Below, piece by piece: positions 1 through 64,000 of a stretch of DNA of 64,000 nucleotides. Origin of the DNA: a virus; IMG/VR virus record IMGVR_UViG_3300017963_000003, positions 64,001 through 128,000 of that record. One strand, given 5' to 3'. The notes under the pieces were generated by a model. The model did not search any database. It had not been told where the DNA came from and saw only the letters and a program-made list of their open reading frames with translations. Positions within the stretch are counted from its first letter, which is position 1, and every line of letters starts with the position of its first letter. The position numbers were made by a program, and so were the translations under genes.

Positions 1-799
1 GCGGGTCCGTGGCAGCCACCCGAAGGATACCCTCCTGGATCTCAGCAGATTTATCAGCGGGATCGTCAACCGCGCTCAGCTCCGCGAAGATAGTACCCCC
101 GCACCACTCGAAGGCGCGACGTTCACCGCCGCCATCGACGGGATACGCGATCCGGGAATGCTTACCCCGGACGTGATCGCAGAACTGGAGAGTCGTCGAG
201 GCTACCTTACCGCACACCGAGCACTCGGTGTTCTCGACGTCGCAACCCATGCTGAAACGATCAACAGCGCCACCCTTGTAGGCCTCCGCGAGATGCGGGT
301 CCTTGGTCATGTCGGCAGCGATCAGAACTTCGACAAACTCATCGTTGACCACATCCTTGCCGGTGGCCTCGAAGACTGCCGTCTTGACCGCGTCCGTGGC
401 AGCGTTCTGATCGTTGAAGTGCGAGTCGATGAGGACTCCGCGCGACAGTGCGTAGTTGCTGGCGTTGTGGTTGACGAAGTGGGGTTTCAGCTGGAAGGTG
501 GAGTAGACGCGGCGGCCGATAGGGGGATCGAACCGAAGAAGTTCCTCTCTCCGGAACGCATCCATGTTCTCGTTCGGACGATCCGCGCTACAAGCCCTGC
601 ACGGTATGAGCAAGTAGTCACGCGGGTCGCGAGAAATCTTGAAAGTGTCCGCAACCGTGTCCAGGATGGCCTCGAAGTTGAGACCGTACCCGTCGTCCAT
701 GTAGACGGAGGAGAACTTGCCCGAAGCAACCTTATTCCACGCCCCGCCCAGAGGCTGAACGCCCAGAACTTGCGCCGCAGCTGTTTTCTTGAAGCTCAT
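1..799 (-). CDS. Prohead (capsid maturation) protease, partial; runs off the left edge
   Basis: Hand-translated minus-strand ORF from ATG at 799, absent from the ORF track: MSFKKTAAAQ...PNENMDAF...KPHFVNH...SRGVLID...FSMGCDVENTECSVCG...FCDH...ELSAVDDPAD. His and SMG-Ser motifs are typical of large-phage prohead proteases, and it lies downstream of the portal. Confidence 0.8.
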   Translation of the reverse strand, partial: MSFKKTAAAQVLGVQPLGGAWNKVASGKFSSVYMDDGYGLNFEAILDTVADTFKISRDPRDYLLIPCRACSADRPNENMDAFRREELLRFDPPIGRRVYSTFQLKPHFVNHNASNYALSRGVLIDSHFNDQNAATDAVKTAVFEATGKDVVNDEFVEVLIAADMTKDPHLAEAYKGGAVDRFSMGCDVENTECSVCGKVASTTLQFCDHVRGKHSRIAYPVDGGGERRAFEWCGGTIFAELSAVDDPADKSAEIQEGILRVAATDP

Positions 800-837
800 G
801 ATCTTTTCAAAACAACGAAAGCGTCGTTCATCCAAAG

Positions 838-869
838 ATTATACGCAACTACGGTGTCGGGATTTTAAA
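838..869 (-). promoter_or_regulatory. Class II promoter (TTTAAAA-N19-TATAAT) for the protease gene
   Basis: Minus strand TTTAAAATCCC at 869 and perfect TATAAT at 843-838, 39 nt upstream of the ATG at 799; same architecture as the CTTTAAG promoters. Confidence 0.6.
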
Positions 870-888
870 AAAGATTTCGACTATATGA

Positions 889-1215
889 TCAGGTGAGATA
901 TTTCCGGATTATCGAATCAATACCGGAGGCTACATCGGCCACTCTACCATTTTCCGCTACAGACCAGAACCCTGTACTGAGCTGATCAAGCGCGTTTTCG
1001 GCCCAAGCGTAATCCTCTACCCCCGCGTGGATCGCTCGAAGTACCCTACCTTGGTCCCCCTCTCGAACCAGGTCAACCCCCGATCTGGCACAAACGGCAT
1101 CAAAGGCTGCAAGGAAGGAAGCAGAACGAGAACGGCAGTAGAGTACCCCCTCGCGGTGATCATGAAACACCACCGCTACAGGAGAGTCCCCTTGGTTTAC
1201 AGCGAAGAACCTCAC
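889..1215 (-). CDS. Hypothetical protein, head module (108 aa)
   Basis: ORF track; same strand and position as flanking head genes. Confidence 0.6.
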   Translation of the reverse strand: MRFFAVNQGDSPVAVVFHDHREGVLYCRSRSASFLAAFDAVCARSGVDLVREGDQGRVLRAIHAGVEDYAWAENALDQLSTGFWSVAENGRVADVASGIDSIIRKYLT

Positions 1216-1328
1216 TTCTTCGGAGGCTGCGGGGCCGAACCCTTCTTGTCGTCCTTGGGTACCTTAGGGGTAAAGGGCTTCCCCGTCGGTGTGGCGTCTC
1301 CGGTCTTCTTGAAACCCATCTCTACCTC

Positions 1329-2423
1329 CTACGCGAGACGCTCTCCCGTGCTAGCGTCCCAGAATTTACCCTCGTGACGTACTGCGGAACGTCCGCCTAC
1401 ATAGTACACCGTGGGGTCCCTGACGTCATCAAGAGAGATCTTCGAGAGGTTGACCACCGGCCTTGAGAACTCCCGGAGAAACTCCACAGGACCGTTGATC
1501 CCAACGTACCCGTTGTGAACCACCAAGGTATCCTCCTCCACGAGAACAACCACCCCGTCCAGGTCCCCTTGGTACGAAGAGTCGTTCAGTGAGTAGTCAA
1601 CCATGTTCACAAAGCGGATACGCTCGAAGTCGAGCTTCTCCGCGATCAACTTGATCTCCTCCACGTACTCGGCAGGAACGTTCAGCAGCTCCACACCGCC
1701 GTGCTCCAACCGCTCCACATTCAGATGTCCAAGCAAGGGACCGTAGTAGCTCGACCGGTCGATCACAGGAGCCCATGTGGACTCGCAGTAAGGATGGGGA
1801 ACGTTGCCACCCGAGCACAAACGGTCCATCAGGCTGTTCACGCGATAGAAGAGCCCCTCGTGGGCCACACACAGGGGGCAACCGTCTTTCTGACAGAAGC
1901 GAACCGTGTCTACCCCCATGTTGTCGTACGCCACGAGAAGAGCCACCTGGGCAACCTTGAAGTAGTCAGAGGTAGTGGTCTTCAAGTATTCCAGTATGTA
2001 GTAGTCGTTCTCGTCCAAGACCAAGTCCACCTCTTGGAGAGGGACATCACCGGCCGCCCCGGACCTGATAGCGGAGAAACCAAACAGCCGAAACGCGTCC
2101 CGTTTAACGGCGAAGAACAGCTCCCCGTAACGGTCCTCGTGAAGGAGGTTCACCTGATCGACCACGAACTGATCGAAGTCGTCAACCGCCTCTACCAGAG
2201 CTTCCGTCGAGGGAGGGTTCTTCAGATCCTGGACCGTAACGATACCGGTCAGCTGATCAGAGAAACACTCGGTGTTGTACCCCGGCAGCTCATCCCCGGT
2301 AGAACCCCCGATGAAGAAGTCGTCGTAAGCCAGAATGGGGTCTTCCTCGGGCCACCCGTTGAAGATCTCCTCCGCCTCGACTCTGGTACGAGACCTAACC
2401 GACACCGGTCGGCAATCCGCCAC
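1329..2423 (-). CDS. Head morphogenesis protein, Mu gpF/SPP1 gp7-like
   Basis: CPLCVAHEG...VPHPYCESTWAP resembles the CxxC...HPxC motif of the family; immediately downstream of the portal. Confidence 0.6.
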   Translation of the reverse strand: MADCRPVSVRSRTRVEAEEIFNGWPEEDPILAYDDFFIGGSTGDELPGYNTECFSDQLTGIVTVQDLKNPPSTEALVEAVDDFDQFVVDQVNLLHEDRYGELFFAVKRDAFRLFGFSAIRSGAAGDVPLQEVDLVLDENDYYILEYLKTTTSDYFKVAQVALLVAYDNMGVDTVRFCQKDGCPLCVAHEGLFYRVNSLMDRLCSGGNVPHPYCESTWAPVIDRSSYYGPLLGHLNVERLEHGGVELLNVPAEYVEEIKLIAEKLDFERIRFVNMVDYSLNDSSYQGDLDGVVVLVEEDTLVVHNGYVGINGPVEFLREFSRPVVNLSKISLDDVRDPTVYYVGGRSAVRHEGKFWDASTGERLA

Positions 2424-5400
2424 CGGAAGGCGACTCGATGGTCTCCTGGAGAACTCCGCCGCCCTCAGCGCTACCAGGAGGCTGTGAAGCGTCGTTCATG
2501 CCACCAGGAGCCAGAAGACCACCCCCAGCACCTCCGGCAGGGGCTGCGCCCCCTGGAGGCTTACCTGCGGCTGCTGGAGGCTTCGCACCTGCACCAGGAG
2601 TCCCCGGAGGTTGCGCACCCTGCGGACCACCCTGCTGCTCGTACTTCTGGAGGTCAGCCTTGCCCAGGGTCTGCTTCTTCATCTCCTCGGCGCTCTTGAA
2701 CTCGCGCAGGCTCTTGTCCAGCTCGTCCTGCCAGTCTACGCCGACAGCCGACGTCACCGTGGACTTGGACAGCTTGATCCCGAAGCCTTGCTCAAGCATC
2801 TTGTACGCGTTGAGCAGATCTTGGTCCACGCTGGGGTCGAGCTTGTTCTTCCACTTGACCGTCGGCATCAGAACCAGGTTTTGCTCCTGGATCTCCTGAG
2901 CTGTGCGCTTGATTCGGTACTTGTGGTTGACCTCACTCGGAGAAGAGGTGGTCCACTCGTTGATCTCGGAGATCGGCCGGAAGTACTTGGGGTAGAGCCA
3001 CATGTTCTCCAGGAACTGCCGCAGAGACAGCAACCTACGTAGGAAAACCTGGAGACCGGACTTGGCGGAGTTGAACGAAGCGATGTTGTCGAGCGTGTAG
3101 CTGCTGGTCTCCTCCACCGTGAGACTGTACACGTAGGGGTGAGCCTCTTGATCGACCCTAACAACCTCTACCGACTTCACCGGAAGGTAAACGAACTCAT
3201 CGTCCACGAAGACTTCGTGACGCTCACCCTGGCAGTCGTCGCGGTCGAACCCCTCCCGGTCGATACCGGCCCACACATCGGGAACGTCCGACCAGATGAG
3301 TTCCGCAAGAGAGCGAGCCTGCTTTCCCGCACAGGTGATGTAATGGCACTCCTTGTGAACGTAGCCCTTCTCGTCCTCACGCTCCGGAGAAGTGTGCACG
3401 TAGCAAGAGTAGCCCAACTGGGTGAGGATCACTTCGAGCTGCCGCATCAGCTGCGTCGAGGTCGTCGTGTACACAACATCGAGGCGGTTACCTTGCTTGA
3501 AGAGATAACCGTCCCCGCGATACATCCCCTTCAAGAGTTCCCGCTTCAGCTCCAGACCCCAACCCATCACTTCCGACGAGAAGTTCTTAGAGTCGCTACC
3601 TTTCCCAGCTCGGCTCTCCAAATAGTTGCTCATCCCGGTAGCGGCTGTCGGGACGTAGACCGTGTAGGATGGGGCTTCCGATTCAGGATGCTTCAGGTTT
3701 CTCTGGATCGTACAAAGATGCCCGAGCGACTCCAAGATTTCTGCGACATCGGCAACGTAGAAGCTCTCCTTGGCGCAGTCGACACGCCCGAACGAGAACC
3801 GCGTTACCTTGTTACCTGAGTCAGACGCGGTGAAATCCGTAGAGCCTTCCGCCGTGTAGTACCCCAGCAATCTCGCCCTGGCTAGATTCCCCGGAGTTGC
3901 CTCTACCCCGCACTCCTCGAACCCACGCGGAATCATCAACCAGTCCCCCACCCGAACCTCATCCGCGCGCAAGCGCTGGAAAGGCTCGTGCTCAGCGGGG
4001 AAAGAAGCGATGACCCTATCTCCGTGCATGTAGTCGACCCACTCTCGGTCGCGACCACCGCGCATCGAGAGTTTGTGGTGCTGAGGTGAGAAAGAACGCC
4101 ACTTCCGGCGACCTCCACTGGTCGCCTTAGCGTCCCCAAGATCCTCTCCGCACCCACAGAGACACTCATGCGGTCGAGTGAAAACAGGGAGCTTGTGGTT
4201 ATCCGTAAGAGTCAGCTCTCGATCACCGTAGAGCGTGAGCTTCACCATCTCGTCGGGAGACGGGTACTTCAGGACATCCGTAACTCCACGGGGATGTCCA
4301 AACCGATCCACGACGACGTCCCCGCGCTGTATATCCTGGATCTCGCTATATGAACCGTCACTAAGACGCACAGAAGTTCCGTCGACAGAGCAGGCATAGG
4401 TGACCTCCCCCGTCATGAAGGACTTCGAGAGGCCCAGCGCGAGGAGCTTGACCTTCTCGATTACGTCGTGCTCCTTGTTGATGGTGACCGCGCGGTCGTT
4501 CGTACCCCAGGCCTCGAAGTTGATGCCGTAGTGGTAGATCAGCCAGCTATTCCGGGTTCCAATACAATCAGTGAGGTAAGAGTGATCTCCGCTGACCGTC
4601 ATGTTGACCACGGTCTGCGGCTCCTCGCATTCCACGACCTTCACGCCACGAACCTTCACATACAGGTAGTCGTTGTCGGTCCACCACTGACGTGGAGTAC
4701 GGCCCTCCACGTCCTGCAACTCGAAACCCCAGATATCACGAGAAAGGTCCGCAGCAGCCTGACCGTATACGTGCAAGCGATATTGCGCATTACCAGGACC
4801 GAAAGTCTCTTCTGACTGCTCTCGTTCACTGAAATTGCCGTACGTCCCCCACTGAGCGAGTATCAGCTTCACCTGATTAATCAGGTTGCGAGAGCTAGAC
4901 GAAACCTCAACATAGCGACCGGAACTGCCCGGCTTCTTCCAAATGCTGCTCCCATCTCCTCCGATGTACCCCTTCAGGAACTCGTACTTGAGATCAAGCG
5001 GCCACGACATGACCTCCCCGGAAAGCCTCTTCGTCCGAGCCCCAGAACCTCCGTGGAGTTCGAGCCATTCAGCAAGATCAATGCTCGCGTTCCTGCGAGC
5101 ACGCACCTGGCAGTTGGAACGGTCTCCATAGAAGACCTCCGGACGGTAATCGCACAGAGCCTCCACAATGGAGCAAGCATCCCGTACCAAGGTGTCCTTT
5201 TCGTCCGCACCGAAGGAAAGCTCAAAGCCTTTCCGGACACTGCCGTCCTCCCGCTCGTAGACCCCAACAGTATTCCCCTCCGCGACGTAGTACCCGAGCA
5301 GACGCGCCTTTTCGCGCGTCACGTTCTCGGGACGATTCTCCTCAAACCGGCGAGGGATCATCAAGTAGTCCCCAGGGCGCAACTGGGTCGATAGAAGCTT

Positions 5401-6789
5401 CTGGTAGGGGTCAAAGCCCTCCAAAAAACGGACCTTCCCCGTCTGCGTCTTCTTGGGGGCATCCGCAGGCATTTCCTGGTAGCGGTAACCTCCGGGATGC
5501 GTACCATGACCGGGGGAGAAGTTCCCTCCCGTGATGACTTCTCCACAACCGCATGAACACGTCCGTGGCCCTCCCCACACAGGCCACTTGTGATTCGGGG
5601 TACACCGAATAGAAGGAGACCCCACCACATCGATCTCAACAAGCTGATCAGTACCTTCACGCTCCAGAGCAAGCACGCTACAAGGAGCGCCGTCCTTGTC
5701 GAGCAACTCGTCCCCGATGTCCAAGTCTCCGATGGGGCGCTGAGAACCGTCCCCGAGGGTAACAAGCGTCTCGGGGACGAAACACTGAGGATCGACCTCG
5801 GCCCTATTGAGCATCTCCAAGAGCTTCGACTCCGCCCCTGGAGCGGGAATCCACCCCGTGGCGGGATCACCGAGCTTGAGCACCTTGACCGGCGCCGCAT
5901 GACGCCGATACGTGGCGATGGTCGAGTTGTACACCGCGTCCTCGACCATGAAGATCCGCCACATCCTGCTCGCCAAAGAAGTCCCCCGTACCTGGTAGGG
6001 ATGAAGCTTCCTGGCGATGAACGTGGTGTTCAACGGAGACAGACGGATCTTCTGCCGTGCCATGATCTTGGACACGAACTCCGCCGGCAACCTCGACCGG
6101 AACTCCCTGGCCTCGGGAGATCCGTCCGCGAGCATGCGCCGAAGCTCCTCGTCAGGCACGAAGTTGATGATCGGGTCCATGTTGACCACCGGAGCATCGA
6201 CAACGTCGATGTAGTCCGGGTTGTGCATGGCGATGTAGGTCCAGATACCGAGGCTGTCATCAAAGAAGCAGTGAGGGATCGCCTCCCCCATGACCAAGTA
6301 CTCTTTGATTATATATCGTAACCGATCCATGAGATGCGAGACCTGGCACATGTACTCCAGCGTGTCCCGGATCTCTCGGCTCTTCTCGTCCCCGACAGAA
6401 ATGTCAAAATCGCTGACCAGCATCTCGGCATACATGTCCACGGCAGTCCCGAAGATGGGGTCCGTTTCGTGAAACAGTCGCCAGGCTCTGTTGGCCTCCT
6501 GACGAGTCTTCGGGTACTGGACTCGGTCAGGAGATTCGACTCCAGGCATGTAGGGGCGCTGCATGTGGTACATGGCGCTCCCACCACCCCCGGACGGGTA
6601 CGGAGATACCCCCATCGGCATGTTGCCACCGAAGAAGCCTGCGGCCTCCCGACGGCCCGCAGAGGGGGCCAGCGTGGCGTTCTTGGGTAGAACGCTCGCC
6701 GCTAGCTCCCTGCGACCGTAAGAGGGGTCTGAAGAGACGATGCGGGGCTTGAAGACTTCCCCACGACGGGTCGGAACGAAATTAGCCAT
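2395..6789 (-). CDS. Portal protein with two inteins (1464 aa precursor, 611 aa after splicing)
   Basis: GTSLASRMWRIFMVEDAVYNSTIATYRRHAAPVKVLKLGD resembles large-phage portals; removing both inteins leaves a continuous portal-sized protein with a Pro/Gly/Ala tail. Confidence 0.8.
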   Translation of the reverse strand: MANFVPTRRGEVFKPRIVSSDPSYGRRELAASVLPKNATLAPSAGRREAAGFFGGNMPMGVSPYPSGGGGSAMYHMQRPYMPGVESPDRVQYPKTRQEANRAWRLFHETDPIFGTAVDMYAEMLVSDFDISVGDEKSREIRDTLEYMCQVSHLMDRLRYIIKEYLVMGEAIPHCFFDDSLGIWTYIAMHNPDYIDVVDAPVVNMDPIINFVPDEELRRMLADGSPEAREFRSRLPAEFVSKIMARQKIRLSPLNTTFIARKLHPYQVRGTSLASRMWRIFMVEDAVYNSTIATYRRHAAPVKVLKLGDPATGWIPAPGAESKLLEMLNRAEVDPQCFVPETLVTLGDGSQRPIGDLDIGDELLDKDGAPCSVLALEREGTDQLVEIDVVGSPSIRCTPNHKWPVWGGPRTCSCGCGEVITGGNFSPGHGTHPGGYRYQEMPADAPKKTQTGKVRFLEGFDPYQKLLSTQLRPGDYLMIPRRFEENRPENVTREKARLLGYYVAEGNTVGVYEREDGSVRKGFELSFGADEKDTLVRDACSIVEALCDYRPEVFYGDRSNCQVRARRNASIDLAEWLELHGGSGARTKRLSGEVMSWPLDLKYEFLKGYIGGDGSSIWKKPGSSGRYVEVSSSSRNLINQVKLILAQWGTYGNFSEREQSEETFGPGNAQYRLHVYGQAAADLSRDIWGFELQDVEGRTPRQWWTDNDYLYVKVRGVKVVECEEPQTVVNMTVSGDHSYLTDCIGTRNSWLIYHYGINFEAWGTNDRAVTINKEHDVIEKVKLLALGLSKSFMTGEVTYACSVDGTSVRLSDGSYSEIQDIQRGDVVVDRFGHPRGVTDVLKYPSPDEMVKLTLYGDRELTLTDNHKLPVFTRPHECLCGCGEDLGDAKATSGGRRKWRSFSPQHHKLSMRGGRDREWVDYMHGDRVIASFPAEHEPFQRLRADEVRVGDWLMIPRGFEECGVEATPGNLARARLLGYYTAEGSTDFTASDSGNKVTRFSFGRVDCAKESFYVADVAEILESLGHLCTIQRNLKHPESEAPSYTVYVPTAATGMSNYLESRAGKGSDSKNFSSEVMGWGLELKRELLKGMYRGDGYLFKQGNRLDVVYTTTSTQLMRQLEVILTQLGYSCYVHTSPEREDEKGYVHKECHYITCAGKQARSLAELIWSDVPDVWAGIDREGFDRDDCQGERHEVFVDDEFVYLPVKSVEVVRVDQEAHPYVYSLTVEETSSYTLDNIASFNSAKSGLQVFLRRLLSLRQFLENMWLYPKYFRPISEINEWTTSSPSEVNHKYRIKRTAQEIQEQNLVLMPTVKWKNKLDPSVDQDLLNAYKMLEQGFGIKLSKSTVTSAVGVDWQDELDKSLREFKSAEEMKKQTLGKADLQKYEQQGGPQGAQPPGTPGAGAKPPAAAGKPPGGAAPAGGAGGGLLAPGGMNDASQPPGSAEGGGVLQETIESPSGGGLPTGVG
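3070..4392 (-). mobile_element. Intein 2 with LAGLIDADG homing endonuclease (441 aa)
   Basis: Starts EVTYA|CSVDGTSVRLSDG; LLGYYTAEGS and LLKGMYRGDGY blocks; ends SYTLDNIASFN|S. Confidence 0.9.
4549..5784 (-). mobile_element. Intein 1 with LAGLIDADG homing endonuclease (412 aa)
   Basis: Starts EVDPQ|CFVPETLVTLGDG; LLGYYVAEGN and FLKGYIGGDGS endonuclease blocks; ends HSYLTDCIGTRN|S. Confidence 0.9.
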
Positions 6790-7138
6790 TTTCCTTCACG
6801 TAGCTCTCTCCCTGCGGAGGTACGACCACGAGGCGCTCCACGTCGACTTGGTTGTCAGGCGACAGGTTCAGCTCCCGCAGGATCTGCTGCTGGACCTTCA
6901 CCGAGTCGTCCCTCGCGCTCATGACGTTGGTCTGCGCCGTACGCATGGCATCCTGGGCCGAGCGGAACCGAGTCTCGGCCTCAGTGATGGTCATGTACGC
7001 CAACCGAACCTCCGCACGATGGGCGCGGTTGAGCTTCACGACGGCCCTACGAGGAGAGACCGGCTCCTCAGTGGTGGGATTCTCGTCGTTGGGCTTGTCT
7101 TCGACAGGGGTGAGGTCGGGCTTCTTCTTGTCAGACAT
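6782..7138 (-). CDS. Coiled-coil hypothetical protein
   Basis: ORF track; heptad-like AETRFRSAQDAMRTAQ; preceded by a TGTATATTA motif. Confidence 0.65.
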   Translation of the reverse strand: MSDKKKPDLTPVEDKPNDENPTTEEPVSPRRAVVKLNRAHRAEVRLAYMTITEAETRFRSAQDAMRTAQTNVMSARDDSVKVQQQILRELNLSPDNQVDVERLVVVPPQGESYVKENG

Positions 7139-7170
7139 GGCGTTCTCCTTGGGTAAAGTGTTCTACTCCC

Positions 7171-7179
7171 TAATATACA
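7171..7179 (-). promoter_or_regulatory. Class III (late-type) promoter motif TGTATATTA
   Basis: Exact 9-mer also at 15987, 20137 and 23238, each just upstream of a minus-strand gene start. Confidence 0.6.
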
Positions 7180-7204
7180 AGAACACCTTCCCGATCTACC
7201 CCTA

Positions 7205-9745
7205 TCATGACTGAGTGGCGTTGTTGGCTACCACCGAAGAAGTACCCCACTGGGAAGACGTGGCGGTCTCGGACATACCGTCATTCGATCCCGAGTCTTG
7301 GTACATGGAGTTCCCGACTACCGACCACAGTTCGGGCTTACCATTTGTTCCCGTCTCAGCCGTTAGGCCGTGGCAGTACCTCTTGTCGTCACCATCGAAG
7401 AAATTGCCGTTGGCGCTCCCCCCGATAGCGTAGGTCGCCGGGTCGGCACCACTCTCAAGGAGGTAGATGCCGTGTCCGTCAGAAGTCGCGGTTCCGTGGA
7501 TACCGGTGAAGCGGTTGCTGTTGACAACGGTACCCTTGAGTTCATCGCTGTTCGCGTCGATGTAGTACACGAGTACGCCAACGCGAGAAGTGTTGTACAG
7601 AGCGAACTCGTTCCCCACAATCCCACAACGAGGTGCGTAGACTTCGACCAAGCCCTCTGTAGGCGTCCCCGTGGTCTCGAAACCGATCCTACGGCCATGT
7701 AGGTAGTTTCCATTGATGGTCACGTCGGGCTGACCCACGTAGACGAGCGGAGCGGTGTTCACCCCTGAGTTCGAGACCCTTTCGAGATGGTTCCCCTCTA
7801 TGAGGTGACGCCCACAGTCGAGCCCTGAGTCGGACTCGATGTAGACGCAACAGCCATCGTCCACGTCCCCTCCGGTATCGGCTCTCAGGTAGTTACCCGT
7901 GATCAACCAACGGTAGGAGTCCTGCGGGATGAAAATACCTGCACCCGCCGAGCTGTTGTTCGTCGGGTAGCTGTCGACTTGGTTGTTGAGGATGTCGATG
8001 TTCGAGCACCGGCCCACCGTGTGGTCCCCTCGAACGAACCAGTTGGCCGAGCACTGGATGCCCTTGTTGTTCGCTATGGTGAGGTCTTCGACGTCGTCCA
8101 AGAAGAGCAGACAGCAATCCGTAGCAGCAGGATTCACCCGAAGATTGGCAGCAAACGTGCAGTTCGACACCATGCTCCCTTGCGCCCCTGACGAGAACTT
8201 GATGGCGTAGGGAGGAGAAGAAGTGGTGCTGTCCCACGCAGACGAAGCAAACCGAACGTTCTCGAAGATCACCTGATCAGTGACCTCCAAGTAGTTGTTG
8301 GCGTTGTTGGTGTCCAGGCTGATCGTTACCGTAGCTGTCGAACCGAAGCGGGTCGAACCCATGACCCTCGTGTTCCCTCGAACCTGAAGGACGCTAGTAT
8401 GGGTCAACGAGTAGGTGAATGACGGATCAAGGATGACCGTATAGTTGCTCGTCGAGTTCAAGTACGTCGCCAGTTCCGTACCGTCTCTGGGGAAGACGAT
8501 GCGTCTCTGAATCTTGAGAGTCCCTGCGTGGTCCCCGCTCAGAATCGTATTGGAGTTCCGAACAACAGAAAAATCTCCAGTAGAGTCCCCGCTATCATAG
8601 GTCAGCGTGAGGTCGTCGTTTGCATCAACAGAAAAATCATCTCCGGAAGTGAGAGTGATGCTACCCGCACCTGCCGTGGTCTGGTTCAGGTCTTGACCAC
8701 TGACAGGTGTGATGTCCACCTGCCCTGCTGTGGTGATCGCGAAGATATTACCGCTCGCCCGCTGCAAGGAAAACGAACCGGAACTGCCCCCGTAGTTCCA
8801 CGTCGTAGAACCCCCCAGCGTAACGAGCGCAAAAGCATCGCTACCAGAGATCTTAAAAGCTCCTCCACCCACTCCGATTTGAATATCGCAATCACCACCC
8901 CCAGAAGGATTAAGAATAAGATCTTGGCCCGAGACAGGGTACGCAGCTACCGACCCCGTAGAGCTGCAAGTGAGAACACCCGTACCGTTCCTACTAACCG
9001 TGAATTCCTCGGTACCAGTATCATTAGCCCGATAGTCTAGTAGAATGGAACCCCCCGCATCCAGTTCCACATTTGCAACAGAAGAGGCATCGGTTCCCGC
9101 GTGTAGCTTAACTAGACCGTCTACGGTGCGAAGTAGTATGGTACCGGTGCCTGAAGTATCCAAACCGATCCAGCCATCGACGTCGACATCGAAATTGGCC
9201 CCGGCATCGATATCCACTGTACCACTCGCAGACGCCAACAAGATGGTGCCGGAACCCGAGTTGAAGTTCATGGCACCGCCGTTCGAGACGGTCACGTCGA
9301 AGTCTTGGCTGAGCGGAAGGTCGAAAGTGACGCCACCGCTCTGGTTGAAGGTCAAGAGGGTCACGTTGTTGCGCTTCACCAGAAGCTCACCCGCGCCCTC
9401 GGTATTGTTGTAACTGAAAGAAGTGGTCAGGCCCGAACCAACATCGATACCGGCTGAAGTACCGAGCTTGATCGAATCAGCGCCTGTCCCCTCTGAGAAG
9501 ATTTCGACCTTCTGAGCACCGCCGCCCGCAACCCCAAGCTCAAGGTTCGAACCGGAGTTGTCGACGAGGAACTTGGAAGTAGCGACCCCCGTTAGCTCGA
9601 CCGCGCCTCCTGAACCGAGATCGACGGAAGCAGAACCTCGTACCAAACCGCCGAGGAGCGCACGATCCGACTCAGCGAGACGGACCCGTGTCAACTCCCC
9701 GGCAGAAGGACTAGAAATCGAACCGTAGAGGTACCTGTCAGCCAT
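7205..9745 (-). CDS. Tailspike/fibre-like virion protein with C-terminal parallel beta-helix
   Basis: Gly/Ser/Thr-rich N-terminal half; C-terminal repeats such as VIFENVRF, MVSNCTF, LTIANNKG, ILNNQVD, LITGNYL, IEGNHLE, TINGNYL are typical pectin-lyase-like coils. Confidence 0.7.
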   Translation of the reverse strand: MADRYLYGSISSPSAGELTRVRLAESDRALLGGLVRGSASVDLGSGGAVELTGVATSKFLVDNSGSNLELGVAGGGAQKVEIFSEGTGADSIKLGTSAGIDVGSGLTTSFSYNNTEGAGELLVKRNNVTLLTFNQSGGVTFDLPLSQDFDVTVSNGGAMNFNSGSGTILLASASGTVDIDAGANFDVDVDGWIGLDTSGTGTILLRTVDGLVKLHAGTDASSVANVELDAGGSILLDYRANDTGTEEFTVSRNGTGVLTCSSTGSVAAYPVSGQDLILNPSGGGDCDIQIGVGGGAFKISGSDAFALVTLGGSTTWNYGGSSGSFSLQRASGNIFAITTAGQVDITPVSGQDLNQTTAGAGSITLTSGDDFSVDANDDLTLTYDSGDSTGDFSVVRNSNTILSGDHAGTLKIQRRIVFPRDGTELATYLNSTSNYTVILDPSFTYSLTHTSVLQVRGNTRVMGSTRFGSTATVTISLDTNNANNYLEVTDQVIFENVRFASSAWDSTTSSPPYAIKFSSGAQGSMVSNCTFAANLRVNPAATDCCLLFLDDVEDLTIANNKGIQCSANWFVRGDHTVGRCSNIDILNNQVDSYPTNNSSAGAGIFIPQDSYRWLITGNYLRADTGGDVDDGCCVYIESDSGLDCGRHLIEGNHLERVSNSGVNTAPLVYVGQPDVTINGNYLHGRRIGFETTGTPTEGLVEVYAPRCGIVGNEFALYNTSRVGVLVYYIDANSDELKGTVVNSNRFTGIHGTATSDGHGIYLLESGADPATYAIGGSANGNFFDGDDKRYCHGLTAETGTNGKPELWSVVGNSMYQDSGSNDGMSETATSSQWGTSSVVANNATQS

Positions 9746-9768
9746 GAAAGCTCCTCAGAGCTTCTGGC

Positions 9769-12700
9769 CTAGACGAGGGTCGGCTCGCCAATGGCCAGAA
9801 CGATCTCGTGCGAAGTGGTAGCACCGGAATCACCGGTCGCCCAACCCAACCTCTGAACCACATCCCCCGACGTACTCGGAGCGGTCGTGGTGGCACACCC
9901 GGCGTTGGTGTCCAGGTACACCGCATCACCCGCCGACCACGTCTCCGAAGCGTTCGAAGTAACGTCGACCACACCCGTGGTGGCGATCTCAGCATCGTCA
10001 CCGCTGGCCGTGGTGGCCCCGGTCACGCAAACACCACAGAGACCGTACTTCTTGTTCGCATCGTTGGCGTCCGCAACCGAAATGATTCCATTCGTCCCCG
10101 AGTTGTACGCCGTGACAGGCTGACCTGCCGTCAGGTCCTCGTCCGGCTGCGCGTACCAAGAGGTGTACTCGTCGGTAGCGCCACCCTTCAGCTCGTTGAG
10201 AGCGCCAACGATAGAGGTCGCAGTAAAGGCAGCATCCAGCCCGGTCGTTCCCGACTCAGAAATCGGGATGGCAGCAGAGAGGTGCTGATCGTTGAGAGTG
10301 AGTTCTCCCGCAGAAGCCAACAGCAGCGTCCCGCTAGTCAGCGTACCCAGCGTGAGGTTGGCCGACGTCGTCTGGAAGGAAGAAGCCGAACCACCTGCGA
10401 TGGCTACGCTTGTGCCGCTGCCAGCGTGGCCGATGCTAACCGCAGCGTCGTAACCAGACGGCTGGATGTTGAGCGCACCCGATCCGGTAGATCCTGGGCG
10501 CGCGGCAATGTTTACCGTGGCATTTCTTGTTGAGACAACGCTAGCATCGGCAATGAGATTGACCGAAGCGTTCCCCGCAGTAGCACCTGCCCGGTTATGC
10601 GCGATCAGGTCCAACTGCGGCGAGTAGGTCGCATCGTTGCTTGAGGCAATCGTCATGATCGGACCATCTGTGGCACTGGCAACAAGGCGAATGTTGGAGT
10701 AGGTTCCCCCCAGCCGAATCGCGTCACCGCTAATGTCGCCACAGATGACCTTCAGAGAACCGCTACCCCCAGAAGTCGGCCCTGTAACTGTGAAAGCCCC
10801 GCTCGATAGGTCCATTGTGGCGCTGTCAACATTCACATCGAGAGTCACTGAATGCGCGGCATCGCCAATCTTAACCTCACCGTCCTGCACGTCCTGGATT
10901 CGCACCTGTGCGTCACCTGTACCGCCGCTATGGGCGTACATCAGGATCTCGGCATTGTTGTTCGTTCCGTTGCTACCGTTGGAAACCAGCGTCAAACGAG
11001 GAGTGATACTTGTAGTACCAACAGTAACCGCACCGACCTGCATGTTCGGCACGTAGCTGCTATCCGTTCCGTAGTTCGCGACGATGAAATCTGTGGCATC
11101 AGCGTCCGCAACCGAAGAAACCCGGCGAGACGTACCAGACAGGTAGACCGAGGCACCGTTGTTCGTGTTGTTGTCTACAACCAACCCATGCTTATCGTTG
11201 GTATCATCGTTCTGGGTCAGGGTGAGGACGTCCACATTCTGTGTATCCGCCACAGAGAACGCAATCGCTCCATTGGCCGAAGTCGCCGCGATGGTGTTGT
11301 CGTCCTCGTAGGCGTCCTGAAGACCGACAGCCCCCGCACTTGCGTATGCCTGGTTGACCGCATTGATGAGGCTGACCTCACCGAAGTTCGTCTCGAAGGT
11401 GTCCCACTCACCGCTCGTGTCGGTGAACTTCATTGCGGTGCTGTAGGTGCTGCCGCTTCGATTTCCGTCATCCAGCGTGATCTCGCCAGCAGCGCCAACA
11501 GTAATGTCGCCGCTGGTAGCCGTGGACAGCCCAAGCGTACCGCCAGTCACTGAGATGTTGGAAGCTGTTCCGTTACCGACGATATTGAACTCGACGTTGG
11601 CGTTCGAGGCGTTACCGATATTGATGATACCGGCGTCGGTAGCCTGGATATTGACCTCTGCATCACCAGTACCGTCCACCTGGGCGTAGATGTTGACCTG
11701 TGCGTCCGCTGCCGCATCAGAAGATGCCTGGGAATCCGCACCGATATTGATGGTCGCATCGTTAGCAGAACCCGTGAGAACACGACTGAGCAGATTCAAC
11801 CGAGGAGCCACTGTGGTGGTGCCGTAGGTGGCGACGATCATCACATCGTCTTCGGCATCAGCTACCGTCCCGATTGTACGCTGTGTGCCCGTGAGGCCGA
11901 TGGCGATACCCGCGTTGTCACTACAGTCGACGATCAAGGCCGCGCCATCATTACTCGTGGCGGGTCCGTTGATCTTGAGTGCGCTGTTCTTCAGCGTGAT
12001 TGTGCCCTCATCCAGATACGCCGTGAGTGTAGAGCCTGAACCGGCAACAAACGTGAGGTAGTACGCATCTCCAGTATCCCAATCGTTCTGCGCACCTCCA
12101 GAGAGGGTAGCCGTAACCGTAGTGGAAGTGTTCGCCGTGACCAATCCGCTGGAGCCATCCGTAGTATTGTACACCCTCAGCCCAACAAGTTCGTTAGTGT
12201 CCCAATCCTGTGCACTGTCGGTCAGCACGGACGCATCATCAGCGCCTGTGTGCGTACCGCTGTCGCGGAAGCCGATCTGAATGTCCTGCGCCGTCGAAGT
12301 GTCCGCGAGGTAAATGTCACCACCAGCGGACAAGCGCAGATCGCCACTTGTAACCGTACCGACACTCAAGTCTCCACCAGTGACCGAGATCCCGCTGTTG
12401 GCAGCAGCACCCTGAATGGAGAACTGCTTGGTCCCACTATTGTCACCGATGCGAACGGTACCGTCATTGTCCTTCTGGATCTCGACCGCAGCGTAGGCGG
12501 CAGCAGAGGCATCCGCGAATACTTTTGTGGTGGCGGTCTCTCCAGAGTTGTCGTTCTTCGACTCCACCTCCATCAGAGCAGCACCAGAGGTTGCACTACC
12601 GAGAACGCGCGCCGTGATCTTGTTGTCTGCGCCCTGTGTACCGGAAGCAGCAAACGACCCAACGACCAGTTCGCTGTTGCTAGCGTCGGCAATCGTTCCG

Positions 12701-13809
12701 ATACGACGATTCGACCCTTCGAGAGTCAGCGCGAGCGATGTAGCCTGCGATGCGCTGTTGTCGATCAGCACCGCATGATTGGTCCCGCCATCCTGCGTGA
12801 TCGTGAACGGACCAGCCGTCATGTTCATAGCTGCATCATCGCAATCGAAGTCGAAGGAACCGCCGCTTGCGTTGAGCGCGATGCCTCCAGAACCAGACTG
12901 AATCGTCGTCGTCGTCGTCGTGTTGGTCGAGCCGATGGTCAGAGTGTTCGCCACTGCGCCAGTACCGATGTTGATCGTCTGCGCGACGGCATTAGCTCCA
13001 ATGTTGATAGTCGAAGCGGTCGACTCGATGTCGACGGTCGGGGCCGTCATGGTGATGGTCCCTGCCGCCGTGACCGTCATGTCCTCCAGCACCGCATTCA
13101 CGCTCAACTGATCGGCTGCCGGCGTCTCGTAATCCCAATAGTCACTTTCGAGAGCGTTGTTCGTGGTAATACGATGCTTCGCCGCTGTATTCTCAGTCAG
13201 CTCGAACTGAAGGTCGCCCGTCCCAGCCGCGACAAGGATGTCCTGCCCTTGGGTATACGCCTGCTGGAGACTGTTACCCGCAGATGTTCCAGCAGTCTGC
13301 CACGTGGCACCGTTGTACCACTGGAAAGCGCCCGCTCCGTTAACTCGGACAGCGCCCGTTGCCAAATTGGCAGGAGCATCGTCAGAGTCGGGAAGGATCA
13401 GAACAGACTCCGAATCGGCAGTACGGTCGAACAAGACACTCTTGTCCTGTGCGACATCCATGTCGACACGGAGATTGACATCAGTGTCACCACTCGCATC
13501 GGCAGTACCGATGTTGACGACGTCAACAGCCGTATCGTACGCACCGCCGAGGGTGATGGTATCGCCGTCTCCGTCACCGAACTGGACGGTACCGCTGTTC
13601 ACGGTCAGAGTACTGCTATCGAGCAGAGTCACCGTACCAGGAAACTGAACCTCCTGACCGGTACGACCGATGGTGATCGTGGTGGCGTTGGTGGTACCGA
13701 TGTTCAACGCCGCAGCAGACGAAGCATCCAGACTACGCGCGTTGAGGACGTCAGTGGCCTCGATGAAATTCCTTACTTGCCCTGAGGGCCTTACCAGCGG
13801 TAGAACCAT
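9769..13809 (-). CDS. Large virion structural protein (1346 aa) with internal degenerate repeats
   Basis: Three related segments (RRIGTIADA, QRTIGTVADA, RRVSSVADA), LQQAY/LQDAY motifs, and a C-terminal cement-like domain shared with 14185-14859. Confidence 0.75.
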   Translation of the reverse strand: MVLPLVRPSGQVRNFIEATDVLNARSLDASSAAALNIGTTNATTITIGRTGQEVQFPGTVTLLDSSTLTVNSGTVQFGDGDGDTITLGGAYDTAVDVVNIGTADASGDTDVNLRVDMDVAQDKSVLFDRTADSESVLILPDSDDAPANLATGAVRVNGAGAFQWYNGATWQTAGTSAGNSLQQAYTQGQDILVAAGTGDLQFELTENTAAKHRITTNNALESDYWDYETPAADQLSVNAVLEDMTVTAAGTITMTAPTVDIESTASTINIGANAVAQTINIGTGAVANTLTIGSTNTTTTTTIQSGSGGIALNASGGSFDFDCDDAAMNMTAGPFTITQDGGTNHAVLIDNSASQATSLALTLEGSNRRIGTIADASNSELVVGSFAASGTQGADNKITARVLGSATSGAALMEVESKNDNSGETATTKVFADASAAAYAAVEIQKDNDGTVRIGDNSGTKQFSIQGAAANSGISVTGGDLSVGTVTSGDLRLSAGGDIYLADTSTAQDIQIGFRDSGTHTGADDASVLTDSAQDWDTNELVGLRVYNTTDGSSGLVTANTSTTVTATLSGGAQNDWDTGDAYYLTFVAGSGSTLTAYLDEGTITLKNSALKINGPATSNDGAALIVDCSDNAGIAIGLTGTQRTIGTVADAEDDVMIVATYGTTTVAPRLNLLSRVLTGSANDATINIGADSQASSDAAADAQVNIYAQVDGTGDAEVNIQATDAGIINIGNASNANVEFNIVGNGTASNISVTGGTLGLSTATSGDITVGAAGEITLDDGNRSGSTYSTAMKFTDTSGEWDTFETNFGEVSLINAVNQAYASAGAVGLQDAYEDDNTIAATSANGAIAFSVADTQNVDVLTLTQNDDTNDKHGLVVDNNTNNGASVYLSGTSRRVSSVADADATDFIVANYGTDSSYVPNMQVGAVTVGTTSITPRLTLVSNGSNGTNNNAEILMYAHSGGTGDAQVRIQDVQDGEVKIGDAAHSVTLDVNVDSATMDLSSGAFTVTGPTSGGSGSLKVICGDISGDAIRLGGTYSNIRLVASATDGPIMTIASSNDATYSPQLDLIAHNRAGATAGNASVNLIADASVVSTRNATVNIAARPGSTGSGALNIQPSGYDAAVSIGHAGSGTSVAIAGGSASSFQTTSANLTLGTLTSGTLLLASAGELTLNDQHLSAAIPISESGTTGLDAAFTATSIVGALNELKGGATDEYTSWYAQPDEDLTAGQPVTAYNSGTNGIISVADANDANKKYGLCGVCVTGATTASGDDAEIATTGVVDVTSNASETWSAGDAVYLDTNAGCATTTAPSTSGDVVQRLGWATGDSGATTSHEIVLAIGEPTLV

Positions 13810-13844
13810 TTGCTACTCCTCTCCTGGAATTCTTCTCCGGCCCA

Positions 13845-14174
13845 CTACAGCTCGATGTGATGGGTCAGATTGTTCGCCACGACCTCGAAAGGCCGAAGAT
13901 CTGCGTGATCTGCATGCTCGTAGAACTGGTTGGACGCTTCGGGCTCACCTTGCGCCCGAACCATCAGCTTCGGAACCCGTGGAGGGGCATACTGCTCCAG
14001 CTGAGCCTTCACCAGGTCGTCCTCCGTACGGACGATCTCCCCGGCGTGGATGTCGAGGTTCCGATAACCGGAACGGGTGAACACCTTGAGACGTAGCATC
14101 GGAGTACCGTTGTCGTCATGCAACAACATATCCGGCAACCCGTCGAAGCTGACCCTGAATTTCTTGACCGTCAT
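13845..14174 (-). CDS. Hypothetical protein
   Basis: ORF track; in the structural operon. Confidence 0.65.
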   Translation of the reverse strand: MTVKKFRVSFDGLPDMLLHDDNGTPMLRLKVFTRSGYRNLDIHAGEIVRTEDDLVKAQLEQYAPPRVPKLMVRAQGEPEASNQFYEHADHADLRPFEVVANNLTHHIEL

Positions 14175-14184
14175 TCGCGCCTCC

Positions 14185-14859
14185 CTACACCGTCGTTGCC
14201 AAGGTGGGGTTCACCACCAAAGTCGTAGTCGAACGTGCCACCCCAACGAGCTGCTTCACCGTGGCCGTACCGGGGATCGCAATCTCCAGGACAGCAGCCC
14301 CCGCGTCCCCCAGATAGTACTCAGACCCCGCAGTGAGGCCGGACAACCCCGCAACCTCCGCTCGATAAGCGATGTCGCAGGTCGTGCCACCCCCGTACAC
14401 ATTGATGACCATGCCGTCAGCGCGCAGACCCGCCGTGGCGTCCGCCCACGTCACCGTATCTGCACCGTTGATGTGGGCCAACTCCCCCACGACCATCCCT
14501 GGAGGACACGTGAACCCAAAACCGAGGAATCCCGCCGAGGACGCCGTCCGGAGATCGTAGCTATTCCCGAGATCATCAGTGTAGATGATGGGGAAACCGG
14601 GACCACTGGAGTTGTCCACCCAGAGAGAAGGAGATCCAGGAGTCCCCGGATTCGAGGGGTTCCCGAGAGGATCGAACTCCAGCCCTCCGGTACCGACAAC
14701 AAGCGAGTTGTCGACGTTGAGCTTGGCCTGGAGGGCCATGACAGCAGAAGCTAACGAATTAGGGTGGTTAGCCCACACGATGTCGACGTTGTCGATCTGG
14801 GCGACCGAGAAATTGTCGAGAACCGTCGGATACCCCGCAGGGTAGGGCCAAAACGCCAT
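14185..14859 (-). CDS. Virion protein with DUF2190-like/cement-like C-terminal domain
   Basis: ADATAG...GLTAGSEYYLGDAG...VKQLVGVA resembles the C-terminus of the 1346 aa protein (ADANDA...WSAGDAVYLD...VVQRLGWA). Confidence 0.6.
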   Translation of the reverse strand: MAFWPYPAGYPTVLDNFSVAQIDNVDIVWANHPNSLASAVMALQAKLNVDNSLVVGTGGLEFDPLGNPSNPGTPGSPSLWVDNSSGPGFPIIYTDDLGNSYDLRTASSAGFLGFGFTCPPGMVVGELAHINGADTVTWADATAGLRADGMVINVYGGGTTCDIAYRAEVAGLSGLTAGSEYYLGDAGAAVLEIAIPGTATVKQLVGVARSTTTLVVNPTLATTV

Positions 14860-14889
14860 AGCTATACCTCACTCCTCACGGCAGGAGCA

Positions 14890-14922
14890 AGTATACCCTA
14901 CGATCCGTTGGGATTCTTAAAG
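14890..14922 (-). promoter_or_regulatory. Class II promoter CTTTAAG-N20-TATACT
   Basis: Read directly; same motif at 16759, 34701 and 35263. Confidence 0.6.
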
Positions 14923-14937
14923 TTGGAGTACGTCCCT

Positions 14938-15798
14938 TTAGAGACCGTACGTGGCAGGATCGATGGGACCCGTGTAGGGCTTCGTACCCCGGATGGCCCG
15001 GTGGAAGTACTTGCCCGCCGAGTCCTCAGTGAAGAAGCTCTCAAACTCGTCAGCGCTAACACCGGTATACCGATACATGGTCCGTGGCGTGTTGCGCTTG
15101 GCTTTGAAGATGATGTATAGGAGGTTCTCCTCAGGGTCGTACCCCACCTGCTCCAAGTTCGAAGACTCGATGGGGATCATCTCGGGGATCTCCCTGACGT
15201 CGCCAAACGCCGCCGGAGGAGCCTCCTCCTCGAACGGCGGCACCACCTCAGGCTCTGGCTCACCGACCGGGACACGTGGTTCCTTCACAGGCTCCTCCTG
15301 TACGGGTACCGGAAGTTCCGGTGCTGGCATCGGCGGCACGCCACCGCCAACGAACTCCTCAGGCTCCGTCGAGTACATCTCCTCCGTACCCGGCTCCTTG
15401 TAGGGAAAAACCTCACCCGCATAGTCCTTGTACCCCTCAGGAGCACCGGTACCCCACCAGTCCTTGACCTTGTCCTTGACGTTCTGCCACCACTGAGCGT
15501 CCTTGTGCATGGCGGCGTAGACAAGCCTCCCCTCCACGTCACCCTCAGTGAGACCCGTAGCCCCTACAAGAGTTCTACAAACGGGGTTCGAAGACAAAAA
15601 ATCCCGGACAGCCTCCGAGGCCTCCCTGTGCCCGGTACGCGGACCGATGTTGAGTTCCGCGAGAGCCATCGTGAACGGGTAGCGCTCCTCCTCGGAGAGC
15701 TGTTGAAGCAGATCCTCATAGTGCTGCTGACGCAGGATACGGTCCTTGCCCGCTGAGATCTTGGCAGATTCTATGGCTTCATCCAGAGTGATCATCAT
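14938..15798 (-). CDS. Protein with Pro/Glu-rich linker and C-terminal KTSC domain
   Basis: IESSNLEQVGYDPEENLLYIIFK...YRYTGVS...SAGKYFHRAIR is the KTSC signature. Confidence 0.85.
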   Translation of the reverse strand: MMITLDEAIESAKISAGKDRILRQQHYEDLLQQLSEEERYPFTMALAELNIGPRTGHREASEAVRDFLSSNPVCRTLVGATGLTEGDVEGRLVYAAMHKDAQWWQNVKDKVKDWWGTGAPEGYKDYAGEVFPYKEPGTEEMYSTEPEEFVGGGVPPMPAPELPVPVQEEPVKEPRVPVGEPEPEVVPPFEEEAPPAAFGDVREIPEMIPIESSNLEQVGYDPEENLLYIIFKAKRNTPRTMYRYTGVSADEFESFFTEDSAGKYFHRAIRGTKPYTGPIDPATYGL

Positions 15799-15952
15799 GC
15801 TCCTCCGTCTGACAAGTGCCGAACCACTCCCCGCACAGGTCGGGTCGGCAGTAGGGTTCCTTGCGGTTATAGCACGGAGGAGGTTGCTCGATCTTAACTT
15901 GACGAGACTTTCCGTCGACCTTGATCACTTCCACCGGTTTACGCTTGGCCAC
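15779..15952 (-). CDS. Small Cys-rich protein (57 aa), not in the ORF track
   Basis: GAGGAGG RBS then GTG: MAKRKPVEVIKVDGKSRQVKIEQPPPCYNRKEPYCRPDLCGEWFGTCQTEEHDDHSG; follows the TGTATATTA motif. Confidence 0.65.
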   Translation of the reverse strand: MAKRKPVEVIKVDGKSRQVKIEQPPPCYNRKEPYCRPDLCGEWFGTCQTEEHDDHSG

Positions 15953-15986
15953 CTACACCTCCTCGGCGCACAAGAGGGCCTACACG

Positions 15987-15995
15987 TAATATACA
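15987..15995 (-). promoter_or_regulatory. Class III promoter motif TGTATATTA
   Basis: Exact recurrence upstream of the small ORF at 15952. Confidence 0.6.
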
Positions 15996-16019
15996 GGAAG
16001 TAGCCAGACGGGGCAGCTT

Positions 16020-16673
16020 CTAGACGAAGATGCCTTCGATGACGAGCTTCATCTTGCCGGAAGTGCCGCTGTCGGCACCAGCGACCTTGGCGTACAGAGT
16101 CGCGTTGTCGGCCAGCATCGCCGCAGCCGCCACCGGAGGAGTCACGTTGGTGTAGAAGCCCTCGCCGGCCGCGTCCACCAGGACACCCTGGGCGTTCAGC
16201 AGATCGGTACCGCCACTCGTGGTAGCCAGGTTCAGAGTCGCGTCCCCGACCAGCGAGTCGTCCTCGGTGCACACGTAGACGTACCGGGTCGGAAGGAAGT
16301 ACCCGGAGCCCGTCCCGCGCAGCTGGATCTCGTACTCGGTCGTGGTGTCCTTGAGATCGATGTCGACCTGCACCGCGCCGGCACCCTTCTCGGACTGGTC
16401 GACCACGCCGTCCTGATCGAGATCGTACAGCGAGCCATCCTGGACCGCCGACATCTCGCTAGCTGCGAGGATGCGGCCCGTGGCGCTCCCCACGCGCACT
16501 TCGATCTTTCCGCCCGTGATGAAGGTCGCCGCGTCCTCGCAGAAACGCTGATTGCCGATCACCTCGCGAACCGCGACCTGATCAGTCTCGTTGCTCGACA
16601 CGCTGATGCTGGGGACGCCGCCATCCCCGGAGAGGCTAACATTCGCAGCCAGACCCTTGATGTAGAGATCCAT
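16020..16673 (-). CDS. Virion-associated protein
   Basis: N-terminus VSLSGDGGVPSISVSSNET resembles the N-termini of 24026-25339 and 33252-34016. Confidence 0.65.
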   Translation of the reverse strand: MDLYIKGLAANVSLSGDGGVPSISVSSNETDQVAVREVIGNQRFCEDAATFITGGKIEVRVGSATGRILAASEMSAVQDGSLYDLDQDGVVDQSEKGAGAVQVDIDLKDTTTEYEIQLRGTGSGYFLPTRYVYVCTEDDSLVGDATLNLATTSGGTDLLNAQGVLVDAAGEGFYTNVTPPVAAAAMLADNATLYAKVAGADSGTSGKMKLVIEGIFV

Positions 16674-16727
16674 TTTCGTCCCCTTTCAATCCTGTCATAG
16701 GGAGAAGACTCCCTGAAACACAAGGGC

Positions 16728-16759
16728 AGTATAGCACGCTCGATTTGGGATTCTTAAAG
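16728..16759 (-). promoter_or_regulatory. Class II promoter CTTTAAG-N19-TATACT with extended TG
   Basis: CTTTAAGAATCCC...TGCTATACT upstream of the gene starting at 16673. Confidence 0.65.
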
Positions 16760-16761
16760 AC

Positions 16762-19032
16762 CTACCACTGACCGCGTCCCTGGTAGACCTGGCCAACCGA
16801 GCCGGAATCTGTAGCGATCTGGCGCTTACGGATCGACATACGTCGCTTCTGGTTCGCCATCTCGTCCACGATGGAATCCTGCACCAGGTGGTGCGCGCCG
16901 ACGTAGCAACGCGCGAGATCATCAGAGTCCTTGCCTCTGATCTGCCCCTTCTTGGGGTTGTAGAACTTTCGCAGATCGGGAGACCGTGTCAGTTTGAGCA
17001 GCTCAACCAGCGCTACCGACGAAGGCTGCATCTCCTCCTGAGGGGTGCCGATGACGAGCGCACCCGTGTCGGTGAGACCCACCGTGTCCCTCTGATCGGG
17101 AGGCAGCAGCTTGACACGGCCGTTGTAGGACATCCGGAGGAACCCCATGAAGTGTTCGGTCTTCAAGGTCACCTTGCGCGCCAGGATACCCATGGTGCGT
17201 AGCTGCTGTATCGTGGACTCAGAGTTCCAGTGGTCGAACGCCACTCCGCCGATCCGAATCTTCTTCTGCAAGCTCTCCACGACATCAACCACGGAGTTGA
17301 ACCAGATGTCACGGTCCACGGTGGGGACGATGCGGAGCGCGAAATCAACCACCGTACACAGCATCTCCCCCATGTGATCGTACGGGATACGCCCGGTGTT
17401 CTGAACATCCATGGCGGTCATGGCTCGACGACGATTGGCCTGGGACTCCTTGATCATCGCCCCGTCGGCACCCACGGGGATGTTGGCCCCCATGAAACTC
17501 CCCATCTGCTCCGCGAACACCACGTCCCAACCCGTGGAGGGTTCTACCCGCCCCGCCCCTGGAGGCGACTGTTGGGGCTTCTTGACAGGCACTCCGTTTT
17601 CGTCGAGCACCTCTGCGTTCGAGAACTCGCTGGCATCGATCCATTCCGGGTGGGCACAAACGAGAGCGAAAGAGTCCCAGGTCAACCCAGCATCACCGAA
17701 TATGTAGTAGGTGTTGGTGTGGTCGAGCGCACAGTGCGCCAGCTCCGATCCCACGTAATCCTTGCCCGTGGGGTCCGTGAGGTAGGTCGACTGGAAGGTC
17801 GCGATGGGTTTGCGCTCGAAGTCGACGCTCTTCCAGAACCTCTTGGGGTCGTCGACAAAAGGAGACTCGGCGTTGGGGGGATTGGCGCCGAAGTCACGCT
17901 CGGCCGCCACAGGGTCTTTGACGTACTCCTCGTCGAAGACCTCCCGAGGCATCTGCGGGTTGAACTCCCAGGTCGGACCCTTCCAGGCATAGGTGCGCTT
18001 CAGGGACCCATCAGAGGCCTTGTTGTAGGTCTCCATAGCGGGGTCATCCTGGGAAATCGGGCTGGTGACGTTGATCATCAGACCCATGAAAGCCGGAAGA
18101 TCGTTGAGGTCCACGGCGGCACGGATCGTCTTCAACGACTGGTTGAGCACACGGTACAGCTCCGTGGCCGAACGGGTACCCTCCGTATCAGAGAGACGCG
18201 CCCACTCGTCAATGGATGCCGCGATACGGGTCCTGCCGGCGACACCTCTAGAATCCGACGCGATGCGGTTGTAACGAACCTTGGCCCACCCGTCGAGGAC
18301 CGCGTCGTCGTTGGTCCGGTAGGTCCACATGTCTGAACCGGCCGGTTGTCGCTCCTCGAACCCCCGAACCCAGGACACGTACCGCTGAACCCACGGAGAG
18401 CCCTTCCGCATCTCCCGGTACTTGGCGTAGATGGTCTGCGCAGCCTGCGTGGCTGTACTGGCCGCAAAGGTGACCTCGAACCACTCCGCAGCAGCCTGCT
18501 TGAGCATCCGCTGGAGGTAGCCATGACCGAACATGGCTCGCGTGGACAGGAAGTGCTCGTAGTAGCCTCCGATGTGCGCACCCAGGTAGGACTTGCCGCT
18601 ACGCATACCGGCCAGGACGATCATCTCGTTGTACGGGATGAACATCCGGTCCCGGATCAACTCCCGCTGGGTATGGGTGCATCTTGGACAGACGAAGTCC
18701 TGGGCGCGCTCGTTCCACACGAGCAGAGTCTCGGACTCCAGGTAGATGCGAGACTTCCCCCAGCAGTCGATGTCCTCGGGCTTCATCGAGTTGCAGATCG
18801 GACAACGCGTGCAGAAAACGTCGCGCATGATCTGGTACTGCCGCGAGTGATCAAACGTTGACGGCATGTTCCAGAAATCGACCCCCGTCACCCACTCGAC
18901 GATGTTCGGTGCCGGGGTCCTCAAGTAGTCGACCTCCGGACCAGAGAGTCCGCCAGCGGTCCTCGACATCAACGACGTATCGATGTTGTTGGTGATACGG
19001 TCCAGGAAATCGAGGTTCTTGGGGTCGTTCAT
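16762..19032 (-). CDS. terL: Terminase large subunit
   Basis: Walker A AGMRSGKS, Walker B AASIDEW, nuclease motifs YIFGDAG, VAFDHWNS and SDDLA; N-terminal Cys cluster. Confidence 0.9.
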   Translation of the reverse strand: MNDPKNLDFLDRITNNIDTSLMSRTAGGLSGPEVDYLRTPAPNIVEWVTGVDFWNMPSTFDHSRQYQIMRDVFCTRCPICNSMKPEDIDCWGKSRIYLESETLLVWNERAQDFVCPRCTHTQRELIRDRMFIPYNEMIVLAGMRSGKSYLGAHIGGYYEHFLSTRAMFGHGYLQRMLKQAAAEWFEVTFAASTATQAAQTIYAKYREMRKGSPWVQRYVSWVRGFEERQPAGSDMWTYRTNDDAVLDGWAKVRYNRIASDSRGVAGRTRIAASIDEWARLSDTEGTRSATELYRVLNQSLKTIRAAVDLNDLPAFMGLMINVTSPISQDDPAMETYNKASDGSLKRTYAWKGPTWEFNPQMPREVFDEEYVKDPVAAERDFGANPPNAESPFVDDPKRFWKSVDFERKPIATFQSTYLTDPTGKDYVGSELAHCALDHTNTYYIFGDAGLTWDSFALVCAHPEWIDASEFSNAEVLDENGVPVKKPQQSPPGAGRVEPSTGWDVVFAEQMGSFMGANIPVGADGAMIKESQANRRRAMTAMDVQNTGRIPYDHMGEMLCTVVDFALRIVPTVDRDIWFNSVVDVVESLQKKIRIGGVAFDHWNSESTIQQLRTMGILARKVTLKTEHFMGFLRMSYNGRVKLLPPDQRDTVGLTDTGALVIGTPQEEMQPSSVALVELLKLTRSPDLRKFYNPKKGQIRGKDSDDLARCYVGAHHLVQDSIVDEMANQKRRMSIRKRQIATDSGSVGQVYQGRGQW

Positions 19033-19316
19033 AAGTTGACCGGCTCCAGCATGAAGCTGTTGACGCGATGCCTGCCCATGGAAATGATGATTCGGGCGTC
19101 GGGTACATCCTCCGGGACCCTGTAGGGGTGGCCGTCCAGGTAGAGCACGAGCGCCTTGATCTTGGCGATCTCCGTAACCGGCACCGTCAGCAACGCCACG
19201 TCCACGGGCTCCCCTTCCTCGTAGGCCGAGTCGTCCCGGAGGACGATCCTGCCAATGGGTCTCCCCATTCTATCACGAACCGCGTGGTCTCTCTTGAAGC
19301 TCTTCACGATAGTCAT
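19029..19316 (-). CDS. Hypothetical protein between the terminase genes
   Basis: ORF track; overlaps both neighbours by 4 nt, suggesting translational coupling. Confidence 0.65.
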   Translation of the reverse strand: MTIVKSFKRDHAVRDRMGRPIGRIVLRDDSAYEEGEPVDVALLTVPVTEIAKIKALVLYLDGHPYRVPEDVPDARIIISMGRHRVNSFMLEPVNL

Positions 19317-20131
19317 TTTATCTTGTACTTTTTAGAAATGTTTTTCAAGACGACAGGGATGGCGTCCTTGAGCGCAGAACCCACGGTGTTCAAGACCAGG
19401 CCCTCCATCTGCTGAGGTAGAGACGAACCTGGTAACTCCCTGGCGATGTTGGACCGCATCTCTATCAGGACGTCCTTGAGCGACCCCACGGTGAGATTGA
19501 CAATCTGCTCGATGGCCTCCTGAAGGGCGGCACCCGCGATGGCCTCCGAGGACTGAAGGACCGCCAGCTCCTTCTTCATCCCCATCAGCTCCTTGATGAG
19601 CTTCTGGAAGAGCTGAATCTCTGACAGGTCGACCGGCCGGTCCTGCTCCGCACGATCCTTGGCGAGCAGCTTGCCGTTGTACATGGTCAGCCGATCCTCA
19701 GCCGCCGACACCAAGCGCTGCATGCGGCAGTAGTCCTCAACCTCCTCCGACGTCTCCGCAGGAGAGGACAGCGTCAAGAAAGGAGCCTTCGCCGCCTGAG
19801 CGCTAGCGGCCTTCGGATCGTTTCGACGCAAGTCCTTCTGCGTGTAATGGACGCCTGCGGTCAGCGCCTGCTCCATCTCCTCGACCGAGATGACGTGGCT
19901 GCGGAAATGGTTGTACACCGTGGTCTGGTGGAACGGCGTGATGTAGTTCTCGATGTCAGCGGGGTCGTGACCGGCGTTCAGGACGTCGAGCCTCGTGTTC
20001 AGCCACTCGGCTACCTGCGTACGGCTCTCCCCCAGGATGAGGACACGACGATGGGCCTCCTCCCACAAGGCAACGTCCTTGTCGAAGAGAGCGCAGAGCT
20101 TGCAGCGCGGGGAGAGTTTGAGCTTCTCCAT
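19313..20131 (-). CDS. Probable terminase small subunit-like protein
   Basis: RCKLC...YNHFRSH zinc/HTH-like N-terminus, helical body, upstream of terL; start moved to the ATG at 20131 because the promoter motif occupies 20137-20145. Confidence 0.5.
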   Translation of the reverse strand: MEKLKLSPRCKLCALFDKDVALWEEAHRRVLILGESRTQVAEWLNTRLDVLNAGHDPADIENYITPFHQTTVYNHFRSHVISVEEMEQALTAGVHYTQKDLRRNDPKAASAQAAKAPFLTLSSPAETSEEVEDYCRMQRLVSAAEDRLTMYNGKLLAKDRAEQDRPVDLSEIQLFQKLIKELMGMKKELAVLQSSEAIAGAALQEAIEQIVNLTVGSLKDVLIEMRSNIARELPGSSLPQQMEGLVLNTVGSALKDAIPVVLKNISKKYKIK

Positions 20132-20136
20132 ACCCC

Positions 20137-20145
20137 TAATATACA
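20137..20145 (-). promoter_or_regulatory. Class III promoter motif TGTATATTA, possibly giving a leaderless mRNA
   Basis: TGTATATTAGGGGTATG: only 5 nt between the motif and the ATG. Confidence 0.55.
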
Positions 20146-20169
20146 ACGTCAGGCATGGAGGATCTAGCT

Positions 20170-20613
20170 CTAGCGGTCTTCGACAGCCCTTCGTACAGCG
20201 TCTTCGATGGCCGTCACAGTGATCCTGCTCGCGGAGTCCTCCTGCCGATGACGATCCTCGACCTGCTCAAGAACCTTGTTGTTCGCCTCCAGGTTGTAAG
20301 ATAGCCCGGCCAGGTACCACACGAACATAGCCCCAGACGTCAGCAGCACGAGAATGACTGCCGCGAACCCCCTCGCGTACCACTTGTACATACTCTGCAC
20401 GGCTTCCTGGTTTCGCACACTCAACTGTTCCACACCAGCGATCCTCGCTTCCTGTTCGCATGGATGCTTTGTGCCCACCTTACCGGTCAACTCGTCAATC
20501 TTCTCGTCCAAGCGCTTCACCTCAGACTTCACAACGGCTTTGTCAGACTTCTCGCCTACCTCGCGCTCCATCCAACGCTTCCAGTCCCCGGACTTATCTA
20601 CGCCATTCGCCAT
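20170..20613 (-). CDS. Membrane protein with coiled coil and one TM helix (holin-like candidate)
   Basis: From MANGVDKSG: coiled coil then GFAAVILVLLTSGAMFVWYLAGL; promoter CTTTAAA-N19-TAGAAT at 20695-20664 supports this start over 20904. Confidence 0.55.
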   Translation of the reverse strand: MANGVDKSGDWKRWMEREVGEKSDKAVVKSEVKRLDEKIDELTGKVGTKHPCEQEARIAGVEQLSVRNQEAVQSMYKWYARGFAAVILVLLTSGAMFVWYLAGLSYNLEANNKVLEQVEDRHRQEDSASRITVTAIEDAVRRAVEDR

Positions 20614-20834
20614 TACCCGCAACCTCCGGAAGAACAAACACGCGCCGGAACTTTTCGCGGACCATTCTACCCCAGTACGAGTTGGTCTTTTAAAGTTCGA
20701 AAATGAAGATCGAAAGACGAAAAAGTGATAGATATGGCAAGTTTCTACAAACGTTTGATCCATAGCTTCCGTGATCAATAAGATCCTATGATCATAAAGT
20801 CTAAGAAATACTAGCAGATCTGTATATTGCTGGA

Positions 20835-20865
20835 GGAAGATTCCTTGCGAAGCAAGGGATCTTCC
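20835..20865. other. Long hairpin in an AT-rich intergenic region
   Basis: GGAAGATTCCTTGC-GAA-GCAAGGGATCTTCC: 14-position stem with one non-Watson-Crick pair. Confidence 0.6.
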
Positions 20866-21115
20866 GAAAGCCTGGCGGGGACCCGAAAACAGCGCAAAGA
20901 GCACAGAATTTCAAGATAGCTGGATTTTATGTACTCAGTTGTAATTCTCTGAAAGGATCGGAAAACACGTTGCATCGTATACCGAATAATGTACCTTTTT
21001 ACCTTAACATACAAGAAAGGGTTCTGTAAGGTTGACCCTTTCGTGCACCCCAGGGTAAGCGTGTACCCAGAAACTCTAAGAGTCCCGCAGAGTTAAAATT
21101 TTTTCAGAAAACGAT

Positions 21116-21628
21116 CTAGAGCTTACGGAGGGTGAAGCACTGGAGGGTATCGTCGGAGTCCCGGAACACCGCCAGCACCTGGTACCCTTGTGGGGCTAGG
21201 AAGCCGTTGAGTACCCCCAGGAACCCGATCAACGTGTGGGGGCTACCTTCGGTCTGAACAACCTGTACGTAGGGATCACGGGCCAGGACTTCGTTACAGG
21301 GAACTCTACTACCGATGAGGTCATCCACCGCAGACACGTCCAGCTCGACCAGGCGGTTCAGGTAGTCCACCCAGGACTGTGGGGTCATGTCGAAGATGTT
21401 CGGCTCGTTCGGTGGCTCCTCATCTTTCAGAACGGCCCCGTAGGACATCCCCAGGTCCTCCAGGAACCACTCCTCTACGTACTCCACTACATCACTCTCT
21501 AGGAGTCCTCCGTCTTCGTCGAAACAGTGCTCGGGGACTCTGATGACGTCTGTGAACTTGCCTGCTCCTGGGAAAGACAACCACGCTCTAACATCTCGGA
21601 GATCATCTTCTCGTGAGCTTCCAGCCAT
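21116..21628 (-). CDS. Hypothetical phage protein
   Basis: ORF track; RVPCNEVLARDPYVQV...GFLGVLNG reads like a conserved phage domain; overlaps the upstream ORF by 130 nt. Confidence 0.55.
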   Translation of the reverse strand: MAGSSREDDLRDVRAWLSFPGAGKFTDVIRVPEHCFDEDGGLLESDVVEYVEEWFLEDLGMSYGAVLKDEEPPNEPNIFDMTPQSWVDYLNRLVELDVSAVDDLIGSRVPCNEVLARDPYVQVVQTEGSPHTLIGFLGVLNGFLAPQGYQVLAVFRDSDDTLQCFTLRKL

Positions 21629-21945
21629 TCTCGCCTCTCTTCCTCTGCCTGAAGCCTCCCCTGGGCCTCCAGGATGGCGTTGTACAACCCCAGCAGCTCG
21701 CGTCCCGGTTGGAGCTGGAGCGAAGTCTCCACGATCTCCGGACCGCCCTGTTCCGCGTAGACCACGGTACCTGCGGCGATGTGAGCGATCACGACCCGAC
21801 GCAGACCCTGGAGTATCTCCCCCTCGGTGACCTTGGCCCCCTCCAGTGCTTCGTTGATCTCCGAGTACAGGAGTTCTCGTGGGTTGCCGTGCTCGTCGAG
21901 GTAGGTGGACTGTAGGCGCTCGAACAGTGCTTGCAGTCGGTTCAA
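21499..21945 (-). CDS. Hypothetical protein
   Basis: ORF track; helical composition. Confidence 0.55.
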   Translation of the reverse strand: MNRLQALFERLQSTYLDEHGNPRELLYSEINEALEGAKVTEGEILQGLRRVVIAHIAAGTVVYAEQGGPEIVETSLQLQPGRELLGLYNAILEAQGRLQAEEERREWLEAHEKMISEMLERGCLSQEQASSQTSSESPSTVSTKTEDS

Positions 21946-22190
21946 CCCACCGCCCCCTTCATAGGACTCCAGAAGCGCTCAGGGACTTCCTCGGGGTCGA
22001 AGATGTAGCGACACTGGTCGCAACGGTGAAGTCTGCCGTGATGGTCAGGCTCGATGATCGCCCCCGTGGGCTTGCAGATGTTCTGTTCGGGGAACTTCGT
22101 GTACTGCACGAGGTGCTCGCAGTCATCGGCACAGAAGTTGGGACCGAACTTGTCGCTGGTCTTGACCTGGAAAGTCGTCTCTTGGATCAT
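21942..22190 (-). CDS. Small Cys-rich hypothetical protein
   Basis: From MIQETTFQV; CADDC, ICK and RCDQC; start overlaps the upstream stop. Confidence 0.55.
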   Translation of the reverse strand: MIQETTFQVKTSDKFGPNFCADDCEHLVQYTKFPEQNICKPTGAIIEPDHHGRLHRCDQCRYIFDPEEVPERFWSPMKGAVG

Positions 22191-22579
22191 TCTCCTGCCT
22201 CCGAATCTAGGTACAGTTGGATGTGCATTGAGGGCCTGGGGTACGGAAGGTGCCACCTGCGGATGACGCGACCTCGTACTTTTTGGTCCACCCACACGCA
22301 GGCACCCTTCTTGTTCTTGGCCTCCCTGGCCTCCAGGATACGCTCCTCTTCCTTGTCCCTCACACGGACCACCGTCGGGTAGAACCCTGGGATGGACGGT
22401 GCATCGGTGGTCATGAACCCATTCAGAAAGTTCTCCCACACCTCTAGCTCTTCTCGCCCTTCGAGGAGGCACTTCTCACAGATGAGCTGACCTCGGTCAC
22501 CCATGGGTTCCGGATCAGCGAGAACGTGGACATAGGGGTTAGTCGCTCGCATCGACTGCTCCTGTTGCTTGCGACCCAT
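22187..22579 (-). CDS. Hypothetical protein
   Basis: ORF track; true start may be the ATG at 22552. Confidence 0.55.
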   Translation of the reverse strand: MGRKQQEQSMRATNPYVHVLADPEPMGDRGQLICEKCLLEGREELEVWENFLNGFMTTDAPSIPGFYPTVVRVRDKEEERILEAREAKNKKGACVWVDQKVRGRVIRRWHLPYPRPSMHIQLYLDSEAGE

Positions 22580-22877
22580 AGGGCAACGACCGTAGCTCTA
22601 GAGGCTCCAGTCTCCCTTCGAGTGCAGCGATCTTGGTTTCGTGCTCTTCAAGAATCGCGCTGACCTCGGTGTTGAGGCGTTCGTTCTCCTGCACGAGAGC
22701 ACTGTTGATGGATTCGAGGTGGGCGATACGCTCCATGAGCTTCTGATTGGTCTCCAGCGCCCGTCGGAGGAGGTCAGGTAGGTCTTGCAGCCCTCCGAGC
22801 TGGTTCAGAGCGGCTTGGGCCTGCTGACGTACCTGCTTAGCCTTCGGAGGGGTTCTCTTTATCTTCCTCTGCGACAT
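22539..22877 (-). CDS. Coiled-coil hypothetical protein
   Basis: From MSQRKIK; heptads LMERIAHLESINSALVQENERL. Confidence 0.55.
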   Translation of the reverse strand: MSQRKIKRTPPKAKQVRQQAQAALNQLGGLQDLPDLLRRALETNQKLMERIAHLESINSALVQENERLNTEVSAILEEHETKIAALEGRLEPLELRSLPYGSQATGAVDASD

Positions 22878-23202
22878 CAACCTCTCCTGGCAAACCCAGC
22901 TCACACACGACCTCCCACAAGGACAACGCGAGGAGACCCCCACGGGCCTCGTCCCCCTTGTCCTTCAGCTCACCCGCGATTTGGATAGAGCGAGCAAGAC
23001 AGGTCCGGATCACCTCTTCGTAGATGGAAGCCTCGGCGTGGAGTACCTCTTCCTCCGTCAGACCCTCGTCGATGGTCTTCGTGACCACCCCGAGTGCACG
23101 AAGCACTGATGCCTCCAGAAGGTCCAAAACAGGTTTTGTCGAGGTCTCGATGAGGGCTGTCAGATCGGAACGTTCGAGCACCTTCTCTTCGAAATCTGGC
23201 AT
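22837..23202 (-). CDS. Hypothetical protein
   Basis: ORF track; preceded by TGTATATTA at 23246-23238. Confidence 0.6.
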   Translation of the reverse strand: MPDFEEKVLERSDLTALIETSTKPVLDLLEASVLRALGVVTKTIDEGLTEEEVLHAEASIYEEVIRTCLARSIQIAGELKDKGDEARGGLLALSLWEVVCELGLPGEVDVAEEDKENPSEG

Positions 23203-23237
23203 AAGGGCACCTCTCTATAGTAGACAGATCACACCCA

Positions 23238-23246
23238 TAATATACA
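23238..23246 (-). promoter_or_regulatory. Class III promoter motif TGTATATTA
   Basis: Exact recurrence upstream of the gene at 23202. Confidence 0.6.
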
Positions 23247-23267
23247 AGAAAGAGTCAGAGGGGAAGG

Positions 23268-23837
23268 CTACTTCTCGACAGGAACGCCAGGAGGGGTGTC
23301 GGTGCGGAAGAAGTACTCGCTGGCTTTCCAATACACCTGGAGGTATAGAGGAGAGACCTCCGGAGGCTTCCACTTCTCTGTATCCGGGATCGGACCGAGC
23401 CCTTCTACGTCACCCGCTCCGGGAAGCTTGCCAGCCTTCATGACACGTCCAACACCTTCAGAACAGAACAGTCTGTGGTGCCGGTGAACGGGTTTGAGAA
23501 TCGTCTTACCGAACAGACGGAAGACGATCAACTTGAACAACCCCCAGAGGAGCCCACGCCAATCGTACTTGGCACCGACGAAGTCCGTGATCGTCCTGAG
23601 TGCCGGCCAGAGGTCGTTCTTGCACTCGTAGCACTCGATGTAGTTGATCCGGTCGAGCTTCTCCACGGGTAGCTTCCTGACGCCATGCTCGTTGATCTCA
23701 ACGGCCCACCAGCCACCCCACTCCTTGGACTCGTAGAGGATGAACGAGTGGTTGACGTTCGTCCGCATCGCCCACTGAAGAAGCTTCCCGTACCAGGCGT
23801 TGCTCCCAGTGACGCAAAACAGGATACGAGAACTCAC
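23268..23837 (-). CDS. Permuted papain-like amidase (NlpC/P60, YiiX/YaeF-like)
   Basis: His precedes Cys: VNHSFILY...GAKYDW...LFCSE. Confidence 0.75.
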   Translation of the reverse strand: MSSRILFCVTGSNAWYGKLLQWAMRTNVNHSFILYESKEWGGWWAVEINEHGVRKLPVEKLDRINYIECYECKNDLWPALRTITDFVGAKYDWRGLLWGLFKLIVFRLFGKTILKPVHRHHRLFCSEGVGRVMKAGKLPGAGDVEGLGPIPDTEKWKPPEVSPLYLQVYWKASEYFFRTDTPPGVPVEK

Positions 23838-24016
23838 GGAGCGACCTCAACCCAGGACGAGCCGTCCCAGACCTTCAGAGCCTCGGCCTGGGTATCGAAG
23901 ATGACCTCCTTCGGTGAAGGGGAAGAGGGGTAGTTGGACACCCCGTCGACGTCCTTCGAAGGGAGTAGTGACCGCAGCATCTTCTTCACGTCGGACTTCT
24001 TGATCTTTGGAGTCAT
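23834..24016 (-). CDS. Small virion-associated protein
   Basis: ORF track; LKVWDGSSWVEV motif is common in fibre proteins. Confidence 0.55.
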   Translation of the reverse strand: MTPKIKKSDVKKMLRSLLPSKDVDGVSNYPSSPSPKEVIFDTQAEALKVWDGSSWVEVAP

Positions 24017-24025
24017 CTGTACCTC

Positions 24026-25339
24026 CTAAGGAATGACGGTCCCCGCAGGGTCTACCCAGCCAGGCAAGAAGGCGTTGTACACGAGCGTGACGCCATTTCC
24101 AGCTCCGCCACCGGGAGCAGTATCGTAGGCGAAGAACTCATACCCGTGTGGAGGTTTAGGGGGCCGCTGATCGGTGCCTTGCACAGTCCCAGATCCCCAC
24201 GTGCCCGTCCACATCCTGACTAGAGTCCCGTTGACCACCCAGTTCTCGTAAGGGGCCGAACCGGGACCTCCAAAGGCGTTGAGCGCAACGTCTCCCTCTA
24301 TCATGAAAGAGGTCGCATCGATGTCTACCGGTGTCCCAGGGATGCCGCCGAGATTGATCATCCTGGCAGCAAACACCGCAGTTCCCGTAGTGGCTTTGAC
24401 GCCGTTCTGCCCATCAATGAGGCAGTCCACCGCAGCGAATACACTGGCATCAGCGTCCACTGCTGTTCCGCTTGAGATGTCGGCAGAGATGCCAGCACCG
24501 CTTGTCGCGATCAACGTAGCTCCGTTACGGAGCTTGGCACCCGTGTCGGCGTTCCCGTCTGTACCTCCGCTGATGACGAACGCTCCCCCTCCGTCGAGAT
24601 AGTAACCATCTCCCCCGGACGGGTTGTCCACGCCGCAGAAGACGCAAAGAACGTTCGTATCCGGAGGCAGCGTATCTACAAAGATACCGCGACCTCCTCC
24701 CATCGCAGTACACGAACAGTACGAAAGGAACGACTCGTCACCCGCCCCGAGACCGTCATCGATGACATGAACCGGAGAATCAGTAGTGCTGAAAGAGCTG
24801 TTCTCGATTGTGATCCCTACGATCCCACAATCGTGCATGGGCATCGTTACGGTGTGACCTGAGGTGGCGTGCAGAACAGTCGACTTGCTGAGACCAAAGC
24901 TCAGCGTTGTGCACAGATACACGTACCTCTTCAGGACCAACGACTCTATCTCGTAGAACCCTGGGGCCAAGACGATGACGTATCTGTTGTCGTCGGTGGC
25001 ATCCGTGATGGCGTCAACCGCTTCCTGGATAGTCTCGAAGTCCCCGTCTCCAGAAGGGGTCAACGAGTACACGGTCCCCTCCAGCAGTTCTGTGATGTCC
25101 CTGTTCTTGAGGTCCCTGACCTTGGCCGCTGTCAGCTCCACAGACCCCAGAAAAACCCTACAACGAGACCTCTCCGTGTACTGCGCCACCGTCTCTACAA
25201 AGAGGTCGTCGAACTGGAGCGAAGCCAAGTTCACAGGTTTTGTCTGGAGTGCCCCCACGGATACGCTGGGCTTACCGTACTCTCCGTCGATGGAGAGTAC
25301 GTTCTTGGTCAAGTTCTGGATCGTCAACTGGACGCTCAT
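24026..25339 (-). CDS. Tailspike-like protein with pectin-lyase/pectinesterase-like beta-helix
   Basis: GDFETIQEAVDAITDA...YVIVLAPGFY is the canonical beta-helix cap; N-terminal domain shared with 33252-34016. Confidence 0.7.
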   Translation of the reverse strand: MSVQLTIQNLTKNVLSIDGEYGKPSVSVGALQTKPVNLASLQFDDLFVETVAQYTERSRCRVFLGSVELTAAKVRDLKNRDITELLEGTVYSLTPSGDGDFETIQEAVDAITDATDDNRYVIVLAPGFYEIESLVLKRYVYLCTTLSFGLSKSTVLHATSGHTVTMPMHDCGIVGITIENSSFSTTDSPVHVIDDGLGAGDESFLSYCSCTAMGGGRGIFVDTLPPDTNVLCVFCGVDNPSGGDGYYLDGGGAFVISGGTDGNADTGAKLRNGATLIATSGAGISADISSGTAVDADASVFAAVDCLIDGQNGVKATTGTAVFAARMINLGGIPGTPVDIDATSFMIEGDVALNAFGGPGSAPYENWVVNGTLVRMWTGTWGSGTVQGTDQRPPKPPHGYEFFAYDTAPGGGAGNGVTLVYNAFLPGWVDPAGTVIP

Positions 25340-26472
25340 ACGGACCTCTCTTCCAGGCACTCTTTCCAGATCTGAACGTTCTTCTGGATTCTAGGGTTCG
25401 CACCGACCTTCAAGGCCTTTTCAGCCTGCTCGACGGCAGCACCGAACATCCCCAAATGGTTGTACGTCATGGACAGGAGGTCGTAACGATCTACCTGATA
25501 GATCTTGGGGTTCACGAACAGCTTGCACTGAGGCTGATCCATCTGGACGCACCTCTCTAACCAGACTCGTGCCTCGTGGTACCTTTGCTGCTTGTACGCT
25601 AGATTTCCGAGATAGTAGTACGCTTCCGCCATCTCCGGATACTCCTCGATGGCCAAAACATACTGGTTCCGGGCAGCGTCGATATCCCCCAGGTTACTGT
25701 GACACGTTGCCGCACCCACCCTGGAGTGCCAGCGCTCTTCATTCCATACGCTGAACTTCAAGCACTCTATGAAGGCCCGATGCCCCTCGTCCCACCGACC
25801 GTTCTCTTTGTAGGCCGTCGCCAGGTAGAACCAGCTCCGAGCGTCGTCTCCGTCGATACGAAGTTTCTTACGGAACGCTTCGATGTTGGCCTTTGAGCGC
25901 TGTCGGTCACGCTCCGCTTTCGACTCAGGGTCTTGGTCGCACTTCCGGTGCTCTACCCTGACGAATTTTTCTTTGTACGTCGACTTCGTCACCGGAAGAT
26001 TGTGGATAGGGTTCTTGTACAGAACATCTGAACGCATCAACCTCACAGAACCGAAACGCGTCTGGGGTACCCCTTCTTCGTCTGGCTCGAAGAGCACAAG
26101 CACCTCCACAGAGTCACACCCTGCGCGCTCTGCTTCTGTGATGGCATCTGTCAGCCCAGATGCGTTGAGAACTGTCTCGTGGCCATCCAGGACCAAACGC
26201 CAGGAGTCTGGATGGCACTCACGGAAAACCTTGTTCCGGGCATTCGAGAAACCCCAGTCTCCCTCACCGTTGAGGGGTCCGCAGAGTTCTAGCTCTTCGG
26301 TGAGGTGAATGTCGACGAGCGTATCCGCCCACTTCTCCGCGATTTCTCTCGTTCCGTCTGAGGATGCTACATCGAGCCCGATAACGATTTCGTCTACGTG
26401 CTCGCGAACCGCCTGAATGGTGCGCTCCAGGGTGCGCACCTCGTTCTTCACGATCATCGCCAGTGAGAGCAC
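25336..26472 (-). CDS. Glycosyltransferase family 2 with C-terminal TPR repeats
   Basis: LSLAMIVKNE...VDEIVIGLD...SSDGTREIA...LVLDGHE (GT-A fold), then TPRs (SWFYLATAYKENGRWDEG; AYYYLGNLAYKQQRYHEA). Confidence 0.9.
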   Translation of the reverse strand: MLSLAMIVKNEVRTLERTIQAVREHVDEIVIGLDVASSDGTREIAEKWADTLVDIHLTEELELCGPLNGEGDWGFSNARNKVFRECHPDSWRLVLDGHETVLNASGLTDAITEAERAGCDSVEVLVLFEPDEEGVPQTRFGSVRLMRSDVLYKNPIHNLPVTKSTYKEKFVRVEHRKCDQDPESKAERDRQRSKANIEAFRKKLRIDGDDARSWFYLATAYKENGRWDEGHRAFIECLKFSVWNEERWHSRVGAATCHSNLGDIDAARNQYVLAIEEYPEMAEAYYYLGNLAYKQQRYHEARVWLERCVQMDQPQCKLFVNPKIYQVDRYDLLSMTYNHLGMFGAAVEQAEKALKVGANPRIQKNVQIWKECLEERSV

Positions 26473-26475
26473 CCC

Positions 26476-27336
26476 TTACCCCTGGTACTCAGGATCGACG
26501 TAGTACGTTGCGTCGGGGAAGCGCGATTCGCAGTACTCCAGGTCTTCTTCTTGACCCGTGTCTTTGTTTTTCGCGTCGTACGGCTGGTGATCCAGGATTC
26601 TCAGCGTCAACTTGTTCATGTAAGGCAAATACTCGGAGGCGGGCGTGTCCGCGAGGTGGAGGTAGATGATCTCACCGAACTCGTAGGTATGGACCTCGAT
26701 GGGGTTGTTGTAACGAGCGGGAGAGATCTCCTTGAACTCGGTGAACTTGGCGAGGAAGTCGTCCAGGCTGTAGTAGATGGTGCGCCGAATGAGCGACCCG
26801 TCTTTCTTGTAGTACGAAACAACCAGCGGGCTGTGGAGATCGGCGTTGTTGGAGATCATCAGCTCGATGGTTTCGAGTTTGATCAGCTGCCCTACCACCC
26901 CCTGAAGCGTCAGCATCTCTATAGGGATCAAGTCCCACTCGCTGTCATAGTCGTTGAAGTCAATCGTTCCGCCGCTAGTCCAGGCCGAGAAATCGTCACC
27001 GTCAGTGTCTACTTCCGTGATCGACTTGTCAGCGTTGATCTTCCAATACGAAAGATCGATGGTGTCAGCGTCCACGACGGTCACGATGAACGTCCTGCCG
27101 TTCAGCTCTTCACCAAGATCACCATCGACGCCAGAGAAACGGGCATTCGTACCCGTCGACACTCCATGAGCGGTCACAGTGATACGAAGAGGCTGACCAG
27201 AGGTGCGCGTAACACCAGAAACCAGACCCTGGCTCTCAGTCCATCCACCCTCTGGCTTCTTCTGCCACTTCTCAGGGTGACGCCAATCGTGCATCGGCAG
27301 AGAATCAGTGTACAGCTTATCTCCCAGCAACGTCAT
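26476..27336 (-). CDS. Virion-associated protein with a beta-rich insert
   Basis: ORF track; ITVTAHGVSTG...FIVTVVDADTIDL segment typical of fibre accessory domains. Confidence 0.6.
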   Translation of the reverse strand: MTLLGDKLYTDSLPMHDWRHPEKWQKKPEGGWTESQGLVSGVTRTSGQPLRITVTAHGVSTGTNARFSGVDGDLGEELNGRTFIVTVVDADTIDLSYWKINADKSITEVDTDGDDFSAWTSGGTIDFNDYDSEWDLIPIEMLTLQGVVGQLIKLETIELMISNNADLHSPLVVSYYKKDGSLIRRTIYYSLDDFLAKFTEFKEISPARYNNPIEVHTYEFGEIIYLHLADTPASEYLPYMNKLTLRILDHQPYDAKNKDTGQEEDLEYCESRFPDATYYVDPEYQG

Positions 27337-27812
27337 CCTTTTGCCTCCCAGTCGAACGTAACCGGCGTGCGGGATACATTCTTCGTGTTGCGCACACGCA
27401 CCTCATAATCAAAGAACGCCGTATCCCTCTGAGCAACCTCAACGGTCTGGCTGCGATTCGAGAGGACCACAGCAGGAACGTTCACAAACTCAGACTTGAA
27501 GTGTATGCGCTCCCTTTTCGTGATCCACTTCTGACTCGCGGAACCGTTGAAAAGGATGTCGAGGTACACACAACCAGTTTCTCTGTGCCAGCTTCCGTTG
27601 TGATCGATAGCATCCTGGACAATAGCGTCGAGAACGTCCTCCTGCTCCGCAGACAAGGCTTCCTCGAACCAAATCTTCAACCAATCTTCATCGGGGTTGT
27701 AGCTGAAGTAAGGAGCGGCCAGCTGTACTGAGATCTGCGCCTCGACTTCTACTTCGAGTTCCCCCAAAGAAGGGGCCTGCGTACAGTTGTCGTAATGGTA
27801 GAGTTCTGACAT
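27333..27812 (-). CDS. Virion-associated protein
   Basis: ORF track; C-terminal H-type-lectin-like strand pattern (IHFKSEFVNVPAVVLS...FDWEAKG). Confidence 0.55.
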   Translation of the reverse strand: MSELYHYDNCTQAPSLGELEVEVEAQISVQLAAPYFSYNPDEDWLKIWFEEALSAEQEDVLDAIVQDAIDHNGSWHRETGCVYLDILFNGSASQKWITKRERIHFKSEFVNVPAVVLSNRSQTVEVAQRDTAFFDYEVRVRNTKNVSRTPVTFDWEAKG

Positions 27813-27813
27813 C

Positions 27814-33251
<5,438 letters not shown>

Positions 33252-34016
33252 CTATCGCCTCTTGTAGAAGACCAGCATGCTCGGTCTATTGATGTTCGTG
33301 CCGTTGCAGTACATCTGAATCGTTTCTCCCGCAGAAACACTGATATTCAAGAAGAGCCCAGTGTACCCGCTCGAAGCCCCCACGACATTCAGGGAAGTGA
33401 TGGGAGAAGCGCCTCCATTCTTGCGCACCTCTGCTGTCCAGGAAAAAGTGCCGTTGGTGGTGGCACTGATAGCCATGATAGTAGCATTGAAGGGGAGGAG
33501 GAAGCCCCCTATGTTCGTCGGTACGCCCCCCGCACCACGCAGATAGCTGTTGGTGATGCTGCTATTACGACCTGCGGACATGAACGGTAGGTCCTGCAAC
33601 AGAGAAGGAGGCTGGAAACCGAAGCTCGTCGGGGTGAGCGCGGTCAGGACGTCGCCCGGCGTCAGTCCTGTTGCGACATGCGCAGCTCCGACAAGAGCAT
33701 GAGCCGGAACACCGCCAACTACGTCGGTCAGGTCTCTTCGACGAAGCTCTCGGATGTCGGAAGCGGTCAGGACGGTGATGGCTCCCAAGGAGTCAATCCA
33801 CGCAGATGCTTTTCCGCGATCTACGTAAGTCGCCAAGGTGTCCAGGAACAGCTGATCGAACTGAACCGTCCGAAGCTCTACCGACTTGGTCTCCCTGGGA
33901 CGGAGGACGATACTGGGGCCAGAGGCTCGGATAGAGCCATCCGAGTTGCCAGCGAGGGAGAGGTTCTCCCCTCTCTGAATTCGGCTCTGGATTACGAGAT
34001 AGGTGGTCTCGGACAT
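33252..34016 (-). CDS. Fibre-associated protein sharing modules with its neighbours
   Basis: HALVGAAHVATGLTPGDVLTALTPTSFGF matches the collagen gene; N-terminus matches 24026-25339. Confidence 0.75.
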   Translation of the reverse strand: MSETTYLVIQSRIQRGENLSLAGNSDGSIRASGPSIVLRPRETKSVELRTVQFDQLFLDTLATYVDRGKASAWIDSLGAITVLTASDIRELRRRDLTDVVGGVPAHALVGAAHVATGLTPGDVLTALTPTSFGFQPPSLLQDLPFMSAGRNSSITNSYLRGAGGVPTNIGGFLLPFNATIMAISATTNGTFSWTAEVRKNGGASPITSLNVVGASSGYTGLFLNISVSAGETIQMYCNGTNINRPSMLVFYKRR

Positions 34017-34025
34017 CGACGTCCC

Positions 34026-34646
34026 CTAGAAATCCTGGGATGCCAAGATCTCGGAAACAGCCTCTTCCGGCGTATAGTTGTCCTCCCGCATCCGCGTCAG
34101 TTCGGCGCCGAACTGGCCAACCTGCAACCCTTGCTGGTTCAAGGCAACACCGACCTCGTCGATCCACTCGTCGTACCCTTGTTCGAGGCCCGCCAAGTTC
34201 ACTACGGTGCGCCCCATGTCGGTCAAGAGACCCGCAGGGCTTGCTTCGTGATGCAGAGCCCTGGCTGTAATCTTCCAATCCGCGTCCCAAGGCTCCTCGG
34301 GTAGCGTGCTCAGCATCGGATCGTCGCGACGGTTCTCTTCAGGAAGAGCTTCTTCGTGAAGTGCATCCGAGACGGCTCGTTCAGCAGACTCTTCGAGAAC
34401 GTTCGCCCCTTCGGCATCCATGACGGCCTTGGCGATCTCGACATCCGAGATCGCCTCGGACCCTTCCTCCAACCCAACGCCTTCCTGCTCTTCATACGGC
34501 CTCCACGCGCGCCTGGGAGGTACCAGAGCAGACAAAGACTTTCTCTGCGGACGCGAGGACACCCTGGGCGAAAGAGGGTCAGACGGGGCTCCTGCGAGCC
34601 TCTGAAGGTGCTGGAGGGCGCCGTTGGTCAATCCCGATTTACGCAT
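34026..34646 (-). CDS. Acidic hypothetical protein
   Basis: ORF track; own class II promoter at 34701-34670. Confidence 0.65.
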   Translation of the reverse strand: MRKSGLTNGALQHLQRLAGAPSDPLSPRVSSRPQRKSLSALVPPRRAWRPYEEQEGVGLEEGSEAISDVEIAKAVMDAEGANVLEESAERAVSDALHEEALPEENRRDDPMLSTLPEEPWDADWKITARALHHEASPAGLLTDMGRTVVNLAGLEQGYDEWIDEVGVALNQQGLQVGQFGAELTRMREDNYTPEEAVSEILASQDF

Positions 34647-34669
34647 AGGTATCCTCCTCGATAGGGGAT

Positions 34670-34701
34670 ACTATATCATCGGCGTGTTCGGGTTCTTAAA
34701 G
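34670..34701 (-). promoter_or_regulatory. Class II promoter CTTTAAG-N19-TATAGT
   Basis: CTTTAAGAACCC...TGATATAGT read directly. Confidence 0.65.
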
Positions 34702-34709
34702 AAGACGGT

Positions 34710-35222
34710 CTAGTAGCCGGCCTCGTAGAGAATATCGCCCCACGTGTCATCAAGACCACGTACTGACCGGAAAGTCTGGATGTCCACGTGATCCATCTGG
34801 CGACCAGCCCGGATGAACAAGATCGCCATGTCCTCCGGATAGAGTTCGGCCAAGGTCCCGTCGGGAAGCTCTACCGAGGACTCGGGGTTTCCTGACTTGT
34901 ACAAAGCCTGGGCTACCCGGTACTGGTAGTCATCCACGATGTTGTCGAAGTTGGCCTGCACGCGGCCCATGCCGCCACCGCCAGAAGACGGAGTACCGAA
35001 TGGAGCACCACCTTGCTGAACGTCAGCAGGGACGTACTCGCTGGTTCCGTACTCCAAACCGGCAGCCTGCGCTCGCTGGGCAGCCACGGAGAATGCCATC
35101 GGGGAGGTGCTGTTGCGGATACGCTCCAGCGCACTCTCAGAGTGGGTGACTGCGAACTCGGCCGGTTTTTGGTCAGGCGGCTCCCAGGTCCCAGGATTTC
35201 TCTTTGACATGTCGACCTCCAA
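34710..35222 (-). CDS. Hypothetical protein
   Basis: ORF track; likely start MSKRNPG. Confidence 0.6.
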   Translation of the reverse strand: MEVDMSKRNPGTWEPPDQKPAEFAVTHSESALERIRNSTSPMAFSVAAQRAQAAGLEYGTSEYVPADVQQGGAPFGTPSSGGGGMGRVQANFDNIVDDYQYRVAQALYKSGNPESSVELPDGTLAELYPEDMAILFIRAGRQMDHVDIQTFRSVRGLDDTWGDILYEAGY

Positions 35223-35230
35223 AGCACCTT

Positions 35231-35263
35231 ACTGTAGCACAGAGCTATTCGGTCCTCTTAAAG
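35231..35263 (-). promoter_or_regulatory. Class II promoter CTTTAAG-N20-TACAGT
   Basis: CTTTAAGAGG...TGCTACAGT read directly. Confidence 0.6.
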
Positions 35264-35275
35264 ATGGCGGCTCTT

Positions 35276-35707
35276 TCAGACACTCAGCGCTTTCAGACAC
35301 TCGGCACACAAGACATTCTTGTTGTCCGGGTGATGTTCGACATGCCCGCACCGAGGACAGATCCGTACAGGACCCGCCAACTCCCGAAGAGAGTCCTTCA
35401 CCTTGACCAGTACGTCGCGCTCCCTCTCTATCGTATCACGGAGGTGCCCCGCAACAGTTGCGGCATCCTTCCGGAGCTTGGATGCTTGGGCGCCAGTGAT
35501 GTACAGGTACTGATACGTCAGCATCCGGTCTTTCATCGCTGACAGATCTTTCATGAGTTGATCCCGTTCACCCCGCTCCTTGTACCGCTGGGCGTTGACC
35601 GTTTGAAGCTCTCCGCGAGCTTCGTTGTACAGGCGTTCGAACTCCTGCGCTCGTTCGAAAAGCTGTGCTTTGGTCATTCGGGAAAGACGGGGGGCAGTAT
35701 TGCTCAT
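35276..35707 (-). CDS. Coiled-coil protein with C-terminal Zn ribbon
   Basis: CPRC...CAEC; GGAGG RBS; promoter TTGCGA-N17-TATAGT at 35758-35730. Confidence 0.7.
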   Translation of the reverse strand: MSNTAPRLSRMTKAQLFERAQEFERLYNEARGELQTVNAQRYKERGERDQLMKDLSAMKDRMLTYQYLYITGAQASKLRKDAATVAGHLRDTIERERDVLVKVKDSLRELAGPVRICPRCGHVEHHPDNKNVLCAECLKALSV

Positions 35708-35762
35708 CGATCACCTCCTGTAGGCTAGTACTATACCACAGGATGGTGGACTTCGCAACTAT

Positions 35763-36194
35763 TTAGTAGGAACCGACCTGATAGGGGTATGGATTTCGAC
35801 GAAGATAATCGTCCCACCATTGAGAACCTTCGGAAACGTAAGACTGCGGCTCCGCCCTCTTCTTCTCCTGAGCCTCTTCCAAGGTATTCATACGTTCCGA
35901 GATCTCATTGATAGTAGTGGCGAGGCTGTTGCTCCATTCGATGGCTTGTCCGCTCCACGCCGCCAAGGCCTCGACCTGAGCTTGAAGCTCCCAGATCTGG
36001 ATCTCCAGGTCCTCTATCTGTTCTTCAGAGAGGGTCTGCTCTGCCCGGAGCTGTTCCAGGAGTGCATGCAGCTCCTCTACGTTGGCAGCCGCCCCCTCCA
36101 GCTCGGCATCCAGATCGTAGACCTCTTCCTCGGGGACCTCGGCGCCTACCACCTGGGCGATACGGACCAGTGATGCGTTGAGTAGACCTGACAT
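35763..36194 (-). CDS. Coiled-coil hypothetical protein
   Basis: ORF track; long heptad run. Confidence 0.65.
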   Translation of the reverse strand: MSGLLNASLVRIAQVVGAEVPEEEVYDLDAELEGAAANVEELHALLEQLRAEQTLSEEQIEDLEIQIWELQAQVEALAAWSGQAIEWSNSLATTINEISERMNTLEEAQEKKRAEPQSYVSEGSQWWDDYLRRNPYPYQVGSY

Positions 36195-36226
36195 GAGCCT
36201 ACCCTACCACAAGAGGGGTCGGAAAC

Positions 36227-36946
36227 CTAAAGAGACTCTGATCCCTGCGAAAGGCCGCTCTTCAGTTCCTCGTAGTCGAATTTGGAGCCCAGGCACTCTT
36301 TGATCGTGACAACATCGCCACCGAAACCAACCACATTCCCGCAGAGCAGGTGAAGATGGGAACGTACGTACTGCTCCCCCTCGGCAAAGCGGATGCCCTT
36401 CCCAGTAGGTCGGTACTTGCCAGCCTTGGCTCCGGACTCGTTCTCGTGAGCTTCGCGCTCGATCAGACCCCAGTGCACGAGGTACGATCCGTCGGTGCTG
36501 GCCTTGGTGGTCGACGGCACGAGTTCTCGGGTGGAGTACCAACGAGGTTCCTCCTTGAAGGCTCGAACAAGCTTGAGCAAGAAGAGAGCCATCTCGGTGT
36601 GGAGCTTGCGCCGGTACAGCTTGACGAGACGACCGCAACAAGGGCAGGATGCCCCTTTGTCGGTCATCGACATCATCTTCGTCCGAGCCTCTTCCAGTGT
36701 GACCTCTGGGCTCTCCGTATCCGGAGGCAGTTCTACCCGAGGACCCCAAGAGTAGATATCCGAAGGGAAGTGAGTGTACATGAAGCCCAGGATTCCCACG
36801 CTCTTCGCTACGCCTCCTTGGAAGAACACCAGCGCAGGGGCAGCCTCAGCACCCTCCGACAGCTTCACCCAAATACGCTGCGTTCGGGCTACCGCCGTAC
36901 CGATTTCCCCCGAGATTGTTGGTGGTTTCTCGAACCATTGTGACAT
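36227..36946 (-). CDS. Putative DNA-binding (winged-helix-like) protein with CPCC motif
   Basis: CPCCGRLVKLYRRKL...LVHWGLIE...YRPTGKG; promoter TTGACC-N17-TATGGT at 37004-36976. Confidence 0.55.
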   Translation of the reverse strand: MSQWFEKPPTISGEIGTAVARTQRIWVKLSEGAEAAPALVFFQGGVAKSVGILGFMYTHFPSDIYSWGPRVELPPDTESPEVTLEEARTKMMSMTDKGASCPCCGRLVKLYRRKLHTEMALFLLKLVRAFKEEPRWYSTRELVPSTTKASTDGSYLVHWGLIEREAHENESGAKAGKYRPTGKGIRFAEGEQYVRSHLHLLCGNVVGFGGDVVTIKECLGSKFDYEELKSGLSQGSESL

Positions 36947-37007
36947 TTTGCCCTCCTGTGCGTATGCTCAGGGGAACCATACCACAATATATAGGTGAGG
37001 TCAAGTA

Positions 37008-37478
37008 TTAGCGGACGAAGGGAGACCGACGAGACGCGACGAACTGCTGATCCCAGAGGTTTTGTGCCCTCTCGTCTTCAGAGGCGAAGCTCATGGCTCC
37101 GGTGTCGGACTCCGCGCTGGCCTCGCTGAGGACGTCCCAGACTTCCTCGCTGGTCGCTCCGGCTTGGAGCTGGTCGAGGAGGCTCGCTGCGATCACAGTA
37201 TCCACGAGCATCTCTACCCCGCTCTCGTCACGGACATACGCCAGGCTCTTCGAAGGGTCCTGGCTCGGAACGGGTTCCACAACAAAACTGCCGATCCCCT
37301 CAAACCCAGAAGGGTCGAGCCCCAACGCCTCTTGCTCACCAGGAGCGCCCCCGATGTTCTGCGGGTTGAAGTAGTCGAGCTTCTGCTGGAGCACATTGGC
37401 CAGGGCCGTGTGGCGTTGCTTGTAGTACGATTCCAGGCGCCCCAGGGCTCCGGTCTCCGCGATGCGTCTCATCTTCAT
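37008..37478 (-). CDS. Hypothetical protein
   Basis: ORF track; GGAGG RBS; TGCTACAGT -10 at 37501. Confidence 0.65.
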   Translation of the reverse strand: MKMRRIAETGALGRLESYYKQRHTALANVLQQKLDYFNPQNIGGAPGEQEALGLDPSGFEGIGSFVVEPVPSQDPSKSLAYVRDESGVEMLVDTVIAASLLDQLQAGATSEEVWDVLSEASAESDTGAMSFASEDERAQNLWDQQFVASRRSPFVR

Positions 37479-37531
37479 GGCTAACCTCCTGAGAGCTTGT
37501 ACTGTAGCACGAAGATCGTCGGAATTATAAA

Positions 37532-38188
37532 CTACAGAGCGTCGTCAAGGTCTTCCGGAAGTTGCTGCTGGGCCTGAGGGGCGAATAGCTCTTCCGGAGA
37601 TTTCAGTTCGGGAAGCTCCTCTTCGGGATCAGGTTCCTTGGAAGACGCTTGAGGGGGTTCTATAGCGGCCAAAACGTCATCGAGGTCCAGGCCCTCCGCA
37701 GAGCCTTCCTCTTCTGCCAGCGCCTCTTCGTCCACCCCGGCCAAAGGATCGTCTGCGGATACTGCGATGCCGTACAGAGCACCGGCACCCATTCCGTAGC
37801 CGGAACCGCTCCCTCCGCCCCCGCCAACTCCCCGAGCAGCCCGGACGGGCTTGAAGGGGTTTTCCTCCACGACCGGTTCCGGGAGAGAAGCATTCGACCC
37901 CAACGCAATCATATCCAACGCAGCTCGCATCGCCTGCATGCTGTGTTGCACCCCTTGCAGCTGGTGGTAGAGATAGCTCGTCTTCTGAGCCTCGAACTCC
38001 ACCTTCTGCTTGAGCAGTTCGTACGTCTTGTCGGTCTTACGCTCCACACGCTCTTCGTCGGAGTCGTCGAGCGCATGGAAGAGGCTGGTGCCGCTCATCG
38101 ACAAGGCAGTCAAGATGCCTCCGATGACCAGACCGACCTTGGTGTACGGGTTCTGGGGGACCTTTGATTTACGAGCAGCTTCCGGCAT
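37532..38188 (-). CDS. Membrane-anchored coiled-coil protein
   Basis: N-terminal TM VGLVIGGILTALSMSG, coiled coil, acidic tail. Confidence 0.65.
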   Translation of the reverse strand: MPEAARKSKVPQNPYTKVGLVIGGILTALSMSGTSLFHALDDSDEERVERKTDKTYELLKQKVEFEAQKTSYLYHQLQGVQHSMQAMRAALDMIALGSNASLPEPVVEENPFKPVRAARGVGGGGGSGSGYGMGAGALYGIAVSADDPLAGVDEEALAEEEGSAEGLDLDDVLAAIEPPQASSKEPDPEEELPELKSPEELFAPQAQQQLPEDLDDAL

Positions 38189-38235
38189 GGAGTCCTCCTC
38201 TCAGGATTATTCTACCATGCCTTTTTGTGTACAGG

Positions 38236-38844
38236 CTAAAGTCGATGCGAATTGTCCCACGGACCTTTCTGGGAAAGAATGAACCTTTCTCCGCTGCGCC
38301 ATCGACGCTCCTCCACGTCGAGAACATGTTCGAAGTGCTCGATCACAGTGGGGTTGTGTACCGCGCATAGAACTTGCGCCGAGATCTCTGCCAGCGAATA
38401 GAGCGCACCGATGAGCCGGTAGCAACTTCGGATACTCAACCCGATGTCAGGTTCGTCGAGAAGAACCACAGGAGAAGGCGACTGCCCGTCTCGGTTGAGG
38501 TCCCTCACGCTCTTCAGAACTCCCTCCAGGAGGAAGTTCATGGCCTGCCCGTGAGACATGAGCCGGGTAGAGAGGGCGACACGAGGAGCCGTAGAGAAGG
38601 CGTCCACGAACAGCGTCCGGGGGTTGTGGCGTTCGGCATCGTAGGCCAGTACCGGGCTAGGGTTCCGCATCTTCAGAAGCACCTCGGACCTCTTACCTTG
38701 CGAGGTCAACAAGATGGACTCCAGGAGGGTCGTCTTACCAGCGCCCTGATCCCCCACGAGGATGTTGATGCCGCTGCTGAGATCGAAATACGTACCCTTC
38801 TCGAAGCATCGAAACTCCTCGTCGAACACGACACGCTCGATCAT
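38236..38844 (-). CDS. ABC/SMC-family ATPase
   Basis: Walker A GDQGAGKT, signature MSHGQ, Walker B VLLDEPD, H-loop AVHNP; start MIERVVF. Confidence 0.85.
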   Translation of the reverse strand: MIERVVFDEEFRCFEKGTYFDLSSGINILVGDQGAGKTTLLESILLTSQGKRSEVLLKMRNPSPVLAYDAERHNPRTLFVDAFSTAPRVALSTRLMSHGQAMNFLLEGVLKSVRDLNRDGQSPSPVVLLDEPDIGLSIRSCYRLIGALYSLAEISAQVLCAVHNPTVIEHFEHVLDVEERRWRSGERFILSQKGPWDNSHRL

Positions 38845-38845
38845 C

Positions 38846-39253
38846 TCAGTACTCCAGCTCCATGATGTCCTCGATGTCGTTGATGACCTGGGCCGCACCT
38901 TCCAGCGGGGTTTCACACCGTTGGATGTCGGAAGCCACGCTCTCCGGAAACTCCTCGATGTACTCCATGATGCGCCGTAGGATCGTGTTGTCCAACCGGG
39001 AACGAAAAATTCCGTACTCGCGCTGGGCGGCCACTGTCATGAAGATCCCGCGTGCGCGTACCTTCCCGTCACGGCCACGGAGCCAACCTTTCCTACGGAG
39101 AGACTCCAGGTGGCAGCTGACTCCGTTGGTCGAGGTAATGCCCATCTCGGCACCGATCTCACGCAGAGAAGGGAAGACGCCGCCGTTCGCTTCGTAAAAG
39201 GACACCATGAAGTCCATGACGTCCTGCTGCCGGGGGCTCAACTTTTCGAGCAT
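38846..39253 (-). CDS. LexA-type DNA-binding domain protein without the peptidase domain
   Basis: LSPRQQDVMDFM...PSLREIGAEMGITSTNGVSCHLESLRRKGWL. Confidence 0.85.
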   Translation of the reverse strand: MLEKLSPRQQDVMDFMVSFYEANGGVFPSLREIGAEMGITSTNGVSCHLESLRRKGWLRGRDGKVRARGIFMTVAAQREYGIFRSRLDNTILRRIMEYIEEFPESVASDIQRCETPLEGAAQVINDIEDIMELEY

Positions 39254-39705
39254 CCCCCCTCGCGCTCTTCCTGTTTCTTCAGGAGCGCCTTCACCTTCTT
39301 CGCATGACGCCTCGAACCCTCTGCGCTCTTCTCCTGATGCTTTTCTCTGCATACCACCTTCTCCATCAGTCGGTCGTACTCAAATCTGCCCGGAAGCGTC
39401 CACGGGGTCAGCTCGCCTCTGAGGTAGATCGGCCATCCTATCTTGCTGATCAAGGGCTTCCGGAAGTCCTTGGCGATCAACGCGGGACGCCGTGTACCCG
39501 ATTTGGCCTCCGGGAGCGTGTATAGGAGGACTCGCGCGCTGGTTCTCTTGACGACCCTTCGTACACCTACAGCGAGGAGGTCCGCATCGAACGGGTTGTC
39601 CTTGTCTTCCCTCTTCCACCAGATTCCGCGTAACTTACGAGCGTAAATATTCATCTCCGCCCGTCGCAGCTCCGCTTTGGTCATGGCACCCATGCCGTGC
39701 TTCAT
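39238..39705 (-). CDS. Basic hypothetical protein
   Basis: ORF track. Confidence 0.55.
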   Translation of the reverse strand: MKHGMGAMTKAELRRAEMNIYARKLRGIWWKREDKDNPFDADLLAVGVRRVVKRTSARVLLYTLPEAKSGTRRPALIAKDFRKPLISKIGWPIYLRGELTPWTLPGRFEYDRLMEKVVCREKHQEKSAEGSRRHAKKVKALLKKQEEREGGCSKS

Positions 39706-40430
39706 ACAGTACCTCTCCGAGAACAGAAATTCGAGAACGCCGTAGACGCCTCTGAGGGCTCAACCTCTGCCAGCGTAGACACGCGCCCCCAGCAATCCTC
39801 CAGCACCGACAGCTCTGAAGGGGCCGCATCGATCCTGTCGGGCGTGTTCAACGACGCATTGGCGTGCCAGTGCTCGTACATCTCCACCACCCTCTGCTGG
39901 AAAGGATCGGACTCGTACATCTCTGCCTGCTCCCCACGTCCACTTCTGCGAGCAGCCAGTACGTTCACGTCATCAACTGCCAAGTAGAGCCAGAGATGAG
40001 GCTCCAGTACTCTCGGATGGTCTACTCCGCGCTTTACATTCACACGCCACATTTCGTCGAGAAGTTGAGAAAACCTTTTCTCAGCGCCCTCCCGAGTCTC
40101 TGCGCTGGCACTCTGGTAGACAAGGGTGCTGGCGTAGTACCGATCACAGATCACGTGCTTTCCGGACTCCAGGGCAGGTTCGATCTCTTCACGAACGTGA
40201 TGCAGCCGATCCGCCATGAAGAGGTAGCTCATCTCTCTCCACGGCCACGGCTCATCGCTGTTCTTGAGCACTCCACGGATGAACGTCCCTATCGGTCCTG
40301 CCGAGGGCTCCCAGGTCCTGACCACAGACTCCCCGCCCAGACACGTCGTCAATAGAGTGTACAGATTGATCGCCTGTGTCGTCGTCCCTGCTCCGTCGGC
40401 CCCTTCGAGTACGATGAACTTCCCCCGCAT
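39702..40430 (-). CDS. tmk: Thymidylate (dTMP) kinase
   Basis: FIVLEGADGAGTTTQ P-loop, EPSAGPIG, LFMADR, VICDRYYAST. Confidence 0.9.
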   Translation of the reverse strand: MRGKFIVLEGADGAGTTTQAINLYTLLTTCLGGESVVRTWEPSAGPIGTFIRGVLKNSDEPWPWREMSYLFMADRLHHVREEIEPALESGKHVICDRYYASTLVYQSASAETREGAEKRFSQLLDEMWRVNVKRGVDHPRVLEPHLWLYLAVDDVNVLAARRSGRGEQAEMYESDPFQQRVVEMYEHWHANASLNTPDRIDAAPSELSVLEDCWGRVSTLAEVEPSEASTAFSNFCSRRGTV

Positions 40431-40440
40431 GATGCCCCTC

Positions 40441-40827
40441 CTACTTGGTCAAGTCAGTCTGCGCGGTTCGCAGAATCCTCCTGAAGTTGCTCTTCTCCAG
40501 TTTCGCAAACTTTGCGGCTTCGTTGACGCTCCCGAACCGGGCGATCAACGAAGAGCAGTACACGAGCTGGAACTGCCGAACGTTCCTCATCCGGGCCTTC
40601 TTATAGGGAAGCCCCAGAGGCACGTCTATGGGTACAGAAGAGAACACCTGGTCCACACCCTCGTCAACCGCGCGAACGGCCTCCTGGAGAGCCTGGCGGG
40701 CCTTCTCGATGGCTAGAGCCTCCCCCTTCGTGCAGCCGTCCTCCTCTGTAACGTTGGCCTCCGTCCACAAGGCCTGCGTCTGCTCTTCCAGTTCCTTCAA
40801 GTGCTCCAGTATCTCTGCCCTAGTCAC
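40441..40827 (-). CDS. Protein with a C-terminal Fis-type HTH like that of sigma54 activators
   Basis: LPYKKARMRNVRQFQLVYCSSLIARFGSVNEAAKFAKLEKSNFRRIL; GTG start at 40827 after GAGGAGG. Confidence 0.65.
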   Translation of the reverse strand: MTRAEILEHLKELEEQTQALWTEANVTEEDGCTKGEALAIEKARQALQEAVRAVDEGVDQVFSSVPIDVPLGLPYKKARMRNVRQFQLVYCSSLIARFGSVNEAAKFAKLEKSNFRRILRTAQTDLTK

Positions 40828-41185
40828 TGTCTTCCTCCTCGCCAATGTTTTCCAACTTCGCAGCGTCGTTCCACCCAACGCCGAATCTCTGATATTTTGG
40901 GGGATCAACAGCGTTCCCCTCAGAATCGTACCAAACACCGTCAGACTCGATGCACACCCCAGACACCGCAAACACCGTCCTTTCCAGCTCAACCGCGTCA
41001 GATGACACAACCCAAGACGTCTGCCCCCAAGAAGTCGAAGCAGCCCCTGACGTTCCCCTCAGAGGCCACATCAGTTCCTCGTCCCAGAGAGCCTTACACG
41101 AGAGAGAACACGCGTGACGATTGTCGTTGGTCAGATGGAGACTGCCAGCATCAAACACTCGCCTGCACTGCACGCACTGATACAT
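40820..41185 (-). CDS. Zn-finger hypothetical protein
   Basis: CVQC...ACSLSC. Confidence 0.55.
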   Translation of the reverse strand: MYQCVQCRRVFDAGSLHLTNDNRHACSLSCKALWDEELMWPLRGTSGAASTSWGQTSWVVSSDAVELERTVFAVSGVCIESDGVWYDSEGNAVDPPKYQRFGVGWNDAAKLENIGEEEDSD

Positions 41186-41194
41186 CAGCTCTCC

Positions 41195-41779
41195 TTACTC
41201 ACCGCGTGCCAAGGTAGGGGTGAGGTGATCCCGACAAGGCTTGAATAAAAAGGTCCTCCCGCACTTCTCGCAAAGAGCTTTTCCCGTGGAGACAGCGGTT
41301 AGCGGGAAGTGATTGCACGTCTGGCAAGTCAAACCGAGCGCCTGCAAAGTCTGCCCAAGGTCGAGATCGTCAAAAGAAACCGCCTGCACTACAACCGTGA
41401 AAGACCCATGCAGCTCCGCTGCGTTCCTGTTGACCTGGAAATCGGTGTGTAGCGACTTGACGGAACCTTGCACTTTCCCAACGCCCGGTACCGAGATAAT
41501 GACCCCCGTGTAGCCCTTACCCCAGAGTTCACGAATGAAGTCCCCCATAGGACCGTCGTAGGAACGGTCCACTACGCCGGAATTCATGACCACTACTACT
41601 TCGGGACCTCCGTCTGGAGGGTCGGGCTTCTTCGAGAGCTTTGACCGAACTTCTGCGATCCACTCACGCGTGATCTCCGGTTCGCTGCTTCCAGAATGAA
41701 TCTTGTAGTGTTCATCGCTAGAGTACAGGGCTCCCTCTTTCGGGTACTCGTCTTGTTTGAACCTGACCTCGATTGTCAC
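41195..41779 (-). CDS. Hypothetical protein with C-terminal Zn ribbon
   Basis: CQTC...CEKC. Confidence 0.55.
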   Translation of the reverse strand: MTIEVRFKQDEYPKEGALYSSDEHYKIHSGSSEPEITREWIAEVRSKLSKKPDPPDGGPEVVVVMNSGVVDRSYDGPMGDFIRELWGKGYTGVIISVPGVGKVQGSVKSLHTDFQVNRNAAELHGSFTVVVQAVSFDDLDLGQTLQALGLTCQTCNHFPLTAVSTGKALCEKCGRTFLFKPCRDHLTPTLARGE

Positions 41780-42195
41780 AGCTCCCCATCTCCTCCCTCA
41801 GGTGTTGTCGAGTCTACCCACCTGTCTTGCATGTTGAATCGCTCTTCGTATCTCGGACCCATCTGTTTGAGCAGGGACTTCTCGTCCTCCAGCTCTTCGG
41901 ATGTCGGAACGTGGCCGACCACTCGATAAGTGTTCAAGCTCGCACAGCAGCCTTCACCCACACCCAGCACGTTCACGACGTGAGTGAGTTCCTTACCCTT
42001 GGTGTGGAGTACAAAACCACAGCGCCAGCGTTCTCCGTCCCACTCCAGAGACGGACAGCCACCTTGCTCCTGCCAGATGATCTCTGCGTTGAAACCACTG
42101 AGTTCGATCTTGGCCACTTCCCAGTACGTGTCCATGATCAAATTGCAGGGAGCTTTCCTGCAACAGTAGCCGCACCCTATACAGTCCCTGGGCAT
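41776..42195 (-). CDS. YkgJ-like CxxCxxCC cysteine-cluster protein
   Basis: DCIGCGYCCRKAPC...CPSL...RC. Confidence 0.65.
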   Translation of the reverse strand: MPRDCIGCGYCCRKAPCNLIMDTYWEVAKIELSGFNAEIIWQEQGGCPSLEWDGERWRCGFVLHTKGKELTHVVNVLGVGEGCCASLNTYRVVGHVPTSEELEDEKSLLKQMGPRYEERFNMQDRWVDSTTPEGGDGEL

Positions 42196-42239
42196 CTACG
42201 CCACCTTGCGGCTGCTCCGCTTTTTCTTGTCGCGGGATT

Positions 42240-42509
42240 TCACGTAGAAGTCCTCGTAGCAGGTGTTGAAGACGTCCATGATGAACTCCCCAACCGAACC
42301 GAACCGAACCCCCACCTCTCAGACTCTTCTTCTACCCACAACAGCTCTTCCGAGCTGAGGCAGACCTTGACGAACCTCGTGAGATAACTCACGTGCCACG
42401 GCAGAAGTCCTAGACGAAATGCCGTCTCGTCGATGGTACGTCCTTGAGAGCGTAGGTGAATCATGTCTGCGATACGCTCCAAACCTCGTGCGGTCTTCAT
42501 CACTAGCAC
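42240..42509 (-). CDS. Small HTH-like hypothetical protein
   Basis: ORF track; first gene after the promoter at 42570. Confidence 0.5.
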   Translation of the reverse strand: MLVMKTARGLERIADMIHLRSQGRTIDETAFRLGLLPWHVSYLTRFVKVCLSSEELLWVEEESERWGFGSVRLGSSSWTSSTPATRTST

Positions 42510-42540
42510 CTCCCGTACAGAAACCCGTACAACTCTAACA

Positions 42541-42570
42541 CCTATAGCATAGGTGCAGAGGGGGTGTCAA
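42541..42570 (-). promoter_or_regulatory. Class I sigma70-like early promoter TTGACA-N18-TATAGG
   Basis: Extended TG; followed by the GTTGTACGGG box at 42533-42524. Confidence 0.65.
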
Positions 42571-42644
42571 GTTTTTCCCCATGACGTTCGTCTTTGTACA
42601 TTTACGTAGTCTTGTCAATAGAGCGCAGATTCACCACTTTTTTC

Positions 42645-42673
42645 TTGACAGCAGCTCCGGGAAGCCCCATATT
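42645..42673 (+). promoter_or_regulatory. Sigma70-like promoter for the tRNA cluster, TTGACA-N17-CATATT
   Basis: Perfect -35 hexamer, 17 nt spacer, divergent from the early promoter at 42570. Confidence 0.65.
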
Positions 42674-42763
42674 GGCACACTGCGACGGTGAGAACGATGA
42701 AGAGAAACTACCAGATGCGACCTTGCCCATCCCCTACGGCGCCCCGAGAGGGGCGATCCGTAT

Positions 42764-42837
42764 CCGGGTGTGGCGCAGTCTGGCAGCGCACTTGATTCGG
42801 GATCAAGGGGTCGGGAGTTCGAATCTCCCCGCCCGGA
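42764..42837 (+). tRNA. tRNA-Pro(CGG)
   Basis: Cloverleaf folded by hand; anticodon arm CTTGA-TTCGGGA-TCAAG. Confidence 0.9.
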
Positions 42838-43004
42838 CAGATGGAGAGAGAACGATGAAACGCAAGAGACGAGAAACAGTCATGCCAACCATCACTCCCG
42901 CCGCCACGGCTCCCCGCCGGTGGTGCCTCTCCTCGTTTACCCAGCTATCCCAACATCTCTATTTGAATTCGAGTCTGTAGGCCTAGTTTAGGCCCGCAGA
43001 GCTT

Positions 43005-43091
43005 GGAGTCGTAGCCTCAACGGTAAGGCCCCGCCCCGGAACGGCGTGTGCACGGTCTCCCGTGGTCCAGGTTCGAATCCTGGCGGCTCCG
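43005..43091 (+). tRNA. tRNA-Ser(GGA)-like, atypical anticodon arm
   Basis: Good acceptor, D and T arms and long variable arm; loop CCGGAAC lacks U33 and the stem has only 4 pairs. Confidence 0.6.
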
Positions 43092-43165
43092 CTCGAATTG
43101 TTGTGAAGGAATAAGCAGCAACGCTGTTTGCTGCTCGTAGATCTTTGAAAATTGAGCAGCAAACA

Positions 43166-43257
43166 GGAGGGATGGCTGAAATGGCAATAGCGGCGGTCTC
43201 GAAAATCGCAGCCCACGGCGTCGTACCGTGGTGGGGGTTCGAATCCCTCTCCCTCCT
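43166..43257 (+). tRNA. tRNA-Ser(CGA)
   Basis: GCGGT-CTCGAAA-ATCGC; long variable arm CCACGG/CCGTGG. Confidence 0.85.
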
Positions 43258-43259
43258 CT

Positions 43260-43339
43260 GTGGCCGTAGCTCAAAGTTTGGATAGAGCCCCGGATTGTGG
43301 CTCCGGGGGTTGCGGGTTCGAGTCCCGTCGGTCACTCCA
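43260..43339 (+). tRNA. tRNA-His(GTG)
   Basis: CCGGA-TTGTGGC-TCCGG; encoded CCA. Confidence 0.9.
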
Positions 43340-43340
43340 G

Positions 43341-43412
43341 AGGGCTGTAGTTCAGTTGGAAGAACATCGGGATTTGACCCCGACGACCACGGTTCAAGTC
43401 CGTGCAGCCCTT
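43341..43412 (+). tRNA. tRNA-Gln(TTG)
   Basis: TCGGG-ATTTGAC-CCCGA. Confidence 0.8.
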
Positions 43413-43415
43413 CAG

Positions 43416-43491
43416 GTCTCGGTAGCTGAGTTGGTTCAAGCGCTGGGCTGCAACCCCGGAGACACCCGTTCAAGTCGGGTCCGAGACTCCA
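43416..43491 (+). tRNA. tRNA-Cys(GCA)
   Basis: CTGGG-CTGCAAC-CCCGG; encoded CCA. Confidence 0.9.
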
Positions 43492-43492
43492 C

Positions 43493-43577
43493 GGAAGGAT
43501 GGCTGAGAGGTAAAGCAGCGGGTTGCTAACCCGTGGTCGTCCGCCAGGACGCGGAGGTTCGATCCCTCCTCCTTCCG
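43493..43577 (+). tRNA. tRNA-Ser(GCT)
   Basis: GCGGG-TTGCTAA-CCCGT; long variable arm; G73. Confidence 0.9.
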
Positions 43578-43582
43578 CAAAC

Positions 43583-43656
43583 GGGTGGGTAGCTTGAACT
43601 GGTAGAGCACCGGACTCCAAATCCGGAAGGTCCAGGTTCGAATCCTGGCTCACCTG
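43583..43656 (+). tRNA. tRNA-Trp(CCA)
   Basis: CCGGA-CTCCAAA-TCCGG. Confidence 0.9.
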
Positions 43657-43661
43657 CTGAT

Positions 43662-43737
43662 GCGTCCGTAGGCTAATTGGCAAAGTCGCCTCGCTCAAAA
43701 TGAGGGTCAACTCTCGGTTCGAGTCCGAGCGGACGCA
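43662..43737 (+). tRNA. tRNA-Leu(CAA), short variable region
   Basis: CCTCG-CTCAAAA-TGAGG; 7-nt variable region. Confidence 0.8.
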
Positions 43738-43741
43738 CAAA

Positions 43742-43814
43742 GGACGGATAGCTCAGTTGGTAGAGCGGTGGCTTGTTAAGCCAAGGCGCGGGGGTTCGAG
43801 TCCCTCTCCGTCCG
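43742..43814 (+). tRNA. tRNA-Asn(GTT)
   Basis: GTGGC-TTGTTAA-GCCAA. Confidence 0.85.
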
Positions 43815-43819
43815 CAGTT

Positions 43820-43892
43820 GCGCGTGTAGGCCAACGGAAGAGTCGCCAGGTTCAGAACCTGGATGTTGGAGGTTCGAATCCTCTCACGCGCA
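43820..43892 (+). tRNA. tRNA-Leu(CAG), short variable loop
   Basis: CCAGG-TTCAGAA-CCTGG; 5-nt variable loop; 73 nt. Confidence 0.8.
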
Positions 43893-43897
43893 CCGTT

Positions 43898-43969
43898 GGG
43901 TAGGTAACTCAGTAGGTAGAGTGCCGGCCTGAAAAGCCGGATGCGGCGGTTCGATTCCGCCCCTGCTCA
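43898..43969 (+). tRNA. tRNA-Phe(GAA)
   Basis: CCGGC-CTGAAAA-GCCGG. Confidence 0.85.
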
Positions 43970-43973
43970 CTAT

Positions 43974-44046
43974 GCCCGTGTAGGCCAACGGCAGAGTCGC
44001 TGGATCGAGGGTCCAGAGGTTGGTGGTTCGAATCCACTCACGGGCA
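43974..44046 (+). tRNA. tRNA-Leu(GAG), short variable loop
   Basis: CTGGA-TCGAGGG-TCCAG; 5-nt variable loop; clear paralogue of tRNA-Leu(CAG). Confidence 0.75.
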
Positions 44047-44050
44047 TTCT

Positions 44051-44137
44051 GGGAGCCGTCATAAGGCAGGCTGGGCCTACGGAGCGCTGTAAACGCTCTC
44101 CTCCACGAGGCACGTGGTTCGATTCCACCGGCTCCCA
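44051..44137 (+). tRNA. tRNA-Tyr(GTA), atypical D arm
   Basis: GAGCG-CTGTAAA-CGCTC; variable arm CCTC/GAGG; enlarged D region. Confidence 0.75.
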
Positions 44138-44144
44138 CCGCACG

Positions 44145-44664
44145 TCAAACCTCTACAACTACTTCGGGGTTCATCACTAGGATGCATTCGACGTCCCATC
44201 CGTACAAGTCTGGAGGTACGTCGTCACCTTCGCTGCCGTGCTGACGAGCATTACCGAATCGCGTGAGCCATTGACCTTCTTCGGTGAGGTAGATAACGTC
44301 CCAGAACTCTCGCATCCGCTCGAAGTCTATGAAAACGTGACGAGGGAGAACCCTGTCACTCCTGGAGGGGGTAAGCTCGGATCAGCGCCAAGAGATCTGT
44401 GTACCTGTGAACGGTCTTGACCCTACAGTGCGGGCAGAGCAGAAAGTCAAAATACTCCTCTAGGTCCTCTATGTGGAATTCTTCCTCTTCGCACCACTCC
44501 CTCCAAGGGTCCCTTTTCCTACCACGATCATCCTGATAGATCGGACCAGCCCAGAGACCACCAGAAGGCTTGCAGAACCTACGATTGGCTACCTCGTTGT
44601 ACTTCTGCATATCGAAACACGGAGAACCGTAGTGGCGGTATATGGTGCTCGGAGGGAGACGCAT
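44145..44664 (-). pseudogene. Conserved phage protein split by a +1 frameshift
   Basis: KPSGGLWAG...WREWC frame stops at 44356; the +1 frame continues IDFERMREFWDVIYLTEEG...LYGWDVECILVMNP; a C5 run lies at 44371-44367. Confidence 0.7.
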
Positions 44665-44898
44665 TCAAGGGGTCTCCGCCGAATGGACTATGAGCAACTG
44701 TAGACGGTGCGCCCCGTCCACGTAGGCCTTCCCGCTCGCATTCGCTTCCTCCGGGTAATGGATCTCGTGCCGAATTCCAGTAACACAGTCCCTGAAGTGC
44801 TCCTCTCCGTCGTGATACCCAACGACTTCGATCTTGAGATCGGGCGGCAGAACCTTGAGCACCTTCAACAGTTCATCAACCCTCAACGCCATCTCCAC
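44665..44898 (-). CDS. Small hypothetical protein (VDELLKVL...PPDL family)
   Basis: ORF track; similar to 60366-60695. Confidence 0.55.
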   Translation of the reverse strand: MEMALRVDELLKVLKVLPPDLKIEVVGYHDGEEHFRDCVTGIRHEIHYPEEANASGKAYVDGAHRLQLLIVHSAETP

Positions 44899-45490
44899 CC
44901 TCCTTTGCGTCTTCTATCTTTTCCTGAAGAGTACGTGTGTCGTGCTTTCCCTCGTTGAACTCTTCATGGAGACGCTGCTTCAACTCGGGGTCCTCGCTGC
45001 CGACGAGGAAGGGGTCGCCGTCCATGATTCCCGCAGCACGCTTGTTGACGACATACCCTCCAGGACCCTCCTGGAACATGTACTTCGACTCCACCTTGGC
45101 CTTGACCTGAACGAACTCCAGCTTCGACATCGAACTCCGTAGCTTGTTGTAGGACTTCCCCAGAGCGCCTATCGCCTTGTGCTGCCGCTCGATGGTCTGC
45201 CGTTGGCCGGAGAGCTGCTCCTCGAAGAATTCGCACGCTCGCTGGAGACGATCAACCCGGCGACGAAGAGCGCAGTTCTCGTTTCGCAGCTCTTCTTCCC
45301 TACGGCGTTGATGCTCGCATGCGCAAGGATCGTCTGGGTAGCTCGTGCTGCTGCACTTTGAACACTCGTGATCACTCACCGTCCACCCCCCTCCATCGCG
45401 AATACGTGCCAGACAAGACGACCCTTGGCCATCTGGAAAGAGCCGTAGTGGCCCCCCACGTTTTCCTTCAGAGGGTGTCCGGTTCCGCAC
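44876..45490 (-). CDS. Coiled-coil protein with CSKC motif; true start probably near 45379
   Basis: ORF track; the 5-prime part overlaps the upstream gene. Confidence 0.5.
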   Translation of the reverse strand: MRNRTPSEGKRGGPLRLFPDGQGSSCLARIRDGGGWTVSDHECSKCSSTSYPDDPCACEHQRRREEELRNENCALRRRVDRLQRACEFFEEQLSGQRQTIERQHKAIGALGKSYNKLRSSMSKLEFVQVKAKVESKYMFQEGPGGYVVNKRAAGIMDGDPFLVGSEDPELKQRLHEEFNEGKHDTRTLQEKIEDAKEGGDGVEG

Positions 45491-45675
45491 AAGCGAAATC
45501 GTCGACGCTCCATCGGGGCCTCAGTGTCGACACGCGCCCACATGCAAGCCTGCTCGGCAGACGCTAGCGAATACACCGGCTGGGACTCGACGACGAGGAT
45601 TTCGGCACCCTCGGGCATCTCCAGCTCAACGATGTCGGAGATCTGGAACGGGAACTTCCCCACAGTCTGCATCAC
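45376..45675 (-). CDS. Conserved phage hypothetical protein
   Basis: LEMPEGAEILVV...MWARVD...RFRLCGTGHP...LVWHVF. Confidence 0.7.
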   Translation of the reverse strand: MMQTVGKFPFQISDIVELEMPEGAEILVVESQPVYSLASAEQACMWARVDTEAPMERRRFRLCGTGHPLKENVGGHYGSFQMAKGRLVWHVFAMEGGGR

Positions 45676-46037
45676 TGGCCCTCCTTTTCCTCTTCCGAGC
45701 GCTCCTCCAGGAGCTGATTGAGACGCTTCGTGTAGCGCAGAGCCTCGTCTGTATCGAACGCCTCAATCACACTCAGCAGTTCTGACTCCCTCCACAGATC
45801 CTTCACCCACTGCATCATGAAATTTCGCCCTTCGGGGCGCATCATCATCGCATCGAAGCTCTTTGTAGGCGTAGGAGGATGATGTTGGAGCCAGCAGAGC
45901 TGACACGCAATGAGCCCCTCTCTGGCCGTTACACCACTCCCCTTCGTGTCGCGCCCACAGTACGGGCAAGGTTGTTTCTTTTTCGTCATCTCAAGCCTCC
46001 TCCCCGTACTGCCCTTCTTGATCTGGAGCATCGACAC
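45672..46037 (-). CDS. Zn-finger hypothetical protein
   Basis: CPYC...CQLC. Confidence 0.55.
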   Translation of the reverse strand: MSMLQIKKGSTGRRLEMTKKKQPCPYCGRDTKGSGVTAREGLIACQLCWLQHHPPTPTKSFDAMMMRPEGRNFMMQWVKDLWRESELLSVIEAFDTDEALRYTKRLNQLLEERSEEEKEGQ

Positions 46038-46434
46038 CCTCTCCCAAGTTCAGCCGGGCCAACTCTTTCCCCGTCTCGCAAATGAATTTCTTCATCCTTT
46101 TCTGAATGGTCTCGGCGGCTTCAATCGATTTTTCAAGAAGTTCTTTTCTAGTGCGGAACCAGGGGCCGATGTCATCACCGGTCTCTTCGACCAAAACGTG
46201 CGCCTCCAGCTTTTCTCGACACTTCCATAGTACTAGCCAAGGATGGCCTGGCATCGTTGAATACATAGCGCCCTGGTTGTCGTGCCTCAGGTACTCGAAC
46301 TGTGCATCCATAAGATCGAGACTCTGAGTGTCCAAGACAAAAATCTTTTCCGGAGCCCATTCTGGTCTTTCACCCACGGCGCTACACCCAACCCTTCTTC
46401 TCGGCCCACCATTCAGTAACCATGAGAACCCCAT
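45991..46434 (-). CDS. Hypothetical protein
   Basis: ORF track; start uncertain. Confidence 0.45.
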   Translation of the reverse strand: MGFSWLLNGGPRRRVGCSAVGERPEWAPEKIFVLDTQSLDLMDAQFEYLRHDNQGAMYSTMPGHPWLVLWKCREKLEAHVLVEETGDDIGPWFRTRKELLEKSIEAAETIQKRMKKFICETGKELARLNLGEGVDAPDQEGQYGEEA

Positions 46435-46594
46435 CGTCTCCCTTCCGCCACACGTCGCTGTCTTCGGTTATCTGGCTCTGTGGTATCCATTCAGGCTCGT
46501 CGAAGTCTGGAGCCTCCACCAAAATGGCCGTCTCCGTCTCCGCCGTACACTCTGCGTCTTCTATCCTGAAATCAGTCATCGTACTCTTCCTCAA
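46382..46594 (-). CDS. Conserved small phage protein
   Basis: AETETAILVE...EWIPQSQI...VTEWWAEKKG. Confidence 0.7.
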   Translation of the reverse strand: MRKSTMTDFRIEDAECTAETETAILVEAPDFDEPEWIPQSQITEDSDVWRKGDDGVLMVTEWWAEKKGWV

Positions 46595-47354
46595 GCGCCA
46601 TTATCAAGCGCTGCATGTCGGCCTTGTAGAAGCCCGCACAGTTGATACATCCGCACTCAACGATCTTCCAGCCGGTCTCGGTGAGTGCAACATCCATCAC
46701 GAACGACCGGGCTAGGCAGAACCGGTTGATCATCTTCTCGCAGAACCACGACGCCTCAGGAGGAACATCGATACTGAAGAACGGGCGGCCCCCGAGCTTG
46801 TAGCAGCTCTGCGCGGCGATTTTGGCCCCTACGACCCAGAAACGGTACTCCTGCCGTACCCGCTTCACCGGGGCCACCTGGATAGGCGTCTCGTCCCTCA
46901 AGGACGTAACCAGCCCTCCGCCCTTAACACCCTGCTGGTGATCGTAGCGGAACTTCATCCAGGAGGTCATATTGAAGACCCCTCCGTTGAACTCCTTGCC
47001 GTCACCACACGGACGAATGAAGTAGTTACCTATCGGCCAGGGAAAGTCCTCACCGAACAGGTAGACGTTGGAATCGAAATTGAGGAGGTAGTGTTGGTAA
47101 TGGTTCCGGTACACTAGAAAGTTGTGGTTCGGGGACAGCACCACCCCCGGCACCCAACCAAGTTTCGACGCCAGCCGGGCCAGCTTCAACGACCCGAACA
47201 CGAAAACGTCCTTACGGTCGGTCTGGAACTCGAACTCCTCGACGAACGGCAAGACCCTTACAACCTCCCAATCGAGTCCGAGCCTCTCTAAGGTATCGGT
47301 GAGAGAGTCATAGCCTTCCTCGCGAAAGACGTTTTCTTGGATGACGTAGTACAT
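46572..47354 (-). CDS. ATP-grasp domain protein (DUF4343/R2K-like)
   Basis: VFVFGS...YFIRPCGDGKEFNGGV...QEYRFWVVG...FVMDVA...IVECGCIN. Confidence 0.8.
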   Translation of the reverse strand: MYYVIQENVFREEGYDSLTDTLERLGLDWEVVRVLPFVEEFEFQTDRKDVFVFGSLKLARLASKLGWVPGVVLSPNHNFLVYRNHYQHYLLNFDSNVYLFGEDFPWPIGNYFIRPCGDGKEFNGGVFNMTSWMKFRYDHQQGVKGGGLVTSLRDETPIQVAPVKRVRQEYRFWVVGAKIAAQSCYKLGGRPFFSIDVPPEASWFCEKMINRFCLARSFVMDVALTETGWKIVECGCINCAGFYKADMQRLIMALEEEYDD

Positions 47355-47376
47355 CAGTTCACGGTCCAGTCACCAT

Positions 47377-47556
47377 TCACCCCTTCGTGTTGCTTGTGAA
47401 ACTCCAGATCAGAGCAACCAACCAACCGATTACGCTCCACCCGAAGAAGAGGTTGACCAGCAGGATAGGGCCTCCGTTGTTGTGCTTGCGTGCCGCCGCC
47501 ACAACCGTCGGGAGGAAGTAAAGAAAAACGAAAAGAATGACCGTACCAGTACCCAT
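47377..47556 (-). CDS. imm: Superinfection immunity protein (T4 Imm-like), not in the ORF track
   Basis: Hand translation MGTGTVILFVFLYFLPTVVAAARKHNNGGPILLVNLFFGWSVIGWLVALIWSFTSNTKG; GGAGG RBS; matches the family pattern YFLPT..A..RKH.N..I..N...GW..IGW..ALIW. Confidence 0.85.
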   Translation of the reverse strand: MGTGTVILFVFLYFLPTVVAAARKHNNGGPILLVNLFFGWSVIGWLVALIWSFTSNTKG

Positions 47557-47568
47557 ACCAAACCTCCC

Positions 47569-47763
47569 TTATCCAACCTTCACTGCCTGAATCTTCGCTA
47601 CCGCCCACGGAGGGTGCTCCCGCGTCATCTCGTGGGTAACTCGGAAATAGACGTCCTTACGGTCGACCCCGAGCATCTCAGCCACTTCGCGCTCGGTGAG
47701 GACCAGCTCAGCCACGATCTGTTCTTTCTTGGGCTCTTTTGGGTAGTCGTACTTCGGCATCAA
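47569..47763 (-). CDS. Small hypothetical protein
   Basis: ORF track. Confidence 0.55.
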   Translation of the reverse strand: MMPKYDYPKEPKKEQIVAELVLTEREVAEMLGVDRKDVYFRVTHEMTREHPPWAVAKIQAVKVG

Positions 47764-47978
47764 AACACCTTGACCTCAGCGTAGCCCGTCCCGTTCTCGG
47801 ACTTCACGTAGAGCTTCCCTTGCGTGCACAGCCACATCAGGTTGATCGACCGACGGACCACCTCGGCGTTGGAAGACATGTCGAGACTTTCTCGAATCTC
47901 GCGAACTCTCTCCATCTGTAGAGCAGAGAAGTCGAACTGCACCCGTGAGTAGCCTCCCTTTCGAGCCGGCTTAGGCAT
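47760..47978 (-). CDS. Ribbon-helix-helix (CopG-like) regulator
   Basis: RVQFDFSALQMERVREIRESLDMSSNAEVVRRSI. Confidence 0.7.
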   Translation of the reverse strand: MPKPARKGGYSRVQFDFSALQMERVREIRESLDMSSNAEVVRRSINLMWLCTQGKLYVKSENGTGYAEVKVF

Positions 47979-48370
47979 CCTCGTCCTCCGTGATCGTCCG
48001 GTCGACGTGAGCAAGGTCGTCGGCCACCCGCTCAACCAGCTCTCGCGTGATGTCATCGTTGGACAGCTTGGTGTTCCCGTAAGCAAAGCTCCTGCGCTGC
48101 GCCTCACGCTCTTCGTCAGAGATCGTGCGTTCGAAGGGCTCAACCGTGACGGGCACCTCCGTAGCAACGACATCTTCATCCGCCGAAGCAGGCATCGCGT
48201 GTTCACGGCCGATAGGGTAGATCTCGCCTGCGTCTAGACGACGGTCTAGTTCATCGTCATCGATGCTCAAAGCGTCTTTGAGCGCCTCCCTGACGGCCAT
48301 CGCCATCCCACAGATACACGACCCCTTGTCGATGAAACCCCCGCATTCCGGACATCGCACGTACTCAGAC
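47971..48370 (-). CDS. Hypothetical protein with N-terminal CPEC Zn ribbon
   Basis: From MSEYVRCPECG within ORF 47971..48504. Confidence 0.5.
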
Positions 48371-48379
48371 ATCTGCGCC

Positions 48380-48673
48380 TCAACCCCCCTTGTACGGCGG
48401 CATTCCGTCAATGACGTACTCGCCGTCCGGGTTGTCCATCTCTTCGGAGCAGCAGTAACCGGGATCATCCGGGTCCCAGCCTTCTGCAAGCGTGGAGACG
48501 TCAATCGACGTATCCGGTGACTCTGAGGTCGTCTCGGGCTCCTCGATTTCGTCGAGAAGCTCGATCACACCAGCCGCCAGCAACATCGTACTCTCCAGGG
48601 GAACCGGCCCGTGGAGAGTCTCGCCCATGAGGCCCTCAGCCAGTTTCCTGAGATCCTTGCGGTTCGTCTTCAT
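48380..48673 (-). CDS. Hypothetical protein
   Basis: ORF track. Confidence 0.55.
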   Translation of the reverse strand: MKTNRKDLRKLAEGLMGETLHGPVPLESTMLLAAGVIELLDEIEEPETTSESPDTSIDVSTLAEGWDPDDPGYCCSEEMDNPDGEYVIDGMPPYKGG

Positions 48674-49040
48674 CGTCGTCCTCCCACCATTCCTCGATCA
48701 TCCCACACACGCGCTCTCGGGCACGCGGAGTCAATTCCACCAGACAGTCGAAGTCCACATCCGGGGCAGCACAGAAGTGCTCCGTCAGAAGCTCCCAGAG
48801 ACCTCCGTAGACGTACCCTTCGCAGAAAAACACGTCACGGACACTCAGGCAGTCCTTGCAGGTCTTGAAGGTGTGCGTGGACCCGTCCCAGACCCCGAAG
48901 ACGTGTTCGTAGTCTTCACCGGCTCCGATAGTCCGCGAGCAGTCCGTGCACTTGTGCTCCTTCCGAGCCTTGCGTACCTTCGAGTCTGTGAAATCCGCAG
49001 GGTCGTAGTCCCCGACATAGACACAGGAGCATGCATCCAT
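48636..49040 (-). CDS. Conserved phage Zn-binding protein
   Basis: RKARKEHKCTDC...VWDG...KTCKDC. Confidence 0.7.
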   Translation of the reverse strand: MDACSCVYVGDYDPADFTDSKVRKARKEHKCTDCSRTIGAGEDYEHVFGVWDGSTHTFKTCKDCLSVRDVFFCEGYVYGGLWELLTEHFCAAPDVDFDCLVELTPRARERVCGMIEEWWEDDDEDEPQGSQETG

Positions 49041-49280
49041 CTACTCACCTCCTAGCTGAGTCTTGGTGAACTTGCCCATCATCACAGGGACTACCGTAAC
49101 GGTCTCTCCCATACTGCTGAGCTGGCGAGCCTGGTGCTCGGCTTCCTTCAGGGTGTGGAAGCCTCCGGGGCAGCAAGAATCGATCTTGATGGTCCCCTCC
49201 GTAGAGATGCTGACCACCAATACGATGTACACCATACTGCTCACGCTCTCCTCCCGTACAACCCACTTACAAGCCTCGCC

Positions 49281-49309
49281 TATATAGCATAGGCGAGTGG
49301 ACAAGTCAA
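49281..49309 (-). promoter_or_regulatory. Class I early promoter TTGACT-N17-TATATA with a palindrome over the -10
   Basis: CTCGCCTAT-atagc-ATAGGCGAG inverted repeat at 49275-49297; GTTGTACGGG box at 49262-49253. Confidence 0.7.
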
Positions 49310-49319
49310 CTATAAAGAG

Positions 49320-49613
49320 CTAGTCGCGATCCAAGATCTCGACGATGCGGTCCGCAGGGACCTCCAAATGGTCTTTCTGGTAGCCCTCACAGAGCTTTCG
49401 AATCTGGTCGAGCTTCACCCTGATCCGGAACAACTCACCGGCCTGCACGCCATTGAACTGCTCGCGGGGGACGATGGCGTAACCGTCCAGGTGCGCCACC
49501 GCGACCTCGACCGGTTCCCGTGTCTCGGGATCGATCATCATGCAGCCCGTAAACAAGATCTCATCAGGCCTTCTTGCCGCGATGTGGCAGTTCACCACTC
49601 TAGACTTCCTCAC
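49320..49613 (-). CDS. Hypothetical protein
   Basis: ORF track. Confidence 0.55.
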   Translation of the reverse strand: MRKSRVVNCHIAARRPDEILFTGCMMIDPETREPVEVAVAHLDGYAIVPREQFNGVQAGELFRIRVKLDQIRKLCEGYQKDHLEVPADRIVEILDRD

Positions 49614-50344
49614 GAGTTTCCCTCCTTGGCTGCTAGGAACCCTCGGGGGATAACGGGGTTCCGCATCTCGATCTCACCCACGCCTGCACACTTCGTGCAC
49701 TTGTTATAGATCTTCCGGATGTCCTTCTTGGGGACTTCGACCGTACCGTGCCCGTCACAAGCGTTGCAGGTCTGCCCCACCTTGTCCGTGCCGGGGATGT
49801 ACCTGGCCCGACGGAGAAAGTCGAAAGCAGACCGCGCGGAGTACTGCTTCTTCTTCCTTGGGTAGAACCAACCGGTACCCTTGCAGAGATAGCACTCCCC
49901 GGAAACCTTACCCGTCTTGGGATGCTTGTACTTACCGTCACCGCCGCACTTGCGACACGGGTACCGTACGAGACCACCGCCTCCGCACTTCTCGCACGTG
50001 GCAGTCTCGTATCCGACGGTCTTCGTGAACTCCTGGTACCCCCGACCTTGGCAGGTCTCGCAGGTCCTGGCAGACGTCGTGAGAGGGTAGCCATGACCCA
50101 ACTCCACCAGAGGTGTCCCATCGACGGTAGAAAGGGCCTTGTCGGTCCCGGAAGCCCCGGTAGCAGAGACATGCCCCTCTAGCGTAGAAAAGGCCGCCTG
50201 AAGCTCCTGAAAGGCCTCCCCTGAGCCTCCGGTGTCGGGATGGGCGAGCAGGGACTGCTTTCGGAAAGCCGACTTCAGCTCTGTGAAGGTGAACTTGGCG
50301 TCCACCGAGAAACCCAGCAATTCCCTGGCACGAAGCTCCTTCAC
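49610..50344 (-). CDS. DnaJ-like protein (J domain plus Cys-rich zinc finger)
   Basis: J-domain HPD (AHPDTGG) and six CxxCxGxG repeats; no DnaJ C-terminal substrate domain. Confidence 0.85.
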   Translation of the reverse strand: MKELRARELLGFSVDAKFTFTELKSAFRKQSLLAHPDTGGSGEAFQELQAAFSTLEGHVSATGASGTDKALSTVDGTPLVELGHGYPLTTSARTCETCQGRGYQEFTKTVGYETATCEKCGGGGLVRYPCRKCGGDGKYKHPKTGKVSGECYLCKGTGWFYPRKKKQYSARSAFDFLRRARYIPGTDKVGQTCNACDGHGTVEVPKKDIRKIYNKCTKCAGVGEIEMRNPVIPRGFLAAKEGNS

Positions 50345-52029
50345 GGGGAGGTGCTCCCGTCTTTCAGGCCCGGACGGTCTTTCTCGGAGTCGACAATCGT
50401 GACGGGTGCGAGACCCAGCACGGTCCCTTTGGGGATCACCACATCACCCACCGCCGTGCGAACTTCCACCGTGACCTCAGGATCGACGTACCGCTGGCGG
50501 GGGTAGTTGCGCTCGCACCATTGACCGAGAAAGAAAGCCCCGATCAGCGCAGCGGGAAAGACCAGTAGGATGACCCAGAAGAGCACTACTGGGCCTTCGA
50601 CGACAGACGAAGCTGTACGCAATCAGCCGGTGTGGTCAACTCTATCTCACGACTGATTTGCAAACCATGCTTGTCTACGGCCGCGACCCGGTCGACGATC
50701 TTGCCGTCAGGGCTCGTGAAGGTCTTCCCCACGTAGGGCGTGAACAGCTCGACCATCTTTTCCGGGTACCTCGCGCACTCCCACAGCATCTCCCGGTAGA
50801 CTTCCCACTCTGCCTTCTTCTTAGCCATCCTACTCCTCCACGGGTTCGATCTGCACATTGAGCCCTTCGCCGCTCTCTTCGTCTTGCGCTGCGAAATTGA
50901 TCAAATCTTCCCAGTTACCGAGGTCGGCTTCAGCCATCTCCTTCGGATCAGCTGTCCCATAGAACTTCGGGTTAGCCTCGTACTCATAGGTCACTGTCAG
51001 CCGCAGCTTCGTCATCTTGGGGTTCCCTCCATTTCTAGGTACTCTTCAAGGATCTCTTCCGGATCAGTCTTGCTGTTCGGATTCTTACCCTCCGACCACC
51101 GCCACTGACCGATCTCGTCTGCCATCATCCGCGCGATTTTTTCCCACCTTTTGGCCTCCCCGCGAATATAGATCATCTTCCCCTCGACACGTTGAGACAC
51201 GACGGCATGCGCGAACTGAGAGTCCTTGCGGTAACGGGAAACGTCCTTGATCGCCTGGGCCAGATCCGCCTCGGCTGCCTCGGCGCGCTTCCGGTACCCC
51301 GCAATGAGTTCTGATGCATCGAGCCTGAACTGGATATTTCCGTGGCCCATCTCAGTCCTCCGCTGACCACCACACGTACGCGGTCTCGTAGGTCGGGATG
51401 GGTACACCATGGAGATAGGACATGTACTCCAGCTTGACGTACTTCTCGTTATCTTGCCTGCGGCATCCGGAAAGGATATCCCCCATCACCATTAGCTCGT
51501 CTTCCAGATCCAGCATTATCTCATCGCACACAGACTGCTTCGAGTGGGTTACGTAGGCGTCGATGTCATCGTAGCATTCGTCGAGTTCCGACTCCAGAGA
51601 CTCCTCCTCTTGACGACAACGTCTGAGTTTCTTCAAGCTCTCCTCATGTCCCTTAGAGAGGTCCTTGAGCTTCTTCTGTACACGGCTCAATCGATCCGCG
51701 ATCAGACGTCGAGGTTCCCCACAGAACCCATGAGCCTCACACCACAGCTCTTCGTCCGTGGCCGGAGGCAGCTTCATGTCCTTTTCCAGCTCAGCGACTC
51801 TGCACTCCACAGATACTTCCTCGCGAAGCTCCTCCTTGAAGTCTTCGGTCTTCCACTGCGAGTAACCGTAGATCACTCCACAGGTAGCGCCGCCAGCCAG
51901 CACCAGGACGATCAACGACGCTACAATATCACTGACGTCTCTTGCCCCGGCGTCATCGCGCTCCCTGTCATCCGTCCGGCTGACAACAGAACCACAATGC
52001 TGGCATTTCAGGCTACCCATTCGGCCCAC
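50341..52029 (-). other. Run of five small early hypothetical genes (50341-50622, 50586-50858, 50830-51015, 51012-51350, 51352-52029)
   Basis: ORF track; tight or overlapping junctions; first and last carry TM helices. Confidence 0.55.
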
Positions 52030-52780
52030 CCTTCATCGGTATCGGACCTTCCCCGTTGGCCCACTGACGTAGCTCCTCTACGGTGAACCAACCGCAGTTG
52101 TTCTCACGCTGCCGTCGAGGGTTCAGCCATGTCCGTACCACCCCGTCATCACCTCTGTGGAGCGTAGTGCCCATCGAGTACCAGTGGCATCCTGCGGTCT
52201 TCAGAACCTCTTCCAGGTCCCCCGCAGCGAGAACCCACGCGTCCCTGATCGCAATGCGCTCCAGATCGTCCCTCCTCCACTTGTCTAGAATCTTCTGGGA
52301 AACACGACTGGCGATGAGGATCATCAGCCCGCTACCCGCGAAGGGGTTCCGGGAACCAGATAGACAGACAAAAGCGTCCTTGTCCCGCAACGCATCGAAG
52401 ATCTCATCGAGCCGACGAAGACCGACTGGATCACGGGCGAGAAGAGCAAGCGACTCCTCGTTCCACGCACACGCCAGGTCATTGTCGTAGAAGTTCAGCT
52501 CTCCGAAATGGACTTCTCGAACCTCTCTGTCCCACAACGGTCTCGTATACGCGAAACCCTTTCCTTGCGGGTTATCTATCTTGCGGAGACCCGCCTCGGG
52601 GGTCTTGGTCACCCGGATAGCGTCAGCGCCCACGACATCCGGGTCCGTCCCGACCCCAAAAGCCTCCTTGATGTGCTTGATACCTACCTCGTGCTCGGCG
52701 CAGTAATCGTAACCCAATGAGACGCCGACGAACGTACCGTTCTCGACGATAAAGGACATCTCCCTCGTTGTTGCGCGCAT
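52013..52780 (-). CDS. Conserved hypothetical protein
   Basis: ORF track; GGAGG RBS; first gene after the promoter at 52845. Confidence 0.7.
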   Translation of the reverse strand: MRATTREMSFIVENGTFVGVSLGYDYCAEHEVGIKHIKEAFGVGTDPDVVGADAIRVTKTPEAGLRKIDNPQGKGFAYTRPLWDREVREVHFGELNFYDNDLACAWNEESLALLARDPVGLRRLDEIFDALRDKDAFVCLSGSRNPFAGSGLMILIASRVSQKILDKWRRDDLERIAIRDAWVLAAGDLEEVLKTAGCHWYSMGTTLHRGDDGVVRTWLNPRRQRENNCGWFTVEELRQWANGEGPIPMKGGPNG

Positions 52781-52816
52781 TGTGCCCTCCGTAGCAAGTC
52801 CCGTACAACTCTCATA

Positions 52817-52845
52817 GCTATATCATAGGCTCACTAGCCTGTCAA
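52817..52845 (-). promoter_or_regulatory. Class I early promoter TTGACA-N17-TATAGC
   Basis: Extended TG; GTTGTACGGG box at 52809-52800. Confidence 0.75.
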
Positions 52846-52867
52846 CCCTAAAGCACCCCGTGCCAAG

Positions 52868-53251
52868 CTATTTTCGGGGACGTACCCGTTTGAGGAGCAC
52901 CTGCACGACAGTCGTACCGTCCTCCGCCGCGCAGTCCCACATCGCAGCCAGCTCCCATCCGCGAGCCCCCTCCCCGTTTAGGATGCACGGGAGATCGTTA
53001 GACTCCGTGAGAACCATCTGCATCCTCCGGTACTGGATCAATGGAGTCTCAGAGTCGTAGTAAGTCGTGCACAGCTCACAGAGCCGATGCAACTTACGAC
53101 CGCCCGAGATCTGAATCGGCGTCAACCGATCTTTGATGTGCTCGTCACAGAAGCGCGCCCCGCAGTCGTCGCACATGTGTATACCGAAGGAATCTGTAGT
53201 AGCGTAACACCCTGGATGCGCGCACACCAGGGACGGCTTGTCCTTAGACAT
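52868..53251 (-). CDS. Zn-finger protein with DUF4177-like C-terminus
   Basis: CAHPGC...CDDC...FCDEH; LNGEGARGWEL. Confidence 0.6.
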   Translation of the reverse strand: MSKDKPSLVCAHPGCYATTDSFGIHMCDDCGARFCDEHIKDRLTPIQISGGRKLHRLCELCTTYYDSETPLIQYRRMQMVLTESNDLPCILNGEGARGWELAAMWDCAAEDGTTVVQVLLKRVRPRK

Positions 53252-53756
53252 CGTCTCCCTCCACGGCTAGGATTTCGTCCATCCTCTGAGTGCCGATGGC
53301 CTCTCTGATCTTGGCCAAGTCGGTTTCCATGCGCTGGCACTGCTCGGACAGTCGATCCCTCTCGTCCCCCAGCTCCGCCCGCACCTCAAGCCCGCGAGTG
53401 ACATCTCCTCGGAGCTGATTGTTCAGCCTCTTGGCCTCCTTCAATAGCTCCTGGGTATCCCTGACCTCCAGACGAGCCTTCTGGGCTACCTCCTTGGCTT
53501 TCTCGGCATCTTCGTTCGCCCACTTGACCGCAGCGTCCTCGTTGAGTCGCATAAGGAATCGTGTAGATGTCGAAGGCACCATCTCGTCTCGGTAAACGGG
53601 ATTCCCGTACTGGTCCTGGTTCCCGCTCTGGCAAGACTGCATACGAGACTCCTGCTCTTGATACACCCCCACGATCTCGTACCCGCAGAGAGACAGCGCG
53701 TGAACTTTCTCCTCCTCGACGACCTGAACCTCTCCCGTCAATTCCATCTTGATCAT
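53244..53756 (-). CDS. Coiled-coil hypothetical protein
   Basis: ORF track. Confidence 0.6.
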   Translation of the reverse strand: MIKMELTGEVQVVEEEKVHALSLCGYEIVGVYQEQESRMQSCQSGNQDQYGNPVYRDEMVPSTSTRFLMRLNEDAAVKWANEDAEKAKEVAQKARLEVRDTQELLKEAKRLNNQLRGDVTRGLEVRAELGDERDRLSEQCQRMETDLAKIREAIGTQRMDEILAVEGDDV

Positions 53757-54196
53757 TTTCCGTCCTCCTTTTCGTGGAGTTCCTCCCGCAGCTGGATCAA
53801 CTCTGCCAGCACGGGGTCATCGGGCTCTTCGTACTTCTCAGGTTCCACGGTCTTGGCCCCTTTGTAGAGGTTGCATTGAGGACACGCCAACTGGAGGTTG
53901 GTGAGGTCAAACTCAGCACCTCCCTTGGAGAGAGGTACGATGTGGTCGACATGGAACTTCTGGTGTCGCCGGATGCGCGAGCCGCAAATCATACAGATAC
54001 CCCCATCGCGCTCGTAGACGACCCTGCGAACCCTCTTCCAGTCCGTCCCCATGAAGAAGTCGCGCAGACACTCCCGGCCGCAGAACGACGTTCTCCTGCC
54101 GCTCAGGGTCTTCCCGCATACCCTACAAAGACGTCGCCCCTGCGCGTCCTTACGGTACGGGAACAGCTTCGCATTGCTGTGAACGAGTCGACTCAT
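53753..54196 (-). CDS. HNH endonuclease
   Basis: RDGGICMIC...HVDHIVPLSKGG...NLQLACPQCNLYKG; start MSRLVHSN. Confidence 0.9.
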   Translation of the reverse strand: MSRLVHSNAKLFPYRKDAQGRRLCRVCGKTLSGRRTSFCGRECLRDFFMGTDWKRVRRVVYERDGGICMICGSRIRRHQKFHVDHIVPLSKGGAEFDLTNLQLACPQCNLYKGAKTVEPEKYEEPDDPVLAELIQLREELHEKEDGK

Positions 54197-54465
54197 TCCG
54201 AAAACCCAGCAACCAACGGGAACACCTTGTCGAAGCACTCTCGGGCATCGACGTACTGCTCCGGACGAACCCTCTTCGGGGTATCCATGAACTCTTCTAC
54301 GTTCGCGGTGATGCCGAGGTTGACCAGCTCGTCGAAGCACTCGCAGCAGATGTACCCAAGCCGGTTCGAGTAGCGATCACACATCACGTTGTCGCAACCT
54401 GTCCTGTCGCACGCCATCACTCCCATCATGCACCTCTCTGAAGGGGGATCACGGAAAACTTGCAC
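54193..54465 (-). CDS. Small Cys-rich protein
   Basis: MGVMACDRTGCDNVMCDRYS...YICCEC. Confidence 0.6.
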   Translation of the reverse strand: MQVFRDPPSERCMMGVMACDRTGCDNVMCDRYSNRLGYICCECFDELVNLGITANVEEFMDTPKRVRPEQYVDARECFDKVFPLVAGFSE

Positions 54466-54707
54466 GGAGTCCCGTCGGTCAACCTCTTGATCCGAATCGC
54501 CCGTTTGTCTCTCGAAGGACCCAGCTCGATGTACCCAAAACGCACTAGCTCGTCGAGATGGTCCTTCACCGTACCTACGTTCCGCAACTGTAGCAGATCT
54601 GCGAGCCGGCGGCGCGTCGGAGGATAGCCCATGCGGTCGATATAGGAAATCACCGTCTCCAGCACTTCGAGCTGACGGGTGGTCGGTTTTGTACTCTTGA
54701 GGGCCAT
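54426..54707 (-). CDS. Second LexA-type DNA-binding domain protein
   Basis: PTTRQLEVLETV...GYPPTRRRLADLLQLRNVGTVKDHLDELVRFGYI...RAIRI. Confidence 0.85.
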   Translation of the reverse strand: MALKSTKPTTRQLEVLETVISYIDRMGYPPTRRRLADLLQLRNVGTVKDHLDELVRFGYIELGPSRDKRAIRIKRLTDGTPCKFSVIPLQRGA

Positions 54708-54710
54708 CGA

Positions 54711-55793
54711 CTACTTCCTTGGATCTGAGCAGATGCTCTCAGTCGACATGTAACCACCCCTCTGAGAGCGCCGGTTCATCTCCAACGACAGATACACAAC
54801 TAGCGCAGCCATTCCTTCACAGCGAAGCTTTTCAGCCTTCGTGCGCGGCTTGGTCGGGTGAATGCACTCGCCCACGTAATACATGTGTGCATCCGACTCA
54901 GCGATGTAGTAGCCGATCTCCTTGCAGTCGCTCTTCGAGTACTCCCCGTCGCCCTTGGCCGACAGGCAGAGCACGGCCAGTATCAGTAAGAAACACACTC
55001 GCACGTCAGCCCTCCTGTTCCTTCCCTCGGAGTAGGGAGATGAGCGTACAGGAGAGGCAGCCAGAGCCGTCCTTTCTGTCGATGCAGCCGATCTCCTTGT
55101 ACAGCTCCGAAAAGACCTTGCGGGATTCCTCCAGTCGACCCTCCAGCTCTTCGAGGCGACACCACGGGCAGTTCTCTTTCGGGACGTAGCCTACCCCGTC
55201 ACATCCGGGACGAATGACCTCGGTAAAACCATGTTTGGGGCACCGAATCGCAACCGACAGCACAAAGTCTCTCTTGCAGTCGGTCATGTCGGCATCCTTG
55301 TCAGCAATTCGCAGCTTTTCTGCCACGCCCAGTGCTTCTCAAGATCTCCAGGCTTGTTCTTACGGATGTACCCAGCGCCAGCGAGTCCCGTAGGGACACC
55401 TGGGAGGCGAAACTGCTCTTGTCGGCAGTTACCCACCGCAGTTCTTGCCATCATGAACGAACCCGCTAGCGAGTCTTCGTACATCGCCTCTTCGGCTTCG
55501 AAATCATGCTCCCACTGGTCATCGTCTTCACAGGTGTAATCGAATGGATCTTTGGTACGCACTGGTTTCCCGATGACACCGATTTTTACCAACGTATCTG
55601 CCGCCGCGCAGTCATGGCAGCACGGGTTGCCTTCTAGGTCGAGCGGAGCATCGGCTCCCTCTGGCAGCGGCATGATGGCTTCCTTGCGGATCGCCCCATT
55701 CATGTGCGCGTTGATACAGCGCGGACACGGATCTTGCATCACTTCTCCCTCCACTCCAGCATCGGTCTGGTCGATTCGACGCGTACCCCACAC
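54711..55793 (-). other. Three small hypothetical genes (54711-55004 secreted Cys-rich; 55006-55326; 55284-55739)
   Basis: ORF track; signal-peptide-like MRVCFLLILAVLCLSA in the first. Confidence 0.55.
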
Positions 55794-55873
55794 CGCAAGC
55801 GGTGTCCCTGGGACGACCCTCCCTACGCGTCATATCCAGTCCTCCTCGTACAAACCCACATAACAGCCTGACC

Positions 55874-55903
55874 TATATAGCACAGGGGCACACCGGGTGT
55901 CAA
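55874..55903 (-). promoter_or_regulatory. Class I early promoter TTGACA-N18-TATATA
   Basis: Extended TG; downstream TTTGTACGAGG variant box. Confidence 0.7.
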
Positions 55904-55919
55904 GAAGAGGGTCGAAAAG

Positions 55920-58900
55920 TCACCTCTGCGGGTGACTACGCCCCTCGAAGTAGCAGTCCGAAGCGTCGTCGGGGTCCAGGCCAGCGACCAAGGCCAAGTC
56001 ATTGGCATCAAGGACGCCCTTCGCGGCCAAGACCTCACAGAGCTTAGAAAACGCCGACGCGATCAGATCAACGCTCGGAGCCGTCAGTGTAGGGTAGTGG
56101 CTATTTGAATTCTGATACACGTACACCGAGGACTGGATGAACTCCTTGACGGGTTTGACCAACTCCCCCTCAACGGGGTCGGGGTATACGATTCTGGTGC
56201 TGTCGGTCATGTCACTTCTCCATGGATTCGAGTTCTTTCCTGAAGCTCGGTAGTCGCGCGATCATGAGACGGCAGCTGTTTGCCTTATCCGTGGGCCACA
56301 GCTTTTTCCACAAGCGGAAATACCAAGAGACCTCGCGAAACAGGAAGACCGGACGTGCGTCAGTCAGCTCGTCGAACATCTCGTCACCCAGGTAGCCCTC
56401 CTTCCAGAGCCACGCTATCATCTTCATCCCCGCATCTGTGGCAAGATCCTCGATGTCGTGCTCTGTGTACGAGTATATATGCATCTCAGTGTTTCTCCTT
56501 TCCGAAGCAGTCGTAGCAGGCATACCCTTCGCACGCCTCTTTCGTGTGAGGGGTGACGTGAGCTGGATGCCAGCCCCTGCGCATCTCTGCTATCTCGGAC
56601 TCACAGGTCATCAACGACTCGTAGACGTAGTCGCAGCGCCGCATCTCCTTGTCAGCCTGCTCCTGCCAATCAACGAGCGTGTCCCAGCAAACGATCTCAC
56701 GAGACTCTTCGACGTACCGTTCGATGTCCTCCTGGCACTCGACCCACGCATGCTTCCAGTACATCACACGCTCGGTCTCGGGCTCGAACTCGGAGAACGA
56801 ACTACACTCCTCGAACAGGTCCTTGTACTGCTTGACCTCGTGCTTCCACTGGAACCAGTTGAACGCCCACATACCAAGAAGCACCGTGTACGCGACGATC
56901 AAGATGTTCCACCGTCTTCGGTAATAATCATTCACGGACTACCACCACCTTTCCGAGAGCACGATTGCGCCCATGATCAGACCCACGAACCAACCATACC
57001 CGGACTCGCCCTGAGAAGAATCCACAGCATCTGTACGACCGGGTTCTCGAAGCCGCTAGTCACTTGAAACCACCAGACAGATGCGCCGAACAAAGCAACT
57101 ATCGCCAGGACGTACAGCAATTTGCAGACGATCTCGACCACCAGTTTCTGTACCGAAGTCACCTAGCCCTCCTCGACCTCAGAAAGTACATCGCAACGGC
57201 AACCCGCGTTCTTCCCAGTCTTCTGCATGTCCACTTGGCGTGTTGCTATCGAGTCGATGAAGTCCTTGTCCCACAGAACATCGATCTCCCGTTTCGAGAC
57301 CTTCTTAGCCTCTTCAACCGTGAAGACATGAGCGTCTTCGAGATGAGTCGTATAGCCTGCGTAGTCCTTGGCCCACCACAGAATGCAGTTGCCGACAGGC
57401 CCACGGTTCTGCATGTAGTAGAGCTTCTCCTCCCCCGAAGATCTCCCACACTGTACGTCAGGGTACTCCCACGGAAGAGGCTCGACACCGCGTAGGCGCT
57501 GTAAGGTTTCGTAGCGGTCGTTCTCTGCATCTCCGACAAAGGTGTCGTGCCACCCGTAGTCGTAGTGCCGGCACTGGAAGTGCATGCACCTTCCGTCCTC
57601 TACGAGATCTCCATGCTCGGCCGGCATGTCGCACCAGTCGCAGGTAGGTGGATTCTCCGCCAGGAACGCCTTGCACGCCTTCTCGCACTCCTCGGCCTCT
57701 TCGTAGGTCGAGTGCTCCGTGTAGCAGTACTCGCAGCTCCAAGGTATGTCGTCTATCCTAGTCGGCATCCCATCCTCCCTCTTTCTCCAGCTCCCCCAGG
57801 GAACCGAGAATCTCCCGCAGGCTGTCATACGAAGTACGACTGTCGCACCCCCGCTGCTTCTCTGTCCACTCCCGCACTTCGCGCAGTTTAGCTTCGGCAA
57901 CTTCGGCACGGGCCGTTTAATTTAGTCGGGGTGCTGCGTCGGGTTGGAGAGTCGTCCTAAACAGGTTATGACGCAGCACCCCATGTTTCAGTCCTTCCTC
58001 TTCGCACCCTCGATGATCATGAGTGCGTACGCGACAGCCCGACGGTACTCGATCTCTCCCTGTTCCCCGAGAGCCACAGAGCGTGAGCATTCCAGCAACC
58101 GACCCTCAATCCTGTCGACGACCTTCTTCCACTTTGCCCTATCGTGCCAGCGTGTCGCAACCTTGAGCCGAGAGGACTTGTCCAGAAGGTCACGCCCGGC
58201 GTCAAGAGCTTCTGCGGCCGACTTGAGCACCTCTCGCGCCGCCAGTTCCACGTCTTCGTCGTAGAAACTCACTTCAGCCATTATCTCTCCGCTGGTACTC
58301 ACCGCACCATTCGTCATCTTTGACGGGAGGCCAACCTGAGACGACATGCTTGGACGTGATGAATGATGGCCTGAAGGACTTCCGGAATTCATCTTTGGTC
58401 GCGCCGTACACTGGCCACGTCATGCGCGGCGACTTCTTATGGCACTCGTTGTTGCGGCAGAAGCGGCAGTTCTTGCAGCTTTCTTTATCGACTTTTCTTT
58501 TGGTCATCGTCTTCCTCCTCGGGCGCGTGAGTGGGGGCGGTGTTGAGTTGCTCGCGAATCTGCTGGGCACACTCGCGGGGCGACCACTCTCGGCACCGTG
58601 GCCTCTCACACAACCTGGCGGCTTCCTCTAGAGCGTCGGACCTCGCCGCCGCCAACGTCGCCCGCGCCTCGTCCCGCTCGCGCTCCAACTCTGCGATCTG
58701 CTCGTCTACGCAATCTCCGCAACGGCAACGCGGGCCTGCTAATGCGCCGTGCCTCATGCAGGTGTACTCCATCTCAGTCCTCCTCGACAATGACCGTATA
58801 GCCGCTGCGGGACTCGGTACCAATGCGGTCTGGGCGCACCCAAGTCTTAGAGGTCCCCCAGTTGACCCGTACACGACCGAGGTGTTCAACATCAGAACCC

Positions 58901-61167
58901 TTTTCGATCACCGCCCCCTTCCGGTAGCTACACCGGGGATCGTTGTCCTGGATGACCATACCGATCTTGACATCTTCGAACTTCATTCACGCGCTCCTTA
59001 CTCTACGTAGCATAGTCCCCCACCCATCCCGCCAGTACACAGCAAGCCCACTACACCGACGAATATCAGCGTCCCGGACACGCCTCCCCACCAGTAGGTG
59101 AAGATTTGGTCCTGTCTGCGCGCTGGGTGGATGAACGCAAAGGGGATGAGGCAGAACGGGAGCGCAGCGGCACCCAAGTAGCCGAGTATGAACGACCACC
59201 CGAACAAGGTACGTAGCAGTTCCACGGCCCCTACTCCCCCTTCAGCGACTGGTCGTCCTCAGTCCCGAGGATGACATCCAGATCGTCCCAGACAATCGCC
59301 TGGAGCGGCCCCCTGTTCAGCTCCGCCCACTTCCTCACCTCGGATAGCCTTGAGCGCACCTCGGTCACCTCGCGCTCGGCTGCGGAAAGCTTGTCCCGCG
59401 TTTCGCCATGCCACTTGACCTCATAGCCGTGGTCGCGCTTCCACCCGTCCCGCTCGCGCAGCGCGTCTCTATACCATGGTGACTTTTTGACGCACTCCTC
59501 GCATACGTAGTCGTTGTGCTTCCCAAACAGCTTGCTGTCGTCGTGCGGATATGTTTTGCAGATCGCGCAGTATTTATCGCTCATCGTCTTGCTCCTCGGG
59601 CGCGGGGGTGGTGAGGATGCAGCCTAATTCTAACCAATCTTGTTGTGTCAAGCCCCCGTAAACCAGTGGGCTGCGTTTCTTCTTCCACTCCCTCACCGCC
59701 TCCAGCTTCGCCTCTGCTCTCTCGGTGCGCGCGCGGAGTCGTACATTTTCGTCAAACATCCTGGTGTAGTCGTCCTCCCAGCACTCGCACGAATAGGCCA
59801 GGTCATCGCATGCTTCCCGTGCCTCGTCTCGCTCGCGCTCGGCTTTTAAGGCACGTTCGCGCATAGTGTCCAACGCATCTTCTTTTGTCACATGGTATGA
59901 CATCTCAGTCCTCCTCGGGCACGTCGAGCGCAAGAAATGCAACTGCCCAATCTCCCGGTCCCGCTCCTCGATCACGCGCGCATCAGCAGCCCTCACTGCT
60001 GCCACGGCATCGGCCAGAGACAGGTGCTCGTGATCGCGCCCGATACTCTCGGAGTATACGCGAGCTATCTCCCGGTCCCGCTCCTCTACGGCAGCGAGGG
60101 CGCGGAGTATGTCTTCATTCGTCCACTCGCAACAATCGTCTGGCTCCTCTGTAGCGTACTGCCGGTACTCTACGATCTCCTCCGCCGTCAGCGGCTTGTA
60201 TTCAGTCATCGCGCATCCCCACACTTCCGCATCTCCCGATGCCCCTGCACCCACTCCTGGAGAGTCTTCTCACGGTACTTGCCGTGGTACTGTGCAAACC
60301 ACAGCGCCACCTCTTCTAGAGTGACACGACGTTCGACCTCGGGACCGAGACGAAGCAGCTCTCCCTCAATGGACTCGATGACATCTGCGGGAGCGTTTTC
60401 CGTCATCCACATCAGCGCGTTGCTTAGATCCATCTCGGTTCTCCTCGTCTACGGCGACAATCACCCCCACCCACTCATTGGGGTAGTTGAAACGCAGATC
60501 ACGAACGTTTCCAATGAGCACTCCGTCAACTGACGCGCTGCCGTCGTCCTTCCCTGAAAAAGAAATCCCCACCTTGAGTGGACCGTGACTGCGAAAGTCG
60601 TCCCTACTGTGATAGGTGTGACGGTTGGCGTAGGTCACGACAGGCAGCTCGGGGTCCACCTGCCTGAGCACCTCAATCAGTTCCTTGACCTTCATCTCAG
60701 CCCTCCTCGCTCGTGGCCAGTGCGTAGACCATCTCGGGCACGGTACACTTCTCCTCCGAAGGCCAAGGCCACTCGGCCTTCTTGAAGCACTCGGGACAGA
60801 TACGATGGCCAGACTGAACACCGTCGGCGGCCTTCGCCATGCGACCACACCTCGAACAAACCCAAAGAGGTCCTCCGAGCAACTTCGACAATCGCTCCAG
60901 GGTATCTTGGTTCAGAACGCTGAAGCGGCTCTCGTGTTCGAGTATATTCTGACGCTCTGTGAGGCCCTGCACCATCCGTTCCAGCGCCCGCCTCTCCTGT
61001 GAGGCCTGCTGGTGCATATCTCGGAGAGTCAGGCAGCGGGCCTGGAGATTGGCAACACTCAGCTTCAAGCCCTCGCGGTCTTTGATCGTCGCGCGCAGCG
61101 CCGCCGACATTGCATCGATCTCATCGAGGATCTCAGCCTTGGTCCGTCTGTCCTTCGCATCACCCAT
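55920..61167 (-). other. Cluster of about 15 small early hypothetical genes
   Basis: ORF track (e.g. 55920, 56212, 56486, 56977, 57163, 57988, 58274, 58485-58772, 58774, 58998, 59231, 59574, 60206, 60366-60695, 60697); ERERDEAR coiled-coil, CxxC and TM motifs typical of phage accessory genes. Confidence 0.6.
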
Positions 61168-61168
61168 C

Positions 61169-61231
61169 TCAGTCCTCCTTCTTCATCCGCAGCAGATCCG
61201 TACCGCCACCGGAAAACCGAACATTGCCCAT
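61169..61231 (-). CDS. 20-aa peptide MGNVRFSGGGTDLLRMKKED
   Basis: GGAGGA RBS; first ORF after the promoter at 61301; its stop is part of the GGAGGACTGAGATG junction. Confidence 0.45.
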   Translation of the reverse strand: MGNVRFSGGGTDLLRMKKED

Positions 61232-61271
61232 CGTTTCGATCCTCCGTACCAGATCACGTACGACCCTCTAT

Positions 61272-61301
61272 GCTATATCATAGGTCCAAGGTTCCTGTCA
61301 A
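61272..61301 (-). promoter_or_regulatory. Class I early promoter TTGACA-N18-TATAGC
   Basis: Extended TG; 39 nt from the array trailer. Confidence 0.7.
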
Positions 61302-61339
61302 GCAGAAATCTTCTCACTGTCACAGACCATTCCACTACC

Positions 61340-62590
61340 GTCGAGACTTCTAAACCGTCTCACAGACATCGAGGGGATCGGCCAGTCGAGACTTCTAAAC
61401 CGTCTCGCAGGTATTGTAAGCTGAGGCGATGAACCGTATTGCCAACACGGCCCGACAGTCGAGACTTCTAAACCGTCTCGCAGGTATTGGAAGCCCGCGA
61501 GAGTGAGCGCGTCTCCAGATGAGGCCAAGACGTCGAGACTTCTAAACCGTCTCGCAGGTATTGGAAGGGCCTCATGGTAGAGGATGTTGTCGGCGCGGTT
61601 GGGGGTCGAGACTTCTAAACCGTCTCGCAGGTATTGTAAGAAGAGCAACGGGCGAAGTGAGGGTACCAAGCACTTTGCGTCGAGACTTCTAAACCGTCTC
61701 GCAGGTATTGGAAGGGCGATCCCGAAAAAGATCGCGGCTTGGCCTCTCAGTCGAGACTTCTAAACCGTCTCGCAGGTATTGTAAGAACTGCGTGTTCGGG
61801 CTCCAGCTCAACCCGGCCTCTCAGTCGAGACTTCTAAACCGTCTCGCAGGTATTGTAAGCTCCGCGCGACGGAAGGGTAACGTCTACATCACCACGTCGA
61901 GACTTCTAAACCGTCTCGCAGGTATTGTAAGAGTGGACTGGCAACCACTCCAACGGAGAGTGGCGTCCGTCGAGACCTCTAAACCGTCTCGCAGGTATTG
62001 TAAACAAGGGACGGTGCGCGCCCTGGGCCAGGCCTCCGGGATGTCGAGACTTCTAAACCGTCTCGCAGGTATTGGAGGACCCCAACCGGGGAAAGCACAG
62101 TAGAAAAGGAATGTCGAGACTTCTAAACCGTCTCGCAGGTATTGTAAGTCGGGTACCAGCCGAGAAGGTGTGTACCTCTACCATCGTCGAGACCTCTAAA
62201 CCGTCTCGCAGGTATTGGAAGGGTCGGGTTGCGCGGTGGTCGGGATTCGACACCTCGGGTCGAGACTTCTAAACCGTCTCGCAGGTATTGGAAGCTGGTG
62301 ACGCAGGTCCGGGATGGGGCGTTCTGCAAGCTGTCGAGACTTCTAAACCGTCTCGCAGGTATTGGAAAAAGAGCAACGGGCGAAGTGAGGGTACCAAGCA
62401 CTTTGCGTCGAGACTTCTAAACCGTCTCGCAGGTATTGGAAGACGGAATGCGGCGTGAAGCTGGTGGAGCATCCGGGTGTCGAGACTTCTAAACCGTCTC
62501 GCAGGTATTGTAAGCAGGATTTCTCGGTCGAGCGTGCTGAGGTTGGCCATCTTCGTCGAGACTTCTAAACCGTCTCGCAGGTATTGTAAG
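61340..62590 (-). CRISPR. CRISPR array: 17 full 36-bp repeats plus one degenerate trailer repeat; 16 spacers of 34-40 nt plus a short trailer spacer
   Basis: Minus-strand repeat CTT(A/C)CAATACCTGCGAGACGGTTTAGAAGTCTCGAC with a 3-prime CGAGAC/GTCTCG hairpin. Plus-strand starts: 61340 (degenerate), 61385, 61458, 61532, 61605, 61679, 61750, 61824, 61896, 61969, 62043, 62113, 62186, 62259, 62333, 62407, 62479, 62555. Orientation inferred from the degenerate end and the cas gene. Confidence 0.97.
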
Positions 62591-62756
62591 GGCGCTTCGC
62601 CAGATCACAACAATTTCAGCAAGTTTGCTCTATGATTTCGAGCGGTCCACCACGACTGCCGTCGCGCCCAGAATTTCTTCAATGGTTTCGAGCACCAGGC
62701 CTCACCACGACCACAGCGCTCGCCAAATTGTCAAAGAACCAACCGACCCGAACCGC
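62591..62756 (-). promoter_or_regulatory. Putative CRISPR leader
   Basis: 166-nt non-coding, relatively AT-rich segment between the cas stop and the first repeat. Confidence 0.55.
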
Positions 62757-64000
62757 TCACACCGAGGGCTGCGCAGCCTCCTGGGACTTACGCTGCTGAA
62801 CGATCTTCTTCCCCTTCTTGCGCCCTTTCTGACGTCTCGACATCTTCGGCTCGACAGGCACGCTCCCGTCGATCATCTTGAGGGTCTCGTCGTTCCTGTA
62901 CAGACGCATGATGTTCCGTGCGGCATTCGCATCCTGGTCCCACTTCGCACCGCACTCCACGCAGACATGATCGACCTCAGGAATAGCATCCCAGGGCTCC
63001 AGGCAACCGCACTCGAAGCACCGCTGGGTGGTCATGCGGGCATCGACCCAAACCACGGTCCCTCCGCGCGCGAGGAACGCCTGGACGAACATCATCCGCA
63101 GCTCGTAGCATGCGGCCTCTTTCTGCTGGTTGCGCGCGGCCTGGATCTCCACCTTCTCGCTCTCAGGGGGCTCGTGCTTCTGCGTCTCGGTGAGCTTGAA
63201 ATCCTCGATCACCAGCACCTTGTACTTCCGGGCCAGCTTGGCCGCCACCCTCCGGTAGTGGTCCTTACGGCGCCTGAGAGACTTCTGCTCCTGGCTCTCC
63301 TTCCACTGCCATAGGTGTCGGTCGCCTCCGTCCCTGCGGCCCAGGGACTCCTCGTAGGTCCCACTCAGCCAGTCCTTCAGGATCTGGAAGCCCTCTCCGT
63401 CTCCATCCCATCTCTTCTCCCCCCACTTGCGGAGGAGCCCAGCGTAGCGCTTCGGTGACTTCCACGAATGCAGGTATCGCACATCCTCACGGAACCACTC
63501 GGGCAGATTCTTCTTGTTCGACTTGATCCACCCCTTGAGACTCTTCTGCATCTCGTTCTGGTTCAAGGCCCGGATCGACTGAAGACTCTCCACCTTGTCG
63601 AACCCCCGGACCACCTCGGGCTCCATGAGCAGCTCGTCTCCGCGACCCAGCGGGTCCTGGCGGTCTCTCAAGTACGCCGCGTACTCATCCCCGTCCACCA
63701 GGTACGCCACCCTGATCTGATCCTCTCCGCGCTTTCTCCAACCGATGTCGACAGCCACTGCCCCACGTCCACTCCCGAACTCCTCGTGCTGGTACTCAGC
63801 AGGGAGGCCCAGGCTGAAGTGCACCGTCCACCGAGGACGATCAGAGATCATACGCCGCTTCACGACGGCCCACTTGATCCGCACCCCCTGGGGCAGCGGA
63901 CGGTGCATGATGATAGGGAACTCCGCCCAAACAGGACCTCTGCTCTTCGTACTCCCCACTCGGAGCCGCATCACCCCACGACGCTTCTTGCGCCGCGTCT
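62757..64000 (-). CDS. cas12m: Type V CRISPR effector, Cas12m-like (V-M/V-U1, C2c4), N-terminus outside the window
   Basis: Frame is open to 64000. MHRPLP, RuvC-I AVAVDIGWR, helical insert HSWKSPKRYA...DRHLWQW, bridge helix RRRKDHYRRVAAKLA, RuvC-II VLVIED, Zn ribbon CFEC/CVEC, RuvC-III DQDANAARNI; adjacent array. Confidence 0.8.
   Translation of the reverse strand, partial: TRRKKRRGVMRLRVGSTKSRGPVWAEFPIIMHRPLPQGVRIKWAVVKRRMISDRPRWTVHFSLGLPAEYQHEEFGSGRGAVAVDIGWRKRGEDQIRVAYLVDGDEYAAYLRDRQDPLGRGDELLMEPEVVRGFDKVESLQSIRALNQNEMQKSLKGWIKSNKKNLPEWFREDVRYLHSWKSPKRYAGLLRKWGEKRWDGDGEGFQILKDWLSGTYEESLGRRDGGDRHLWQWKESQEQKSLRRRKDHYRRVAAKLARKYKVLVIEDFKLTETQKHEPPESEKVEIQAARNQQKEAACYELRMMFVQAFLARGGTVVWVDARMTTQRCFECGCLEPWDAIPEVDHVCVECGAKWDQDANAARNIMRLYRNDETLKMIDGSVPVEPKMSRRQKGRKKGKKIVQQRKSQEAAQPSV

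Follow-up and report, generated by a model that had tools for sequence, protein, structure and literature searches.

The literature has recognised subtype V-M effectors (Cas12m) whose RuvC triad is D-E-D since 2022, when they appeared as clades 3 and 4 in the work of Wu et al. (quoted in PMC10442227). In tests, MsCas12m and three further D-E-D orthologues bound DNA and showed no dsDNA cutting; indeed, binding without dsDNA cleavage was seen for every orthologue tested, whether D-E-D, H-D-D or N-D-D (PMC11013384). Conversion of the HDD triad of Cas12m2 to DED did not restore cutting, and Omura et al. considered DNA hydrolysis by the D-E-D clades 3 and 4 a possibility (PMC10442227). A phage Cas12m with D-E-D has been described as well, MvCas12m of the myxophage MV-1 (preprint, September 2026; bioRxiv 10.64898/2026.09.14.751636). 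The Cas12m type, the intact D-E-D site and carriage by a phage are thus all already described. Large phages with compact, adaptation-less Cas12m modules are a pattern now reaching the literature, and the locus presented here is one more well-documented case.

The locus lies at the end of the window, the stretch of 64,000 nt that was analysed. It belongs to a phage record of 192 kb, which has direct terminal repeats (DTR) and is rated 100% complete. The same window encodes a portal protein (E 2e-66), a large terminase (E 4e-47) and tail fibres, and these hallmark genes together with the complete ends identify a tailed phage (Caudoviricetes). The original prediction had taken the locus to be virus-borne and had seen no cas1 or cas2 nearby; both points agree with the complete record, as a Pfam search of all 192 kb gave no match to Cas1, Cas2 or Cas4. 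The same locus and its flanks were also found on 129–192-kb contigs from other samples.

The phage locus shares several features with the D-E-D V-M systems (MsCas12m, the three other orthologues and 23vw): an effector of about 600 aa with full-length homology and D/E/D at the same aligned positions, a CCCC zinc ribbon, His-Arg repeat readers, and a 36-nt repeat with a pseudoknot handle and AC. Neither tracrRNA nor adaptation genes accompany the effector in either case. Those systems, however, are located on a bacterial chromosome and not on a 192-kb phage, and the phage protein shows short insertions and a basic tail at its C-terminus relative to 23vw, totalling 642 aa against 577 aa. MvCas12m, compared here by description only, is likewise phage-encoded, with D/E/D, an adjacent array, no cas1/2/4 and no tracrRNA, and no protospacers were found for MV-1. 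Yet MV-1 is described as a temperate phage of Polyangiales with an effector of 610 aa and 8 spacers, whereas the present phage has 642 aa and 17 spacers, one of which resembles a gene of its own. Cas12j/CasPhi and Cas-lambda of huge phages are also compact type V effectors with arrays and without adaptation genes, and are thought to act against competitors, but they belong to other Cas12 families (TM ≤0.3), are active nucleases and have different repeats.

Virus Rctr197k (KX853510.1, 197 kb, from a methane-oxidising enrichment culture) resembles the phage in its large terminase (38% identical) and structural genes (33–60% identical). It also carries a Cas12m homologue, directly behind which lies an array of about 20 repeats of 36 nt; these share the design of stem, loop and AC, and the leader box recurs there too. 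Its Cas12m is only 29% identical, though, and the flanking genes are non-syntenic. Searches of IMG/VR for loci related by Cas12m, or by the protein targeted by spacer 4 (see below), gave no relatives.

We consider it probable, if by no means certain, that this complete tailed phage carries a functional, adaptation-less V-M module, in which Cas12m would process its own guides and block dsDNA of sibling phages without cutting it. The module would most likely serve as a non-cutting silencer in phage-phage competition.

Effector, array and guide RNA

The gene, leader and array of the module, and two motifs within cas12m, all lie on one strand:

62757..64000, minus strand: C-terminal 413 codons of cas12m, an open reading frame (protein P0001) that runs past the window edge
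62591..62756, minus strand: leader of 166 nt from the cas12m stop codon to repeat 1, with blocks conserved relative to the sister locus L002
61340..62590, minus strand: CRISPR array of 17 full 36-nt repeats and one 25-nt truncated terminal repeat
63891..63905, minus strand: HRPLP motif (H261–P265) of Cas12m, from the PDB alignment and conservation in 103 homologues
62952..63020, minus strand: CCCC zinc ribbon of the TNB domain (C556/C559/C575/C578), Pfam PF07282, E 6.7e-12

Retrieving the upstream sequence, as the original prediction had advised, recovered the full-length protein from the phage record (642 aa, window-equivalent 62757..64685). Its proposed kinship to Cas12m was borne out. Phmmer searches against the PDB aligned the protein with 23vw_A over residues 11–595 (E 3e-66), Cas12m2 over residues 18–590 (E 7e-28) and GoCas12m over residues 18–589 (E 3e-20), so that the homology to characterised Cas12m effectors extends beyond the RuvC/TNB part. 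Cas12f and TnpB aligned to residues 522–595 only (about 1e-5). The AF2 model (pLDDT 92.9, pTM 0.88) has the predicted Cas12m fold, with WED, a coiled-coil REC and a RuvC domain with an inserted zinc-ribbon TNB. Its best Foldseek matches were 8hhl, 8hio and 8pm4 (TM 0.67–0.78). The next family was Cas12f (TM 0.37/0.52; on query ≤0.37), and TM on query was ≤0.37 for TnpB and ≤0.32 for CasPhi and Cas-lambda. Assignment to Cas12f, Cas12j or Cas-lambda was rejected on these low TM scores and on the Cas12f2 model, whose match of 18 bits falls short of the 450-bit cut-off.

The fold (TM 0.73–0.78) and domain order are those of MmCas12m2 (8hhl, 8hio) and GoCas12m (8pm4), although these are H-D-D proteins of only about 20% identity. 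In the WED domain, H261 and R262 occupy the aligned positions of H269 and R270, the residues by which Cas12m2 recognises the end of the repeat, namely base C(-1) and the G:A pair (PMC10442227). R262 is invariant among 103 homologues; H261, P263 and P265 are each conserved in at least 90% (H261 in 99 of the 103), and the four zinc-ribbon cysteines each in at least 92%. GWR and WKSP.R.A motifs are found besides HRPLP. Sequence, predicted fold, repeat architecture and the missing tracrRNA identify the protein as Cas12m, subtype V-M, and for tool builders it represents another compact D-E-D orthologue with a defined repeat.

The nearly perfect repeats have the minus-strand consensus CTTMCAATACCTGCGAGACGGTTTAGAAGTCTCGAC and are separated by 16 full spacers of 34–40 nt and one of 20 nt. 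The original count of 18 repeats was right, except that the terminal one (61340–61364) is truncated. The gap of 166 nt and a repeat ending in a hairpin plus AC were also as predicted: the hairpin has a stem of 6 bp and a loop of 9 nt, and AC follows it. A 3-bp pseudoknot helix completes the predicted handle. Across six repeat types from four phage loci, the nine handle pairs are without exception 100% paired, and each is backed by compensatory changes. This architecture, in an array adjacent to the effector and on the same strand, is typical of V-M and agrees with the scaffold described for Cas12m2 (PMC10442227). As in the crRNA scaffolds of MmCas12m2 and GoCas12m, a G:A pair closes the 6-bp helix beside the terminal AC and another short helix involves the loop, but the loop of the phage repeat is one nucleotide longer.

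The earlier statement that no anti-repeat is in view could be extended to the whole genome. The locus has no inverted repeat of at least 14 nt and no anti-repeat, and the best antisense match to the repeat in the genome (22/36) is at background level. The genome holds neither a second array nor dispersed copies of the repeat, and Rfam gave only a chance-level snoRNA match.

The leader carries a conserved CTCTTTGACAA-type box, with TTGACA at 62729–62734, and the same box directly precedes the Rctr197k array. It may well act as a promoter. The array would be read in the cas12m direction from the conserved leader, and cas12m would have its own sigma-70-like promoter. By analogy with characterised relatives, Cas12m would cut the pre-crRNA itself, without tracrRNA, giving guides composed of the pseudoknot handle ending in AC and about 17–20 nt of spacer.

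The RuvC site and DNA cutting

All three acidic codons are present where the original prediction had placed them:

63747..63749, minus strand: RuvC-I Asp D313, codon GAC, in VDIGWR
63204..63206, minus strand: RuvC-II Glu E494, codon GAG, in VIEDF
62931..62933, minus strand: RuvC-III Asp D585, codon GAT, in WDQDAN

These residues align with H317/D485/D579 of MmCas12m2. The original prediction had connected the intact triad with a possibly cleavage-competent branch, but as a mark of anything notable the triad found no support, given that D-E-D has been known since 2022, is the commonest triad state in the branch (79 of 103 homologues), was present in four orthologues that do not cut (PMC11013384) and has a phage example in the MV-1 preprint (bioRxiv 10.64898/2026.09.14.751636). 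Of the 103 homologues, 82 have Asp at position 313 and 20 have Asn, 89 have Glu at position 494 and 10 have Asp, and 101 have Asp at position 585. On the tree of these homologues the first Asp has been lost at least eight times, and NED and NDD forms occur inside the well-supported 18-member clade that contains the phage Cas12m. This repeated loss argues that an intact triad is no sign of cutting.

One could still suppose that the phage protein belongs to a true nuclease branch of V-M and attacks rival-phage DNA by cutting or nicking it. Besides the retained D313, E494 and D585 and the near-invariance of the last two, this would fit with the suggestion of Omura et al. for clades 3 and 4 and with the nuclease activity that the MV-1 preprint suggests for its phage Cas12m. 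We find it unlikely, as none of the four assayed D-E-D orthologues cuts dsDNA, the HDD-to-DED swap in Cas12m2 did not bring cutting back, and Asn replaces the first Asp in otherwise conserved close relatives. The nearest solved relative, 23vw, also has D/E/D at the aligned sites and yet was deposited as a "DNA-binding protein".

The retention of D-E-D and the near-invariance of E494 and D585 in the family nevertheless argue that the site does something. In a broader version, which we think improbable, the site would be used catalytically, either to cut or nick rival-phage DNA or on another substrate, with the phage's own near-identical gene spared by a seed mismatch and a missing PAM. If so, this would be the first natural nuclease-active V-M effector. 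Judging from the characterised relatives, the phage Cas12m most probably binds DNA without cutting; the crRNA complex would bind PAM-flanked dsDNA and thereby block transcription or replication.

Spacers and probable targets

Two spacers stand out in the array:

62295..62332, minus strand: spacer 4, a near-match to the phage's own C1:162475-162512, outside the window
62369..62406, minus strand: spacer 3, identical to spacer 13 (61641–61678), a duplicated unit

Only one of the 16 distinct spacers, spacer 4, has any match. It agrees with the phage's own genome at 34 of 38 positions, inside an ORF of 126 aa, with an exact core of 28 nt (E 7e-11), whereas the best shuffled spacer scored 26/38. The differences from the own gene are synonymous changes and one Val/Thr exchange, as expected if the spacer came from the orthologous gene of a sibling phage. 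One mismatch falls at guide position 2, which is PAM-proximal, so that 16 of the first 17 guide positions pair. The PAMs reported for the family are rich in T or C, and the 5' flank of the own-genome protospacer, GCA, differs from them.

A near-copy of an own gene with a mismatch in the seed points to sibling phages as targets. From this one spacer, the targets are most likely closely related phages that compete for the same host, and the own copy would be spared by the position-2 mismatch and the non-PAM-like flank. Spacer 4 is thus direct sequence evidence of arrays aimed at sibling phages.

The spacer 4 match could instead reflect self-regulation, with the guides, spacer 4 above all, silencing own or host genes to time the infection and not to exclude competitors. 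The pairing with the own 126-aa gene is consistent with this, in particular because the Cas12m heteroduplex is only about 17 bp (PMC10442227), as is a static array without adaptation genes. The PAM-proximal mismatch and the GCA flank speak against it, however, as do the orthologue-like substitutions and the lack of dispersed repeat copies in the genome. Furthermore, none of the 15 remaining distinct spacers matches the own phage above the shuffled background. For these reasons self-regulation seems to us a poor candidate.

Protospacers were sought in several sequence collections. Blastn of the whole array against INPHARED phages and PLSDB plasmids gave no protospacer, nor did exact scans of IMG/VR with spacers 1, 3/13, 4, 5, 10 and 14 or their prefixes. 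JGI metagenome contigs contained no match to the 28-nt core common to spacer 4 and the own gene, nor to a codon-degenerate version of it. No cross-targeting was seen in either direction between the arrays and genomes of this phage and Rctr197k, and a Polyangiaceae MAG holding a distant homologue gave chance-level matches only. PHROGs assigned no function to the spacer 4 target gene or to the neighbours of the array.

Passenger and transposon readings

Four further assemblies carry the identical array (five in all), and in at least five the cas12m gene is likewise intact and without change. Five identical arrays without adaptation genes do not support an ongoing, immunity-like turnover of spacers. 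L003 and L020 have shorter arrays, of 7 spacers and 1 spacer, but these were not relied on as natural variation, since short-read assemblies can collapse at the repeats themselves and at the 110-nt unit that occurs twice (spacers 3 and 13).

A static array, the missing adaptation genes and the many spacers for which no target was found would also be seen if the locus were an inert passenger, captured from a host or another element and no longer used. This appears very unlikely. The gene is intact, the repeats are nearly perfect, and phage relatives of only 29–47% protein identity have retained the whole module of effector, leader box and handle architecture, which together argues for selection.

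That an IS200/IS605-type TnpB transposon nuclease was misread as a Cas protein, an outcome that would have overturned the original prediction, has next to no probability, and IS607 TnpB is rejected with it: NCBIfam TnpB models and Pfam PF07282 do match the C-terminal RuvC/zinc-ribbon part, but the TnpB matches are confined to the C-terminal third and far below their cut-offs (NCBIfam 49, 31.5 and 24.2 bits against 100, 350 and 425), the full-length match and the fold are those of Cas12m, the locus has no transposon ends or inverted repeats, and the 18-repeat array sits where the omega RNA would be. The relatives in which the module is kept include a phage that entered GenBank years ago with its effector labelled as a transposase, the Rctr197k homologue being annotated as "similar to transposase".

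The cas12m locus and its phage

The window corresponds to bases 64001–128000 of the phage record, which is 192,260 bp long, has direct terminal repeats and is rated complete. Genes for a portal protein, a large terminase and tail fibres share the window with cas12m. On the plus strand, positions 42764–44139 contain 14 clustered tRNA genes (Pro, Ser x3, His, Gln, Cys, Trp, Leu x3, Asn, Phe and Tyr). The cas12m gene recurs in identical form, between the same flanks, on contigs of 129–192 kb from other samples.

Features of the cas12m locus (window positions)
62757 to beyond the window edge, minus strand: cas12m ORF (protein P0001), 642 aa once read in the whole record
Between cas12m and the array: gap of 166 nt
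61340–62590: CRISPR array, 17 full 36-nt repeats and a final repeat truncated to 25 nt

The complete record supplied the sequence upstream of the window edge and thereby the full 642-aa protein. The codons read there are D313, E494 and D585, so the acidic positions in the original prediction were right. Its 18-repeat array also holds, with the 18th repeat as the 25-nt truncated copy, and the hairpin plus AC ascribed to the repeat end folds as a 6-bp stem that closes a 9-nt loop, with AC after it. The absence of cas1/cas2 and of an anti-repeat, noted for the window, extends to the whole phage, where no Cas1, Cas2 or Cas4 was found and no anti-repeat either at the locus or across the genome. Neither a second array nor dispersed repeat copies were detected in the phage genome. 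The spacers comprise 16 full ones of 34–40 nt and one of 20 nt; spacers 3 and 13 have the same sequence.

A sigma-70-like promoter (TTGACA, 18 nt, TATATA) lies ≈50 nt ahead of the cas12m start codon. Upstream of the gene, just past the window edge, is a noncoding stretch of ≈1 kb (L005:690–1750 in the adjoining phage region, C1:128690–129750 in the whole record). It is rich in short iterated motifs, with six tandem copies of the 11-nt unit GGTACTTGATG and several copies each of AGGTAG and TTGACAA, and is possibly an origin or a regulatory hub.

Family assignment and the RuvC triad

Pfam detects only a Cas12f1-like TNB zinc ribbon in P0001. TnpB identity was rejected, as TnpB models score far under their cut-offs. 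A search of solved structures gave nearly whole-length matches to 23vw, a "CRISPR-associated DNA-binding protein Cas12m" (E 3e-66), Cas12m2 (E 7e-28) and GoCas12m (E 3e-20), while Cas12f and TnpB structures align with the last 70 residues only. With 103 homologues as input, AlphaFold2 gave a confident model (pLDDT 92.9, pTM 0.88). Its top structural matches are Cas12m2 and GoCas12m (TM 0.73–0.78), followed by Cas12f (TM 0.37 on query), with CasPhi and Cas-lambda lower still. The near-full-length matches and the fold thus bear out the predicted placement near Cas12m.

The phage-borne Cas12m module is real and cleanly documented, and of an already reported kind. Like the phage studied, myxophage MV-1 encodes a Cas12m with a D/E/D triad and an adjoining array, and lacks adaptation genes (September 2026 preprint, bioRxiv 10.64898/2026.09.14.751636). 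The same module has already been deposited in GenBank as part of the Virus Rctr197k record. The original prediction had treated the triad and the phage location as unusual, yet neither is, given MV-1, Rctr197k and the triad states of the 103 aligned homologues (D-E-D in 79, N-E-D in 8 and N-D-D in 10). D-E-D Cas12m clades were defined as early as 2022, according to the statement quoted in PMC10442227.

The P0001 triad aligns to H317/D485/D579 in Cas12m2 and to D/E/D in 23vw. The intact triad had suggested a cleavage-competent branch, but it is quite improbable that P0001 cuts dsDNA. In the work of Bigelyte et al., which covered four D-E-D, two H-D-D and two N-D-D orthologues, all bound PAM-flanked DNA and none, the D-E-D forms included, showed dsDNA nuclease activity, and RuvC mutation left pre-crRNA processing unaffected (PMC11013384). 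Conversion of HDD to DED in Cas12m2 did not restore cutting (PMC10442227). The first triad residue has changed at least eight times on a FastTree phylogeny and is repeatedly N, even in the well-supported 18-member clade with P0001, where four members are N-E-D and one is N-D-D. On the literature, little is to be read into an intact triad, and the canonical two-metal chemistry does not seem to be needed. Conservation is much stronger at D585 and E494 than at D313, which argues for some role of the site, perhaps, by analogy with Cas12m2, metal-mediated holding of the displaced strand.

Repeat scaffold, guides and targets

The repeats of the phage studied, of the sister locus L002, of Rctr197k and of the phage-like contig L025 were aligned (alignment A5). 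Common to them are the 6-bp stem and a second helix of 3 bp, in which repeat positions 9–11 pair with the first three bases of the loop. Each of the nine pairs is kept in every sequence, with changes on both sides at 9/9, and the paired fraction falls to 20–44% in slid controls. The repeats thus have the pseudoknot-plus-stem scaffold, ending in AC, that has been described for Cas12m2 (PMC10442227). A possible G:A pair adjoins the stem, and the His-Arg readers are conserved (H261 and R262 in P0001).

For spacer 4, the phage itself contains a match at C1:162475–162512 (34/38 identical, 28-nt exact core, E 7e-11); shuffled spacers reached at most 26/38, and no other spacer rose above this background. 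The site falls inside a 126-aa ORF with only four other homologues in a 5.8-billion-protein set. Read in the ORF frame, the four differences amount to one Val/Thr exchange plus two synonymous changes, so the spacer looks, from sequence, as if taken from this gene's orthologue in a close sibling phage. In the own copy, guide position 2 within the PAM-proximal seed is mismatched, and the flank is GCA, not a T- or C-rich PAM, which would fit self-sparing. As a less likely alternative, this self-match may serve regulation of the phage's own gene. A sibling-phage source remains our reading of spacer 4. Protospacers were sought in INPHARED and PLSDB with the whole array, in IMG/VR with spacers 1, 3/13, 4, 5, 10 and 14, and in JGI metagenome contigs with the core of spacer 4, and none turned up. 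Four other assemblies carry the identical array, so the guides seem to be a fixed set, as would be expected of a phage that lacks adaptation genes; two shorter versions may reflect assembly collapse.

Related loci and unusual arrays

The closest GenBank phage is Rctr197k (KX853510.1, 197 kb; terminase identity 38%). Its Cas12m homologue (29% identical) is annotated "similar to transposase", and an annotated CRISPR region with ≈20 repeats of 36 nt, built to the same plan, follows directly 3′. The phage studied, L002 and Rctr197k all have a CTCTTTGACAA box ahead of the array. At KX853510.1:175442–175466, ≈63 kb from the Rctr197k array and on the same strand, lies a lone 3′ hairpin-plus-AC portion of its own repeat (24/25 identical). 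Every other relative examined has a phage-like neighbourhood, and a pattern-based scan of 185,579 species genomes gave only three, distant, cellular relatives.

The sister locus L002 (Logan SRR6963591; protein P0004, 47% identical) has a homologous leader and only one solo repeat (≈6340–6375) within 6150–6430. A 38-nt inverted repeat (89% complementary) has one arm in the promoter-like TTGACA leader region (6167–6204), and the other (6391–6428) starts ≈15 nt past the solo repeat. Possible readings are one natural guide coupled to its own promoter, a stem of the RNase III type, or the termini of a small element; its register is not that of canonical Cas12 targeting.

Two phage-like contigs, L008 (180 kb) and L026 (105 kb), have ≈20–28 non-identical repeats of ≈30 nt, at L008:7768–9100 and L026:8900–10060, downstream of Cas12m homologues P0023 and P0055, respectively. 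Their hairpin stems covary among copies, e.g., ACAGA/TCTGT, GTCGG/CCGAC and GCCAG/CTGGC. The L008 period of 46–50 nt leaves only ≈17–18 nt in between, and the L026 spacing is irregular. Judged by these patterns, both are putative non-canonical arrays with guide-length spacers. An AcrVA2-like gene (L007/L008:1–186) is found 6 kb upstream of the P0023 gene, and a separate TnpB (OrfB_IS605) gene (L026:10063–10983) lies on the opposite strand just beyond the P0055 array-like region.

L025 (ENA ERZ27256798), which encodes the Cas12m homologue P0059, carries, at 8914–9530, a canonical 7-repeat array with the same stem/loop/AC design and a second mini-array of two repeats with a different sequence. 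One copy of the phage studied was recovered from this sample too, and several Cas12m-bearing phages thus co-occur there.
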